The notes beneath the pieces were generated by a model. That model was not told where the DNA came from. It saw nothing but the letters and a program-made list of their open reading frames with translations, and ran no database searches. DNA of 63,762 nucleotides, the filler included, from Globobulimina sp. (taxonomy: Eukaryota): assembly GCA_003354225.1 (NCBI GenBank). It is 34 parts of 34 records of this genome, joined end to end, with 100 filler letters (N's around TTAATTAATTAA, not from the genome) between each part and the next. Parts side by side here need not be neighbours in the genome. Positions count along the whole stretch, not along the records: positions 26,309 to 28,086 come from PIVH01012047.1; 33 more parts are not named here. One strand, given 5' to 3'. Within the stretch, counting starts at the first letter, position 1, and each line of letters starts with the position of its first letter. A program made the position numbers and the translations under genes. Shown piece by piece: positions 1 to 63,762 of the stretch.

Positions 1-1780
1 GTTGGCTCGCCATTTCCATCAAGTTCAGTGGCAATACTTACAATCATTGAACAATATTTCCTTTTATCCCCAATCATTATGGCCTGAGATAACGAAGGAA
101 TTAATTTTTTGATATAATTTTCTACGGGAACAGGGGCGACATTTTTGCCTCCAGCCGTTACAATTAATTCCTTTATCCTTCCCGTAATATACAAACATCC
201 AAATTTGTCAATATGTCCAATATCACCCGAATGAAACCACCCTTCGCTGTCAAACACTTTTTGTGTTTTTTCATATTCATAAATATAACCCATCATCACA
301 CTTCTTCCACGAATACAAATTTCGCCGTTAATATTGTCCATTTTATCTCTGGTCGACACCCCTTTGACATAATCAATTAATAAATCAGTCCCAACCAGAG
401 GACTTCCAACCGATTCCGCAACAAAATTATTTCTTCTCGCCAGGGTACAGCCTCCCACACATTCGCTCAAACCATAACCATCACCAATACAAATATTCAA
501 TGATCCGAACATTTCTCTTATTTTACTTGACAACGGAGCTCCGCCTGAAATAAAAACACTACACTCATCGAAGCCCATTGCTTTTTTAATCATTCCATCA
601 CAGAGTGTACTGCTCACAAATGGCCATAAATATGGTATTTGACCGCTCCCTCCAGCACAGGTATTAAGATAATAACTTTTGCCAATCCATAAAACAAAAT
701 TAAATATCGATCGCTTCACTAAACTGGCAGTGGACAGTCCGGATGTTATTGTTTCATAAAATTTTTCATATAAACGAGGAACAGATAGAAATTGAGTTGG
801 TTTGCAAGCTTTTAATGAAAATTTCATTGTCTTTTTCCAGTCTTTTCTACAATAATAAGTTGTTTCTCTGTAATTTTTGCCCCCTACATGGTAAATAGGA
901 CCCCACCTGGCACAATTTCACATTTTTATTATATATAACAACAAAAACGTTTGCAAATATATATACATACCAAGCGACAATTTGTCCAACCATATGCGAT
1001 AAAGGTAAATAAGCTAATTGTCTGAAATTTTTGCTGATAGGAAAACCACTGGTTTCCACTGAATCTACTCCAGACTGCATTGTATAAAATATATTATCAT
1101 GAGACAACATACAGCCTTTACTGCCTCCCGTTGTGCCACTCGTATAAATCAAACAAGCACATTGTTGTGGTTTGACTGATGCCTTACGCTGTTTTACTGC
1201 ATCCAATAAAGACTTATCTTTACCAAATTCAAGCAATTGCGTAAAAGTAATAATTTTAATATCTGTTTGGTTATCGATTTTTTCTTCATCAAAGCAATCA
1301 TCATCATAAACAACAATATATTTCACTGTTTTTAATGCATCCATCACTTGTAAATATTTATTTAATTGCAATCTATTTTCAGCAAAAACCACTTTGCTTT
1401 TGCATAAATTGCAAATATATTCCAACGATCCACAACCATTTGTTGTATAGCAGCCACCGGGAATAGCTGCAGCCATCATTATGCCCCAAAAAATTTGATG
1501 AAATAACGGTGTCGATTCACCGATGATATTGATAACATCAAATTGATTCACACCAATTGCAATCAGTGCTGCAGCAATTCTATTAACGATAACATCCATT
1601 TCATTCCATGAAGTAAAGTTAGACTCCCTTTTATTATCAACATCTAATTCTTCGAAAGCAATACATGCAGTATCTCCGCCGTTTTTGACTGCTAAATCCC
1701 ATAACGACTGCATTGTGATTGATTGTGTGGATGCCGAACCTTTCTTAGCATACACAATTTCTAATTCATCCGATGGTCTA
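1..1780 (-). CDS. Long-chain fatty acyl-CoA synthetase (ACSBG/FadD15-like), partial at both ends; intron 907-970
   Basis: AMP-binding motif IYTSGTTGGSKG and YLPLSH. Removing a 64-bp GT-AG intron joins to FLSVPRLYEK, GYGLSE, GWFHSGDIG and ITGRIKELIVTAGGKNVAP. Confidence 0.92.
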
Positions 1781-1880
1781 NNNNNNNNNNNNNNNNNNNN
1801 NNNNNNNNNNNNNNNNNNNNNNNNTTAATTAATTAANNNNNNNNNNNNNNNNNNNNNNNNNNNNNNNNNNNNNNNNNNNN
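1781..1880. other. Artificial contig-joining spacer N44-TTAATTAATTAA-N44 (first of 33, recurring every ~1.88 kb)
   Basis: Identical 100-bp block with stops in all six frames between unrelated segments; contig lengths fall from 1780 to 1777 bp. Confidence 0.98.
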
Positions 1881-3469
1881 GAAAGTTGTGTATTACTATT
1901 ATTAGCATTATCCACATCATTTACAAATAAACGCAAATCATCATTTGTTTTAAGTAAACCCAAAAAATCACCATTCAAATCATGTATAACATTAACACCA
2001 TTACCAATATGATTATGATTAAAACTGCATCTCTCATCATCACCATCATCACCATCATCATCACCAACATCACCTCCCGCTCCATGCCCATTATGATTAT
2101 AATTATCACCATTATGATAACCACCATCTTTCCTCACTATTCTATCACTAATCGGTTCATCATCATCTTCAGACTCATCACTCGAATCAATATAACCCTC
2201 TCCATCTCCATCACTATCACTATCACTCTCCGATTCATTCGCCACCGCCCTTTCTTTCTTTATATTCCTCAAACTCCTCCGCTTCCCATCAATGGTGATG
2301 GCCGGTGCTTCTTTAAACTGCATCTTCTGATATTTATCAACCAAATCCACCAAAAACTCCATCTCCGTACAATCAGCACGACCCGGCACAGAATCCCGAT
2401 CCTTCGCTTCCTCCACAAACTCCAAAACCAATTCCTTCTCCACCCACAAACTCCCATGTTTCTGGCACAACTTTTTCTGTCCCCATGGAGAATTTAAAAA
2501 GGTCGCACTCCCTCTCGCCCCGCAATACCTACACCACACTCCCTCCACATCCCACATTCTCGCAAAATCCAGCACCAAATGGAAGCATTTCACCAACAAA
2601 CTGTCCAAATCCAACTTGCACAGTTCACTGCGATCCAACTTTTGTTTCTTCAATTCCTGCTCAACAAACTCATCCGACAACGAACTGAGATCGTCCTCAA
2701 ACTCTCTCCGTTTGCGTTTACGCCCTCTCTGTCGCTGCAACGGCTTATTTTCCATATTGATATCACTCGCTGTCGTTGCATCGTCATCGCCCCATACGGT
2801 CGCAGCGGCGGTGGCTGCCATGTCATCGCCACTCAACTGCGGCAACGTCAACACACTGCCACTTCCCAGCGATTTGGCCCGATCCGCAACACCGTCCACA
2901 TTCCCATCCTTCTGCATGAAGGACCGCGGCGGCGGAGAGGCAGAACCCGCAGAAGCTAGCTTCTTTCGTGCATTCTTCTTCCCGGATTTATGACCGCGAG
3001 ATCGTGAATGCGAACGTCTGCCGCTTCGGGACCGAGCCTTCCTTTTCGGACTGGCGGATAATTGAGAAATAGTCTGCTTTGCCCCTCTTTTCTTATAACC
3101 ACCATACGTATTTGGAACAATGTTTAATGTTTTCAACTTTTCCTGAAATACCGCTATTTCGTCGATGTTTGCCAAACGAGTGCACGGTACATTTGCATCC
3201 GTGATGTCGCAGTATGTGCATTTGGAGAATATGGAGCCGAGTTTGCGAGTAATTATTTTCTGCACAGCGTCGCCATCGCATTTATGCTGAGCTTGGTCTT
3301 CGCGGTCTTTTAGAGTCCGAATGTATTTCACGCCACAAACACCCGCACCATTCGCGCGTTGATGGTTGCAAAACAGCCACGTTTTGTCCGTCTCGCCGAC
3401 GCGCGGCGGAGCATAAAATTGGCCGTCTAATGTTTTGTGATAATGGTATTTGTACTTTTCTTTTTTCAT
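1881..3469 (-). CDS. Uncharacterised probable nuclear protein with a GATA-like C-x2-C-x18-C-x2-H finger; 3' partial
   Basis: >520-codon ORF with NLS-like basic tracts, CRYCGARGSATFLNSPWGQKKLCQKH and a D/E-rich tail. Confidence 0.6.
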
Positions 3470-3760
3470 TCGCTGCCGCTGTCGATGTCGTTTTTTATGT
3501 TTGTATTTTTTTCTTCTTTTTTTTCGATGACGCGCTTTTTGACAAGAAAATCGATCACAGCAAATGACAATTTTCCTTGCGCAGTAATATTTCCATCTTT
3601 TATTTATAAATTTGTATAAATCCTTTGCGCCGCGATGATAATTAAGGCAAAATGCGAACANNNNNNNNNNNNNNNNNNNNNNNNNNNNNNNNNNNNNNNN
3701 NNNNTTAATTAATTAANNNNNNNNNNNNNNNNNNNNNNNNNNNNNNNNNNNNNNNNNNNN

Positions 3761-4555
3761 GATATAAAATGGAACAGCTTTAAAAAATGCAAATATATTT
3801 TCTGCTGAAAGTGTTTTCGAATATGGAATAATTCCGCAACGATCTCCATCATTACAAAGATTGACCTCATCATTGTTTAAAAATATCGCCATCATCGTAA
3901 TTATATATAAAAAACATAAAATTGCAATGAATGAGGTGTATCTCAATGCATTTAATTTCTTTTTTATTGTGATTGGCAAAATTATAATTAAGAGAAAAAA
4001 ACAAATCCAAAATCTTCTCTGCAAGAAAACGTTTGCAAATTTATCCGATATATCGGGAAACATAAATATTACAACTTGCGGCATTAAGTCACCAATAATT
4101 ATCAAATGCGAGCAACACCCACAAAATGTTCCTAATGCAACAGTTAAATCAGTTATTAATTGTAATTTGGGAATGGTTGCATTGCTAAGATTAAAATAAG
4201 ACGATGACAAAGATTGCGTCGAATTATTGTACATTATCGCTGCGGATGTTTGTAATTGAAAAGTAAATGCACATATTACACCACATGCACTTAATAATAC
4301 AATGGAGGACAACCATCCTATTTCATTCACAGCATACGCTAATCCTAAAAGTCCTGCACCAACTAAACCATTGCATAAATTTATAATTGATGATAATATA
4401 GTGGCTTTTTGCGGACATTGTTGCAATTTGGATGGCGTTGTATCAACTGTTGAACAATAATTTTCTATGTCTTCTAAATTACTGAATAATGAATCGTTGG
4501 TAATTTCACTTGGTGTTGAGTTTGGTATCTCGTGTAGTGAAATTTCAAAGAGCAT
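3761..4555 (-). CDS. Amino acid transporter (Aa_trans/SLC38/AVT family), 3' partial
   Basis: SSIINLCNGLVGAGLLGLAYA, IIIGDLMP, LNALRYTS; multiple TM segments. Confidence 0.9.
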
Positions 4556-5170
4556 CCGGTTTTCAACGTCAGGTTTTCAACGTCAATCTATCCCTGCAAA
4601 AAAGCTTTAAAAAACTTAGTCAATCACAAAAGAAGTGTTTACAAGTGTAAACCTAAAAAGTCAATTGTTCAGAGATACCAGGTTAATGTTGTATTTGTAT
4701 ACATGCAATCTCAACCTAAAATATATCTATTCCTTTGTATCTCGCATACACAGTATGCACCGCAAGGACGTGTGTTATATAGGTTTTTCACATAGATTAG
4801 AGATGGTTTCTATACAAGTTGCTATTTTATAACAGTTGAATTAGTTCCGTAAATTACGGATTTATTGCACAAATTTTTGTGTTTTTCAGGACTTACATCA
4901 GATTGCGTTTTTCGGGTTGGATTTCCAGCAAAAAGAAATTGAAATTAAATTGTACCAAATATAACAAAAAAGCAACCAAAAAAATACACCACATATACAA
5001 ATACAAGGTATTTTTTCAAACTCCTTAACTTAAAAGACATTAAAAAAAATCAAAAATAAGCACCGATTTTTTCTAGCTTTATAAAAAAGGCACAAAAAAA
5101 AAACAATTTTGGAAAATAAATTTAATAAAATAGAGAAAATAGAGAAAAGAAAAAATATACACCAATAAGT

Positions 5171-5540
5171 CTAGAAATCTTCCTCATCCTCTTCCTCCTC
5201 ATCACCACCATCTTCGTCACCATCTTCATCTTCATCTTCATCCTCATCTTCATCCTCATCATCGTCTTCATCATCATCCTCGTCCTCTAAATCGACCACA
5301 GCGTCCTGTTTGTCCTGATACTCAGTGATCAAATCACGTACATTCTTGTCCGCCTCTTGGAACTCCATCTCGTCCATTCCTTCGCCTTTATACCAATGCA
5401 AAAATGCCTTTCTCTTATACATCTTCGCAAATTGCGCCGAAATTCTCTGAAATACACCTAAATAACACGCAAATGCGCAACAATCACACCTCGCAAATGC
5501 GCAACCACAAAAAACCAAAAATACCTTTAATCGCAGTCGT
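5171..5540 (-). CDS. TUBB: Beta-tubulin C-terminus, divergent (foraminiferan beta2-like); intron 5458-5524
   Basis: Spliced [58 protein letters not shown] followed by a long acidic tail. Confidence 0.93.
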
Positions 5541-5855
5541 NNNNNNNNNNNNNNNNNNNNNNNNNNNNNNNNNNNNNNNNNNNNTTAATTAATTAANNNN
5601 NNNNNNNNNNNNNNNNNNNNNNNNNNNNNNNNNNNNNNNNAATTGACACTAATAATAATACCATTAGTATAGTACGATGCGACACTGCCATAGCGATATG
5701 GAGACGTGTTTGAAAAGATCATGATTAAAGAAAAAAACTTTTTGAACAGCCCGAAATTTGCAGTACATATCGGAAAGCCCTAATGGTAAGTAAATAAATC
5801 CGACAATTTAATAGTATTTTAAAAACTCGCCAAAATTAATTGAAAAAGTGACAAA

Positions 5856-6629
5856 TTACAATTTAGATACAATTTTGTCATACATGTCATATCGCTTTTG
5901 TTTCCATATAGGAATTGATTGTCTAACATCATTTACAAGATCAAGATCAATATCCTGTATTAAAATGCCTTCATTCTCATCCAACTGAGCGACGACTTTT
6001 GCCCACGGATCAATAACAGCGGAATATCCATACACCGGATAACCACTAGATTCATAATTCCTGGCTGGCGAACATGTAACAACATATAACTGATTATCTG
6101 TGGCTCGCGCTCTTTGCAACAATTCCCAATGCAATGGGCCAGTGGTCGTATTAAATGCAGCTGGAAAAATAATCATTGAACAACCTTTTTGTCGATAAAT
6201 CTCTGACAATTCACTAAAACGTATATCATAACAGATTCCAATGCCAATCTTAAATTTATCCTTTGTAATGCCATCAATATCAATCACACAATAATCGCTT
6301 CCTGGATTTAAAGTTTTTGATTCATAAAATGTCATTTTGCCGGGAACATTAATGTCAAATAAATGCATTTTTCTATATTTACCAATAATATCCCCATTTT
6401 TATTGAATACCAAACATGTGTTATATAATTGTTTGATGTTATTTTCATATATTTGCTCTGGAATGGAACCACCAATAATATATTTATTATGCGATTTAGC
6501 TGCATTTGATAACATATATGTGGACGGAGACAATGTTGCGTTAATTTGGGATAAGCTCGTATTAACTTCAGGGACTGGTTCACAATAAACAGGAAACGAA
6601 TCGTTTGAATATGGTGAATTGAATATTTC
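5856..6629 (-). CDS. NIT2: Omega-amidase NIT2-like nitrilase-family protein; 5' exon missing
   Basis: EIFNSPY, YRKMHLFDI, GICYDIRF, FNTTTGPLHWELLQRARATDNQ give the E-K-C triad. Exon starts after an AG at 6630. Confidence 0.92.
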   Translation of the reverse strand, partial: EIFNSPYSNDSFPVYCEPVPEVNTSLSQINATLSPSTYMLSNAAKSHNKYIIGGSIPEQIYENNIKQLYNTCLVFNKNGDIIGKYRKMHLFDINVPGKMTFYESKTLNPGSDYCVIDIDGITKDKFKIGIGICYDIRFSELSEIYRQKGCSMIIFPAAFNTTTGPLHWELLQRARATDNQLYVVTCSPARNYESSGYPVYGYSAVIDPWAKVVAQLDENEGILIQDIDLDLVNDVRQSIPIWKQKRYDMYDKIVSKL

Positions 6630-7519
6630 CTATTCATTTTTGTATTTACTCCAAAAGGAAACTTTGCCTTTAGGGAACAGCTTAGGAAATGCCATGACCT
6701 CAGAGTCCTCATCAGTGAATAGACTCCTGGGTCCATATTTGCAGACATATCCACGTTTCCCACACCAGAAGCATTTCACTGGTTTCCAATCTGTAGCTAT
6801 TTTCTTTTTTGTTTTTAAGCATTTCTTGTGGTGGCAGCTTCTAAATTTGCTTGCCATTTTTGGCAGTGATTCCAATTGGCTTGGGCCAAGATAACTGCAG
6901 GTGGTTGACATTCATTCAAGTCCCCATTGAAGGATCCATTGGACCAGGATTCCCAGGGACCTTGGATTCCAACAAACCAAAGGAGCACAGCTCCTATCTT
7001 AACAGGAGATTGCTCCTGAGATGCAGAGGATCAGTGGACAGATAATAACATTGGAACTCATTGTTAGTCTTAGGCTCAAGCCTAAAAAGCATCAATCGCT
7101 ATGAAGTGTTTCACCATATTTATATGTACTCTTGTGACACTGCTTCACAATGCCAATTCTGTAAAAAGACTGCTGCCCTCAGCAAGGCTTTCTGAGAAAA
7201 GACAGAAGTTTGATGACTCAGCTGACACAGATGTGCCTTCTTCTAGTGCTTCAAGTTCAACTGCTACTGGAGATGTTCCCTCAACTGGCAATGTTCTGAA
7301 AAAGGTATATTTGGAAAACAAGCTGAGTGCAAAGGATGTTCATGAGAGTCTCTGCTGTGATAGTGTATTTGTTTTTTGGCTTGTGAGATTGTTTATACCT
7401 ATTTCAAAATGTGTGGCCANNNNNNNNNNNNNNNNNNNNNNNNNNNNNNNNNNNNNNNNNNNNTTAATTAATTAANNNNNNNNNNNNNNNNNNNNNNNNN
7501 NNNNNNNNNNNNNNNNNNN

Positions 7520-7783
7520 TTATTTTCATTTTTATTCATTTATTTTTATCAATATTCCGTCAACAAACAATTTGGACAAATTACATCCATCATATTTGCA
7601 GTTATTATTCTTTGTTCATATGCATATATTTTAAAAAAGGTGCTCATGAAAGAAAGTGATAACAATGAAGAACCAGCATATATATTATTGGAACAAGATG
7701 AAAAACAGGAAAACAATGATAACGATGATCAACAAAAAGAAATTTCAACTGAAACGGATATCATATCGGATAAAATTGAATAA
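7520..7783 (+). CDS. 3' end of a membrane protein
   Basis: Open frame from the contig edge: two hydrophobic segments, acidic tail, TAA at 7781-7783. Confidence 0.5.
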   Translation, partial: LFSFLFIYFYQYSVNKQFGQITSIIFAVIILCSYAYILKKVLMKESDNNEEPAYILLEQDEKQENNDNDDQQKEISTETDIISDKIE

Positions 7784-8625
7784 AAAACAAATAAACCTTC
7801 ATCACTATTTGTGTTTTATTTTTGTTAATATAAATAATATTCAGTACTATCCATTCACTGTGAATTGAAATATTCCTAAATACAAAACGAAGTCGAACAT
7901 ATCATTAATATAAAAGAATTAAAAAACATATTAATGCTACAAATATAGCATTTTAGGATTTTGAAAATGCAAAATATTGCATTAACATATCATTAATACT
8001 ACATTAATATGTCGAGATAGCATTAATACTGCAAAATATTGCATTAATATACCATTAATATGAATGCTTTCTACTATACCTTAATAATAACTGGATTATA
8101 TTTGCTTGATTCTTGTTTTAAAAATGTAATTGTTCGTACAAACAGACAAATGAACCAATCTCTGAAAAATCAAAAATATTTTACACCACAACGAACATCA
8201 AAAGAATTATTTGAAAACTTTCCTTGCACTTCACAAGTCTTATTATTTGGGTTTGTTAAAAATTTTAGTGAAAAATTGAGAACATGTTTTTAGGCGCATT
8301 TTTGTGGAACAGCAATGTGGTGCTTTCAAGGTAGTGGATCAGTGATGTGCTGGTCTTCTAATGAAAGTTATGAAACTGTACACAGTTGACTTTTTAGGTT
8401 CACACTTCTAAACACTTCTTTTGTTTTTTAAAGTTTTTTGCAGGGGCGAGCGGGCCCTAAATGTAGCCTAAAGTATGCGCAAAACAAGTGTTAAATTGTA
8501 TACTTAAATAATTAATTTTGAAAAACCACACTCTAAAAAATAAAAATAATTGATCCCCATAGAGAGTAGTATACGGAATAAAAACAGACCGGAATAATTA
8601 ATTAATTTATTTGATTATTCATACA

Positions 8626-9298
8626 TTAATTTGATTTTTTCCTGTTTTTATAAGAACCAAATAATTTATCCCAACACATAAAATACTGTCCATAATTTGC
8701 TTTGGGACATCGATGATGAACATCATGATCACGAACATCATAAAACCATGGAATTGTTATAGCGAATCTGGTATGATTCCACGATGCCAGTAATCCGGAC
8801 GATAAATAAAACCCTACAATTGAAATTAAATGAATTTTATTCGTCAAAAACGATAAAAAAATGATCGATTCCAGGTGTAAATATATACCAAATATATACT
8901 CCAATGGATGAACATTGGTTCCATCATAAGTCCCTCGAAACGGTGATATTTGACGATGATGATGTTTATGAATATATGGATATACCGCTGGTGTATGCAG
9001 CACACAATGGAATGCATAATACACCAAATCATAAATAAAAAAGAATGCCAGGAAGTGTACAAATATCATTAACATATTCAGCGGATTAAATATCGACGAT
9101 AAGGAAAAATCCATATCAATATTATTTGCGTAATATTTGTAATACATTGTTGAATGATAAAAATACATTGGAGTTGTAATATATCTGTTGATTGCCTGAT
9201 ATACATGATCAGCAATACCAAGTTCATCATCAGTTAATACTTTATTTGATTTAATTAATTTGTACCCCAATATGTTATGCCAAACAAAATTTGAAGAA
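8626..9298 (-). CDS. Fatty acid hydroxylase / sterol desaturase superfamily protein (ERG3/ERG25-like), 5' partial
   Basis: His boxes HCVLH, HKHHH, HDVHH; HPLE and NYGQYFMCWDKLFGSY. Confidence 0.9.
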
Positions 9299-9398
9299 NN
9301 NNNNNNNNNNNNNNNNNNNNNNNNNNNNNNNNNNNNNNNNNNTTAATTAATTAANNNNNNNNNNNNNNNNNNNNNNNNNNNNNNNNNNNNNNNNNNNN

Positions 9399-9716
9399 TT
9401 CCACCATCAATGTAGCCCCAATCCCTGTATTACACATTTTTACTCTCTCAATTTTATCACAGCCGCTCCGATCAATAATACTATGTCCAATCAAATAAAT
9501 AAATTTCATCTTCTGTTCATCAGTCAAACGTGACAGCATATTGTTATTATTCATATTCAATGTACAAATATCACGTTTCTCTTTGTTATCATACTCACTT
9601 TGAATCAATCCCATTCCTAAAGTTATATTCCTCGCATCCTCACTTGTCGCCTCCTTCAGCAATTCATTCAAAGTACGCTTTTTTGTCTTAGTCTGCCTTG
9701 CTCCCTTCGCGCTGTC
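9399..9716 (-). CDS. Hypothetical protein fragment
   Basis: ~100-codon open frame running off the contig edge; no recognisable motif. Confidence 0.4.
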
Positions 9717-10138
9717 TGACGTTCAAAACAAATGTCAGTAATTATCATAAATAGCACACATGAATTAATATTGCATTTGCGTCAAAACCAATGGTTAAAG
9801 TTTCCAGAACAAGTCACATTTGACTTCATTCGCTGTTTGTTAACGTCATAAATTATAACTTAACTGCAGTAATTTCAAAGCCTGCCATTGTTCAAAAACT
9901 TAATCCTTTGCTCATTCATTTTGACGAATGTATTATTTTGAATGTGTGCAATATAAAAATAGTGACAAACCGGGCTGAATATCGTCAGATTTCAGAGCAA
10001 TGCCGCCTTGCATGTCTATATTTAATTGGATCCCTCTCACATTGCCCTTCTTTTGTGTTTCTACTCTTTGCTCTAATAATTGTTTTGCCATTTCTTTTTG
10101 TTGAGAGCTTACCTAAATTTTTTTTATATAAAAGTATA

Positions 10139-10677
10139 TTACATGCAAATATTTAATAAAATAACTTGTATTCCACCATAACCACCTCGCGATTGTTTGT
10201 GTTGCTGCATTCTCTCTTTTTCTTTTTGTTCCACATTTACTAAATCAGTTTGATACAGCTTCATTCTGTCAGTATGGCTCAGTGACACTGAAGGCTCAGC
10301 ATCCACATCATCCACAATATTCTGTTGGATGTTATATGCATTGATAGGTGTTTTGTGTTTCTTTGTTGTTTTGTCATCAATTCCTTTCACTATCCATTTT
10401 TCTTTGGTTTTGCATTGTTTGTTTTGGATTTTTTCTTACTTTTTGTGGTTTTATTGTTGCTCTCAAGCTTTGCGAGTCGCTCTGAAACACTCGATTTCTT
10501 TTTGCTGCGTGGACTGTTATAATCGGCATCTAATAAGTCTGCATTTTGCAGAGGAGTCGCAGGCAAAGAGCTTGTTGGGTCGGGATTAGAAATTAATTGT
10601 TTGCATTCTACATCGTGGCGTCTGTCACGAAAATCTGAATCGTCAAACAGTGTGCAAGATGAACAAATTGAACCCAT
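10139..10677 (-). CDS. Small protein with N-myristoylation/palmitoylation-like N-terminus; apparent frameshift near 10395
   Basis: Starts MGSICSSC; two ORFs abut across an A-run. Confidence 0.5.
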
Positions 10678-10774
10678 GTTTGATTGATGCAGACAACAAA
10701 AACTTTGTATATCACAACAACATTTTATTATTATAAATGTGTCGACGGTAGCACCAAGTTAACATAATCAAACT

Positions 10775-11177
10775 ATGAATCTAAACATGAACAAGCAGCT
10801 TAACACCAACTACCCAAACCCTCAGCTCATACCAACAATAAACCACAACCTCCACTCCCAACCAACACAATATACCACTTTCACGCATCCATATGAGCCC
10901 AGCAAACAGCCATACATTGCACCTCACAATAACCAAAATTTCATCACACAAAACCCCGCAAATCTGCCATCGTATTTACCCCAACAGCCACCAATAAACA
11001 CGACAAACACCATACCTTTGCACTCCTTACCGTCCATTCCCTCCTTACCCTCCATACCAAGTCTCTCCTCCTTCAACCAGCCATTAATAAACAGTCATAT
11101 CGGTGGCTTACCTGCCTTACCCTCATACCCTTCGTACCCACCGCCACCAAACTATTACAACAGCAGCAACAACGACC
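10775..11177 (+). CDS. Pro/Asn/Gln-rich low-complexity N-terminus, 3' partial
   Basis: ATG-initiated ORF with (L/I)PS repeats running to the contig edge. Confidence 0.55.
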
Positions 11178-11277
11178 NNNNNNNNNNNNNNNNNNNNNNN
11201 NNNNNNNNNNNNNNNNNNNNNTTAATTAATTAANNNNNNNNNNNNNNNNNNNNNNNNNNNNNNNNNNNNNNNNNNNN

Positions 11278-13056
11278 CCTGATGCATTTACAAATAATTT
11301 ATTAACTGGAGTCGAATTAGCAATTTATTGGTTAAAAAATCAATGTTTTCCAATTGGTGAAGCATACTCTAAATATGAGATGAAAATATTAGACGAAATT
11401 GCCATGTGTTCACCAAAAAGAACATATTATCCGACACATTTCAAATGTATGCAAACTGTTTCATGGAATAATGCAAATACTGCAATGACAGCGTTTGATG
11501 GATTTTATTTGATTGTTTGCGATATGATACAACAAATGTCCAATCATAATGATTCTGGTAAATCAATTGCACTCTCATTAGAATCATATAATAAAGAATT
11601 AATTCAAAGAGAATATAGAAGAAATTTGGAATTCTATTCTGATATTTGCCATATTGCCCCATGCAAACCAACATATGGATTATTAAGATTTGCAGCATCA
11701 TCTTTCAAGGCATATCCTCAACAAAATGATGAGGAATTCGATTTTTTTAATTGCAGAAAACATTCATTTTTTCATGAAAGTTATGATGTTACGGCAGATA
11801 TTGATATTACACAAGGGATCAAATATTGGGAACAAAGTATTGATGTCAAACGACATTGGATTATATTATACAAAATGATGTCTGGATTGGATTATACATC
11901 ATTTGATCTTAGTTTATATGAGTATTTTATGTTATTTTTAAAATACAAATTGTATACAAATTGTGATGACAAGACAGCTGAATTATTGCTATTATTAAAA
12001 TATGTGTATGCTTGTAATTGTACATTTAGATCCATCCAACCACCATCCAATGCGTATATACCAACACCAACGTGGTACAATGGTTATACATTCGGAGATT
12101 GTGAAGTATTTTCACCTACACATTATGACAAAGATGAGTATAATCGATATATGTGCAATTACAACGAAAAGAGAAAGATAGAAAGGGAAGATAATGAGAT
12201 TAGGAGACGAAAAATTAGAGAATGGGTTGGAAGATTAAAAATATCATTTGCAAAAAATCCAAATTTGCACTTTAGTGCAGTAATTGCCAGAATATTTGAA
12301 TCTGGGCCATCATTTGTAAGTGGTTCGAATGATAATCGAGCCCAGAATAAAATGGTACAATGGTCAATTAACAGAGCATATAAACAATTTTTTACAGAAA
12401 TATCATCCAAGATTACCAAAATGAGCAATATATCGTATTCTGTGTTGGATCGATATGAATCTGAATGCAAAATGCAACCATTTGATCAATATATAATGTC
12501 ACAGCATAAAGATGTTAACGATTCCATATTGTTTTATTATGGTTTAGGATTTAAGTATCATCACAGCTTTCCATTGAATGAGATTCAGCCATTATTATTG
12601 ATTGTAAATGAATTAAGTTTAAGACATGAGATTAATGATAAATATGTCGCGATGGCACTGAAAATATTCGAATCAAAATATAATAGAAAGCATACTAAGT
12701 TTTATGATGTTTACAAATATCCGGAATTTTTAGCATTTGAATTGATTTCAGGTAAAATCATTAGAAAGAAACAAATTGACATTGCATTCCATATGTTACA
12801 CTCTGACAAGCAAATAATTACTCAATTGAATATGGGCGAGGGTAAAACGAGCGTTATTTTGCCAATCTTAGCAGCAAAGATATCAAATGGAAAGAAAATG
12901 GCACAAATCACGGTCTTACGCTCATTATTTCGAACCAATGTCGATTCATTTCGCTGTTTATTTGGAATGTTAGGCAGAAGAATTTTATTATTACCATATC
13001 AAAGAAATATCGATTTCAATACATCATATTTATTACGATTATTGCCAGAGTATAAA
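11278..13056 (+). CDS. DUF3638-type large protein fragment (helicase-like P-loop region)
   Basis: Whole contig is one open frame; YPEFLAFE and QLNMGEGKTSVILPILAA. Confidence 0.82.
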
Positions 13057-13156
13057 NNNNNNNNNNNNNNNNNNNNNNNNNNNNNNNNNNNNNNNNNNNN
13101 TTAATTAATTAANNNNNNNNNNNNNNNNNNNNNNNNNNNNNNNNNNNNNNNNNNNN

Positions 13157-13688
13157 AACGTTTTTAGAAAACATGGAGTATCCTGGATTTGAACGAATCG
13201 ATATTTCGAATAATTTCGACGAACTGATTTCAAATGACAATGAATTTGAAAAAAAATCAAAGGGAATATCAGTTACAGCGCGATCATACATTAGATTTGC
13301 ATTTGTATTTATTATGATATTTATTGTTTGCAATGTACTGTTTTGCGTATTATTAGCATTGAGACAATCCGGTGCTTTGGATGATGTTAAATATTTTAAT
13401 ATGATCGAGGATGATGATGATAATGAAGATGAACATATCGATGATGATATTGATGAAGAGTATGTAGCGGATGATGATGATAATAGTGATGATATTTCAC
13501 CAATTTATAATAATATGCATATGAATGATGTTCGTGTGAGTGATTTAGTGGCAATGCGAAGCGGTCATAGTATTAATGACTCAAATTTTAAAATAATGAT
13601 AAGTTTAAGTAAATTGGAAGAAAATCGAGAATTACATGGCCAATTAAATGATCATTCCAGTTCAGAACATCATCCATTTATGGAATAG
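13157..13688 (+). CDS. C-terminus of a single-pass membrane protein
   Basis: TM segment FAFVFIMIFIVCNVLFCVLLAL followed by an acidic tail. Confidence 0.6.
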
Positions 13689-14144
13689 AATAAACATTGT
13701 ATAATACGAGTATACGTAGTTGATTTATGTTTGCTAGCTTGTTTTCTGTCATTTCTGTCCTTTCTTATTTATTTTAGTGTTAGTTTTAGTTTAATGTAAT
13801 TGTTTGGTGTATCTATCAATTATATGTTTACAATTCATATTTACAAATTATAAGCATTTAAACTTTCAACGATATATTCCAAAAGAAACCCCCACCTTTT
13901 GTATAAAATACCCCGAAAATTCCAACGTTTCTCAACGTTTCTCGTACGTTTCTCGATTCTGAACAAATAAAAATACATATACAGTATATATATAATAGAT
14001 CTATAATGTCTCTGATAAATAAAAAACAATTGAAACGACAAACTGTATTACAAAAAAAAAATATACAGTTTCTGGCTAAAAACAAATATTACACAGAAAT
14101 ACGTATTTGCGTGCATTTAAATATCCGCTCTCGATTCTGAAGCA

Positions 14145-14935
14145 TTAGCAATAACATAAATCAGTGATACTTTGTATCATCACTTGTTTGTTAAATTCCT
14201 TTTCTTGTACATGTTGAATATTATTATCCCTATTTTCATCATTACTTATTTCATACGTTTCTGATGTTGGCGTACATATAAAACTGTGTCTATGATATAC
14301 TTTGGATACACTTAAATTTGCGATGTTAATCCATCTGCCAAACTGAACAGTTTTAGATTCCTTTATTTTCAAATTCCAATGGTTATCACTATACAAACGA
14401 ATAAATTTATTAATTTCTTTTTTATCAAATTGTATTCTTTCAACTTTAATCAATTTCAATTTCATATTTTTATCTTTATTTATATTTTTAATCATCGTCA
14501 ATAATATCGACAAATATCTGCTTGATAAATGTCTTGCGTTGTTATCAATAATTATTTTCTCACAATTTTTAAAAATATTACATATAAAATCAATTAATAT
14601 CAAATTGTTTGTCCGCTTATCCACAAATATTTTCTTAAATTCCTTATATTCGTTGTTGAATGAAACCAAATCAATCTCAATCGTCTTTTTCCTGTTGCAA
14701 TATTGTTCAAATATGCAACGTATATATTCCGATAATTCATGTTTCTCATTTTGCGACATTAATAACTTTGCAATGTTATATTCTTTATCATATTTAATGT
14801 CATTACTATCCGTCTCCGCATTCAATACCTTATCTAATAATTGCATTGCATTAATAAAATATTTATAATTTTCGTTACTTTTTACAATGCGAATGGCTGT
14901 AAATTTCACTGTATCATAACCACCAAACAAGAGAC
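14145..14935 (-). CDS. Hypothetical protein C-terminus (possibly same family as 43211-44988)
   Basis: 263-codon open frame from the contig edge starting (R)LLFGGY. Confidence 0.6.
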
Positions 14936-15035
14936 NNNNNNNNNNNNNNNNNNNNNNNNNNNNNNNNNNNNNNNNNNNNTTAATTAATTAANNNNNNNNN
15001 NNNNNNNNNNNNNNNNNNNNNNNNNNNNNNNNNNN

Positions 15036-15302
15036 TGTGGTGGACATCATAATATTATTAAGACAGCGGGTAATAAATATTATTTGTGGGGATATAATAA
15101 TTATAATCAATGTTTATATGTTGATGATGCCAATCCGCCACAATATATTAAGAAACCCTTATTATTTAATTCAAATTATTTTGATAAAGATAAAGAAATA
15201 ATTGAAATGTATCCTGGATGTTATGAAACACGAATAATAATTATGAAACATGAAAAAAAAGATGAAAGTTCAGATGAAGATGAAAAAAAAAGTGGATTTT
15301 AA
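15036..15302 (+). CDS. RCC1-repeat protein C-terminus
   Basis: CGGHHNIIKTAGNKYYLWGYNNYNQC fits an RCC1 blade. Confidence 0.7.
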   Translation, partial: CGGHHNIIKTAGNKYYLWGYNNYNQCLYVDDANPPQYIKKPLLFNSNYFDKDKEIIEMYPGCYETRIIIMKHEKKDESSDEDEKKSGF

Positions 15303-15461
15303 TGTCCGCGTTAACAATTTAAGAGATGTAGTGTTCTGTCATAGTATTTTAAACATTTTTTAATTTTTGTGTCTTTGATTTTTTACTCAAAACATCAAAA
15401 TAAAACACAAAAAAAGCTATCAACACAAAAAAGTACACATAAATCACACGACACAGTTATA

Positions 15462-16445
15462 TTATGGAACAGTCCCAGCTCTCCGTATTTGTGCATCATG
15501 CAATTGTGCTCTTCTTTTGTCTTCATCATCGCCGCAACATTTTGCTCGAACAAACCAACACATCTGAAATGTCATGGCAATAATGGATAGAAACCATATC
15601 GCCACAATATATGGAAAATATGTATATCCGGACAGCCCACCATTTAAAAACTCAATAAACGGCACAAAGCCACAAATAATGTATCCAATTACAAATACCA
15701 TAGTAGTACACATAGCAGTTCCTAAGCTTTGTTCAAAGTCATTAATAGCCAATAAATCCATCCTTGACTGCGGTAAAAAGTACCGCTCAAATCCAAAATC
15801 CTCCGGATGACTGAATGGGTTCCCACTGCCAAAGCCATCACTTTCCTGAAAACAACAGCAACACAAACAAATCAACACAAACAACGCCACAAATCCAGTC
15901 GCGATATAACAGTCCGCCTCAACCCACATATAATCAAAATCCCCCACCATATAAATGATATCATTGCCGCTGCCACTGATCATCACTGAGTGCGCGATGA
16001 CGATGGCAAACATAAACGACATCCATCCAATGCGTATCACGTACCACATGACATACGCTCTATAGTCCTTCCTCGGGATCATTATCTCATTGTAACTGTA
16101 AAATAACCATTCAATAACCACAAAAAGCATAGCCATAATCAGGGATAAAATCAAATACCATCCAGAGCCCGACCACTCCCACACAGACTCTTCATAGTCA
16201 ATGTACACATAGCCGTTCATCACCGCCACATCGTCCGAATGGATGTCCCACCAACACGAGACAGTGGAGGAGGACATGGACGATACGACCGAAGTGCCTC
16301 CGAGGTACATATAGTCCACGTCGGAGGCGTCGAGCTCTTGCAACTCGGCAAACGTATAAGCAACGGATTGCATACTCTCATTGCGATACGAAAACATTAA
16401 GAAACTGTTGCTGCAGCCCGCCACCACCGTCATTCCATTCTGCAT
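15462..16445 (-). CDS. Multi-pass membrane protein of unknown function
   Basis: 327-aa ORF with ~5 hydrophobic helices and Cys clusters. Confidence 0.65.
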   Translation of the reverse strand: MQNGMTVVAGCSNSFLMFSYRNESMQSVAYTFAELQELDASDVDYMYLGGTSVVSSMSSSTVSCWWDIHSDDVAVMNGYVYIDYEESVWEWSGSGWYLILSLIMAMLFVVIEWLFYSYNEIMIPRKDYRAYVMWYVIRIGWMSFMFAIVIAHSVMISGSGNDIIYMVGDFDYMWVEADCYIATGFVALFVLICLCCCCFQESDGFGSGNPFSHPEDFGFERYFLPQSRMDLLAINDFEQSLGTAMCTTMVFVIGYIICGFVPFIEFLNGGLSGYTYFPYIVAIWFLSIIAMTFQMCWFVRAKCCGDDEDKRRAQLHDAQIRRAGTVP

Positions 16446-16914
16446 TATGTCGTGTATCGCAGTGGACGGTATCGACGAATATATGCATTTTGCAGTGCAG
16501 TCTGCTGCAGAAAATTTGGGGAAAAACTACATGTGTTTTGTAGGCAATATAATGCATCGAAATATACGCAAAATCGCACAGAAACAGTACTTAACGACAA
16601 TGGACACGTAGCAAAATAGAAGGGACAGAATCGCAGAGCATATTAATAAGCAGCACGAGGATTTGTGTGTGAATCGGCCGAATAATATCTGTGTGCTGTT
16701 GTCGCCGCGCAATGTCAAATGCTGTGCGTAGCGCTGCTGGATGGAATTGCCGTGGTTTCTGGCGGCTGTGGGTCGCGTAAAAGTGGGCGTGGATTGTATT
16801 GGCTTCATCTTGAGNNNNNNNNNNNNNNNNNNNNNNNNNNNNNNNNNNNNNNNNNNNNTTAATTAATTAANNNNNNNNNNNNNNNNNNNNNNNNNNNNNN
16901 NNNNNNNNNNNNNN

Positions 16915-17058
16915 CTGAAAGCACTCGTGAAAACTCTGCTGAAAAAGCTGAAATGACCTCTGAAAGCACTCGTGAAAACTCTGCTGAAAAAGCTGAAATG
17001 ACCTCTGAAAACACTCGTGAAAACTCTGATGAAAAAGCTGATAAAAAAGCTTCTGAAA
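16915..17058 (+). repeat. 45-bp tandem repeat, ~3 copies (ESTRENSAEKAEMTS in one frame)
   Basis: Unit CTGAAAGCACTCGTGAAAACTCTGCTGAAAAAGCTGAAATGACCT repeated from the contig edge. Confidence 0.9.
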
Positions 17059-17880
17059 CTATAAGTACTGAATGTATAGGTTGGGGTGATACAAAATATT
17101 TCAAAGTGTTTTTTACTTCTAAAAACTACATTCACCAGTCTACTATAAATGTGATACATTATTATGTTAAATCCATTTGAGTATCATTGCAACAAATTAA
17201 AGGAATTTCCTTTACAGACTGGCTGGACACATCAGCATATTTATGTATATTAAAATAATATTCTATATTACTGTTGGTGTTACAGTATGTATCAAGTGGA
17301 ATTGGAAACGTCTCAATAATCTATCACTAATTTTCTTCATCGGCCGGTTCATATTCTGGTTTCTTACTGTACATTACAACATATTGGTGTAGTGATGAAT
17401 TCGATGTGTCACTGTCAATGGGGTCGATCCTCCTTTGACTCGATTTCCACAGTTCAGACAATGTGAAATTATTAGTTTCTTTCATTGCGTTGTGTGGGCC
17501 ACCTGCAAATACGGCAATGTTTTGACCATACAGTACCTAGTTGCGTTTGGGCAGCCGACTTGGGAGGGGGTGGAACTTGCTCGAGAGCTTAGAGAAAAGG
17601 TGTTGTAGTAGGAATAGGGTAATTTTGAACATTTTATTCAGGGGAGTGTTGCGGGCCGACATTTTGAGGGGTGCGGGGCTTTTGAGGCCAGATTATTTTT
17701 TAAAAATTTGGTGTTTTGGACACAAAATTAGCAATTAGCAAGAAATGTTCCGGAAAACCAGATTTTTCCTCGCAAAATAGCTCAATTTCTGACCTTTTCC
17801 TGCCTTTCCCACACACCTATGTATGTTCTAACTAAATCCTGACTTTCATGACTCGCTAAGACCCCTGATTATCGAATGCT

Positions 17881-18267
17881 CTAGCTAGCTCTAGTTTTGA
17901 CCATATTTGATAGGAGAAAATTACTAAACTGACCCGATCGTTGAATCTTATCTTGCAATAAGTTACGCTTGACAACATCAACTTCATAACCATGTGAGAA
18001 ATTTGTACCCGAATGTACCGTATCATGATGTTTACTCTTTAATCTGGCCACTGTTTCGTAATAAGTATTAACACCTTTGTTTTTACAGACGGTACAATAA
18101 TATGGGATATAACGAAGATGATCTCTGGTAATATGGGCTTGCAGATCGTCATAAGTAACTAAAAATATAGGATCGAATTTATGGAAAATCAGGGTAGTCA
18201 GATACAGTATGTTCAAAGTTATACCATTTTTCTCGGCGCAATCACAGCATATAAATTGTGTGGTCAT
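17881..18267 (-). CDS. Small C2H2-type zinc finger protein
   Basis: CCDC...HITRDH and YYCTVC...HHDTVH. Confidence 0.55.
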   Translation of the reverse strand: MTTQFICCDCAEKNGITLNILYLTTLIFHKFDPIFLVTYDDLQAHITRDHLRYIPYYCTVCKNKGVNTYYETVARLKSKHHDTVHSGTNFSHGYEVDVVKRNLLQDKIQRSGQFSNFLLSNMVKTRAS

Positions 18268-18858
18268 TTTATTAAAAATTTTACAAACAAAAAAGTAAAC
18301 AAATAAGATCACCGTATGTTTACGTTTTACTTAAAAAAGCTCTCCTCTTCTGGACACTGGGGGGGGGGAATGGGTCTGGTGTCGGCATATCGGCAATAAC
18401 TAACTTGAGCGCGCCATCGAGCGCACCGCTGCCAAATAGAACGATGTTGCATTTTGGATACTCGTACAGCAGTCAGCACAAATAGCGTGCCTACCTTTTA
18501 TCTATATAATGAATGAATTCAATCCTTGTCTTGACTGACAACAACTCTAATTCAACCTCCAAAAAGGTCAGAGGTAGAGGGCAGTATACATTCAAACTTA
18601 GTATGCCTTCAAACGCAAACGAAAGGAAGCAACTTCTGACAGAGTTGACTCATGAAGATGGATTGGATGCAAAAGTCATCATTGAGAAACGTANNNNNNN
18701 NNNNNNNNNNNNNNNNNNNNNNNNNNNNNNNNNNNNNTTAATTAATTAANNNNNNNNNNNNNNNNNNNNNNNNNNNNNNNNNNNNNNNNNNNNTAAAGTA
18801 GTTAATAAGTTTTACATTCAAAAACGTTTCTGGAAGTCGAAGATTTGAACCAACTAAA

Positions 18859-20358
18859 ATGCCACGTAGAAAATATCGGAAAAATAAACCGAAAGATCCC
18901 CGCAAATCTAAAAATAAGCAAAATAAAACAAAAAAATTAATCAATGACAAAGCACTTTTGATGGAAAAATTTGATTCTGAACAAACCGAAGATGATCTGA
19001 AAGACATTGCAAAATTAAGACAAGTTCTATATCGTGATTTAAAAGTTAACACGGATCTAAATGAGAATCAACAATTCACCCAATTAGGCCAAAAATTAGC
19101 GGCACTAATTGAGTATTACGAACTGCATGAAAACACTCAATTTTTTAATGAAATTAAGACTAAATTACCAATCCTGCATAATAAATTTGGCAGAGGTGGT
19201 TTGATCTGTTCATTTGCGACTGGTGATGATGTGTTTAAACTGAAGTTTGATACTTCCATTAACAGACAATATTTAAGTGTTGTACAATGCAAAGAGCAAA
19301 TTATTGCAAATGGCCAATTTATTTGGTTTCCAGTGGATATGTTAAATATTCTTTGCCCTCCGGCAACAAATGCATTTGCTGAACGGAGAAACACTTATAA
19401 CATCAATCGTTCTTATTATTGGGTTGTCCGCTGTTACGTTGATGAGTCAAACCCAAATGCCATTGTGCAAGAATTTGCTCATCCCACATATCTTCTGAAA
19501 TTGCAACCATATTTAAAGAGTGCGAATATTATTAATCGATATTCAGTTACAAAATTTATTAAAACTTTTCCTGAATGGAGTGAATTACTAACAGGGCAAT
19601 ATAGCGATAAATCCGATCCACAAACTATGCAAAACTCATCCACATTCATAAACTGTTTAAGTGAGTATCGATGCAGAATATTATTAAATGTGTCCACCGC
19701 ATCAAGCAAAGAAATAGTGTGTAAGTGCAGAGATGAATTGTTTCCAAAATCAATGATAATGAAATTTGTGTATAATTCCGAGGATTTGGATGATGTAAAA
19801 AAATCTCAAATGGTAAGCAATTTGGAATTTCATATATATGGACAGCAAATGGAACGTATATTGATACAAAAATGGGAGGATTTAACAGAGAGAATCCAAC
19901 GGCAACAAAAATTAAGAGAATCCAACAAAAGTATATTTTCATATGAATCCGTCTTTGAAAATAGAATGTGTGCATTGATTACTCTACAAACAGAGATACG
20001 TAATAAAATCTGTAGAATCGGTGCATTAGAGATATTTGCAAAATGTGTGGGTTCTGTGGATTATAAAGATTACACGAAAAAGAAGCTACAGGAGCTACGT
20101 ACAAATACTATTGTAAAATCTTATGTGGAGTGGAAAACGTTTTTACACAAATTAGTTGGAAGAGAATGTGTAAATTGTGGTAAACAAGAAAGTACACGAA
20201 CCGGTAGTAAGGTTAAGGAAATTGAAAGATTTAGAAAATGTTCAGCGTGTCAAATTGTATTTTATTGCTGTGTACGTTGTCAAAAAATTCATTGGAAAAA
20301 ACAACATCGCATTGAATGCCAATATATGACACTCATAAAATTAATGTTGAATCTATAA
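18859..20358 (+). CDS. MYND zinc finger protein
   Basis: 499-aa ORF ending in CVNC...KCSACQIVFYCCVRCQKIHWKKQHRIEC. Confidence 0.88.
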   Translation: MPRRKYRKNKPKDPRKSKNKQNKTKKLINDKALLMEKFDSEQTEDDLKDIAKLRQVLYRDLKVNTDLNENQQFTQLGQKLAALIEYYELHENTQFFNEIKTKLPILHNKFGRGGLICSFATGDDVFKLKFDTSINRQYLSVVQCKEQIIANGQFIWFPVDMLNILCPPATNAFAERRNTYNINRSYYWVVRCYVDESNPNAIVQEFAHPTYLLKLQPYLKSANIINRYSVTKFIKTFPEWSELLTGQYSDKSDPQTMQNSSTFINCLSEYRCRILLNVSTASSKEIVCKCRDELFPKSMIMKFVYNSEDLDDVKKSQMVSNLEFHIYGQQMERILIQKWEDLTERIQRQQKLRESNKSIFSYESVFENRMCALITLQTEIRNKICRIGALEIFAKCVGSVDYKDYTKKKLQELRTNTIVKSYVEWKTFLHKLVGRECVNCGKQESTRTGSKVKEIERFRKCSACQIVFYCCVRCQKIHWKKQHRIECQYMTLIKLMLNL

Positions 20359-20672
20359 TTAAGAGTCTGTAAGTATGAAGATGAAGATTATTTATTGCCT
20401 TTCTGAAACACATACTTTCTCTGTGGATTGGTGACAATGGAACCACCATCTTCCTGCACTGCAAGCACTGCAATGATATTCCGCAACCAAATCCTTCTAA
20501 AACATGGTTGAAAAAGTTTTTTGTTCAAAATCAAAACCATGGAAAGAATAAAGCGTTTAATCACCCTTTTTGNNNNNNNNNNNNNNNNNNNNNNNNNNNN
20601 NNNNNNNNNNNNNNNNTTAATTAATTAANNNNNNNNNNNNNNNNNNNNNNNNNNNNNNNNNNNNNNNNNNNN

Positions 20673-21636
<964 letters not shown>

Positions 21637-21854
21637 TCAACGAATGAATGTGAAAAGAAAAAAAGGAGCGAGTTTCTGTTGGACGTAAGTAAATTGAGTT
21701 AAAAAAGAGTTTGAGAAAAGTTTTTTGTTTGTTGATGAAAAGGAAATTAGGAAACTCAACCACTATTTAAGTGTTTACTATGCAATTACAAAATATTCTA
21801 TCTTGTTGAACCGCAATGTGCAAAGTTATATGAAGGTTGGATCGAGAAACGTGG

Positions 21855-22451
21855 TCAAATATTTGTGATCAAATTATACCATAACTGCCTATCACCACTC
21901 ATCAACCGATTATCGCTGAATTCGTTTGGATTAACATCATCAACCAATACAGTGAATCTTTTCGACGACGTTCTCGTATCAAAATATTCCATTCTCATTA
22001 CATCACTTTCTCCACCTTCACTTATGACTAATATTAATGAATTATCTATTACTGACACGAGAGGCGATAGCCGCGAGTCACAAATCCAATTTGTGTGTGC
22101 AATATGATGCCACTCATCAGTATGCACTGAATAACGTACACATGAATCCGTATCGCATGCATAGCCACCGCTGACATATATTGTTTCATCAAACTTATTA
22201 TAACATGCCCCAGAGCTCTGTGAATGATACGGAATATCTGCAACCTTTGACCATTCATTTGATTCGAAATCGTATAAACTAACAATCTGTGAACAATGCC
22301 CACGACGTCCTTCTCCACCACCAATATTTATCACTTTATTGTCATTGTCGATAAACAACGGCGTGGAACCCCAAGTATCGTGCCAATATGGTTTAAGTTG
22401 TCGAACTGCTCCAAACTCACAGTTACTGCCATTCCAACTCCATCCAACATT
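21855..22451 (-). CDS. Kelch-repeat protein C-terminus
   Basis: INIGGG...LYDFESNEWSKVADIP and IYVSGGY...RYSVHTDEW. Confidence 0.75.
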   Translation of the reverse strand, partial: NVGWSWNGSNCEFGAVRQLKPYWHDTWGSTPLFIDNDNKVINIGGGEGRRGHCSQIVSLYDFESNEWSKVADIPYHSQSSGACYNKFDETIYVSGGYACDTDSCVRYSVHTDEWHHIAHTNWICDSRLSPLVSVIDNSLILVISEGGESDVMRMEYFDTRTSSKRFTVLVDDVNPNEFSDNRLMSGDRQLWYNLITNI

Positions 22452-22551
22452 NNNNNNNNNNNNNNNNNNNNNNNNNNNNNNNNNNNNNNNNNNNNTTAAT
22501 TAATTAANNNNNNNNNNNNNNNNNNNNNNNNNNNNNNNNNNNNNNNNNNNN

Positions 22552-24313
22552 GCGCTATAACATTTGATGCCTCGGCCACTCTTTTCATCATTGGTTCAAT
22601 CACTGCCTACCGAGAATTAGATTTTATTGATAGCACAACGCAAAGTAGCTTAACCTTATTGGCCCAACCTGTAGATAATTATCGCTTTATTTTAGAAGCC
22701 GCTGCAGCTGTAAGCAGCGTATATGATTGCTCTGTGAGCTGTGCATCCGATAGCCCTACACTTGGTATACTATAAAACTGTTTTTTATGTGACCAAATGC
22801 ACCAAATGTTTAATTTTTTTATTTGCCTACAGCGCCAACGGATATTCCAACCTCGAAACCAACCTCAAACCCATCAGTGCCACCAACCAAAACTCCCACA
22901 GCTGACCCAAGCAAAAATCCATCACTTAACCCATCATCCTCACCTACAAAAAATCCTACATCCAATCCGAGTGACAATCCGACCTCAAGTCCCAGTAAAA
23001 CACCATCAGCATCACCCAGTGCGCACCCAACCATACCACCAAGTGATAATCCATCCGCATCACCTACGACTTCACCAACTACAGCTCAACCAACACGCAG
23101 TCCGTCATTATCGCCAACTACCCGCCAACCAACAGGTAATCCATCAGCTGCTCCAACCAATAATCCATCTGTCACTCCAACAACGCATCCTACATTAAAT
23201 CCGTCCAACGCTCCGACTCAAAATCCAAGCAAGAATCCATCGCAAAATCCTACCTCAAATCCTACCCAAAATCCCAGTCAATCCCCATCACAAAAACCTA
23301 CTACCTCCCAACCATCATTCTATCCCAGCAAACGTCCAACCACCTCACCATCACAGAATCCAACACCAAATCCGACGCAAACGCCCACACAAACTCCATC
23401 TCGCAATCCATCCCCATCCCCAACTAAATCACCATCCTCAAGTATGATATTACATTTTTTATATCTGAAAATAGTCTGAAAACATACGACAGATCCAAGC
23501 GAATCGTCTGCTGCACCAACAACCCGACCCAGTGTATCCCCGTCATTTGCACCAAGCCGCAGTCCAACAGGGGATGATGAGCCGTGCGGCGATGATCGAA
23601 AAGAATGGAAAATCCAGTTTCCGTGCGCTGGACAGCCGTGTTTTGAATTAGTCAGTTTATGCGCCGAAGGCTATGCCGTACGCTTGAGTTTGGACCAAAT
23701 GTTTGAAGTGGATGTGGATAAAAATGACGTCGGCAATCAATTGAATAAATGGGGGCACTCTAAAAAATGGAAAGGAAATGTCGATTTTGTATGGGATGGG
23801 GGCAATATCGGTGAGACCATAGGCTTAGAGGACGTGGATGGCGAAGAAAAGGAAGTTATAAGGAATAAGTTTTCAGCGCGATTGAATGACAAATTAACGG
23901 GAAAAGGAGGGCGCAAAATTGAGGGCGATGCCTGGATGAATATCACTGTGTTTTTTTTTGTGGATGTACGTGGCGGTACGTTTGATTTGAGAAATAGCGG
24001 AGATCCGGATCAATATACCACTGTGGAAGCATTTACATTAAAATATATCATCGATTCTGCAAATTGGCCATTCAAACGAAAGTCGGATCTGTTGGGGATG
24101 CAATTTACTGCGTCATTGTTACAGGTTGATTATGGTCAAAGTTCCGCATTATCTCAATGTGCCGATCATGATGAAGGGAAAGGTCATGGTAAAGGCGGTA
24201 AAAATGGCTATCATGGCAAAGGTGGATTTGGTGAAAGTATTTATGGCGGCGGAGGTGGACGACGTTTATTACATAACTTTAAGTCGAAAAATAAGGATCA
24301 TGGTTTTAAATGA
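22552..24313 (+). CDS. Mucin-like PT/PS-repeat surface protein, 5' partial; introns 22765-22832 and 23442-23492
   Basis: Both introns restore one frame across PTxxPS repeats into a globular C-terminal region ending GGGGGRRLL... Confidence 0.8.
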
Positions 24314-24430
24314 AAAACAATAAAAAGATTNNNNNNNNNNNNNNNNNNNNNNNNNNNNNNNNNNNNNNNNNNNNTTAATTAATTAANNNNNNNNNNNNNN
24401 NNNNNNNNNNNNNNNNNNNNNNNNNNNNNN

Positions 24431-24534
24431 AAATACATAATATAATATTGGATTTCTAGATTTTTTTATCATATGAACGCCTTGTTACTATGTTCAAATA
24501 TGAATCCCAAAATATGCGGTTTTTCACAACTGTG
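24431..24534. repeat. ~104-bp dispersed repeat, copy 1 (copy 2 at 62157-62260)
   Basis: Near-identical copies that both end at GGTTTTTCACAACTGTG. Confidence 0.9.
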
Positions 24535-24612
24535 ATTGTTTCATACAAAAGTGTTTCCAACCACTTTCCAGTAAACTTTTCTTTACTACCAACACCATCC
24601 CCTCTCGATCAG

Positions 24613-25359
24613 ATGCGGACGTTGCCAATTGTATCCCTATTTGTATGGATTATATTGTCGTCATGTTTGGCTGAATATATTTTCCAAAATGGTCAGGGCC
24701 AACTCACCTTTGACGGTGCCAAAGAATTCTGTTCCACGTTACACATTGATGCTCGGTTAGCAATGATCCAATCAAGCGAGCAAAATGAGGAAGTTAGAAA
24801 AATAATTTCTGGCGATGCTGGTTCTGAAGCAAAATGGTTTGGATTAAAATATGATGAAACTTCAGATGCGTATACATGGATTAACGGAGACGATGCAAAC
24901 GACGCTGCTTTAGCTTCATGGCATGATTTATCACTGTTTGGCTCTGAGCCAATAAAATGCGGTGCAATGAAAGAGGACGGAGCTTGGGAGGTGAGAGATT
25001 GTATTAGCACTGGTAAACGAGATTTTATTTGTGAGATTCCGTGGGGTTCAACAACTGAAATGATAGCTGTCTGGGGCGCTGCAACTGTTGTTTATACAGC
25101 GGGTCTTGTTGCTCTTTTAGCATGTTTAAAAGGCCTATGGAGTTATATCGGTTATGCTGTTGGCTCACTCTCTGCCATATTAGCTGCCATTCTTATGGCC
25201 ATTAAACAAAGTATGATTATTTTTATAGTTGGTGGTTGTATTATATTTGTCACATTGGTGAGTATTGGTGTTGTAACATATTGCAAATTAAAAAAAACGG
25301 CAAAGTCATCACGTGATTGGAGGGCAGTATTTGAAATGCAAGTTTTTAAAAAAAAATGA
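24613..25359 (+). CDS. C-type lectin domain membrane protein
   Basis: Signal peptide; TFDGAKEFC, WFGL, WING, CGAM...W...DC...FICE; three C-terminal TM helices. Confidence 0.85.
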   Translation: MRTLPIVSLFVWIILSSCLAEYIFQNGQGQLTFDGAKEFCSTLHIDARLAMIQSSEQNEEVRKIISGDAGSEAKWFGLKYDETSDAYTWINGDDANDAALASWHDLSLFGSEPIKCGAMKEDGAWEVRDCISTGKRDFICEIPWGSTTEMIAVWGAATVVYTAGLVALLACLKGLWSYIGYAVGSLSAILAAILMAIKQSMIIFIVGGCIIFVTLVSIGVVTYCKLKKTAKSSRDWRAVFEMQVFKKK

Positions 25360-25553
25360 TATAGTTTTGCAAGTTATCTTTTGTGTTGTATTGTATATTT
25401 TGTCTATTACAAACATCCTAAGTTAGAACCTATCCAAACCTATCATACTTTCCCTGTAGATTGCTTTAGAGGATGTAAAACGTCTAAAACAAGGAAAGTA
25501 TCCTAACATTTATGCGAGACGCATGTTTTAAACAACTAAAAATTACAAACAAA

Positions 25554-26031
25554 TTAAGAAAATAATATATATTTTATCCATGTCTTAAATTCATTAATAT
25601 CATCTAAGGCACCTCGTGCTACTCCCGTATCATTTATAATTTCTACGTTATCAAAATTTAATATGCTTTGAATTGTTTTAATAGTTTCTTTCTTTACTGA
25701 TTTATCCCATACTTTCTTATCTTTCGAGGGCTGATAAATAACTAACATCCCGTCGATATCTACATTTTTCAATAATTGTTTTAATTCTTTCATTTTATTC
25801 TTAACCTCATCAAGTTTTACATCATATGCATTTTCATCAGGAAATACTTTATGGCCACATTGTTTACTGCGTATATGCAAAAAGCATGAACATATAAACA
25901 TAAATATGCTAAAAATGTATTTTATACCTAAATTCCGCATATTTTTTCATAGACTCAGATAACTCATCTTCATTACCAATTTTTAATAGAACTATCACTA
26001 CCGATTTTGATTGTTTTTTTTCTTCTGCCAT
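25554..26031 (-). CDS. Hypothetical protein; intron 25867-25927
   Basis: MAEEKKQSK exon splices in frame through a 61-bp GT-AG intron. Confidence 0.6.
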
Positions 26032-26314
26032 TAGACTCCTGCTAACTAACTTTTTTCTGTGAGCTATAACTGAAAGGTTCAATTACATTTCACTTCCGCT
26101 TTAGTCTGCCAACTTTAAATCGGTTTCCCATTAATGAATTTAACCCAATTTAGTATTAAATTCATATGAAACCGATTCAAAGCAATCTAAAATTCGCCTC
26201 TCCAGATTNNNNNNNNNNNNNNNNNNNNNNNNNNNNNNNNNNNNNNNNNNNNTTAATTAATTAANNNNNNNNNNNNNNNNNNNNNNNNNNNNNNNNNNNN
26301 NNNNNNNNAGTATA

Positions 26315-27871
26315 ATGGCACAACAACAACAAACCGATGTAACATTCAATATAACACTTGGAAATGCAGCCAAAACATTCAAATTAAACAAGAATCAGGC
26401 AATCCTTAACAATGTGAAAAATAAAATCATTGAATTATTTCCAGCTTTAACCAATAAAACCTGGTCACTTAAAAGTAAATATGGCTTTGAAATAAAAGAT
26501 CCATTCACATTATACGGCACAAATATATTCAATTTAAAAGTAACCCTAAATGAAGTTGCAAAAAAAGAATCGATTCAAGCTGATGAAGATTCGGATGCAG
26601 ACGAAGAAGAAGTGCCAATTATTATCGATTTAGGATCATATTCAACAAAGGCAGGTTTTGCTGGCGATGATATGCATAGATCAGAAACAGCGACAAAGGT
26701 CGGTCGACCACGTCATCAGGGTGTTATGGTTGGGATGGGTATGTTTTATATAATTAATTAATTACATGGCTATTCTCTCTGTTTCTGACACAGGGCAAAA
26801 AGATGCATATGTTGGAGGTGGAGCTTGCATCGGATTTTCAGGTATATATATTACTAAATAATTAATTTTGAGTGCTAATATAATGCGTAATTGCGTATAG
26901 TTGGTGGAGCTAAGGATGTTAATAATTTTAGAGACGCAATTAATAACAATATAATACCAAAATTATCCTCCATTTCGTACAGTGGATTATTTTATGATTA
27001 TTATTTTCAAACAGAAAATGATGCAAAAGTTGAATTATTATCAAAAAGCAACACTGCAAACGCGGATATGATCGAAGAGGATGAATATGAAAGTAAAAAA
27101 AAACAAAGTAATGTGAATGCAGCAAATAAATTTGAAGGAGAGATGTTTTATCCATCATATTGTTACGCAAAATGTAAACCATTACAATCTGATAAAGGTG
27201 GTGATGAATATGAATATTATATAACGTGCGGCTTGAATAGTAATATCAAACAAAGTGATTTTAAACGAAATGTATTAAACTTAGTAATCGTTTTAGATAT
27301 TTCAGGTTCTATGAGCAGTGCATTCAGCGGTGGCAGGAAAACAAAAATGAACGTTGCCAATCAATGTTTATGTGATTTATTGGACCATTTAGAGGCTGCG
27401 GATAGATTTGGTTTGGTATTATTCGATACGGAATCAATTGTGTTTGAGAAGTTAAATATGGTTAAAAACATAGATATATCGTCTTTAAAAAGCAGAATAA
27501 ACACAATTAAAACCAGAGGTGGTACTGATTTGGAATGTGGATATTTAAAAGCAAAAGAATTATTAGATGGAGTAACTGATATTACAGATAGTGATAACAG
27601 AAGCAATCGCATTATTTATTTAACGGATATGAATCCAAATCGAGGGATAACAGATAAAGATGGGTTATTGGGCTTGACTGCCACTTATGTCCAACAAGAC
27701 ATATTTTCAACATTCATTGGTGTCGGCATTGATTTTAACACAGATTTGGTGAGTTATATAACTGCGTTAGAAGGCTGTAATTATTATACTGTTAAATCCG
27801 ATTTTACAGGACGGATTTATCGTATTTCTTTCAGAAACCAGTTGTTTTATACTTTTTTTAAGAGTGTTTAA
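26315..27871 (+). CDS. Fusion gene: N-terminal domain + actin N-terminal fragment + vWA domain; introns 26739-26793 and 26842-26900; 3' end probably chimeric after ~27800
   Basis: [18 protein letters not shown]...[40 protein letters not shown]...[14 protein letters not shown] (MIDAS)...TRGGT...IIYLTD. Confidence 0.8.
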
Positions 27872-28252
27872 TGCTTTTGTTCTAACATTGCTGGTATTGT
27901 CAAAACAAATTCTCTGATACTGCTCTGCATCTGTGGTGCTTAAGCTTATTCTGATATCGTTTGTTTTAAGTGCTTCTTTCCTTCTTTTTTCTGAATTTAG
28001 CAGAAGTCCGTTTGTAAAGAGTTTTACCGGGAGTTTTATTTCATTTGCTGAATATGTAATCCAGGACATTGTTGTTATATCCGTAANNNNNNNNNNNNNN
28101 NNNNNNNNNNNNNNNNNNNNNNNNNNNNNNTTAATTAATTAANNNNNNNNNNNNNNNNNNNNNNNNNNNNNNNNNNNNNNNNNNNNATCTCACATTTGGC
28201 ACCGAGCAGTGCTCAAAACTTAGTTCAAAACATCAAGTTCTCAAAGCACTAG

Positions 28253-29513
28253 TCCGATCATCATGGTTCTTTTTTCTGGTTTCAACCATACATCAACAGT
28301 ATGTTCCTGAGCAGTGATTTTGAGGAAGACTTCCTTGACGGAGAGCTTCAACGGGAGCTTGCAAGTACACCATCAATAACAAAACCACGTACAACCAGAC
28401 CCACCATAACCGACTGGATTTACGATCCACACCAAACCATACCAAATACGTCGTCGTCATCCTTAAAAGGTGTATATACTCGAATGAAATTTTACAAAAT
28501 AAAGGAATCTCACGACGATAAACAAATTAAACTAACGCCGGTCACTGAGAATCAGGTATATAATTTATTAAAACACATTGGATATTGGCTATAAATGACG
28601 TGTTATATGACAGAAATATTGGTTATACAATAAATCGTCAAAGAAATACTGCACAGATTTAGATCTGAATAATAGCAAAAACAGCATCATCTGGACGCAT
28701 TCATTAGTTTTGCCGCAATCCTCCATATCAAAGGAACCCATCTTTCGCATTCAAGTCAATATGAAAATATATGCAATACATTCGAATAAAACCAGAATCG
28801 AAATTAAATTAAGAGTCGAATGTAGTGTCAAAGCATGGGGCGTTTCTTCCTTTATTGAGAAATTCCTAATTAACTCTGCGCAGAATACATATAAAAAGTG
28901 GCTAATCTTTGCAAACAAACAGTTGCTGTCAAATAAACACAATGCAATAACTACTATTCATAATCGAGAGAGCGCACAGAATGAGGATGCTGTTGAGATG
29001 AATGTGAATGTTGAGAGCAAAGAGAAAGAGATTGATATTGCATTGAAACCGAAACAAAAACAGAAACAGAAAACAATTTCGTTGATTAACAACCGCGAGA
29101 ATGTGGTGCAGAAAAGGAACGTAAATGTGAATAAAGAGAATTGCGGCGTTGACATTGGTGGTTCGGCCGTCATTGTTAATGTCCATTCCATTGAAGGTGG
29201 AAAGAGTAATGACGAGAAAAAGAATGATGGCACCAAAACCAAAGGGAAAGGACAGGAACAACTAATAATATCAATGCGCGATGAGGATGAATCGCGTGGG
29301 TTGCATAAACGGAGGGTATCATTGAGGGTGAAAGTGTCTCGCTGTGTTACTCGGATATGTCCAAATATATTTTTGAGGAAAAATAAAAAGAATAATATCG
29401 ATTTAATTGTGGATTCGAGATGCAAACATCTTGAGAAGTCGTTATGGTGTCTTATTGGTGTGTGTTGTGCCATGATTATTTTGTTGACTTTGCATAGATA
29501 TAATAGCAGTTAA
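28253..29513 (+). CDS. VASt/StART-like lipid transfer protein with C-terminal TM anchor; intron 28556-28613; 5' end uncertain
   Basis: Splices in frame; TRIEIKLRVECSVKAWGVSSFIEKF...YKKW resembles the end of a VASt domain; C-terminal TM. Confidence 0.55.
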
Positions 29514-29555
29514 TTCTTTAGTTAGTGTCCAGTGAAAATCCTTTTCATCAGAACA

Positions 29556-29964
29556 ATGACAGCACTCTCATCGGCACAAAAAGCGCTGTTGCAAAGAGTA
29601 AAAGATGATGGTATAGAATATATTTGTTTGGATATATGTGATTCGTATTGCCGGTCGTTGGGTAAAATGGTGCGTGCCGCGCATTTACAAAATTATTTGA
29701 TGAATGGTTTTCATTGTCCTGCACTATATACTGTCGGCATAAGTTTTGACCAGTGCGAATGTTAAATTTGTATTAGATATCGAGACGTATCGAAAATTGC
29801 CGCCATCATTATGTATTAAAGCGTATAAAGGCACCAAACCTGCAAAAATGGCACGGATTATGGTGTACCCATTAAATAAACCATTGGACACATTGGATCC
29901 ACGAACAATCTGCAAAAATACCTTACAAAATTTAAAAAATGAATTTGGATATAATTGTTATTCC
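29556..29964 (+). CDS. Glutamine synthetase-like (GSI/gamma-glutamyl ligase) N-terminus with a frameshift near 29760; 3' partial
   Basis: GIEYICLDICDSYCRSLGKMV, then in the +1 frame LDIETYRKLP...DPRTICKNTLQNLKNEFGY. Confidence 0.65.
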
Positions 29965-30131
29965 NNNNNNNNNNNNNNNNNNNNNNNNNNNNNNNNNNNN
30001 NNNNNNNNTTAATTAATTAANNNNNNNNNNNNNNNNNNNNNNNNNNNNNNNNNNNNNNNNNNNNCATTCATTGATGTGCCATGACAGCTTATATTTTAAA
30101 AGCTTCACTTTACAGTTTTTTAATCTGAACC

Positions 30132-30933
30132 ATGTCACTCCAAAACAAGAACATAGAAGCATCATTGACATGGTTTGATAAGTTGAACCTAGAAGCATCA
30201 TTTGATAAGCCATCAATAACAAATGAACATTCATCACTAAAAAAACTGAGGAAACTTGATACAATGACTACAGATTTTTTAATACCATGTCCTTGCATAG
30301 CACGACACTGTCCATATACATTTTGTTGTTGTTGTATTTTACCACGTGCTACGAGACAACAATTTGCTTTATCCATATTATACACTCGGTCGTATTTAAT
30401 TGTATATTTCTTAATTGTTGCAATAACACTGACATTATTATTATATGATTTAACTCAAATTCATCATGTATTTACTCGTGGCGATTTTGTACATGATTTA
30501 CATATAAAACACGAACCGATATGGTTTATCATGTTGGATATTTGCTGTGTGTTATTGATGATAATTGATATTTTCCTTCAAGTTTAGTGTACGCACTCCA
30601 CACTCCACACAACTGAATACATTGTAACATATTACTGATATATATTAGGTACAGGCACACCATCGTCGATATTGCAAATCATGTTTGAATGTTTTTGATT
30701 TTATAGTGGTCGCATTATGTGTACTATGTATACCTATTTATGTTTATGTTGACGTTACTGGTTTGATAGTACCAATTATATTTTCTATGCGTTTTGTCGT
30801 TCAAGTCTTACGAATTATTGTGGTGTTCAAACATCAATCAAATAGATCTGCATTTATGCTTACTGCAAAGGAGGATGTTGTTGATTTTGCCGGACAGCTA
30901 TTGTACGTAAAGCAATCCATTGACACTATTTAA
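30132..30933 (+). CDS. Stand-alone voltage-sensor-like 4-TM protein; intron 30582-30648
   Basis: S2 LDICCVLLMIIDIFL, S3 NVFDFIVV, S4-like MRFVVQVLRII; no pore domain seen. Confidence 0.65.
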
Positions 30934-31070
30934 AGTCTGACAACAACAAATATATTGTTTGTGCGTGAGCATTATATATAAACTTTTCAAATTCTCTAGT
31001 TTCAATCATACACACTTGTGCAAGGATTGTATGTGCAAAGTGAAGCCAAAAACAGTAATACTATTTGATC

Positions 31071-31842
31071 ATGTTCGCACCACTCGGTTTCGACAACGAG
31101 AAATTCAAAACCGAGTTATGCGTTAAATTCCAAGAATTAGGCGCCTGTCCATACAACACACGCTGCCGTTTTGCTCACGGCGAGGCAGAATTACGCCCCA
31201 AACCCAAGCCAAAACAATACAAAACAAAGCCATGCAATAACTTCATTCGAGTATGTACCACAACATATCCTTGCACCCATTCACATCATTACAAACCACA
31301 TAAAGACTGGCAAGTGTCCATACGGCGTTCGCTGTAACTTTTTGCATGGCGCTCCAGGTTCGTCCATCGCTCAGTTACAAGCGGCGCACCAAGCCAGCCA
31401 ACAGGCGGCAAATATGGGCGGCACCAATGCAATGAACCCCAATGGGTCAAACATGTTTGCTAACAATCCGAATCCGAATACAATGACCTTCCAACAACGA
31501 ATGCGCAGCCGGCAACAGCAGGGTTGGGAGAATTTTATGACTGGAACTAAACACCAATCCGGCTGTTATAACGTGAAAACAGTGCGGGGGTTCCATTGCG
31601 AAAGGCCTCCGGTTTCCGAACGGTTCCAAGCATGGAAGGAGATGCGCGGAGAAGGCGAGTTGCCGACACATGTGCTGATATTACAGGATAACAAGCAATG
31701 GATTATGGAACATCAACAGAAGCAGAAGTCAAAGCAGTTGTTATTGCAGCAACAGCAGCAGTTGCAACAGCTGAGCAAGTTGTTGTTGCCGCAGAATGAG
31801 AAGAAGGACAATGTGAAGCATGAGGATGAGAGCGAGAGTGAC
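31071..31842 (+). CDS. Tandem CCCH zinc finger protein (TTP/ZFP36-like); intron 31251-31305; 3' partial
   Basis: KFKTELC-x8-C-x5-C-x3-H and, after splicing, YKTKPC-x8-C-x5-C-x3-H. Confidence 0.88.
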
Positions 31843-32367
31843 NNNNNNNNNNNNNNNNNNNNNNNNNNNNNNNNNNNNNNNNNNNNTTAATTAATTAANN
31901 NNNNNNNNNNNNNNNNNNNNNNNNNNNNNNNNNNNNNNNNNNGGGTAGTGTAAAAAAGCCGCACCGCCAAAAGCCGCACCGCCGCACCGCCAAAATGCCG
32001 CACCGCCGCGCGGTTTAAAACAGCGCCCAAGCGTTACGGTATCTCGTATACTGTAAAAGTATAAAAATATGAAAAAATTTATTTTAAAATACACGAAAAT
32101 GGGGAAATTATAAGTCATATAAGTAATACATATTTAACGCGACCAATGAACAACTGCTAATACCTATGTGAAAAATGCATTAATTATTATAAGAGTATAA
32201 AAATTAAAGCATATGAAATTGTAGTCATCACTGCGATTGACAGTAATTGCTTGTTTATCGTCAGTTTATTGACAGTTATCATCTGGTATTCCAAGCATAC
32301 CATCCATCACGGATTTTGATGCAACATTTTCTTTCATGTTTTCACAAATACATTGAGTGCCACGCCC

Positions 32368-32600
32368 CAGTGTTGTGCCTCCGGGTTTAGTTAAGTAAAT
32401 AACTAAGTAAAGTTCGAGTTAGTTAGTTAGTTACTAACTTTTAACTAAATTAATTGGCTTGCGCGTAACTAAATTTAACTTAACTAAACTCAATTTTTCT
32501 TGAAATTACTAAGTAAAACATGAGTTACCTTGCTATCAACTATTTAGTTGTAAGTAAGGGCGAATTTAGTCACCAGTTTAGTTTAGTTACCACTATTTCT
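32368..32600. mobile_element. Probable truncated MITE end (CAGTGTTG terminus, TAACTAA/TTAGTTA motif array)
   Basis: Abrupt start of a dense array of TAACTAA motifs in both orientations; no matching right end found. Confidence 0.5.
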
Positions 32601-33052
32601 GACAAAAATTTAGAATTTTGGCCAAAAATTTGTTGAAAATTCCGTTTCGCGCAAAAAATAGATATCGACTTTTCACCTAACAATTATGCTGGCTAATTTT
32701 TGTTGCCATAATCGACCTGTATTTACCAAAAATTGAATTTTTGGACCGAATTAGTGGATTAGTAATACTTGTGTGTATACGTAGGTACAGAACTGACTTC
32801 ATTTACTCATCATTTTTACTCTCTCTCTGCCTCAATAATACAATACACACGCTTATCTTCGATTTCTAAAAGCATAATTGTTTTCTTTGCTAAAATAAAA
32901 TAACTCTTTCTGTCGATGATTCTTTTGCATGGCGTACCACTGATATCCGTTATCGCAAAAAGCTATTTCTGTACCTAAAGAAGTCCGAGAAACCTTGAGT
33001 TTGTATGTCAGCGCTTACTATCGAAGGGCTGGTTGGAGCTTCGAAAACGTGA

Positions 33053-33506
33053 CGTATTTATTCTAATAAACCACCTGTCTCTAATAAACCACCTGTCTCT
33101 AATAAACCACCTGTCTCCAATAAACCACCCCTATAGCAAGCAATTGAAATAATAAACCACCCGTCTCCAATAAACCACCCGGTTGGTTTGTTTGGATATT
33201 AAGTGCTTGTTTTCAAGACAACTTTCTGCAGTAAAATGGAGCTTTTACACTCTTTCATAGCATTTTTGAAGCTGTAAAACATAAATTAGCTCTAAATTTA
33301 GCATTTCAGATTAAGGTAGACAGTTGTAAGTCTCCAAATTACTTCTGAAGTAGACATTATGCCACAAATTTCCTAATTAATTTCGAATTTTGAACAGTTG
33401 AAACCATAAACCACCTGTCTCTAATAAACCACCCATCTCCAATAAACCACCCCTGTAGGAATGGGTTGAAAAAATAAACCACCCTGGTTTATTAGAGTAA
33501 ATACGG
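33053..33506. mobile_element. Nested Tc2/pogo-like MITE with 18-bp subterminal repeats
   Basis: CGTATTTATTCTAATAAACC pairs with GGTTTATTAGAGTAAATACG(G), followed by TA; TAATAAACCACCTGTCTC repeated near both ends. Confidence 0.75.
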
Positions 33507-34296
33507 TATATTTAACTAAATTCTGACTGAATATTAATAAAATAATAATAGCCTGTTTTTTACAGTATTTTGCATTAATAAAATAAAATTCATTATAAAC
33601 GAGACAAAATAATTATGACAAAAACTGAAAAGGCCTAATTTTTGTGGTGAGCGCTGTTTTGAACCGCGTACGGCAGCGGAGTGGCGGTGCGGCTTTTGGC
33701 GGTGCGGCTTTTTTACACTANNNNNNNNNNNNNNNNNNNNNNNNNNNNNNNNNNNNNNNNNNNNTTAATTAATTAANNNNNNNNNNNNNNNNNNNNNNNN
33801 NNNNNNNNNNNNNNNNNNNNTGTTAAAGAATAATGATATTATACATGTGCAACAGGAACAAATTCAAAAATTATTGAGAAGAATAAATGAATTAAACACA
33901 ATATTTTTGGTTTTTGCTAATAACTGCAATATCGATCAGATAAATGAGATTATTGATTCCAAGTTTTTGAAGACTTACTTAGTTAGATCATCATGTCTCG
34001 TTTTTGGAACAATCGATTAGGCGATCAATAATTGGGTGCTCATGCAATTACTATGATGCATATGCATTTGGTTGATTTGATGAGTTTTGTTTTGTATCAT
34101 TTTTTCCCATAAATTCAATCAATAAAAGCCGAAATCATAAATATTTGGTTATGTGGTGATTGTGATCAAGAATATATACTGATATCATGTTCCTCTTCAC
34201 TGCAAATAGTTAAAATACTATTTGACAATAAAATGTCAATAATGATGACGTCAAGTCATCAATAAAATCGTTTTTTCGCTCTATCACTAAAATAAA

Positions 34297-35370
34297 ATGT
34301 TAAAGAATAATGATATTATACATGTGCAACAGGAACAAATTCAAAAATTATTGAGAAGAATAAATGAATTAAACACTGACCATCAGAAATTATTAGATCT
34401 TCAAAAGAATGAGACAAAATCACCAAAAATAACTCCCAAATCTATATCAAACCCATTTGGTAAATTTGGCCAAGCGATGAAACAACGAATTACTAAACTC
34501 ACAACGCCCAAAAATTCCGCTTTCAAACCAATTCAACAATGCGCTCCAAGTGATGAGTCCAGCACTGCTGAAGGAACAAGACAACACATTGCAACTGATC
34601 AGAAACACAAAATAAATTTGCCAGAAACAGTATTTCATAATAAATGTATCCAAACCTTTCCAATCCCTCCAATCAATATCAAAACGAAAAGTGTACTCAT
34701 ACAAACTAAAAAATATGAAGCAAATAAGCAGAGCAAGCGAAAGCGCACAGAATCAGAGAAAAAGGCAATTGAACAACACTACAAACTTACAAAACAATAT
34801 ACAGATTTGAAACGGTTATATGACGATATTCTGCACAGACACAGCAGCTACGACGATAAAATTGATACACAATGTCAACAATTGAAGGATATTGCAATTG
34901 AGAGGAACCAATTGCGGAAAGAATTGGATAATGCCAAAACAAAAAATGTGAGTTTGCTGCAAGTTTTAGAAATGAAATCTAAAATGAAACTCGATCCTGA
35001 TATACGCCAAATTATTCTGCGACATCCATTCAACTCAGTATCGCCACAGAAACAGAGTAATCCCCATAATCACCACCCTCAACCAAACGCAACACCTAAT
35101 ACTAATGGCTATGGCATTCGTAGACTGTTCAAACCAATACAAAAACCAATGCAAAAACCAATGCAAAAACCAATACAAAAACCAATACAAAAACCAATAC
35201 AAAAAACAATGCAAAAACCAATACAAAAACCAGAACAAGGGATTAGCACTGATTCCGTCGCATTGGCGAATAAATTAATGAAAGTAATTCAAGATAAAGA
35301 TTCAATTATTGCTGGATTACAGGCACAACTCAACCATTCAATTACTAATTATTCGAATCGCATTAATTAA
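34297..35370 (+). CDS. Coiled-coil protein with 12-bp QKP(I/M) repeats
   Basis: 357-aa ORF, heptad-rich; about 8 tandem 12-bp units near 35130-35235. Confidence 0.7.
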   Translation: MLKNNDIIHVQQEQIQKLLRRINELNTDHQKLLDLQKNETKSPKITPKSISNPFGKFGQAMKQRITKLTTPKNSAFKPIQQCAPSDESSTAEGTRQHIATDQKHKINLPETVFHNKCIQTFPIPPINIKTKSVLIQTKKYEANKQSKRKRTESEKKAIEQHYKLTKQYTDLKRLYDDILHRHSSYDDKIDTQCQQLKDIAIERNQLRKELDNAKTKNVSLLQVLEMKSKMKLDPDIRQIILRHPFNSVSPQKQSNPHNHHPQPNATPNTNGYGIRRLFKPIQKPMQKPMQKPIQKPIQKPIQKTMQKPIQKPEQGISTDSVALANKLMKVIQDKDSIIAGLQAQLNHSITNYSNRIN

Positions 35371-35917
35371 CTTACTCTCCAAACTGTTAACGATTTACAT
35401 TAATTATTTAAGAAACGGGCACATTTTTTATATTAAATTTTATTATTTTACATTTCTTTTTTTATATTTTTTGATTGAGTGGTAACTGGTAACACTTCAT
35501 GTTATTTTATGTTTTTCTTTTTTAATTTTAATTTTTACACAATAGAGGCAATACATATGTTTTGATTGATTGCAAAAAACAAGCTACTGTTGGTTGTANN
35601 NNNNNNNNNNNNNNNNNNNNNNNNNNNNNNNNNNNNNNNNNNTTAATTAATTAANNNNNNNNNNNNNNNNNNNNNNNNNNNNNNNNNNNNNNNNNNNNGT
35701 TTTGCGTTTATTAACGTTGCACTGTGCAAGGATAGTGAGTAATATCTGACTGTTAACTGTCAGATCAATAATAAAAACAAAGAAATGTTGTAGTAAATGT
35801 TGTCTTTTTTGATTAAATTCCATATTTGGCGCAGATATAATCTCGCCAAAATCATTACACTCTATGTTAAACCCAACTTTTACGGCCTCTTTAAGATTAC
35901 TGAAACATGACGACTTG

Positions 35918-37460
35918 ATGGCTTTGATCCTGTTCATATTTGTGTCGTTTATAATTACCAATATTAATTACGCACACTTACCACCATCACAAATAAATGC
36001 TTTGTCTGATTTATATGAATCATTGAATGGGGATCAATGGTTTGTTTGTAACTGGAATATCACTCAATTAGCAATAAATAATACGTTACCATCATGGTAC
36101 TGCGGTTTGTACATTGATGATGTATCAAATAATACACAAACCGTATATGCATTAAGTTTTCTTTTTAATAATAATTTAAATGGCACCATTCCAGCTACAT
36201 CAATTGAGAAATTTGTTGATTTACAAGCAATACAATTATGGAACAATCCATTATTACATGGTATTATTCCAAGCACTATCTGTAACTTAGCATATTTCTG
36301 GTATTTTGATTTGGTGAATGTCAGTGTATCAGGTAATGTGCCATCATGTATTGGCAATATATCGACCATGGAAGTTATTCAATTTGAGAATGTACCATTA
36401 TTATCAATGAGTGATAATATCATCAAGTCATTGTGTGTCAACGCCCCCAATATGGATACTCTCGGTTTAATGTCAATAAATTATATTGGATCAATTCCTG
36501 ACTGTATTGGTAATAAATTCTCCCACTTAGATTTCATGTTTTTTGTTGATTTACAAAATTTAAATTCAACAATTCCTCACTCATTTAATAATTTAACAGT
36601 TACACAGTTTGGACTTTCACTCTTACCTAATTTATATGGAACATTTCCATCAGATATGTTCAAAAACAATGGTAATTTAAATTATATAGTTATTGATGCG
36701 ACCTCTTTATCTGGAAATCTTCCAATAAAAGATCTGTGTAATAATACTAAGCTACATATTTTACTCATTACTAATAATTTATTATTGGATCCATTTGTTA
36801 TTCCAGCTTGCATTAAATCATTAGATCAGTTGATGGAGTTACACTTAACCCATCCATTAATTGGTACTATTCCTGACTCGTTCTGTTATTTGCACAATTT
36901 AGTTTATTTAAGGTATGTTACACTTCTTACTGGTTACTGGTAATCACAGCTATTATGTGTTGTTCCTTATATATATAATAAGCATTATCGAATCCTCAAT
37001 CACTGGTATTATACCAAAATGTATTACATATAAGCTAACAGAATTAATTTACCTCGACTTACATTCAAATAATTTAAATGGTATATTTCCATCAATATCA
37101 TCCCCTCAATTAAAATATATTGATATTCATAATAATGAATTTTCTGGACGCATATCGTCAATATTTGGGTCAAACGAGTATACAAAATTAGAAATTGTTA
37201 TTCTACATCAAAATAATTTTTATGATAATGATATTGGTGTATTTATTGAAAAAATATTTAAATATTCACCAAATGTACAAGCAATTACAATTTATGACAA
37301 TGATTATATCGGAGGGAAATTTCCAAAGTTTTCAAATCACGAAATATATTTAAATAAATTATCTGTATTTGCTGTACACAAATTAAATATTGGTGGTATT
37401 ATACCAAATAATGTGCATTTTGCAAACCACAGCATTGAGGAAAGTATTATCTCACTGTAA
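35918..37460 (+). CDS. Secreted or receptor-like LRR protein; intron 36913-36982; probably 3' partial
   Basis: Signal peptide, ALSDLYESLNGDQW cap and repeated LxGxIP motifs. Confidence 0.88.
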
Positions 37461-37576
37461 GACAATCAATTGGCATNNNNNNNNNNNNNNNNNNNNNNNN
37501 NNNNNNNNNNNNNNNNNNNNTTAATTAATTAANNNNNNNNNNNNNNNNNNNNNNNNNNNNNNNNNNNNNNNNNNNN

Positions 37577-38042
37577 AAAACATCAATTATCAAATAAAAG
37601 AAAAGAATTTGAAAGTTTTGATGGATTAAATTCATACGCCAAGAGATTGATGGATACGTATTTTGAAAACAAAATTTGTGTGGAGTTGACTATTAAAAAA
37701 ATTGTGGGGAGTTGTGGCAATAATTTGTTTTGGGAAATATTTTGTGGGACAGATTTAAAGAGATTTGATATCAATTTGTTGAAGATTGTATTCCCAAAAT
37801 GCAAAGTTGTTGTTATCTATGGAGCGGATATATTGTTATGCGAATCTATCATTGATGACTGTGTCAATCATTTGCCTTTGTCAGCGGTTGAGAGGGTTTG
37901 GTTTAAAAACGGAAATAATGATAAACAATTGTCAGAGTTATGTGAAAAATATAAGGACAGATTCAAGAATATAGGGTTTGCAATTTTTATGGAAAAATAT
38001 GATTGGCTTACGATTGAAATCGCTTATCATTATTTGTTGTGA
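37577..38042 (+). CDS. Hypothetical protein C-terminus
   Basis: Open frame from the contig edge; LLKIVFPKCKVVVI resembles FICNIFKNCEKIII in 14145-14935. Confidence 0.5.
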
Positions 38043-38172
38043 TTTGAATTGTTTTGTACTGTGTTGTTTGGTATTTATGTGATGAAATTGCAAAACTTTA
38101 TAGTTGTATCTTCAATTTTTCTCATGTCACAACTTTAAAAAAATTGTTGCTTATCCTTCAAAATAAAACAAA

Positions 38173-39354
38173 ATGGTGAATTTCTTATTTTTGCTGGATA
38201 CCTCATACATCATGAACAGCAAAGTGGGCGAATATGGATTGACCCTGTTAGAACTATGCAAAACCGCCATTCATCGCTCAGTAAATAATCGTCGAAAATC
38301 CATATCCAAACCGACCGACACCAACAACAAATTCAATCACAAGTACCTCTTAGTCACTTATTCCAGTACCCATTCCATCCAATGCGGCTGGGACAATTCG
38401 ACCGATTACTTCCTGAAAGCCATTGAATCCATCCATGCCACAGACACTCCCAACCTCGGTCCTTCCCTATCCACCGCCTTCCGCTTATTACAGTCGAATC
38501 CAAACCAAACCTTATCTTACGGGCAAGGCTGGAAATCGTGGCAATCCGAAATGAATGTCATCATCATATTATCCTACTGCACCAATGACATATTGAGCAT
38601 GGCCAAACGCAGCCTCTCCGGCGACGAGCTCCACTCTGATTGGCTCCGCTGGAACACGCGCATTTTCATTGGCAATATCAACGTATTCGGCACCTTGCAT
38701 ATCAACCACAACCCCATTCGCGACACGCTCAACAAACTGTGTCTGGACACTTCGCCCACAGGTAATCCACTATGTATTTTGCTGATTAATTATAAAACAG
38801 CCAACGTGTACAACCACTGTGACAGACCACAACCATGTCATCAACAACGAGCTGCACTCATTAGCACAGATTGAGCGGTGGGTCACTGCCATTATGCGGG
38901 ACAACTCGCGCGACGGCGTCATGGTGGAATTCTGGGACAGCTCGAAGGAGGAAAGCAAGTTCAATGACGGCCGCATCTTTCGGGAGTTCCTCCTCCCGAT
39001 CCACTGTGACTGCAAATGGCCCATTCCTGAGAGTTATTCGCCGAAAGAAAAAGCAGAGAGCCCTGCTGCTGCGAGCCGGGACCGCAAGAATGGGCACACT
39101 CACAATATTCCAGCGAGGAGCTGCCGGCCACATATAGCCATCTCGCGGACGCAGAAGAACTCGGTTTGTCTGCCGCGGACTGAGTGGAATGTACCCTATG
39201 AACAGTACGAGATCACCAGTCAACGTTTGAGGGAGTTTGTGCTGAATTTGCCAGCGGGAGTTTGCTATTATACATATATCCAATATTCAGCTGGCACCAA
39301 GTTCAATTTTGCCAAACCGTGGGGAGCGCTGAAGGCAGACAACAAACGGAATAA
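38173..39354 (+). CDS. INTS6: Integrator complex subunit 6-like (vWA); intron 38762-38825; 3' partial
   Basis: FLFLLDTS, YLLVTY, LGPSLSTAFRLL, YGQG, RWNTRIF, WPIPESY, PYEQYEI and PWGALKA follow INTS6 motif order. Confidence 0.8.
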
Positions 39355-39454
39355 NNNNNNNNNNNNNNNNNNNNNNNNNNNNNNNNNNNNNNNNNNNNTT
39401 AATTAATTAANNNNNNNNNNNNNNNNNNNNNNNNNNNNNNNNNNNNNNNNNNNN

Positions 39455-40125
39455 ACAATTGTTATATTTGCGACATTGATAAATCGAATGATAATTCGAT
39501 GGATTCAATGGCTATTCCAAGCGCAGTAATTACAGCACCATCACTTGTGGCAGTTACAGCATTTTGGTCATATTTGAAGGTATTCACAGTTGTTTGGTGT
39601 TTGATTATTTCGTGTTTATTTACATCATTTCTCATAGTTGAAAGAAATGGAATTATTGAGAATGTTTCCAAGGGATTTTGGTATTTAACTTTATGTATTG
39701 GAGGAACTGTATTATGCTCTTCGTTTATTTTAATTATTTATATGAATTATACAATTCCATGGAAAACGTATGTCAGCAAAGAGAAGTTTGACAAAATCGT
39801 ATGGACTCCATTCGGACCGTACTTACCAATGTTTGCTGTGGCAATCAACAGTTTTATTATTGCAAGTTACAGATTTTTTGTATTTATGCGAATATTCATT
39901 GCAATAATTATTGGATTTATTATATATTTCCTTTATGGATACAATCACAGCAAATTAAATCAAAAAGAAAATATATCCTCGCAATTATACAAAACCGTGT
40001 ATGGATCAAATGATTCTACAGATAATAATCACAAAAATGTATATGATATTGATATCGATGATAATGCATATTTCTCGCAACAAAGAGCATTGTCGTTGCG
40101 CAGGTTAAGTTATGATATGATTTAG
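39455..40125 (+). CDS. Cationic amino acid transporter (APC/SLC7) C-terminus
   Basis: PFGPYLPMFAVAINSFII...IGFIIYFLYGYNHSKL (AA_permease_C-like). Confidence 0.8.
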
Positions 40126-40396
40126 CATTACCATCACTTAAACAATAATGATTGAATTGACTCATTTACAATGTATATACAATCAATATGTGCTTCTCGT
40201 TTTTATCATGATTTATTGGCCGACAATAAATCAAATACAGCTAGCGCTACAAGCATATAATTGAACAGCAGAAACTCGATCTTTTTAATTTGAACTACGT
40301 ACTACCACTTGAAAACTTGAAATTTAAAAACAATAAAAACACTCAAACAATGGCAAGTACAGTTGTCAGCTAATTATATATAATTTCATTTGGCAT

Positions 40397-40474
40397 TATC
40401 CAAAATATAAATAGCCAATCCGTGTAAATTGGTATACGCAAATTTACACAGATTGGCTATTTAATTTTTGGATA
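40397..40474. repeat. ~78-bp intergenic hairpin
   Basis: TATCCAAAATATAAATAGCCAATCCGTGTAAATT, ~10-bp loop, AATTTACACAGATTGGCTATTTAATTTTTGGATA. Confidence 0.85.
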
Positions 40475-40555
40475 TATAATATTTCATTATTTTGTATGAA
40501 TATTTCGTATATATTAAAATCTATTCATTTCGTATAATTTAAAAGTCACAATTAA

Positions 40556-41232
40556 TTATCTCGCTCCTCGAAAGATGACAACATTTTTTTGTTCGTCTTG
40601 TTTTTTGTTGCTATTAATTTGCAATTGTTCCTCAAAGAGTAAATTATCCACAATATCATGTTGACGCATTTCTTTTGATCGCAATGAATTTTCTTCATCA
40701 ATTGTTGCCATTGGAACATAGTCAATTTCATTAAGTTTTGATTGCGACGATATCTGTATTGATTTCAATGGTTCAAATAACTTTGTTGCTGCCTGCTTTA
40801 CAGCACTTAAATTGGAACCATGTGCACTTTTTTTCCGTTTTAAATATGGACGCAACCACGTAAACCAACAACACAATAACATGATGGCAACGATGATTAT
40901 AATGGTTAATACAGGGATTAAAAAAGATGTGGCAGAATTTGATTTGGCATTGTTTTTTGTCGGAAACGAGGTAGGATCGCCAGTTGGATACTTGCTTGGT
41001 GCCTTTGTGGGGGCGTTTGTTGGAGCATTATTTGGTGTATTGGTTGGTAAAGGTGTTGGATCCTTTGTTGGTGCGGCTGTTGGGGCATCAGACGGAGAAT
41101 GTGTTGGTGCTTTAATTGGAGCATTTGTCGGAGAATTTGTCGGTGTATTTGTTGGCGAATTTGTAGGTGAATTCGTTGGTGAATTTGTAGGTGAATTTGT
41201 AGGTGAATTGGTTGGGGAATTTGTTGGTGCAT
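40556..41232 (-). CDS. PTNS/PTNA-repeat single-pass surface protein, 5' partial
   Basis: Continuous frame: 12-bp PTxx repeats, TM FLIPVLTIIIIVAIMLLCCWF, cytoplasmic tail. Confidence 0.8.
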
Positions 41233-41473
41233 NNNNNNNNNNNNNNNNNNNNNNNNNNNNNNNNNNNNNNNNNNNNTTAATTAATTAANNNNNNNNNNNN
41301 NNNNNNNNNNNNNNNNNNNNNNNNNNNNNNNNAGGATTGGTTTATCGTAGTTGTATTCCTGTACATCAACTGGTGTAGACACTAGATTGCCGTCGCGAAA
41401 TAGCTTCACGTTCCCACTTTTACCTGGGAATGAAACAATGGCTTGTTTGTTTGTTTGTTTGTTTGTTTGTTGG

Positions 41474-42140
41474 TTAGTTTTTTTCGTGTTTGAAGTCGAA
41501 AATGCTCTCTTTGTAATCATCAAGCTTGTCATTCCATATATACAACCAACGCGTCTGCCATCCTACGAATTTGGACGCCGACTTTTTCTCCAAATTGGCT
41601 GAAATGCTTTGGAATCGCAGTGGTTTGTCGTGGTTCGGCGCAGCACATTTTATGTCAATTTGCGCAGAGTGTTTGTATTTACTGTTTCTGCGTTTGTTTG
41701 TTCTGTCTGCGGGTTGCGGTGTTTTTTCTCGCTGGATTTTGTGTGGAGAGTTGTTTCTTGTATGGAGTGGAATGGTTAATGTGTTATTGGCAGTGTTAAC
41801 GTCGTCGTCTTCGTCGTTGGAGTACGATTTATGTTCATTTAATATGCGATGTATAGCGTCTATTTCGGTGGCTTTTATCATAATGCATATTTTCTTCATC
41901 ATCTGACAAGTTTTCAATGAAATTAATCATTTGCTCTCGTTCTTGTTCGTCGTCAGCCAGTGTGAAAGAGCGGGTGTGGTGGATGGATATTAATCGTTGT
42001 ATTGTGCCTTGGTTATCATGCTTTATTGGTTCGAGTAAATCTGGTGGTTTGTTGTTAGAGGTTAAGGGTGTCGAACATGGCAATTGTAAATCCATAAACT
42101 TCTGCTTTTTACTGGATAAGGGTAAGTTGGACATGATCAA
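41474..42140 (-). CDS. PH-domain-like protein N-terminus; apparent frameshift near 41838; truncated
   Basis: LEKKSASKFVGWQTRWLYI resembles PH strands 1-2; two overlapping ORFs. Confidence 0.5.
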
Positions 42141-42222
42141 AATAAATGAAAACTTTCAACGCTCGATGACTAGACACACTTCAAAAACATACTATTAAAA
42201 ACACTTTTTTCTCAACACAAAC

Positions 42223-43110
42223 ATGTTGGACACAAGTGCAAATTCAGGGTTTGATCTCGAATCTCCATTACCGTATATTGCATATGGGACGTTTGGAGCA
42301 AGTTAATTACTTATTCCTTACCAACAAACCTAACAAATAATTGACTTGTTTTGCTGTAACAGAAAGTGATGCTGGTTCTGCCACATCTGGCGGAGAAAAT
42401 AATATGTTAAATCCGTTTTACAACACTAACAACAACGCAAGTTATGCGGCGAGCGCATCTGGTTTATTATCACCATCGTGTTCCATCGTGTCCAGAAAAA
42501 GCCGAAGCTGCGGAATGTCGAGAGGCACCATTGCGAGATGCCCACTCGGACCAAGAAATCTTGATATATTTGATGTCAATGAGAAGAAATTTTTAGCAAT
42601 ATCCAAATATGTAATTGGCTACCAAACACTTTTGAGTTGTATACTATTTGCAAACATTACACAAATGATTGTATTATATAATGTTTTAGAAGATATTAAC
42701 CAAACATATGTGTTGATTTATGTAATATTTCCTTTTTTATTATTTTTATTTTTAAAAATATATGATGTAATTATGTGTAATCAAATAAGATATTTACTAA
42801 ATTTTGGATATGTGCCAACCCCAATGATACTAAACAGAAACCGACAAATTATACATTTTATCACTTTTATCGGATTTCCATGTCTTTGGATAATGTATTT
42901 ATTAATAAATAGTGAGTGGATCATAGCCAATGAATCCCCGCAAATCCTCATCATCAAAAAACGATTAATGCATTCGGTGTCAATCATAATATGGACAATA
43001 ATACAATTTATTCAATTTATATTGTGTATAATATCTCTTTTATACTGTATTCAGCATAATATTCATCAGCAACAACCAAAGAATATGAAGCACAGTAATA
43101 ATAATAAAAA
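42223..43110 (+). CDS. Multi-pass membrane protein; intron 42302-42362; 3' partial
   Basis: ATG exon splices in frame; ~4 TM helices; divergent from the previous gene with ~80 bp between starts. Confidence 0.6.
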
Positions 43111-43210
43111 NNNNNNNNNNNNNNNNNNNNNNNNNNNNNNNNNNNNNNNNNNNNTTAATTAATTAANNNNNNNNNNNNNNNNNNNNNNNNNNNNNNNNNN
43201 NNNNNNNNNN

Positions 43211-44988
43211 TGCCAAATTTAAGGATTTAGAAACTGCGAATAAGTTTATAAAGTATGAAGAGGAGCAGACGCCGCCGATATTGTCCCGTAAGAGCACGCC
43301 TGCCACGAATAGTGGACGCAGCATAACCTCGTTTAGCTCGTTACGGGATCGCATGATTGATGTCAGCGATCATGAGAGCGTATTAAAGCAATGGAGGCAG
43401 CAACATATACACGTACCGGATGGTGACAGCGCTGTTGGTTATGGCTTGATAATGTATGATGAGAGTGTGGCAAAATGCAAATGTTTGGTGATTGACGAGT
43501 GTGCAGTGTATAAGCGGATTATGTTCATTATGGACTTTTATCTGAGCTATATTGTCTATGACGATATCTATCATCAGATCAGTATTCATGCCTTTATTTC
43601 CAGGCTGTGTGGCTATACATATACGCAGCTCTGGAACGATTATTTTCATATTCGAAGCTACCATACGATGAATAATCCAAATTGGAACTTATGCGGAACG
43701 GATGTCTGCATCGCTGCGACGTGCCGTATATTGAGTCGATATCATCGGAATAGGACATTGTGTAAAGATAACGAGGCCAGATTGGAAATGTATAACTTGA
43801 AAGAGGCGAATCAGACATATGAGGTCATAACGCAGCAACTGTGCGATATTATACATTGTTTGCTGTTCCATCCGATTGCTGTGAATACCAATAACTATAA
43901 GAAATTGACTGTGCAAATGAGCGTAGATAGCGAAGCGGCATCGAATCGTTCCAATTCCAATGGTTTGGTGGAGGATGATGATGAAAGTGTGCCTTTTGAA
44001 GCAGATCATAATGAGAATGAGCAAAAAGAAGAGGAGTTGTTAGGGATTGGAGTGAAAATCGTTGACTCTGCAATGTATATGAAATTACGTGAAAAGCGGA
44101 TGCAATTTCATAAGTTTCTCACCGTTGATGAGCGAATGGGATGCAATCACAATGATTCATACAAATACAAATTTAAAAATGAGAATGATTCCTCTCAGCT
44201 GAAGAGGAAAAACCATAGAAATAATAAAAAACAGCACAATAAGTCATGGCGAGCCTTACCGGGTTTGTCGTGTGCTGCGGAGGAGAAGTCTGAGTGGGAA
44301 ATATTTCTATCATTAAATATGAAAAACCTCGAATCGTATAGCAAATATGCCGAGTTTCATGATGAATTGTTGAATAATTCAATTTTTAATATCTCGTGTC
44401 AACAATGGGATGATTGTTGGAAACGAAGCGAATTATTTAAGCAGACTTGGAAAGGAAAGCAGATGTTATCCAAGAATAACTCGCCGGGCTTCCGAATGCG
44501 AAAAGGTGACCCGATCCCGACTCATTACATCATGGCGTTGATGATTTGGTGCAATTTTGATTCGTTGCAATGTAGTTTTCGATCGCATTGCAAAAATATA
44601 CAATTAAACCGCGGGAATGAACGCTTTCAATTCAGCCGCTGGGGGTTTTGGTTGAATGCTTGTATCGAATGCTATGGTGACAATATTGCAGGCAATCAGC
44701 AGTTTTATTGTTGTATTGATTCGCAAATAATGTTAAATGAAATGTGGTTAAGATTTGCCTATCCAACGAGTATTAGTTCTAGTTTTCTAATCACACAAAT
44801 TTATTCAAATAATAAATACAACCGAGATGGCGTTATATTTGTACTGAACAAAGGCATAAAGGACTCGGTGTTGTTGCTGTCGTATATTAATTGTGAGTGG
44901 ATCTCGGATTATGGGTATGAGGAATGTGAATATTTGATATTTAATGGTTCCTTAGATGTCAAATCAATGGATTTGAATTTAAAAAATA
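43211..44988 (+). CDS. Uncharacterised protein with a possible ADP-ribosyltransferase-like C-terminal region; partial
   Basis: Whole-contig ORF; FY...FAYPTSISSS...GVIFVL...CEWISDYGYEECEYLIFNG. Confidence 0.65.
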
Positions 44989-45088
44989 NNNNNNNNNNNN
45001 NNNNNNNNNNNNNNNNNNNNNNNNNNNNNNNNTTAATTAATTAANNNNNNNNNNNNNNNNNNNNNNNNNNNNNNNNNNNNNNNNNNNN

Positions 45089-45995
45089 GATTTCCAACGC
45101 ATTCTTCTCCGATTGGCAGGACAATGCCACATTGTTCATCACATGCGCCTGATAACCAAACCTCCAGTTACGCTCTTTGGCGCATTTAGCCGCCAGGCTG
45201 TTATCCACGGTCTCCATGGAAGCGGACCAGATGGCTTTATTCGTTTTTGTGGTGCTTCTGGCTTGCTTCTTAGCGTCTGATTGTGTGTATTTTGCGTGAG
45301 TTTTATGTGTGTGTTTAGACGGAATAAGGCTATATACCTGTAATTGGCCATATTAATCCATTTAATGGCCGTGGATTTGCTGACTGTTTTCTTTTTTTAT
45401 ATGCACGTTTCTTATTATTCCACATGTTCATTATCATAAAAGGTGCCCCGAAAATGTAAAGTATGAAATGGAAAACAATTAAACGCATTGATAAGGATTC
45501 CGCGCCAATACCGTAGGCTTTGTACATTACTAAAAGTTCGCCTGTAATGCCGGCGGGATATAATACGATAAATAGGTTATAACGCAAAGCAAATATGATG
45601 GAGTTTATTTTATGTATTTCTCCTTTATGGTCCAATGCGAAAAAATAAAATAAATAGCGCGGTATTTCTACCAATGTCCAGGACACAGTGCATAAATATA
45701 ATGAAAATAAGTGTCCGTTTGCACCGGCGGTTGGTATCATGTATGCACATAATATTAATATTCGGGACATTACTTGGATGAATGTGGTTAATAATGGTGA
45801 ACGAACTAAAGCAAAGATTGAATGAAAGATTTCCAATATGGCGGCGGTCTGTACGATTGCTAATAATGTGCCAATATTAGACCATAGTTGGGTGCCGGTA
45901 GCGCCTGCCCTTAAACACTGTACAAGCCGGACTAGAAGGAGAGTCCAGCCGAGTGCGGTTGCGATATTATATACTTTTAGGTAGGCTTTGGACAT
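45089..45995 (-). CDS. HACD: Very-long-chain 3-hydroxyacyl-CoA dehydratase (PTPLA/PHS1) with C-terminal extension; intron 45277-45337; 3' partial
   Basis: YLKVYN, QTAAILEIFH, QVMSR, EIPRYLFY, LRYNLFIVLYPAGITGE (catalytic Y/E region). Confidence 0.9.
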
Positions 45996-46165
45996 GATTC
46001 ACAGTGGCAGTTTTACTTTATATTCTGGAATTTTCTGAGTCTAGTGACTTGGCAGAATGCTGTTGATCGCATTTGAGAAACACTTTATAGTGTTTTTGGA
46101 ATAATACATATTATATATATACGTATATAGCAACCATCAAAACACATATCGACAGCTTACATGTT

Positions 46166-46815
46166 TTAAGCAATGAATGGAATCAAAGCAGTCCTATTTC
46201 GTGGATAATTTTTAAACTCTCTTATATATCTTTTATGTTTGGTTCTTGCCCAAAACAACATTTGTACAGCTCCGACTCCATAAAAAAACCATGAGGTACC
46301 AACGGAGGTAAATAAACTGAACCAAAACCAGCCAGATATTTCCCAAAAATAGTTAGCACACGAAACGTATTCAAATAATTGGCCTTTTGGAATGCCTCTC
46401 GTCTTTGTGCCTGGAGGACGCAACATTTTTAACCTGATATGTGCGTCCAAATTAAGCAACTCACAGAATGCCCACAACCCTATGATGCCATACAACTGTT
46501 ATTTTATTTACACACATTGGCAATGCCCATGCACAAAATTGACAATCCATATAAAAACTTAACAGTCGTTGGATTATCCTCAAATGGTGGCCTATATTGT
46601 GGATGATAAAGGAAATAAGATATAGATATCCCACCTAACACCCAATAATGAAACGAATTTTTAAATACATTCCAAATGGGCATTGTTTGTGCACTAAACC
46701 GATGAATAAAAAGCGTTTCTAATTCTCTTTTAAAATAATGTAACATAATCATTCCGAATGCAAGCTTTTGTGTTAAACATTTAGGTTTCACTGCTGCTCC
46801 GGGATAAAATAGTGT
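46166..46815 (-). CDS. TECR: Very-long-chain enoyl-CoA reductase (TSC13/TECR), 5' partial; intron ~46496-46563
   Basis: HYFKRELETLFIHRFSAQTMP, KNSFHYW, LRPPGTKTRGIP, VSCANYFWE, YPRNRTALIPF. Confidence 0.92.
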
Positions 46816-46966
46816 CCTAGGCTCTTCTGGACTATAGTCAAACTCAACATCAACAAAGAGTCCCTCNNNNNNNNNNNNNNNNNNNNNNNNNNNNNNNNNN
46901 NNNNNNNNNNTTAATTAATTAANNNNNNNNNNNNNNNNNNNNNNNNNNNNNNNNNNNNNNNNNNNN

Positions 46967-47459
46967 TAAAATGTCACTTTTCCGATATACGGAAATATTT
47001 AGATTATTCTCCAGGATATTTTCATATCGAATGCATTTTTATTCTGGTCTTCAGGGTATTTCGGTAAAAGTGTATAACAGTCAATATGAAAAGATTTTGA
47101 AATATAATGCTACAATTCCACGTCGTGAAGAACATATGTTCAAATTCACGCAGGTAACCGCCACCGAACAAAGCATATTTATTAGAGACACAATGAAGGC
47201 GGAACAACGGCCGATTGTAGACAAAAATACATTTTTTAACAAAATGGAGGCGGTGTACCATTTTTCAAAATGGAACAAGCATATTAATTGGCAATTATAC
47301 AATGTAGCAGGGGTGGCTATTGTAAACTGCATAAAGGCTGCCCCTTCTAACGGTGTAGCACCACATGGAGTCGATTTATTTTTGTCCACAGCAGGTACTA
47401 AATTTAAAATATTTGACATCGTAATACATTGCCATGTCATTGGCAAACATTTGAGCTGA
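46967..47459 (+). CDS. Paralog A, C-terminal part (N-terminal part at 48465-48744 across the circular junction)
   Basis: INWQLYNVAGVAIVNCI...GVDLF aligns with paralog B. Confidence 0.55.
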
Positions 47460-48209
47460 CATTTTGTTCAAATTATCTGCATATGATGATATACTTTCAT
47501 TGGTTGAACTGATACTACCAAAAACTTCTGTATCTAAAGACATAAACAAATCAATGTCTTGCGTCAACCCTTGCTCATGTTCTGCTGCCATTAAACATTT
47601 CACAATTGAACCGCCCGCGACGTTGTACAATCGCCAATTGATAGCCGCTTTCCATAGACTGAAATGAAAAGATTTTTCAAATCTGTGCACAAATTGGTGG
47701 AGACTAACAATTGTTTTCTGTCCGAGTGACAAATTCTGCTCAAGCGAGACAACTGTACAGAATTTAAACAGAGTAGCTTCTGCTCCCAATACACTACCAT
47801 CATGTTTGAGCATATGTTGGTATTGGGAATTGTGGATATTTACTGCCATCTTTGGAATATTATACTCGTTCAAATCGATGTCGATTGTGCTTGAATGATA
47901 TCGGTACGGAAATATTCTGCAAAATAATCTAAAAGTTCTTGTGTTGAGAAAGATTCTCATTTTAAACATAAAACTAATAGGCGTAGATATCCTGTCGTCT
48001 CTGTTCGAGCAATAACGTCGGAGCCAAAAGCGTAACCACTGTTGAGATAACCATTCTGATGAACGAATAAATGCGAAATCTTTACAAATCGTTAGTGTCA
48101 ACGCCAATTCTCTAAGCTGTAACCACGATAAAATAAATGTCAAATTTGTAGGGTTCTGTAATAATCGATTGGTTTCTACGACGGGGGACTTAATGGTTTG
48201 TGATAACAT
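47376..48209 (-). CDS. F-box-like N-terminus + nucleotidyltransferase-like motif protein (paralog B)
   Basis: FILSWLQLRELALTLTICKDF; NVAGGSIVKCL...QDIDLF. Confidence 0.5.
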   Translation of the reverse strand: MLSQTIKSPVVETNRLLQNPTNLTFILSWLQLRELALTLTICKDFAFIRSSEWLSQQWLRFWLRRYCSNRDDRISTPISFMFKMRIFLNTRTFRLFCRIFPYRYHSSTIDIDLNEYNIPKMAVNIHNSQYQHMLKHDGSVLGAEATLFKFCTVVSLEQNLSLGQKTIVSLHQFVHRFEKSFHFSLWKAAINWRLYNVAGGSIVKCLMAAEHEQGLTQDIDLFMSLDTEVFGSISSTNESISSYADNLNKMSAQMFANDMAMYYDVKYFKFSTCCGQK

Positions 48210-48464
48210 TTCTGGGCAAGTGGATCCAAAGTGAATGAGTAATTATGTTTTGTTGATAGCAGAATCTGACGTGTTTGACCATTCTGTGACGTGCAAGCAG
48301 ATAAGTTCGTATTTTTGTTTGTCATTATCATCGGAAAACTGTTTAGCCTACTGAAAACTCGGCACATCTACTGTTACATACGTACATCTTTCATACTTCC
48401 TTTGAGTGCCACTCATACATCTCAGCTAATCACATTCCTTTCAGTGCCACTGATACTTCTAATT

Positions 48465-48744
48465 ATGCTAATCACATCTCAGTTAATACTGTCATGGTTA
48501 TGTTTCACGGAATTAGCTCGAATGTTATACGTGAATAAAAAATTCACATTGATTCATTCTTCGGAGAGATTAGCGCAAGCATGGATGAAATACTTTCTGT
48601 CACAATATACAACGGATATTTGCAATAAAATGTCACTTTTCCGATATACGGAAATATTTAGATTATTCTCCAGGATATTTTCATATCGAATGCATTTTTA
48701 TTCTGGTCTTCAGGGTATTTCGGTAAAAGTGTATAACAGTCAAT
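48465..48744 (+). CDS. Paralog A, N-terminal part
   Basis: LILSWLCFTELARMLYVNKKF; continues through the 119-bp terminal overlap. Confidence 0.5.
48626..48744 (+). repeat. 119-bp terminal direct repeat, identical to 46967-47085
   Basis: Contig start equals contig end. Confidence 0.95.
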
Positions 48745-49333
48745 NNNNNNNNNNNNNNNNNNNNNNNNNNNNNNNNNNNNNNNNNNNNTTAATTAATTAA
48801 NNNNNNNNNNNNNNNNNNNNNNNNNNNNNNNNNNNNNNNNNNNNGCGAGATATAATGGATTATATTTGGAATACGAGTGTCCGAGCAAAAGCGCGTGAAA
48901 ATGCACAAATCTCCATAACCTTTTTTAAAATGCCAGTGCAACAAATCCCGCCCAATGAAATCGATCCGTTACAACTCAGTCTCTGACGATGCATGGATTG
49001 AATTCAAAACTTGTTGTCATCGAATCTGTGGTACCAACGGACTACGGATCACCAAATCCGATGCCATAAATCATGTGAATGGCACACATATATTACCACC
49101 TTTATTATCGCCTCAATATCCAAATTACAGCAATAACAACAAAAATTTGATGATTTTAAATTTATTGGATCAAGAGTTGAACGTCCAAAACCGTAATTAG
49201 TGTCATATCATTACAAACAAAAATATTAACAAACAAAAAATTAAAAAAAATATAAAAACAACCAATCAAAAATATTAAAATCCTATACTATCATACAAAC
49301 AATTTTTTTTATTTCATGCATACATTATAATGA

Positions 49334-50068
49334 CTATTGTGGTGGTGGCGATGGTGGAAATCTTCTGTTATTGTATGGGCTATATCTGCCACCAAATACA
49401 TATGACGAGGAATGGCAAGGAGTGTATGCGGTGACTGGGTTTTTTACCATTGTTGGCAATATAGGTTTATATATCGTCTCATTCTTTGGTTCCGATAGCA
49501 TGGCAAAAATATCTCGCCCTTCCGTATTTTTACCAACAAATTTGCATCTAATCACCTCTCCTTTTTTCACATTTTTATTCATTCCACGGGGATATATTAA
49601 TCCTTTGGTTCCCGTGGATACTACCTTACACTCCAAGATATATGGCAAAATTCCAATGATTTCGACAAGTACACCAATCATTTCCTCTGGTTTGATTGCC
49701 ACATAATTGAAAGTGTCCATCGCGGCTTTATTAATATACATTGGTTGTCGGTCTGGTATTGGTTGTAATTGGGCCGCGATTGGTGCTAATTGCACACGAG
49801 GGGCACGATTGGATGGATATGATGCAGCAGGTGTGACATTGAAAGGCGCTGCAATATGACCACTTGTCATGATGCTATTATAATTTCTATTTATTTTAAA
49901 AAAAAAAGAGGTTTGTATATGGTATTTACAAATTATATAATGTAGGTTTGCATGTTCCAAACTGATGTCGGAATTGGATGGATGGATCCAATACATAGGT
50001 CGCAGAGAATAGTCCTGGCTCCGCGTATGTGGTATTGTTCTTCTCTGCGTCATTTTTATTATTGTCAC
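49334..50068 (-). CDS. Hypothetical Pro-rich protein (start uncertain; possibly MTSGH near 49870)
   Basis: 244-codon ORF with a small beta-rich central segment; AT-rich, possibly intron-like part upstream. Confidence 0.5.
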   Translation of the reverse strand: MTIIKMTQRRTIPHTRSQDYSLRPMYWIHPSNSDISLEHANLHYIICKYHIQTSFFFKINRNYNSIMTSGHIAAPFNVTPAASYPSNRAPRVQLAPIAAQLQPIPDRQPMYINKAAMDTFNYVAIKPEEMIGVLVEIIGILPYILECKVVSTGTKGLIYPRGMNKNVKKGEVIRCKFVGKNTEGRDIFAMLSEPKNETIYKPILPTMVKNPVTAYTPCHSSSYVFGGRYSPYNNRRFPPSPPPQ

Positions 50069-50228
50069 CTTTGATGATGACGTTGTTATTGTTACCGGTT
50101 TGCATGTTGTTTAATTGTAAATTTAATTTTGCACAAAGTTGGAGGGTACAAAGAAAGTTTAAAGATTGTTTCGTGTTGATGGGAGTATCAAAAACCTACG
50201 TACGTTTTAGTTGAAGTCTAATCTAATA

Positions 50229-50622
50229 ATGGCACAAAAACAAACTACAGCTACCCCACCATCTGACACATCAACACCTCCACCTTTATGGAATCCGCCA
50301 TCGCTACGCTACGATCAAGTCGATGAGAAATTCGCCACTTCAAACTGTTCATTCACGGCCAAAATTGTGCGCCACTATGACAATCCCATCATGAATGATG
50401 CCACAATTACTCGTAAACGATGCAGACTTTCCATCCTATCCCACACTAAAACCGATAATCGCACCTATACCTTGCGTATGGCAGCATTTTTATGTGATGA
50501 ATGGCGAGATATAATGGATTATATTTGGAATACGAGTGTCCGAGCAAAAGCGCGTGAAAATGCACAAATCTCCATAACCTTTTTTAAAATGCCAGTGCAA
50601 CAAATCCCGCCCAATGAAATCG
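50229..50622 (+). CDS. Hypothetical protein continuing across the circular junction to ~48985
   Basis: MAQKQTT... ORF enters the terminal repeat. Confidence 0.5.
50504..50622 (+). repeat. 119-bp terminal direct repeat, identical to 48845-48963
   Basis: Contig start equals contig end. Confidence 0.95.
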
Positions 50623-50722
50623 NNNNNNNNNNNNNNNNNNNNNNNNNNNNNNNNNNNNNNNNNNNNTTAATTAATTAANNNNNNNNNNNNNNNNNNNNNN
50701 NNNNNNNNNNNNNNNNNNNNNN

Positions 50723-51701
50723 AATCCTTTGTGCATGACACCATATAAAATGAACAATATCCACTTTGTGCATCTCGTGCAATGTCACAATTACAAGGAC
50801 TAAATGCAAAACCATGCAAAAAACATGATCTTTCCTCCAATCTATTAAATGGAATGCCTCTATCAACTGTACTTTTAACTTTTTGTGGATCATTTCTAAT
50901 TTCATAGACATTGTAAGCCTCAAATAATCCGCACATTAATGAACCTTCGATTTGTTGATCATTGCTTAAATCTTCTATTTTATTATAAAACCATGAATGG
51001 TACATAACGTTAAATAAATTATTTGCATTCATACTAAAATGTTGGGTCTCGGCATATGGCGGACAGTCATGAATTATCACATATCCTTCAAAGATGTCAC
51101 TTATTTTCCTCTCTTTTTTTCCTATATTAGTTTTTTCCATAATTTCTCCAATTGCTCCAATCACTGATTTCGGCAAATTGGATATTAATTTGTCATTCAT
51201 TGATAATTCTAATAATACTTTTAATTGTGTTGGCTCTAAATATATCAATATACGCACAATATCAATATGCGAATAATCGTGTATAACAAACGAGAATATA
51301 CATATATTTATTTGTTATTATATTTATATACCATATGAATCACCATATACACCGATATGAGGTATGTGAACATAGCCAAATACAGGAAACATTCCAATTT
51401 GTAACGGATCTTTTTGATTTTTAAAAGAATAATGAAAAGTCGATGGCTCAAATGTTCCAATAACAATCTTATTTTTCTGTCCTAATTCTTTTGGTTCAAG
51501 ATTTTGTGGTATATCTTTCTTAACGTTTGATTCATATTTTTTTTCATCATCATTTGAGTTCTGTTTCACATTACCTTTTGTAAATATTTTATTACTCTTT
51601 GTCTTATCTTCATTCGTGTTCAATTCGTTCGTATCACTGTCCTCTTCATTATCATTATCTTTATCCGCGTCACTCGGACCATTTGATTGTTCCTGTGACA
51701 T
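50723..51701 (-). CDS. Hypothetical protein with one intron (donor 51331); 3' partial
   Basis: MSQEQS... exon followed by a second long ORF after an AT-rich intron. Confidence 0.55.
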
Positions 51702-51718
51702 TACAAAACACTCAATTT

Positions 51719-52500
51719 TCAAAACTCTTTTTTATCTTTTCCTAACACAAAATTATGCAAAAATAATTGACCTATTCTATACACAGTTTCTATCAGTAAT
51801 TTCGAAGCATTATTCATTGAATATTCTAAAGTCATTGGCGCATTGGCCAATGCAAAGGGTATTAAGACAGCTATGTCCTCTTCCACCACTACTTCCTCAT
51901 TATCCCTGTCATTGCCATTATGATTATCCCCCTCTATTTTCACCATCCCAGCAACACAAACAACCGATGATATACCAGCTTTTTTGGCATGTTTTGCAAC
52001 CCCAATCGGAACCTTTCCGTCTGACGTTGACGTATCAACGGCACCTTCCGCAGTAATAACCAGATCAGCATCCTTCAAAGCAATATCCAATCCAGCATAT
52101 TGAGCAACAATTTCAAATCCAGACTGTAACCTTGCATTCAAATATACCATTAATCCGCCAGCTAATCCGCCGGCTGCGCCGCTTCCTTCTTTCACATTAA
52201 CATTTATCCCCAAATCTCTCCTCCAAATCTCATTCATATGTACTAAATTATTCTCCATCAAGTCGTAACAATGTTGTCTATAATTTTCCGTATTATCATT
52301 CTGTTGAATCCATTCATTGCTTAATTTCTGTGGCGCATAAATTGCAGTCGCTCCTCTTGTTCCTAATAAAGGATTATTTACATCACAGCCAACAACAAAA
52401 TCAATGTTATTAATATTATATTGATGTTGAAACGACAGCAATGATGATTTATCGATTGATTTTATTTTACCGATATTGGAATTTGATGGGATTATATCAG
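51719..52500 (-). CDS. glxK: Glycerate kinase, class I (bacterial GlxK/GarK type), 5' partial
   Basis: CDVNNPLLG.RGA..IYAPQK, GSGAAGGLAGGL, DLVITAEG, GKVPIGVA. Confidence 0.9.
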
Positions 52501-52600
52501 NNNNNNNNNNNNNNNNNNNNNNNNNNNNNNNNNNNNNNNNNNNNTTAATTAATTAANNNNNNNNNNNNNNNNNNNNNNNNNNNNNNNNNNNNNNNNNNNN

Positions 52601-53913
52601 TTGGAAATAAATAACGAAATTGTTAAACTTAAAGAAGCACAGAATCCAATCAAAGGCAATTGTTTTAGTTTCATATTTTGTGGCAATGGAATTTGAAAAA
52701 ATATATTGCTAAACCATGCACCAAAAGTAATACCAATAACTTTCCCAAACAATACACTTAAAAACACCAACAATGTCATATTACCAAAATCCGTAAAATA
52801 TACTCCTGAATTTGCATAAGTAAAGAAAAATAATCCATATTGGACAAAATGTTGAATAAAAGATTCAAAATCATTCAACATTTCTAATGAATATGGTTCA
52901 TAGCTGTTTTGTTCTGACATTACTGATAAATTGTCATCAGAGCTTATTATTATATCACTGTCATAAATATCAATATCAGCAGATTCAGCACTATCTGATG
53001 CATCAAATTCGAACTCAGATTCATCATTCTGTGCACCAATATATTTATAAATAACACGTTGTGAGTTTGAATTGCGTTTCTTTGTATTTTTTATGAGCAT
53101 ACATGGAATGATAGGAACCAAAGCTAAAGCGGGATGGATGCACGTTAATAGGAAGCCAGTCCACGACATAGAGCCTAATATAAATATATAAACCCACCAT
53201 CTTCTAATATGGAAGCATTTGTTTGCTATAATGGATATTATTACAGCTGCCAATATAAGTAATAAATATTGTGGTTGCAGAATGAAATGCTGTTTTGGAT
53301 AAAATATGGTGATTACAATCAGACCAATTAAACTGTCAAAGATTGAGGATAATAATAAGAATGCTATGCATGGATGCGATGTTGATGTGTTATTAAAGAT
53401 GAATGTAGCCACAGTCCACGACAATGCAATGTCTGTAGACATTGGTATGGCCCATCCATTTAATATAGTTTTTATTGGATGCAATGGACTCCACCAAATA
53501 TTAAAGATGAATACAAATAAAATATAAAATGAGATTGGTGTTATTATGCCAAACAGTGAGCTGATTATTGGAGTTATTGCTTTTTTTGGTGGATACATAT
53601 TACCATTTGGTGGTGCTAAGGATTGGATGATTTGTTTGACAACGAATGCAAAGAAGAATACCATAAAACATTCATTTATTAAAAATAATAATGTGATATT
53701 ATATTTATTGAATAATTTATAATTCGGTATTAATATTAAATATTCGATGTTTGAGGCTTGTTGAATATCATTATATGTTGCAAATAAATATGAATATGAT
53801 AGTCTATCAACATTTGCATGAGAAAAACCAGCAAATATACCACTTATTAATGGTAATGAATAACGACGAACAAATATATCAAATTGCGTTAAAGTGGAAT
53901 ATTGAAGTGACAT
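52601..53913 (-). CDS. nhaA: NhaA-type Na+/H+ antiporter, 3' partial
   Basis: INECFMVFFF, GWAIPMSTDIAL, IHPALA, ANSGV, GKVIGI, LTISLFIS. Confidence 0.85.
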
Positions 53914-54055
53914 TTTTACCTAGAAATCAGAACATCCAAAAATGCTTTTTATGGAATATTAAAAAATTCAATAAAGCATAATTAATTTCCATTTGATTGT
54001 CATTTAATTGCAAAACAGAACAGTTTATAATTAGTCAGATTTTGAGCAACTTTGA

Positions 54056-54377
54056 CTATCGAGAAAAGACTTTATCCCAAATCCACAAATTAGTCATCCA
54101 TTTTTCTGAGTCAATGGGAGGTTCCGCATAATGCTGTGTCAAAACATCAACATTTCCATCGGGAAATAAATTATAAAAAAACATAGCCGATCCTTTAACC
54201 GGATGAACTCCAAAATAATCATTTTCATCTCGACAATTTTTATGCGCCTTAGGAAATGATGTAAATCCACCGCCACGCACATCATTCAAGTACATAATAA
54301 ATGTAATATACCGATTATGCGGTTGATCCGTCCCATAATCCACGTGCGATTTATATAGCTCTCCTCCGAAATAATGC
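54056..54377 (-). CDS. Prolyl 4-hydroxylase-like 2OG-Fe(II) oxygenase C-terminus
   Basis: HVD, RYITFIMYLNDV.GGG.T.FP, H...P...EKWMTNLW. Confidence 0.88.
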
Positions 54378-54879
54378 NNNNNNNNNNNNNNNNNNNNNNN
54401 NNNNNNNNNNNNNNNNNNNNNTTAATTAATTAANNNNNNNNNNNNNNNNNNNNNNNNNNNNNNNNNNNNNNNNNNNNGTCGCAGTCGCAGTCACCGTCGC
54501 AATCTCCAAATACGAGAAGAAAATTCAAAATCACGCATAAAGCGTGGAAACACAAAAAGAAAGACCAAAGTAACGAATCTGATGAAGAATCGCAGACAAA
54601 TTCAGAGCAGTCGCATGATTCTCGCGAGTCTGCGTCGAAAGTTACAAAGGAAATTTATACAGTTAAGTTACTGGAGTGCAAGGATAAAAAATCCACCATT
54701 TGCCTCAAATGCAAATGCACTTAAAACCGGTTGCTGTTGCATGCAAACACAAATCATTTGGCTTTTTACTATTTTTTTTGCAAAATTTTGTTGCTGAATT
54801 TTTTTTTGTGCATGAAATGAAATGAAAGAATCATCTGCAAATTCACTTATTTGTACATGTGTTGTATATAATATACAGT

Positions 54880-56254
54880 ACGACTCATGGTTAGATTCCA
54901 TTGAATCGGACACAGAATGCACATATTTATCACGTAATCGGTTATTCCCCGCCAAAATCAACCATGTGACCTATACATTTGAGGTACAAACTGAAGTAGG
55001 AACTGAGTCCTTTATGCCCGAAGGCGGAAAAATGAAAATATACAAACCCATCGAGGATGACGCTGCCACGGAGACGCCAACGGACAATAAAATGGAGGTA
55101 GATAATAACGAGGACGATGATGTAAAAACAGATGACAAAGACCCGGCTGATTCCAATCGAGAATGGTATACAAAATTAAAAATTGGCGCTTCCATTCTCT
55201 GCGCCGGTCAAGACAACGAATGGCGTGCACACAAAATAACATTTATAAATCGCCGATTTGATTTGCAATATTTGATGCGGCGATCTTTAAATTACGAAAG
55301 CATCCAAGAATATGACCAACGCACATTATTACCCAATCCCATATTACGCAAAAAAATGAGGCCATCGACTACCATTCTTCTGGACGACACTCCCGAACCG
55401 CTGTCGCCCTCCAAATCGCCCAAAAAGAGCAAGAAAAAGAAGGGTAAGAATAGGTTTGGCGATTCTGATGAATCTGAGTCTGACTCAGAGCCTGCAGAAT
55501 CTGAGGAAGTCAGCTCAGAGTCTGATGATGATAATGTCTCGCGGTCGCAATCCATTTCGGTCTCACCTATGGACGATTTAGTGACCAAGATCGAGCGTAT
55601 TATGTTCGAGATGCAATTGCCGCGAAGTACTGTATGTTGGAAGGACACATTTTCGCATTTGATACCAGCTACAAATGCGGACGCAGCACAGTTAAAAAAT
55701 ATAAATCCCAAACAAGAAATGGATATCGATGAGGTGGTATCCCCTCCAATGCCCGTCATAGAAACCACTCCCACCATCGACGAGAAACCAGACACGAACA
55801 AAGACACTGAGATGGAAGACAAGGAAAACTGCAGTCCCTCCAACAAAAAAGCCACTGATACCAATTCCATGATGGTCGAATCCGATGAGGATGAAGGAAA
55901 TGACGATAAGCCACAGGAAACCGACCGAGACTCGCAATTAATCAGCAAATATTTGGTCAAATATTGGAACCGTTCCTATCATCATTTGGAGTGGTTATCG
56001 ACGCGGCAAATCCGCGAATTTGACGCGGAAACCAAACGCGTGAACTTCGAGAAAAAATTCGACGAATATGACCGAAAAGTAAAGAAAATTCTCAACGCCA
56101 TCAACCAGAAGAAATATAAATCCGTGCACTTTTTCAACGAATTATACCTGGAAATCGACCGAATTATATCCTACGCCGAACCGAACGAGAAATTTGATAC
56201 CGTTTCGGGTTACACCTCCAAGAGCAAACAGTACCAAATCAACATCAACACCTC
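54880..56254 (+). CDS. Chromodomain protein (CHD-like N-terminal region), partial
   Basis: KYLVKYWNRSYHHLEW followed by YLEIDRII (tandem chromodomain pattern); upstream exon structure unclear. Confidence 0.65.
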
Positions 56255-57780
56255 NNNNNNNNNNNNNNNNNNNNNNNNNNNNNNNNNNNNNNNNNNNNTT
56301 AATTAATTAANNNNNNNNNNNNNNNNNNNNNNNNNNNNNNNNNNNNNNNNNNNNTTAAATGCACAACAAAATTTACTATACAATGATTGCGTTTGTAAGA
56401 CATTGTCCAATCAAAAAAAAATGAATTGTTTTATTTTTCTACTCACATTTCCTTCGTTTGGAACTGACTTTTTAGTGTTATAAAAATGAAGCAGAATGAC
56501 ATTACTTTTGTTGAATTTGAATTGCAATTTGTCAGCCTATTACCAGTCAATGTGAATCATTACAAGTATTCATTCAAGCAGTCATTCTGTTTCATTCAAA
56601 CACACGATTTCAATGTAAAACATTTTAAGACAATAACCAAAAACATTTAGTGCTGATTCACTGGAGGAACTTAAAGATATTATGTGGAAAATATCAACTA
56701 TATTACTTAATACTATATTCGATCTGTTTTGTGCATATCAAAATGGTATTGGAATGTCAGGTACTGAAGTTAGGTACTGATGCATAACAATTTACTGGAA
56801 TGTCAGGTACTGATGCAGACATGTTATATTGACATTGAATTTGAATTACAACCAACGCAAACAAAACGGAAAATGCATCCAATGCATCTAATGCGTTAAA
56901 TCGATTCTTGCCGCTATTGATGAAGATGAACATAATCTATTTTATGGTGTATGAGCTAGTGCCTGTTACAAAGCAAATACATTTGCAAATAATAACCGTT
57001 TTACTGACCGTTCTTCGCGAAATATAGTAAATACCGAGTTGTCACCAAGAACAGTTAGAACACCAAGATTAGAGGAAATGAATACAATGGACATCATCTA
57101 CACCCATCAAACCATATCAATCAATGTAATCAATACCTGAGATTTGATGTGTAATATTAATCCTTGCACATATTGCATGAGAACGAAATGATATGTACAA
57201 ATATATAGACATTAACGAAGCAGAATGACATCACTTTTGTTGAATTTGAAATATTTTGATATTTGATAAATGAATATGCTAATAATTGAGATTTTTTGAT
57301 TGCTATAATTCATTGCGAAACCATATAAAATGGTACAGTAATCTTCAAGAAACAATTTATGCATGCTCTGGATCACAAACACTTGAAAAAAAGCCATTTG
57401 ATATGGTTTCGCTTAATGCAACATGTGCAAGTTAAAAACGAAATATTGTGTGCAAGGATTAATATTACACATTCCATTATATTAATCTATCATACATTGA
57501 AAGGGAAATCAAAAATAGAAATAAACTGTAAAGATGAAAATCACCATGAGCATCGAATGCAAGACCATCGAATTAGTGTAAAACATGCAAGTCTTACATC
57601 GACTTACATGATTCCCTCTGAAAGCTGTTTTTTGATGCTAGAAGTACCACAGTGTCAAGAACTTAGGGAAAATCAGAAAATGGAATATAATCAATACTGT
57701 ATATAGTTTGGTGGTGTTGAAAAACACCTGGTAAAAAATAAAAAGAATAGAATTTAATATTTACAAATATTTAAATTGAT

Positions 57781-58131
57781 TTAGTTTCCTCTTAATCGTT
57801 TTGCCAAAGCAATATCTTTTCCCATAATAGTAACGCGTTTGGCGTGGATGGCGGCCAAATTGGTATCTTCAAACATTGACACCATATATGCTTCGGTGGC
57901 CTCTTGTAATGCAATGATAGCAGTTGCTTGAAAGCGTAAATCATTTTTGAAATCACCAGCAATCTCTCTCACCAATCTCTGAAATGGCAATTTTCTTAAT
58001 AATAACTCCGTGGATTTCTGATATCTGCGGATCTCTCTCAAAGCAACAGTTCCTGGTCGGAATCTATGTGTTTTCTTAACTCCACCGGTTGCTGGAGCTG
58101 ATTTTCTTGCTGCTTTAGTTGCTAACTGTTT
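57781..58131 (-). CDS. H3: Histone H3, 5' partial
   Basis: [44 protein letters not shown]...AIHAKRVTI. Confidence 0.97.
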
Positions 58132-58231
58132 NNNNNNNNNNNNNNNNNNNNNNNNNNNNNNNNNNNNNNNNNNNNTTAATTAATTAANNNNNNNNNNNNN
58201 NNNNNNNNNNNNNNNNNNNNNNNNNNNNNNN

Positions 58232-58813
58232 CGTGATTTAACCGATTATTTAATGAAAATCTTGACGGAGAGAGGTTATTCCTTTACGACTTCTGCAGAA
58301 CGAGAGATTGTGCGTGATATCAAAGAAAAATTGGCGTATGTTGCTGAAAATTATGATGAAGAATTAAAACGAGCAGAAACGTCGTCGGATATTGAGAAAA
58401 ATTACGAATTACCGGATGGCCAAGTCATTACAATCGGGGCGGAAAGATTTCGTTGTTCGGAAGTCTTATTTAAACCGTCTTTTATTGGCAAAGAGAGTGA
58501 AGGTATTCATAAATTGGCGTATGAATCCATTATGAAATGCGATGTTGATATTCGACGCGATTTATATACAAATACGGTGTTATCTGGTGGCACGACAATG
58601 TTTCCCGGCATTGATGTTCGATTAACCAAAGAGATGACCGCTTTGGCTCCGGCCAGTATCAAAGTTAAAATCGTAGCTCCGCCAGAAAGGAAATATTCGG
58701 TGTGGATTGGTGGCAGTATCTTAAGTTCGTTGTCGACGTTTCAAGAGATGTGGATCTCCAAAGATGAATATGATGAGTCTGGCCCTGGTATTGTGCATAG
58801 AAAATGCTTTTAA
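58232..58813 (+). CDS. ACT: Actin, C-terminal half
   Basis: [18 protein letters not shown]...[16 protein letters not shown]...IVHRKCF. Confidence 0.98.
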
Positions 58814-59233
58814 ATTTAATTTTAATATTATTTATATTTGTTTTTGCGTTTTGTAAAGTTTTTTTCCTCTTTGTGATTAAATAAGTTTGTGTGTTTATGT
58901 TGTGTGGTTTTGATCTCGTCTGATTGCTGAATGTCTCGTTTAGTTTGGTGTCCGATTAAATGATAAAGATTTAATTGTTGACGCTTTGAACTGAATTTGT
59001 TGACTGACGGTGCCCAGCGATGATTGATCATCGATGTGTCTGATTCTTATTTATTTTTTTTATTCATTTCTGTTCATATCACTTAGGAAATATGTGTACA
59101 TCTTAATATGTACAGGGCACGTTCTCCGCAGTTTTTGTGTTTGTAAACAGTTATCGGGTTTATACTAATTCATGTAATTTCCAGTGAGCTGTTTTAACTG
59201 TTTTCTCCTCTTTCGAGTATTATTAAAAACAAG

Positions 59234-60008
59234 ATGTTGTCTTCAGTAATAAAACAAGTTTCAAACAAACAAGGCTTACAAACCATCCAACTATATAAGG
59301 AAACAACCAACCTGTTGAAACTAAAAGAATTGTCAAAATATGAATATAAAGGCACAAGCAAAACACCATCAATATTGATTCGAAACAATCACATTGACTC
59401 AAGTATTTGGGATGAATTCCAAGTTCAAGATACCGACATCTACGTCAATACTCCAGCTAAATCTGGCACCACATGGATGCAGGAAATATGTGCACAATTA
59501 CTATATAATGGCGATTTAAGAGGTCACATTGGAACTGATAATATTCATGATATTTCTCCATGGTTAGCCATGGCAATACAACCAAGAGAGCACATCTTAG
59601 CTTTACTAAACGAGCAATCCGAAAACGAAAATATAAAACGAAGAGTTATCAAAACGCACGAACCCGTTGAATCGATGCCATTTAATCCAAATTGTAAATA
59701 TATTGTCGTCGGTCGTGATTTCAGGGATGTTGTCTGGTCTCTTTATAACCATTATTCATTATTTTCAGATCAAGCGTTTGAAACTTTTAACGCTCCGCGA
59801 CCTTATAAGTTTCAACAATTACCACCATGGCTAATTACAGATGCGACAGCGTTCAAAGAGTATGATATGTTTAACATGCAGTTAGATGGTGCGACTCCGG
59901 ACGATGGCAATCCAGATGGTGCTCCGTGGTGGAGTCAGTTTTGGGTTATTGGGAGTTGGTGGCAGATCAGAAAGTTACCAAATGTTAAAATGATTCATTT
60001 TCAAAATA
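59234..60008 (+). CDS. PAPS-dependent sulfotransferase (Sulfotransfer_1), 3' partial
   Basis: 5'-PSB TPAKSGTTWMQ, IKTH, 3'-PB RDFRDVVWS. Confidence 0.88.
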
Positions 60009-60108
60009 NNNNNNNNNNNNNNNNNNNNNNNNNNNNNNNNNNNNNNNNNNNNTTAATTAATTAANNNNNNNNNNNNNNNNNNNNNNNNNNNNNNNNNNNN
60101 NNNNNNNN

Positions 60109-61885
60109 CTGTAATTAATATTAAATATTTTGAATTATATATCTTTGTATCATATGGTTTAATTAAGGTATTTGGTGATGCACGATTTGGTGACACCCAT
60201 TTTACCGAAGCAACCAAGTAATCTCTACACTCATTACATATCCCAGCATATAATCGATATTCTTGATGTTCATATAATTTTGGTCCAATAAAGCTAATAA
60301 TTCCACCAATTTCATTTTCATTCCCATCTAAATCTATAAAATTGGATGTAATATTTGTTACACTGTAATAAGGTTTGAAACCATAGTCAAAGAATTCCAA
60401 AAGACTCGAATTTTCTGTATAATACAAATTATCATCGAATCTCATGTTTTGAGAGGAAATATTATATTCTTCATTGAAACACCATAATGTGGAACAACTA
60501 ATTACTACCAAAAATCTATAACCTCTCCGATATTGCTTATTGTTTATTTGTACGCTATCTTTTGAAAAAGTAAATGCTTCGTTGAATTTAACGATTGATT
60601 CATAGAGTTTCACTCCACGATCAATGGTAAGTCCATCGTCAATCCATATGTTAAAATGATGAGTGTCCTCATAACCATCTAAATTTGGTATAGTTTCCCA
60701 TCTTATTTGTCCAGATAATAATTCTCGATTTTTATTTGTATCATAAAAATCTAAATGACGCGGGTTATACATTGGTTTTGATGGCAATATCTCAAATAAG
60801 ACAGCATTTGCTATACAACCAGCGGTGTTACAATAAATCACAATACATTTATGATAGGTTACATGTCCATATCTTTGCAATTCAACATTTGTTGATGTTA
60901 TTGTTCTTGGTATTAAATTGCTATATATTTTGCCAGAAAGTGAATCAATTTCAAATCCTAACGGTAATACTTTATATTGTTTTATATCTTTCTTTTTTGT
61001 CTCAAAGAAATTTAATTCATTTACTTTATTTGTTTCATGATAACAATTCCATCCAACATCCTTAATATCCACTTGTAATGCATCGTTTTTATAAAATTTT
61101 GGCAACACTGCAAAACCTCTCGATTTTATATCTGGTACTTTAATAAATTTGTTTAATGGTATTTCTTTAACAGGAAATTGAAATAAATCGAGAAACTTTT
61201 TAACATCATTTACTTGTAAACCGTTATTATTTATGTTTTGATCATTAACATTAATTTGAGGAAGGTCTAACGGTTTAATACATAAGAAAATCGGTGGTAA
61301 ATCAACTAAAAACGGAATTAGACCGTAATTGATATTCAAACCTTGTCGGAAATATCCTTTTTTTATACATTCCGATGATGTTCCAAGCATTGCATCAATT
61401 AAAGGGATATCGTCTTCATCATTTTGTTGTTTTCTGCATAAACATGTTTTTACGTGTTTTTGATTGCTAATACGAACATCATCAAATACATTCAAATTAA
61501 AATGCAATGCAGCTAAATTTTCTACCATTACATAATCAGCCATATTGCAGTCGCATTGATTACAACTTGTCTCTTTACAAAATCCCACAGATAAACTGGT
61601 AATACATTGATTCTTTGTAATCTCTGTTTTAGTGTATTTTAAGTATAATGGAGGTGAGGATTTAAAAGTTTTTTCAAAATAAAATGAATTTGATTGTTCA
61701 AATCGATCATATTTGGTGTATTTATTTATTTTTATGTAAAATACATCACAAAAATAAGTGTTTTGATTATGAAATCCATGCAATTCGTCAATATTTGGCT
61801 TTCGTCGATGATCATCGACTGTTAATACAATGGATTTGCATTGTTTGTCCAAACTACAAATTAATTGACATTTTCTAATTCCTTC
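60109..61885 (-). CDS. Large, probably extracellular, Cys/beta-rich protein fragment
   Basis: Whole-contig ORF; LPLGFEIDSLSGKI resembles an Ig-like (He_PIG) motif. Confidence 0.6.
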
Positions 61886-62156
61886 NNNNNNNNNNNNNNN
61901 NNNNNNNNNNNNNNNNNNNNNNNNNNNNNTTAATTAATTAANNNNNNNNNNNNNNNNNNNNNNNNNNNNNNNNNNNNNNNNNNNNGTTTTATTTCATTTT
62001 CTGTGTGTTTGTTTTCTGTTTTCTGTGTGTTTATGTTATTGTTTTCCATTTGTACGGATGCAAAATATAGTCAGACGTATACATATGGAAAGTAATGATC
62101 TGCCTTCTCAGCTGCCGCGAAAATATGACAGAATTGTTTAAATACTTATGTTCAAC

Positions 62157-62260
62157 AAATACATAAGATAATATTGGATTTCTAGATTTTTTTATCATTT
62201 GAACGCCTTGTTACTATGTTCAAATATGAATCCCAAAATATGCGGTTTTTCACAACTGTG
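62157..62260. repeat. ~104-bp dispersed repeat, copy 2
   Basis: Matches 24431-24534. Confidence 0.9.
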
Positions 62261-62327
62261 CGATACATGCATAGTAAAATTAAACGCTTCAGCTGCAGGT
62301 TTTCGCTCAAGTTTAATGATATAAAGA

Positions 62328-63245
62328 ATGGCGAACTCAAAGATCCGATCATTTTTAAATTCACGTTTTAATATAATACTGTATTTTGTTTTACCATATA
62401 CACTAACAATGGCATTATATTTTCATTTTGGAGATGAATTATCCTCACAAACTGTGTCGTGGACAGAAATTATACACAACAAAAATATAAAACCTGTGAC
62501 AGTAATAAAACAGAAACAGTTTGGTGACATACTAATATCTCCGGAAACAACATCCATTTCATCACACACTTTGGATTCATTATTATTAAAATATGGAATT
62601 GATCCGAAAGCTAACCAGAATGAACAGGAATTTCCAATGCAACAAAAAATAGATTTATTATTAAAAATATCATCACCTGATTTTTGGAGAGAAAATTATG
62701 AATTACATCCAAAACAAAGTCGTATTAAAACGTGGTTATGGCTGCACCGAAGCTATTTAAATGATATTAAATCCCTTTCAAACATGGCAAATACTAAGAA
62801 ATTAAAAGCAATCTTTCTCAAATTTTCTAATAAAATTAAAGCTCATTCAGAATATGAAGAGTTTATACTGTTCAAATTTATTAAAGAGAATGTTAACGTT
62901 TTATAATATTTGTCACATTATCATATTATAAATAAAATCCATTACACATTTAATAAGTTGGATGACTTGGATGATCAAAATATGGCTATTTTAGAGAAAC
63001 AACATGAAACTATACATAATATAACAAATGATATAATAATAATGATTGGGGATGATGAGTTGGATAAAAATGATGCAGAGTGTAAAGAGAAAGTGGGTGA
63101 TTTATTGAAACAATATCAACAAATCATAAATGAGCATTTCTTAAAAGAGGAACAAATTGTGGTGGCTATAATGTTGAATATTGATAACACGCAATATCGA
63201 CAATATCGATCCTATTTGAGTTGGAAATATTATTTTTCATATTGA
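62328..63245 (+). CDS. Hemerythrin-like (HHE) domain protein with N-terminal TM; intron ending at 62957
   Basis: LH...HSEYEE...QH...HFLKEE (H-HxxxE-H-HxxxE); phase-0 intron with donor at 62892 or 62898. Confidence 0.72.
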
Positions 63246-63326
63246 TGTATATATTGATTTGTCCTTGCACAATTCAGATATTTTAAACTTAAAAACTTTA
63301 GTGTAGATACAGTTGAGTGTGCTTCA

Positions 63327-63762
63327 ATGGATGAAAGTAAACATGAATTAGCATCATTTAATAATGCTCCGACAGACAATGCCAATGCAGAGGATGACGG
63401 GGAATGGTTGTGTCCGAAATGTCAATCATTTAACAATTTAGCTTGTCATAAATGTATTATATGCAATTTGGATAAAAAATACATAATTTTAGAGACTGAC
63501 TGTTTAGAATATACAAAATGTCAATCAATATCAGAGGAAGTATCAATGATCGGTGCGTATGTTATGGTATTTGGTACAATTATGTTTGGTATTATATGTG
63601 TTGTGGTTGGCACAAATCATCCTAATTTTGCATCATTTTTAATATGTGATATTATTTCTTTATTAATTGCAATTACTTCACTTTATCTCTATAATAAATA
63701 TATTCCATCTCGTAAACAAAGGATGGTCTGTTCGTCGATGATTATTGTCATATTTTCCCCCT
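63327..63762 (+). CDS. RanBP2-type zinc finger membrane protein, 3' partial (not in the ORF track)
   Basis: WLCPKCQSFNNLACHKCIIC matches W-x-C-x2-C-x3-N-x6-C-x2-C; TM segments follow. Confidence 0.75.
   Translation, partial: MDESKHELASFNNAPTDNANAEDDGEWLCPKCQSFNNLACHKCIICNLDKKYIILETDCLEYTKCQSISEEVSMIGAYVMVFGTIMFGIICVVVGTNHPNFASFLICDIISLLIAITSLYLYNKYIPSRKQRMVCSSMIIVIFSP

Follow-up and report, generated by a model that had tools for sequence, protein, structure and literature searches.

A divergent foraminiferan actin paralogue that probably carries a prokaryote-type vWA protein directly behind its D-loop

Few eukaryotic proteins are as constrained as actin. In F-actin each subunit inserts its D-loop into the next one, at the cleft formed by subdomains 1 and 3. 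The actin-related proteins (Arp1–Arp10) share the actin fold but handle nucleotides differently and have acquired insertions in actin loops that vary by lineage; some of them act at filament ends. Bivalve PARP4 (oyster, mussel; P0126, P0127) joins an acidic linker to actin 2–54, ending ..QKDAYVG, with a vWA domain in the same protein. Prokaryotes encode membrane-anchored vWA proteins of ~550 aa, annotated as "VWA domain-containing" or "Ca-activated chloride channel family." Within Rhizaria, chlorarachniophytes place a small N-terminal domain and an acidic linker before actin in their ubiquitin–actin fusion (Archibald et al. 2003, as cited in PMC6332867), a fusion that PMC6332867 describes as unseen beyond Bigelowiella and its closest relatives; P0456 and P0459 follow this ubiquitin–GG–acidic linker–actin layout.

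The window analyzed here is a 63,762-nucleotide stretch of DNA that, according to its N-block map, chains ~34 unrelated contigs of ~1.8 kb each with spacers between them. One short contig holds the whole finding, with the following features:

26309..28086, no strand assigned: short contig with the whole finding, flanked by spacers of N + TTAATTAATTAA (N-block map, sequence)
26315..26738, + strand: exon 1, 141 codons + 1 nt, ATG at 26315; N-domain, acidic linker, actin residues ~8–48
26315..26554, + strand: N-terminal ~80-aa domain, predicted to be beta-grasp-like (predicted beta-beta-alpha-beta-beta)
26555..26617, + strand: acidic linker, from the translation; acidic in every relative
26618..26738, + strand: actin N-part, first piece (residues ~8–48, D-loop included), from Pfam Actin and the residue map
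26739..26793, + strand: intron 1, 55 bp, GT..AG (GTATGT..CAG), phase 1, within the codon of actin Gly48
26794..26841, + strand: exon 2, 48 bp; the actin N-part closes with QKDAYVG (to 26816), followed by a GGAC linker and IGFS (cassette start)
26842..26900, + strand: intron 2, 59 bp, GT..AG (GTATAT..TAG)
26901..27801, + strand: exon 3, as far as transcript-like contigs track the window; cassette pre-domain and vWA domain
27278..27799, + strand: vWA domain, Pfam VWA, exon-3 protein residues 126–299
27296..27310, + strand: MIDAS motif D-I-S-G-S, from the sequence, with Thr (GGT) and Asp (LTD) further on
27802..28086, − strand: contig tail, not the gene's continuation; minus strand open, no GT donor, transcript-like contigs diverge here

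Joined by coordinates, exons 1–3 give 457 codons with no stop, and 26315–27801 is the 5′ ~1.4 kb of a spliced protist gene of foraminiferan type; only this 5′ part lies in the window because the contig breaks. The start of exon 1 (MAQ..) is common to P0270, P0001, and P0002. An initial annotation of this DNA had proposed two canonical introns (55 and 59 bp) leaving one frame, the order N-domain, acidic linker, actin piece, and vWA domain, and an actin/vWA junction inside a 48-bp exon. Intron-less contigs that skip both introns exactly, Pfam matches with the translation, and the sequence itself agree with these three proposals in turn. The actin piece, put at residues ~1–55, maps to residues ~8–55. 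The gene end placed near 27800 must be abandoned: Transcript-like contigs exit the window at 27798–27801 and carry on in frame.

Spliced contigs from two studies also span the actin/vWA junction near 26815, the point for which the initial annotation had asked for independent reads or transcripts. They come from three public runs (X2, X6, and X7) that carry no RNA record, X2 being of unknown kind and X6 and X7 RNA by guess only. The X2 contig (1671 nt) skips both introns at the predicted borders, with 11 differences over 1320 aligned nt, as does an X7 contig of 320 nt. The X6 contig (1601 nt) skips both introns with 63 differences over 1330 nt plus a 6-nt insertion; at intron 1, 56 nt are skipped with one letter between. 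X1 contigs retain both introns, and X1 cover ends at 27629. True actin contigs of X2, X6, and X7 overlap 26702–26740 with 2–3 mismatches in 37–39 nt.

The X2 contig is the longest transcript-like one and extends only 351 nt past the point where it diverges from the window, which contains no actin C-part of this gene. An actin-like stretch at 58235–58810 was rejected as the missing C-part: It is the 3′ half of an ordinary actin, 75–81% identical to actins and 46–60% to the C-parts of the family. The contig tail is weakly radical-SAM-like (Pfam Radical_SAM E 0.024; Atlas 0.90–0.91) and possibly reflects a chimeric join or a rearrangement; contigs of the runs give no cover over 27810–28086.

The N-terminal domain resembles that of the chlorarachniophyte fusions in size and position. 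AF2 models of the relative P0122 give it a pLDDT of ~85. The earlier suggestion that it may be PB1/ubiquitin-like fits the predicted strand order, and weak Atlas leads (0.82–0.85, <0.9) point to Rad60-SLD, ubiquitin, DWNN, and PB1; hhalign returns a probability of 0.2% with ubiquitin. No Pfam family, ubiquitin included, matches the domain, and the translation has no GG before the linker. Unlike the ubiquitin–actin fusions, the window gene thus has an N-domain without sequence likeness to ubiquitin and without a GG cleavage site. P0138 (2641 aa), 11 stretches of which match the N-domain, was dropped as low complexity, with 0 passing Pfam stretches.

The nearest named relatives belong to Nonionella stella and Bolivina argentea, as expected from the foraminiferan affinity first suggested. 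The spliced 457-aa protein is collinear end to end with P0270/P0271 (59% identity), P0122 (60%), P0001 (61%), and P0002 (58%), and its architecture recurs in nine relatives. P0001, P0002, P0003, and P0272 stop inside the cassette, through intron read-through or contig end, and are uninformative on the C-part. All five untruncated relatives (P0122, P0270, P0271, P0273, and P0274, drawn from EukProt, JGI, and ENA, two of them from Nonionella stella) continue after the vWA module into actin residues ~54–375. The piece in the window is therefore most likely the N-terminal portion of an actin fold split in two, and the earlier view of a free-standing fragment acting as a mimic is not supported. The orthologues keep the actin segment, so the outcome on which the initial annotation had staked itself, vWA genes of related taxa all lacking that segment, did not arise. 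A metagenome scan with P0271 found no relative, and the 80 loci obtained with alignment A4 were ordinary actins throughout, with the cassette in 0/80.

Profile and structure comparisons place the two parts of the fold. In the window, exon-1 protein 98–138 matches the Actin profile (PF00022) at positions 3–43 only (E 1.8e-08; 33.8 bits vs. a cut-off of 27), while P0122 matches it in two stretches that jointly cover the profile (E 1.3e-109; 367 bits), the C-terminal one, 683–999, corresponding to profile 48–410. Compared with solved structures, P0122 94–144 corresponds to actin 3–53 and 688–999 to actin 55–371 of 6iug_A (E 4.3e-146). The two actin halves of the relatives are thus complementary at the sequence level. 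P0121 shares the N-domain and actin N-part with P0122 (matched stretch 3–134) and then runs into ordinary actin; transcriptome assemblies can be chimeric at actin-identical sequence, which counts against a nested actin.

Structure models of P0122 recover the C-terminal half. Residues 687–999 superpose on actin 4pl7_A with Z 28.9–29.5 and rmsd 2.6–3.6 over 293–296 residues. In both AF2 models, built from alignments of 50 and 80 rows (the latter including 40 actins), the best actin alignment begins at residue 687–688, and the actin N-part has pLDDT <50 and is not superposed on actin. Modeled as two chains, P0122 86–146 and 683–999 score 0.88, against 0.01 for the best of three controls. The score mark is reached by 51/78 solved complexes and 2/108 mismatched pairs from microbes, and by 39/65 solved and 2/126 unrelated pairs from eukaryotes. 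At least 97% of contacts recur between the two-chain runs, with partner pLDDT of at least 77, and strand 94–98 is modeled as pairing with 730–735. This pass shows likeness, not binding, and may reflect memorization by the model of solved actin structures.

The family stands apart from both conventional actins and Arps. In the tree its C-parts group as a clade of their own, outside 40 actins (support 0.934), and their branch is long (tree distance 0.95–1.2 vs. 0.23 among actins). At 53–63% identity to conventional actins (PF00022), these C-parts are far more divergent than the 40 compared are among themselves (79–87%). By sequence the protein is nearer to actin than to any Arp: Identity to actin is 51–55% in the structure rows, against 16–34% to Arps and other actin-family chains, and the best matches are actins (E ~1e-146), not members of an Arp class. 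Unlike the Arp insertions, the insert in this family is a complete foreign multidomain protein and not a loop. Unlike conventional actin, the nested actin of the relatives has a ~540-aa vWA protein after residue ~55, an extra N-domain, and replacements at G15, Q137, D157, G158, and H161. Bivalve PARP4 differs in having no actin C-part, another domain order, a VIT–vWA type of domain, and an unrelated lineage.

The insert itself is of prokaryotic type, as proposed at the outset. Exon-3 protein matches VWA_2 (PF13519; E 7.8e-11; 43 bits vs. a cut-off of 27) and VWA (PF00092; E 1.6e-08; 35.4 bits vs. 23.8), and DISGS belongs to a complete DxSxS...T...D motif whose residues (in P0122, D286, S288, S290, T365, and D400) each reach at least 90% conservation. 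In the relatives the cassette comprises ~540 aa: pre-domain, vWA, beta-sandwich, and helical hairpin. Fold neighbors of the P0122 models are ITIH1 (6fpy_A; Z 20.1–20.4), 4fx5_A (Z 19.7–19.9), and ArnB (8s05_B; Z 18.3–18.6), with the ITIH1 likeness spanning model residues 181–599. Pfam detects no VIT domain before the vWA in the window proteins or the relatives, and an NCBIfam search of the cassette gave sub-threshold rows only. The cassette corresponds to the mature prokaryotic protein over its full length, starting with the GF(S/A)VGGAKD motif and running through the final helix, with 38–45% identity and an intact MIDAS. Unlike those proteins, it has lost the signal/TM anchor, and its hosts are cytoplasmic eukaryotic proteins that carry it internally or at one end.

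In the relatives the nested architecture is established, and what had been taken for an actin fragment in the window most likely forms the front half of a divergent actin. We consider it probable that the gene encodes a divergent actin paralogue whose subdomain 2 houses a complete prokaryote-type vWA protein immediately after the D-loop, and that the window holds its 5′ part. The window's own gene would then continue past the contig break as its relatives do.

Conservation along the actin moiety is uneven. The protein encoded in the window is identical to conventional actin at 20/21 of residues 35–55 and at 1/9 of residues 26–34, confirming the reported contrast between a near-identical D-loop and drifted flanks; residues 35–55 are 18–20/21 identical to actin in 7/10 sequences, and residues 26–34 agree at 1–5/9. 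Among the listed differences that set the X6 copy apart from the window, two fall in the actin N-part, both synonymous, and the N-domain plus linker accounts for eight nonsynonymous and five synonymous ones. The phosphate-binding loops of actin are D11–G15 and D154–H161, and its catalytic residues are Q137 and H161. D11, G13, S14, and K18 are retained in the actin N-part, and G15 is replaced by Y in 9/10 sequences. In the C-parts of the relatives, Q137 is changed in 4/5, D157 and G158 in 5/5, and H161 in 4/5. The intact phosphate loops and catalytic residues of a conventional ATP-hydrolyzing actin are therefore lacking. The subunit-contact stretches 143–148 and 166–169 and the plug 262–274 remain largely actin-like in the relatives; an actin-like D-loop (window 35–55) and actin-like longitudinal and lateral contact stretches (relatives' C-parts) are thus present.

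These patterns suggest a mechanism. The actin-identical D-loop and conserved intersubunit surfaces would let the protein join or cap ordinary actin filaments, presumably without normal ATPase cycling, given the degeneration of the phosphate loops, Q137, and H161, and a metal-dependent adhesion module would thereby be displayed on the filament. Counter to this, polymerization could be blocked by the degenerate nucleotide site and by an insert of 540 aa next to the D-loop.

In an alternative we regard as unlikely, the nested actin is a nonpolymerizing, nuclear-Arp-like scaffold whose D-loop identity reflects gene conversion with the numerous actin genes or a nonfilament partner, not filament contacts. 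The degenerate ATP-site residues and the long C-part branch are consistent with it, and the few mismatches of true actin contigs over 26702–26740 make the DNA close enough for conversion. The sharp border between diverged residues 26–34 and retained residues 35–55, however, recurs across members that are 40–60% identical overall, which would require repeated conversion with the same ends, and both filament faces remain actin-like. Quite improbable, in our assessment, is a product or short isoform that ends after the vWA domain and uses free actin 8–55 as a D-loop mimic docking the vWA onto actin. Free-standing actin 2–54 pieces do exist in the bivalve PARP4 proteins, and the window and 4/9 relatives show only the part from N-domain to cassette; yet all four of those relatives are cut short within the cassette, every complete relative has the C-part, transcript-like contigs stay in frame past 27801, and an isolated beta1–beta3 of subdomain 1 would need no D11, G13, S14, or K18. 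A contig chimera or rearranged pseudogene with a nonfunctional fusion is very improbable and largely refuted for 26315–27801: The tail does depart from the transcripts, without a donor and with a radical-SAM-like opposite strand open, but 26354–27801 is fully matched at ~95–99% identity by spliced contigs of two other studies, the 457-codon frame is open, and the architecture recurs in nine relatives, any chimerism being confined to the tail.

The nested actin is one of several fusions of this cassette. In the same foraminifera it is also fused, at exposed ends, to the self-assembling proteins 14-3-3, Tubulin_C, Snf7, and the clathrin N-terminus. All 11 cassettes from foraminifera fall with P0275 into a single clade (support 1.0). 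One acquisition was thus followed by fusions with assembling proteins of five kinds. We tentatively raise a broader reading, possible rather than likely: Foraminifera may have grafted one prokaryotic vWA/MIDAS protein as a standard surface adaptor onto exposed loops or tails of their main self-assembling cytoplasmic proteins, yielding polymers with built-in metal-dependent cross-linkers, the actin member co-assembling into filaments. The adaptor would sit within subdomain 2 of actin, on tubulin tails of alpha and beta type, in ESCRT-III/Snf7 (in the gap between core and terminal helix), and on 14-3-3 and the N-terminal domain of clathrin.

A literature search of titles, abstracts, and text passages for an actin with a vWA insert found no description; one pairing Reticulomyxa with von Willebrand found nothing, and "vWA" has 0 occurrences in the passages of Krabberod et al. 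(10.1101/064030). As far as could be found, a natural actin with a whole foreign protein beside its D-loop is undescribed in the literature searched.

Should the protein join filaments, an insert of 60 kDa would be tolerated in subdomain 2, and there would be a natural route for hard-wiring an adhesion module into F-actin. The proteins are sufficiently defined for direct expression and testing. Little is understood of the molecular makeup of foraminiferan pseudopodial networks, and the pattern of cassette fusions points to a principle of cytoskeleton construction specific to this lineage; the adaptor reading, if true, would offer a possible molecular basis for its unusual, rapidly remodeling reticulopodial cytoskeleton.

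The gene opens with an ATG, and its exons, joined by coordinates, give 457 stop-free codons in DNA of ~31% G+C. The coordinates below were read from the DNA, with the limits of the piece taken from the map of N-blocks:

26309–28086: piece carrying the actin–vWA gene
26315, plus strand: ATG
26315–26738, plus strand: exon 1
26739–26793, plus strand: intron 1, 55 bp, GT..AG
26794–26841, plus strand: exon 2, 48 bp
26842–26900, plus strand: intron 2, 59 bp, GT..AG
from 26901, plus strand: exon 3
27802–28086, minus strand: contig tail, 105-codon ORF weakly resembling radical-SAM proteins (Pfam E 0.024; Atlas 0.90–0.91)

The initial annotation had proposed two canonical introns of these lengths giving one frame, and an actin/vWA junction inside the 48-bp exon; both stand, the junction being confirmed at that position in the DNA. 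Its two modules are likewise recovered by Pfam: Actin at residues 98–138 of the exon 1 protein (profile 3–43, E 1.8e-08), and VWA_2 (E 7.8e-11) and VWA (E 1.6e-08) in the exon 3 protein. The near-identical D-loop with a drifted flank also holds against conventional actin, with 20/21 identities over actin residues 35–55 and 1/9 over residues 26–34. The annotation's description is thus borne out in all its elements.

We compared the splice model with contigs from four public sequencing runs (X1, X2, X6, and X7) placed on the piece. Contigs of X2 (1671 nt; 11 differences over 1320 aligned nt), X6 (1601 nt; 63 differences over 1330 nt plus one 6-nt insertion), and X7 (320 nt) lack both introns, joining 26737/8 to 26793/4 and 26839–41 to 26899–901, and thus supply the independent sequence across the junction that the annotation had called for. 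Contigs of X1, the best DNA-like run, read through the introns. The joined form was seen in three runs from two studies, with the run kind not recorded as RNA. An intron-less copy in the DNA is a formal possibility, but contigs that miss two GT..AG introns so exactly are most simply transcripts.

The window as a whole is not one locus. It strings together ~34 pieces, each ~1.78 kb long, and the 100-base spacers between them (44 N, TTAATTAATTAA, 44 N) hold stops in all six frames; its contigs are unrelated, and "genes" on either side of a spacer are not genomic neighbors. Within the piece under study, the X2 match ends at 27801 and the X6 match at 27798. Beyond these points both contigs run at least 255 further letters, in a frame reading ..KSEMDFKKRM.. 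that agrees with family sequence at the same point, whereas the window runs on past 27801 into sequence that lacks a GT donor and whose open frame lies on the minus strand. The last 285 bases of the piece are therefore not a continuation of the actin–vWA gene; they may be a chimeric join, from assembly or amplification, or a rearranged copy. This leaves 26315–27801 unaffected. An artefact is largely excluded there and is a possible reading of the tail.

Relatives suggest that the actin is most likely split rather than a free-standing fragment. A search with the exon 3 protein returned 358 proteins at E ≤ 1e-3 (1679 candidates), and in the top three (P0001, P0002, and P0003; 50–67% identity) this gene's N-domain, acidic linker, actin piece, and vWA cassette all recur, so the actin segment is not confined to this gene, as the annotation had proposed to check in orthologues. 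Prokaryotic vWA proteins of ~550 aa make up the other matches (~40% identity); these start with a signal or TM segment, which a GF(S/A)VGGAKD motif follows. P0001 and P0002 are each one open frame that begins at the start codon, takes in the actin piece, and reaches into the vWA domain; the junction therefore lies within one exon in those organisms. They lack the two introns flanking the window's 48-bp exon, and after ..G(V/I)GID both end in what is apparently a read-through intron, at a position that holds none in the window (27700–27740); intron positions thus vary between relatives. A full scan with the exon 1 protein gave 626 matches at E ≤ 1e-3, with the whole query matched only by P0121, P0001, and P0122. 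Along all 457 residues, the spliced product of this gene is collinear with members of the family (59–61% identity).

The exon 1 scan and an exon 3 search for longer proteins (1699 proteins; 7062 candidates) between them yielded five long members—P0122 (999 aa), P0273 (1090 aa), P0270 (1049 aa), P0271 (1041 aa), and P0274 (1039 aa)—and in all five the rest of actin comes after the cassette. P0001, P0002, P0003, and P0272 break off within the cassette and are uninformative on this C-part. In P0122, Pfam Actin matches in two stretches (E 1.3e-109), the second at 683–999 (profile 48–410). Against solved structures, 94–144 corresponds to actin 3–53 and 688–999 to actin 55–371 (6iug_A, E 4.3e-146); aligned with 40 actins, actin 1–53 falls on P0122 89–140 and Val54 onward on 683 onward. 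The insert with its linkers (143–682, ~540 aa) matches an entire prokaryotic homologue, from first conserved motif to last helix. Members with a named source come from two benthic foraminifera, Nonionella stella and Bolivina argentea, and all others are ENA, JGI, and Logan records.

Some pairs differ downstream. P0121 matches P0122 through the N-domain and actin N-part (stretch 3–134) and then continues as ordinary actin without a cassette, and P0270 and P0271 are near-identical for ~640 aa and then differ across the whole actin C-part. Alternative 3′ parts or recent paralogues could explain these patterns, as could chimeras assembled via actin-identical words. Elsewhere in the window, 58235–58810 (plus strand) is the 3′ half of an actin gene, 192 codons without an intron. 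We rejected it as the missing C-part, since its 75–81% identity to conventional actins marks it as the organism's normal actin.

The C-parts are 53–63% identical to conventional actin over residues ~52–300; their mean identity to 40 actins is 54–63%, versus 79–87% among those actins themselves. In a tree of the 45 of 80 rows with enough C-part, rooted on an actin, the five C-parts form one long-branched clade (support 0.934). The modeled fold of P0122 687–999 matches actin 4pl7_A (Z 28.9, rmsd 3.6, 296 aligned; Z 29.5, rmsd 2.6, 293 aligned), and in the structure comparison its identity to actin exceeds that to any Arp. The N-part was left unplaced by both single-chain AF2 models (pLDDT < 50), although the second gave it three short strands. 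Modeled as two chains, P0122 86–146 and 683–999 scored 0.88 (best of three controls, 0.01), with runs agreeing in at least 97% of contacts, partner pLDDT of at least 77, and strand 94–98 paired with 730–735, as expected of the subdomain-1 sheet. The mark was reached by 51/78 solved complexes and 2/108 mismatches for microbes, and by 39/65 solved pairs and 2/126 unrelated pairs for eukaryotes. This pass shows that the halves resemble one actin, not that they bind, and may reflect memory because actin has been solved many times.

Judged from its residues, the nucleotide site of the nested actin is degenerate: G15 is Tyr in 9/10 sequences, Q137 is replaced in 4/5, D157 and G158 in 5/5, and H161 in 4/5. 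Residues of the D-loop and of several inter-subunit stretches stay actin-like. Between the window and its ~95% identical X6 copy, at least two codons differ in the actin N-part, both synonymously; the N-domain and linker carry at least eight non-synonymous and five synonymous differences, and the cassette at least six and ten. A rival reading is a non-polymerizing scaffold with its D-loop maintained through gene conversion, favored by actin contigs that overlap 26702–26740 with 2–3 mismatches. The free-standing actin fragment of the initial annotation is possible only as a short isoform. Bivalve PARP4 shows that such pieces can exist: Magallana gigas PARP4 (P0126) and Mytilus edulis PARP (P0127) are BRCT-PARP-VIT-vWA proteins with an acidic linker and actin ~2–54 near the C-terminus. 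In P0126 there is also part of an Hsp70 substrate-binding domain (Pfam HSP70 profile 417–517).

The N-domain is predicted to fold as beta-beta-alpha-beta-beta (pLDDT ~85). A Pfam search gives no family, weak Atlas leads (0.82–0.85) point toward ubiquitin-like families, and by hhalign the domain does not resemble ubiquitin (probability 0.2%). A small N-domain, acidic linker, and actin resemble, in layout, the chlorarachniophyte ubiquitin–actin fusions described in PMC6332867, whose Bigelowiella lengths agree with four JGI ubiquitin-GG-acidic linker-actin proteins (P0456 and P0458–P0460; 449–463 aa).

The cassette retains its MIDAS residues (DxSGS, Thr, Asp) at ≥90% conservation. Its model (pLDDT 80–96) comprises a vWA domain, a beta-sandwich, and a helical hairpin, with predicted likeness to ITIH1 (6fpy_A, Z 20.1–20.4), a Catenulispora vWA protein (4fx5_A, Z 19.7–19.9), and ArnB (8s05_B, Z 18.3–18.6). 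Among the 120 long relatives listed, it is also fused to 14-3-3 (two proteins), Tubulin_C (one), Snf7 (three), and a clathrin N-terminal region (one); in the Snf7 fusions it separates the Snf7 core from a short C-terminal helix. Cassette-fusion proteins noted are P0278, P0279, P0295, P0275, P0297, P0320, P0361, P0329, and P0317, the last with the cassette downstream of a ~150-aa N-domain. The start of P0275 reads by eye like what we take to be the last tubulin helix and acidic tail, followed by the cassette. Named non-actin fusions come from the same two foraminifera as the actin fusions.

In a cassette tree of 46/50 rows (P0001, P0002, P0003, and P0121, with <300 cassette residues, left out), 11/11 foraminiferan fusion cassettes and P0275 form one clade (support 1.0), within which six actin-borne cassettes form a sub-clade (0.977). 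By this phylogeny, the single clade means that the cassette was acquired once and then spread to several host proteins. Around 26901–27222, other contigs of the four runs match only short conserved cassette stretches, with acidic 27007–27146 replaced; several cassette paralogues therefore appear to exist in the same organisms.

The known kinds here are an actin paralogue and a vWA domain; the nested architecture is what is unusual. In the titles, abstracts, and passages searched, the literature neither describes an actin in which a vWA protein is nested nor reports this cassette from cytoskeletal proteins. Within F-actin, each subunit inserts its D-loop into the subdomain 1/3 cleft of the next. 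In this paralogue a third of residues appear to have drifted, including the ATP site, and the D-loop is kept letter for letter; because of that retention, it most plausibly still touches ordinary actin, and the protein would add onto, or cap, filaments, with its MIDAS module forming a side arm or an end piece. Tubulin, Snf7, and 14-3-3 tails are exposed in assembled polymers, and the cassette's presence on them is consistent with display on polymer surfaces.
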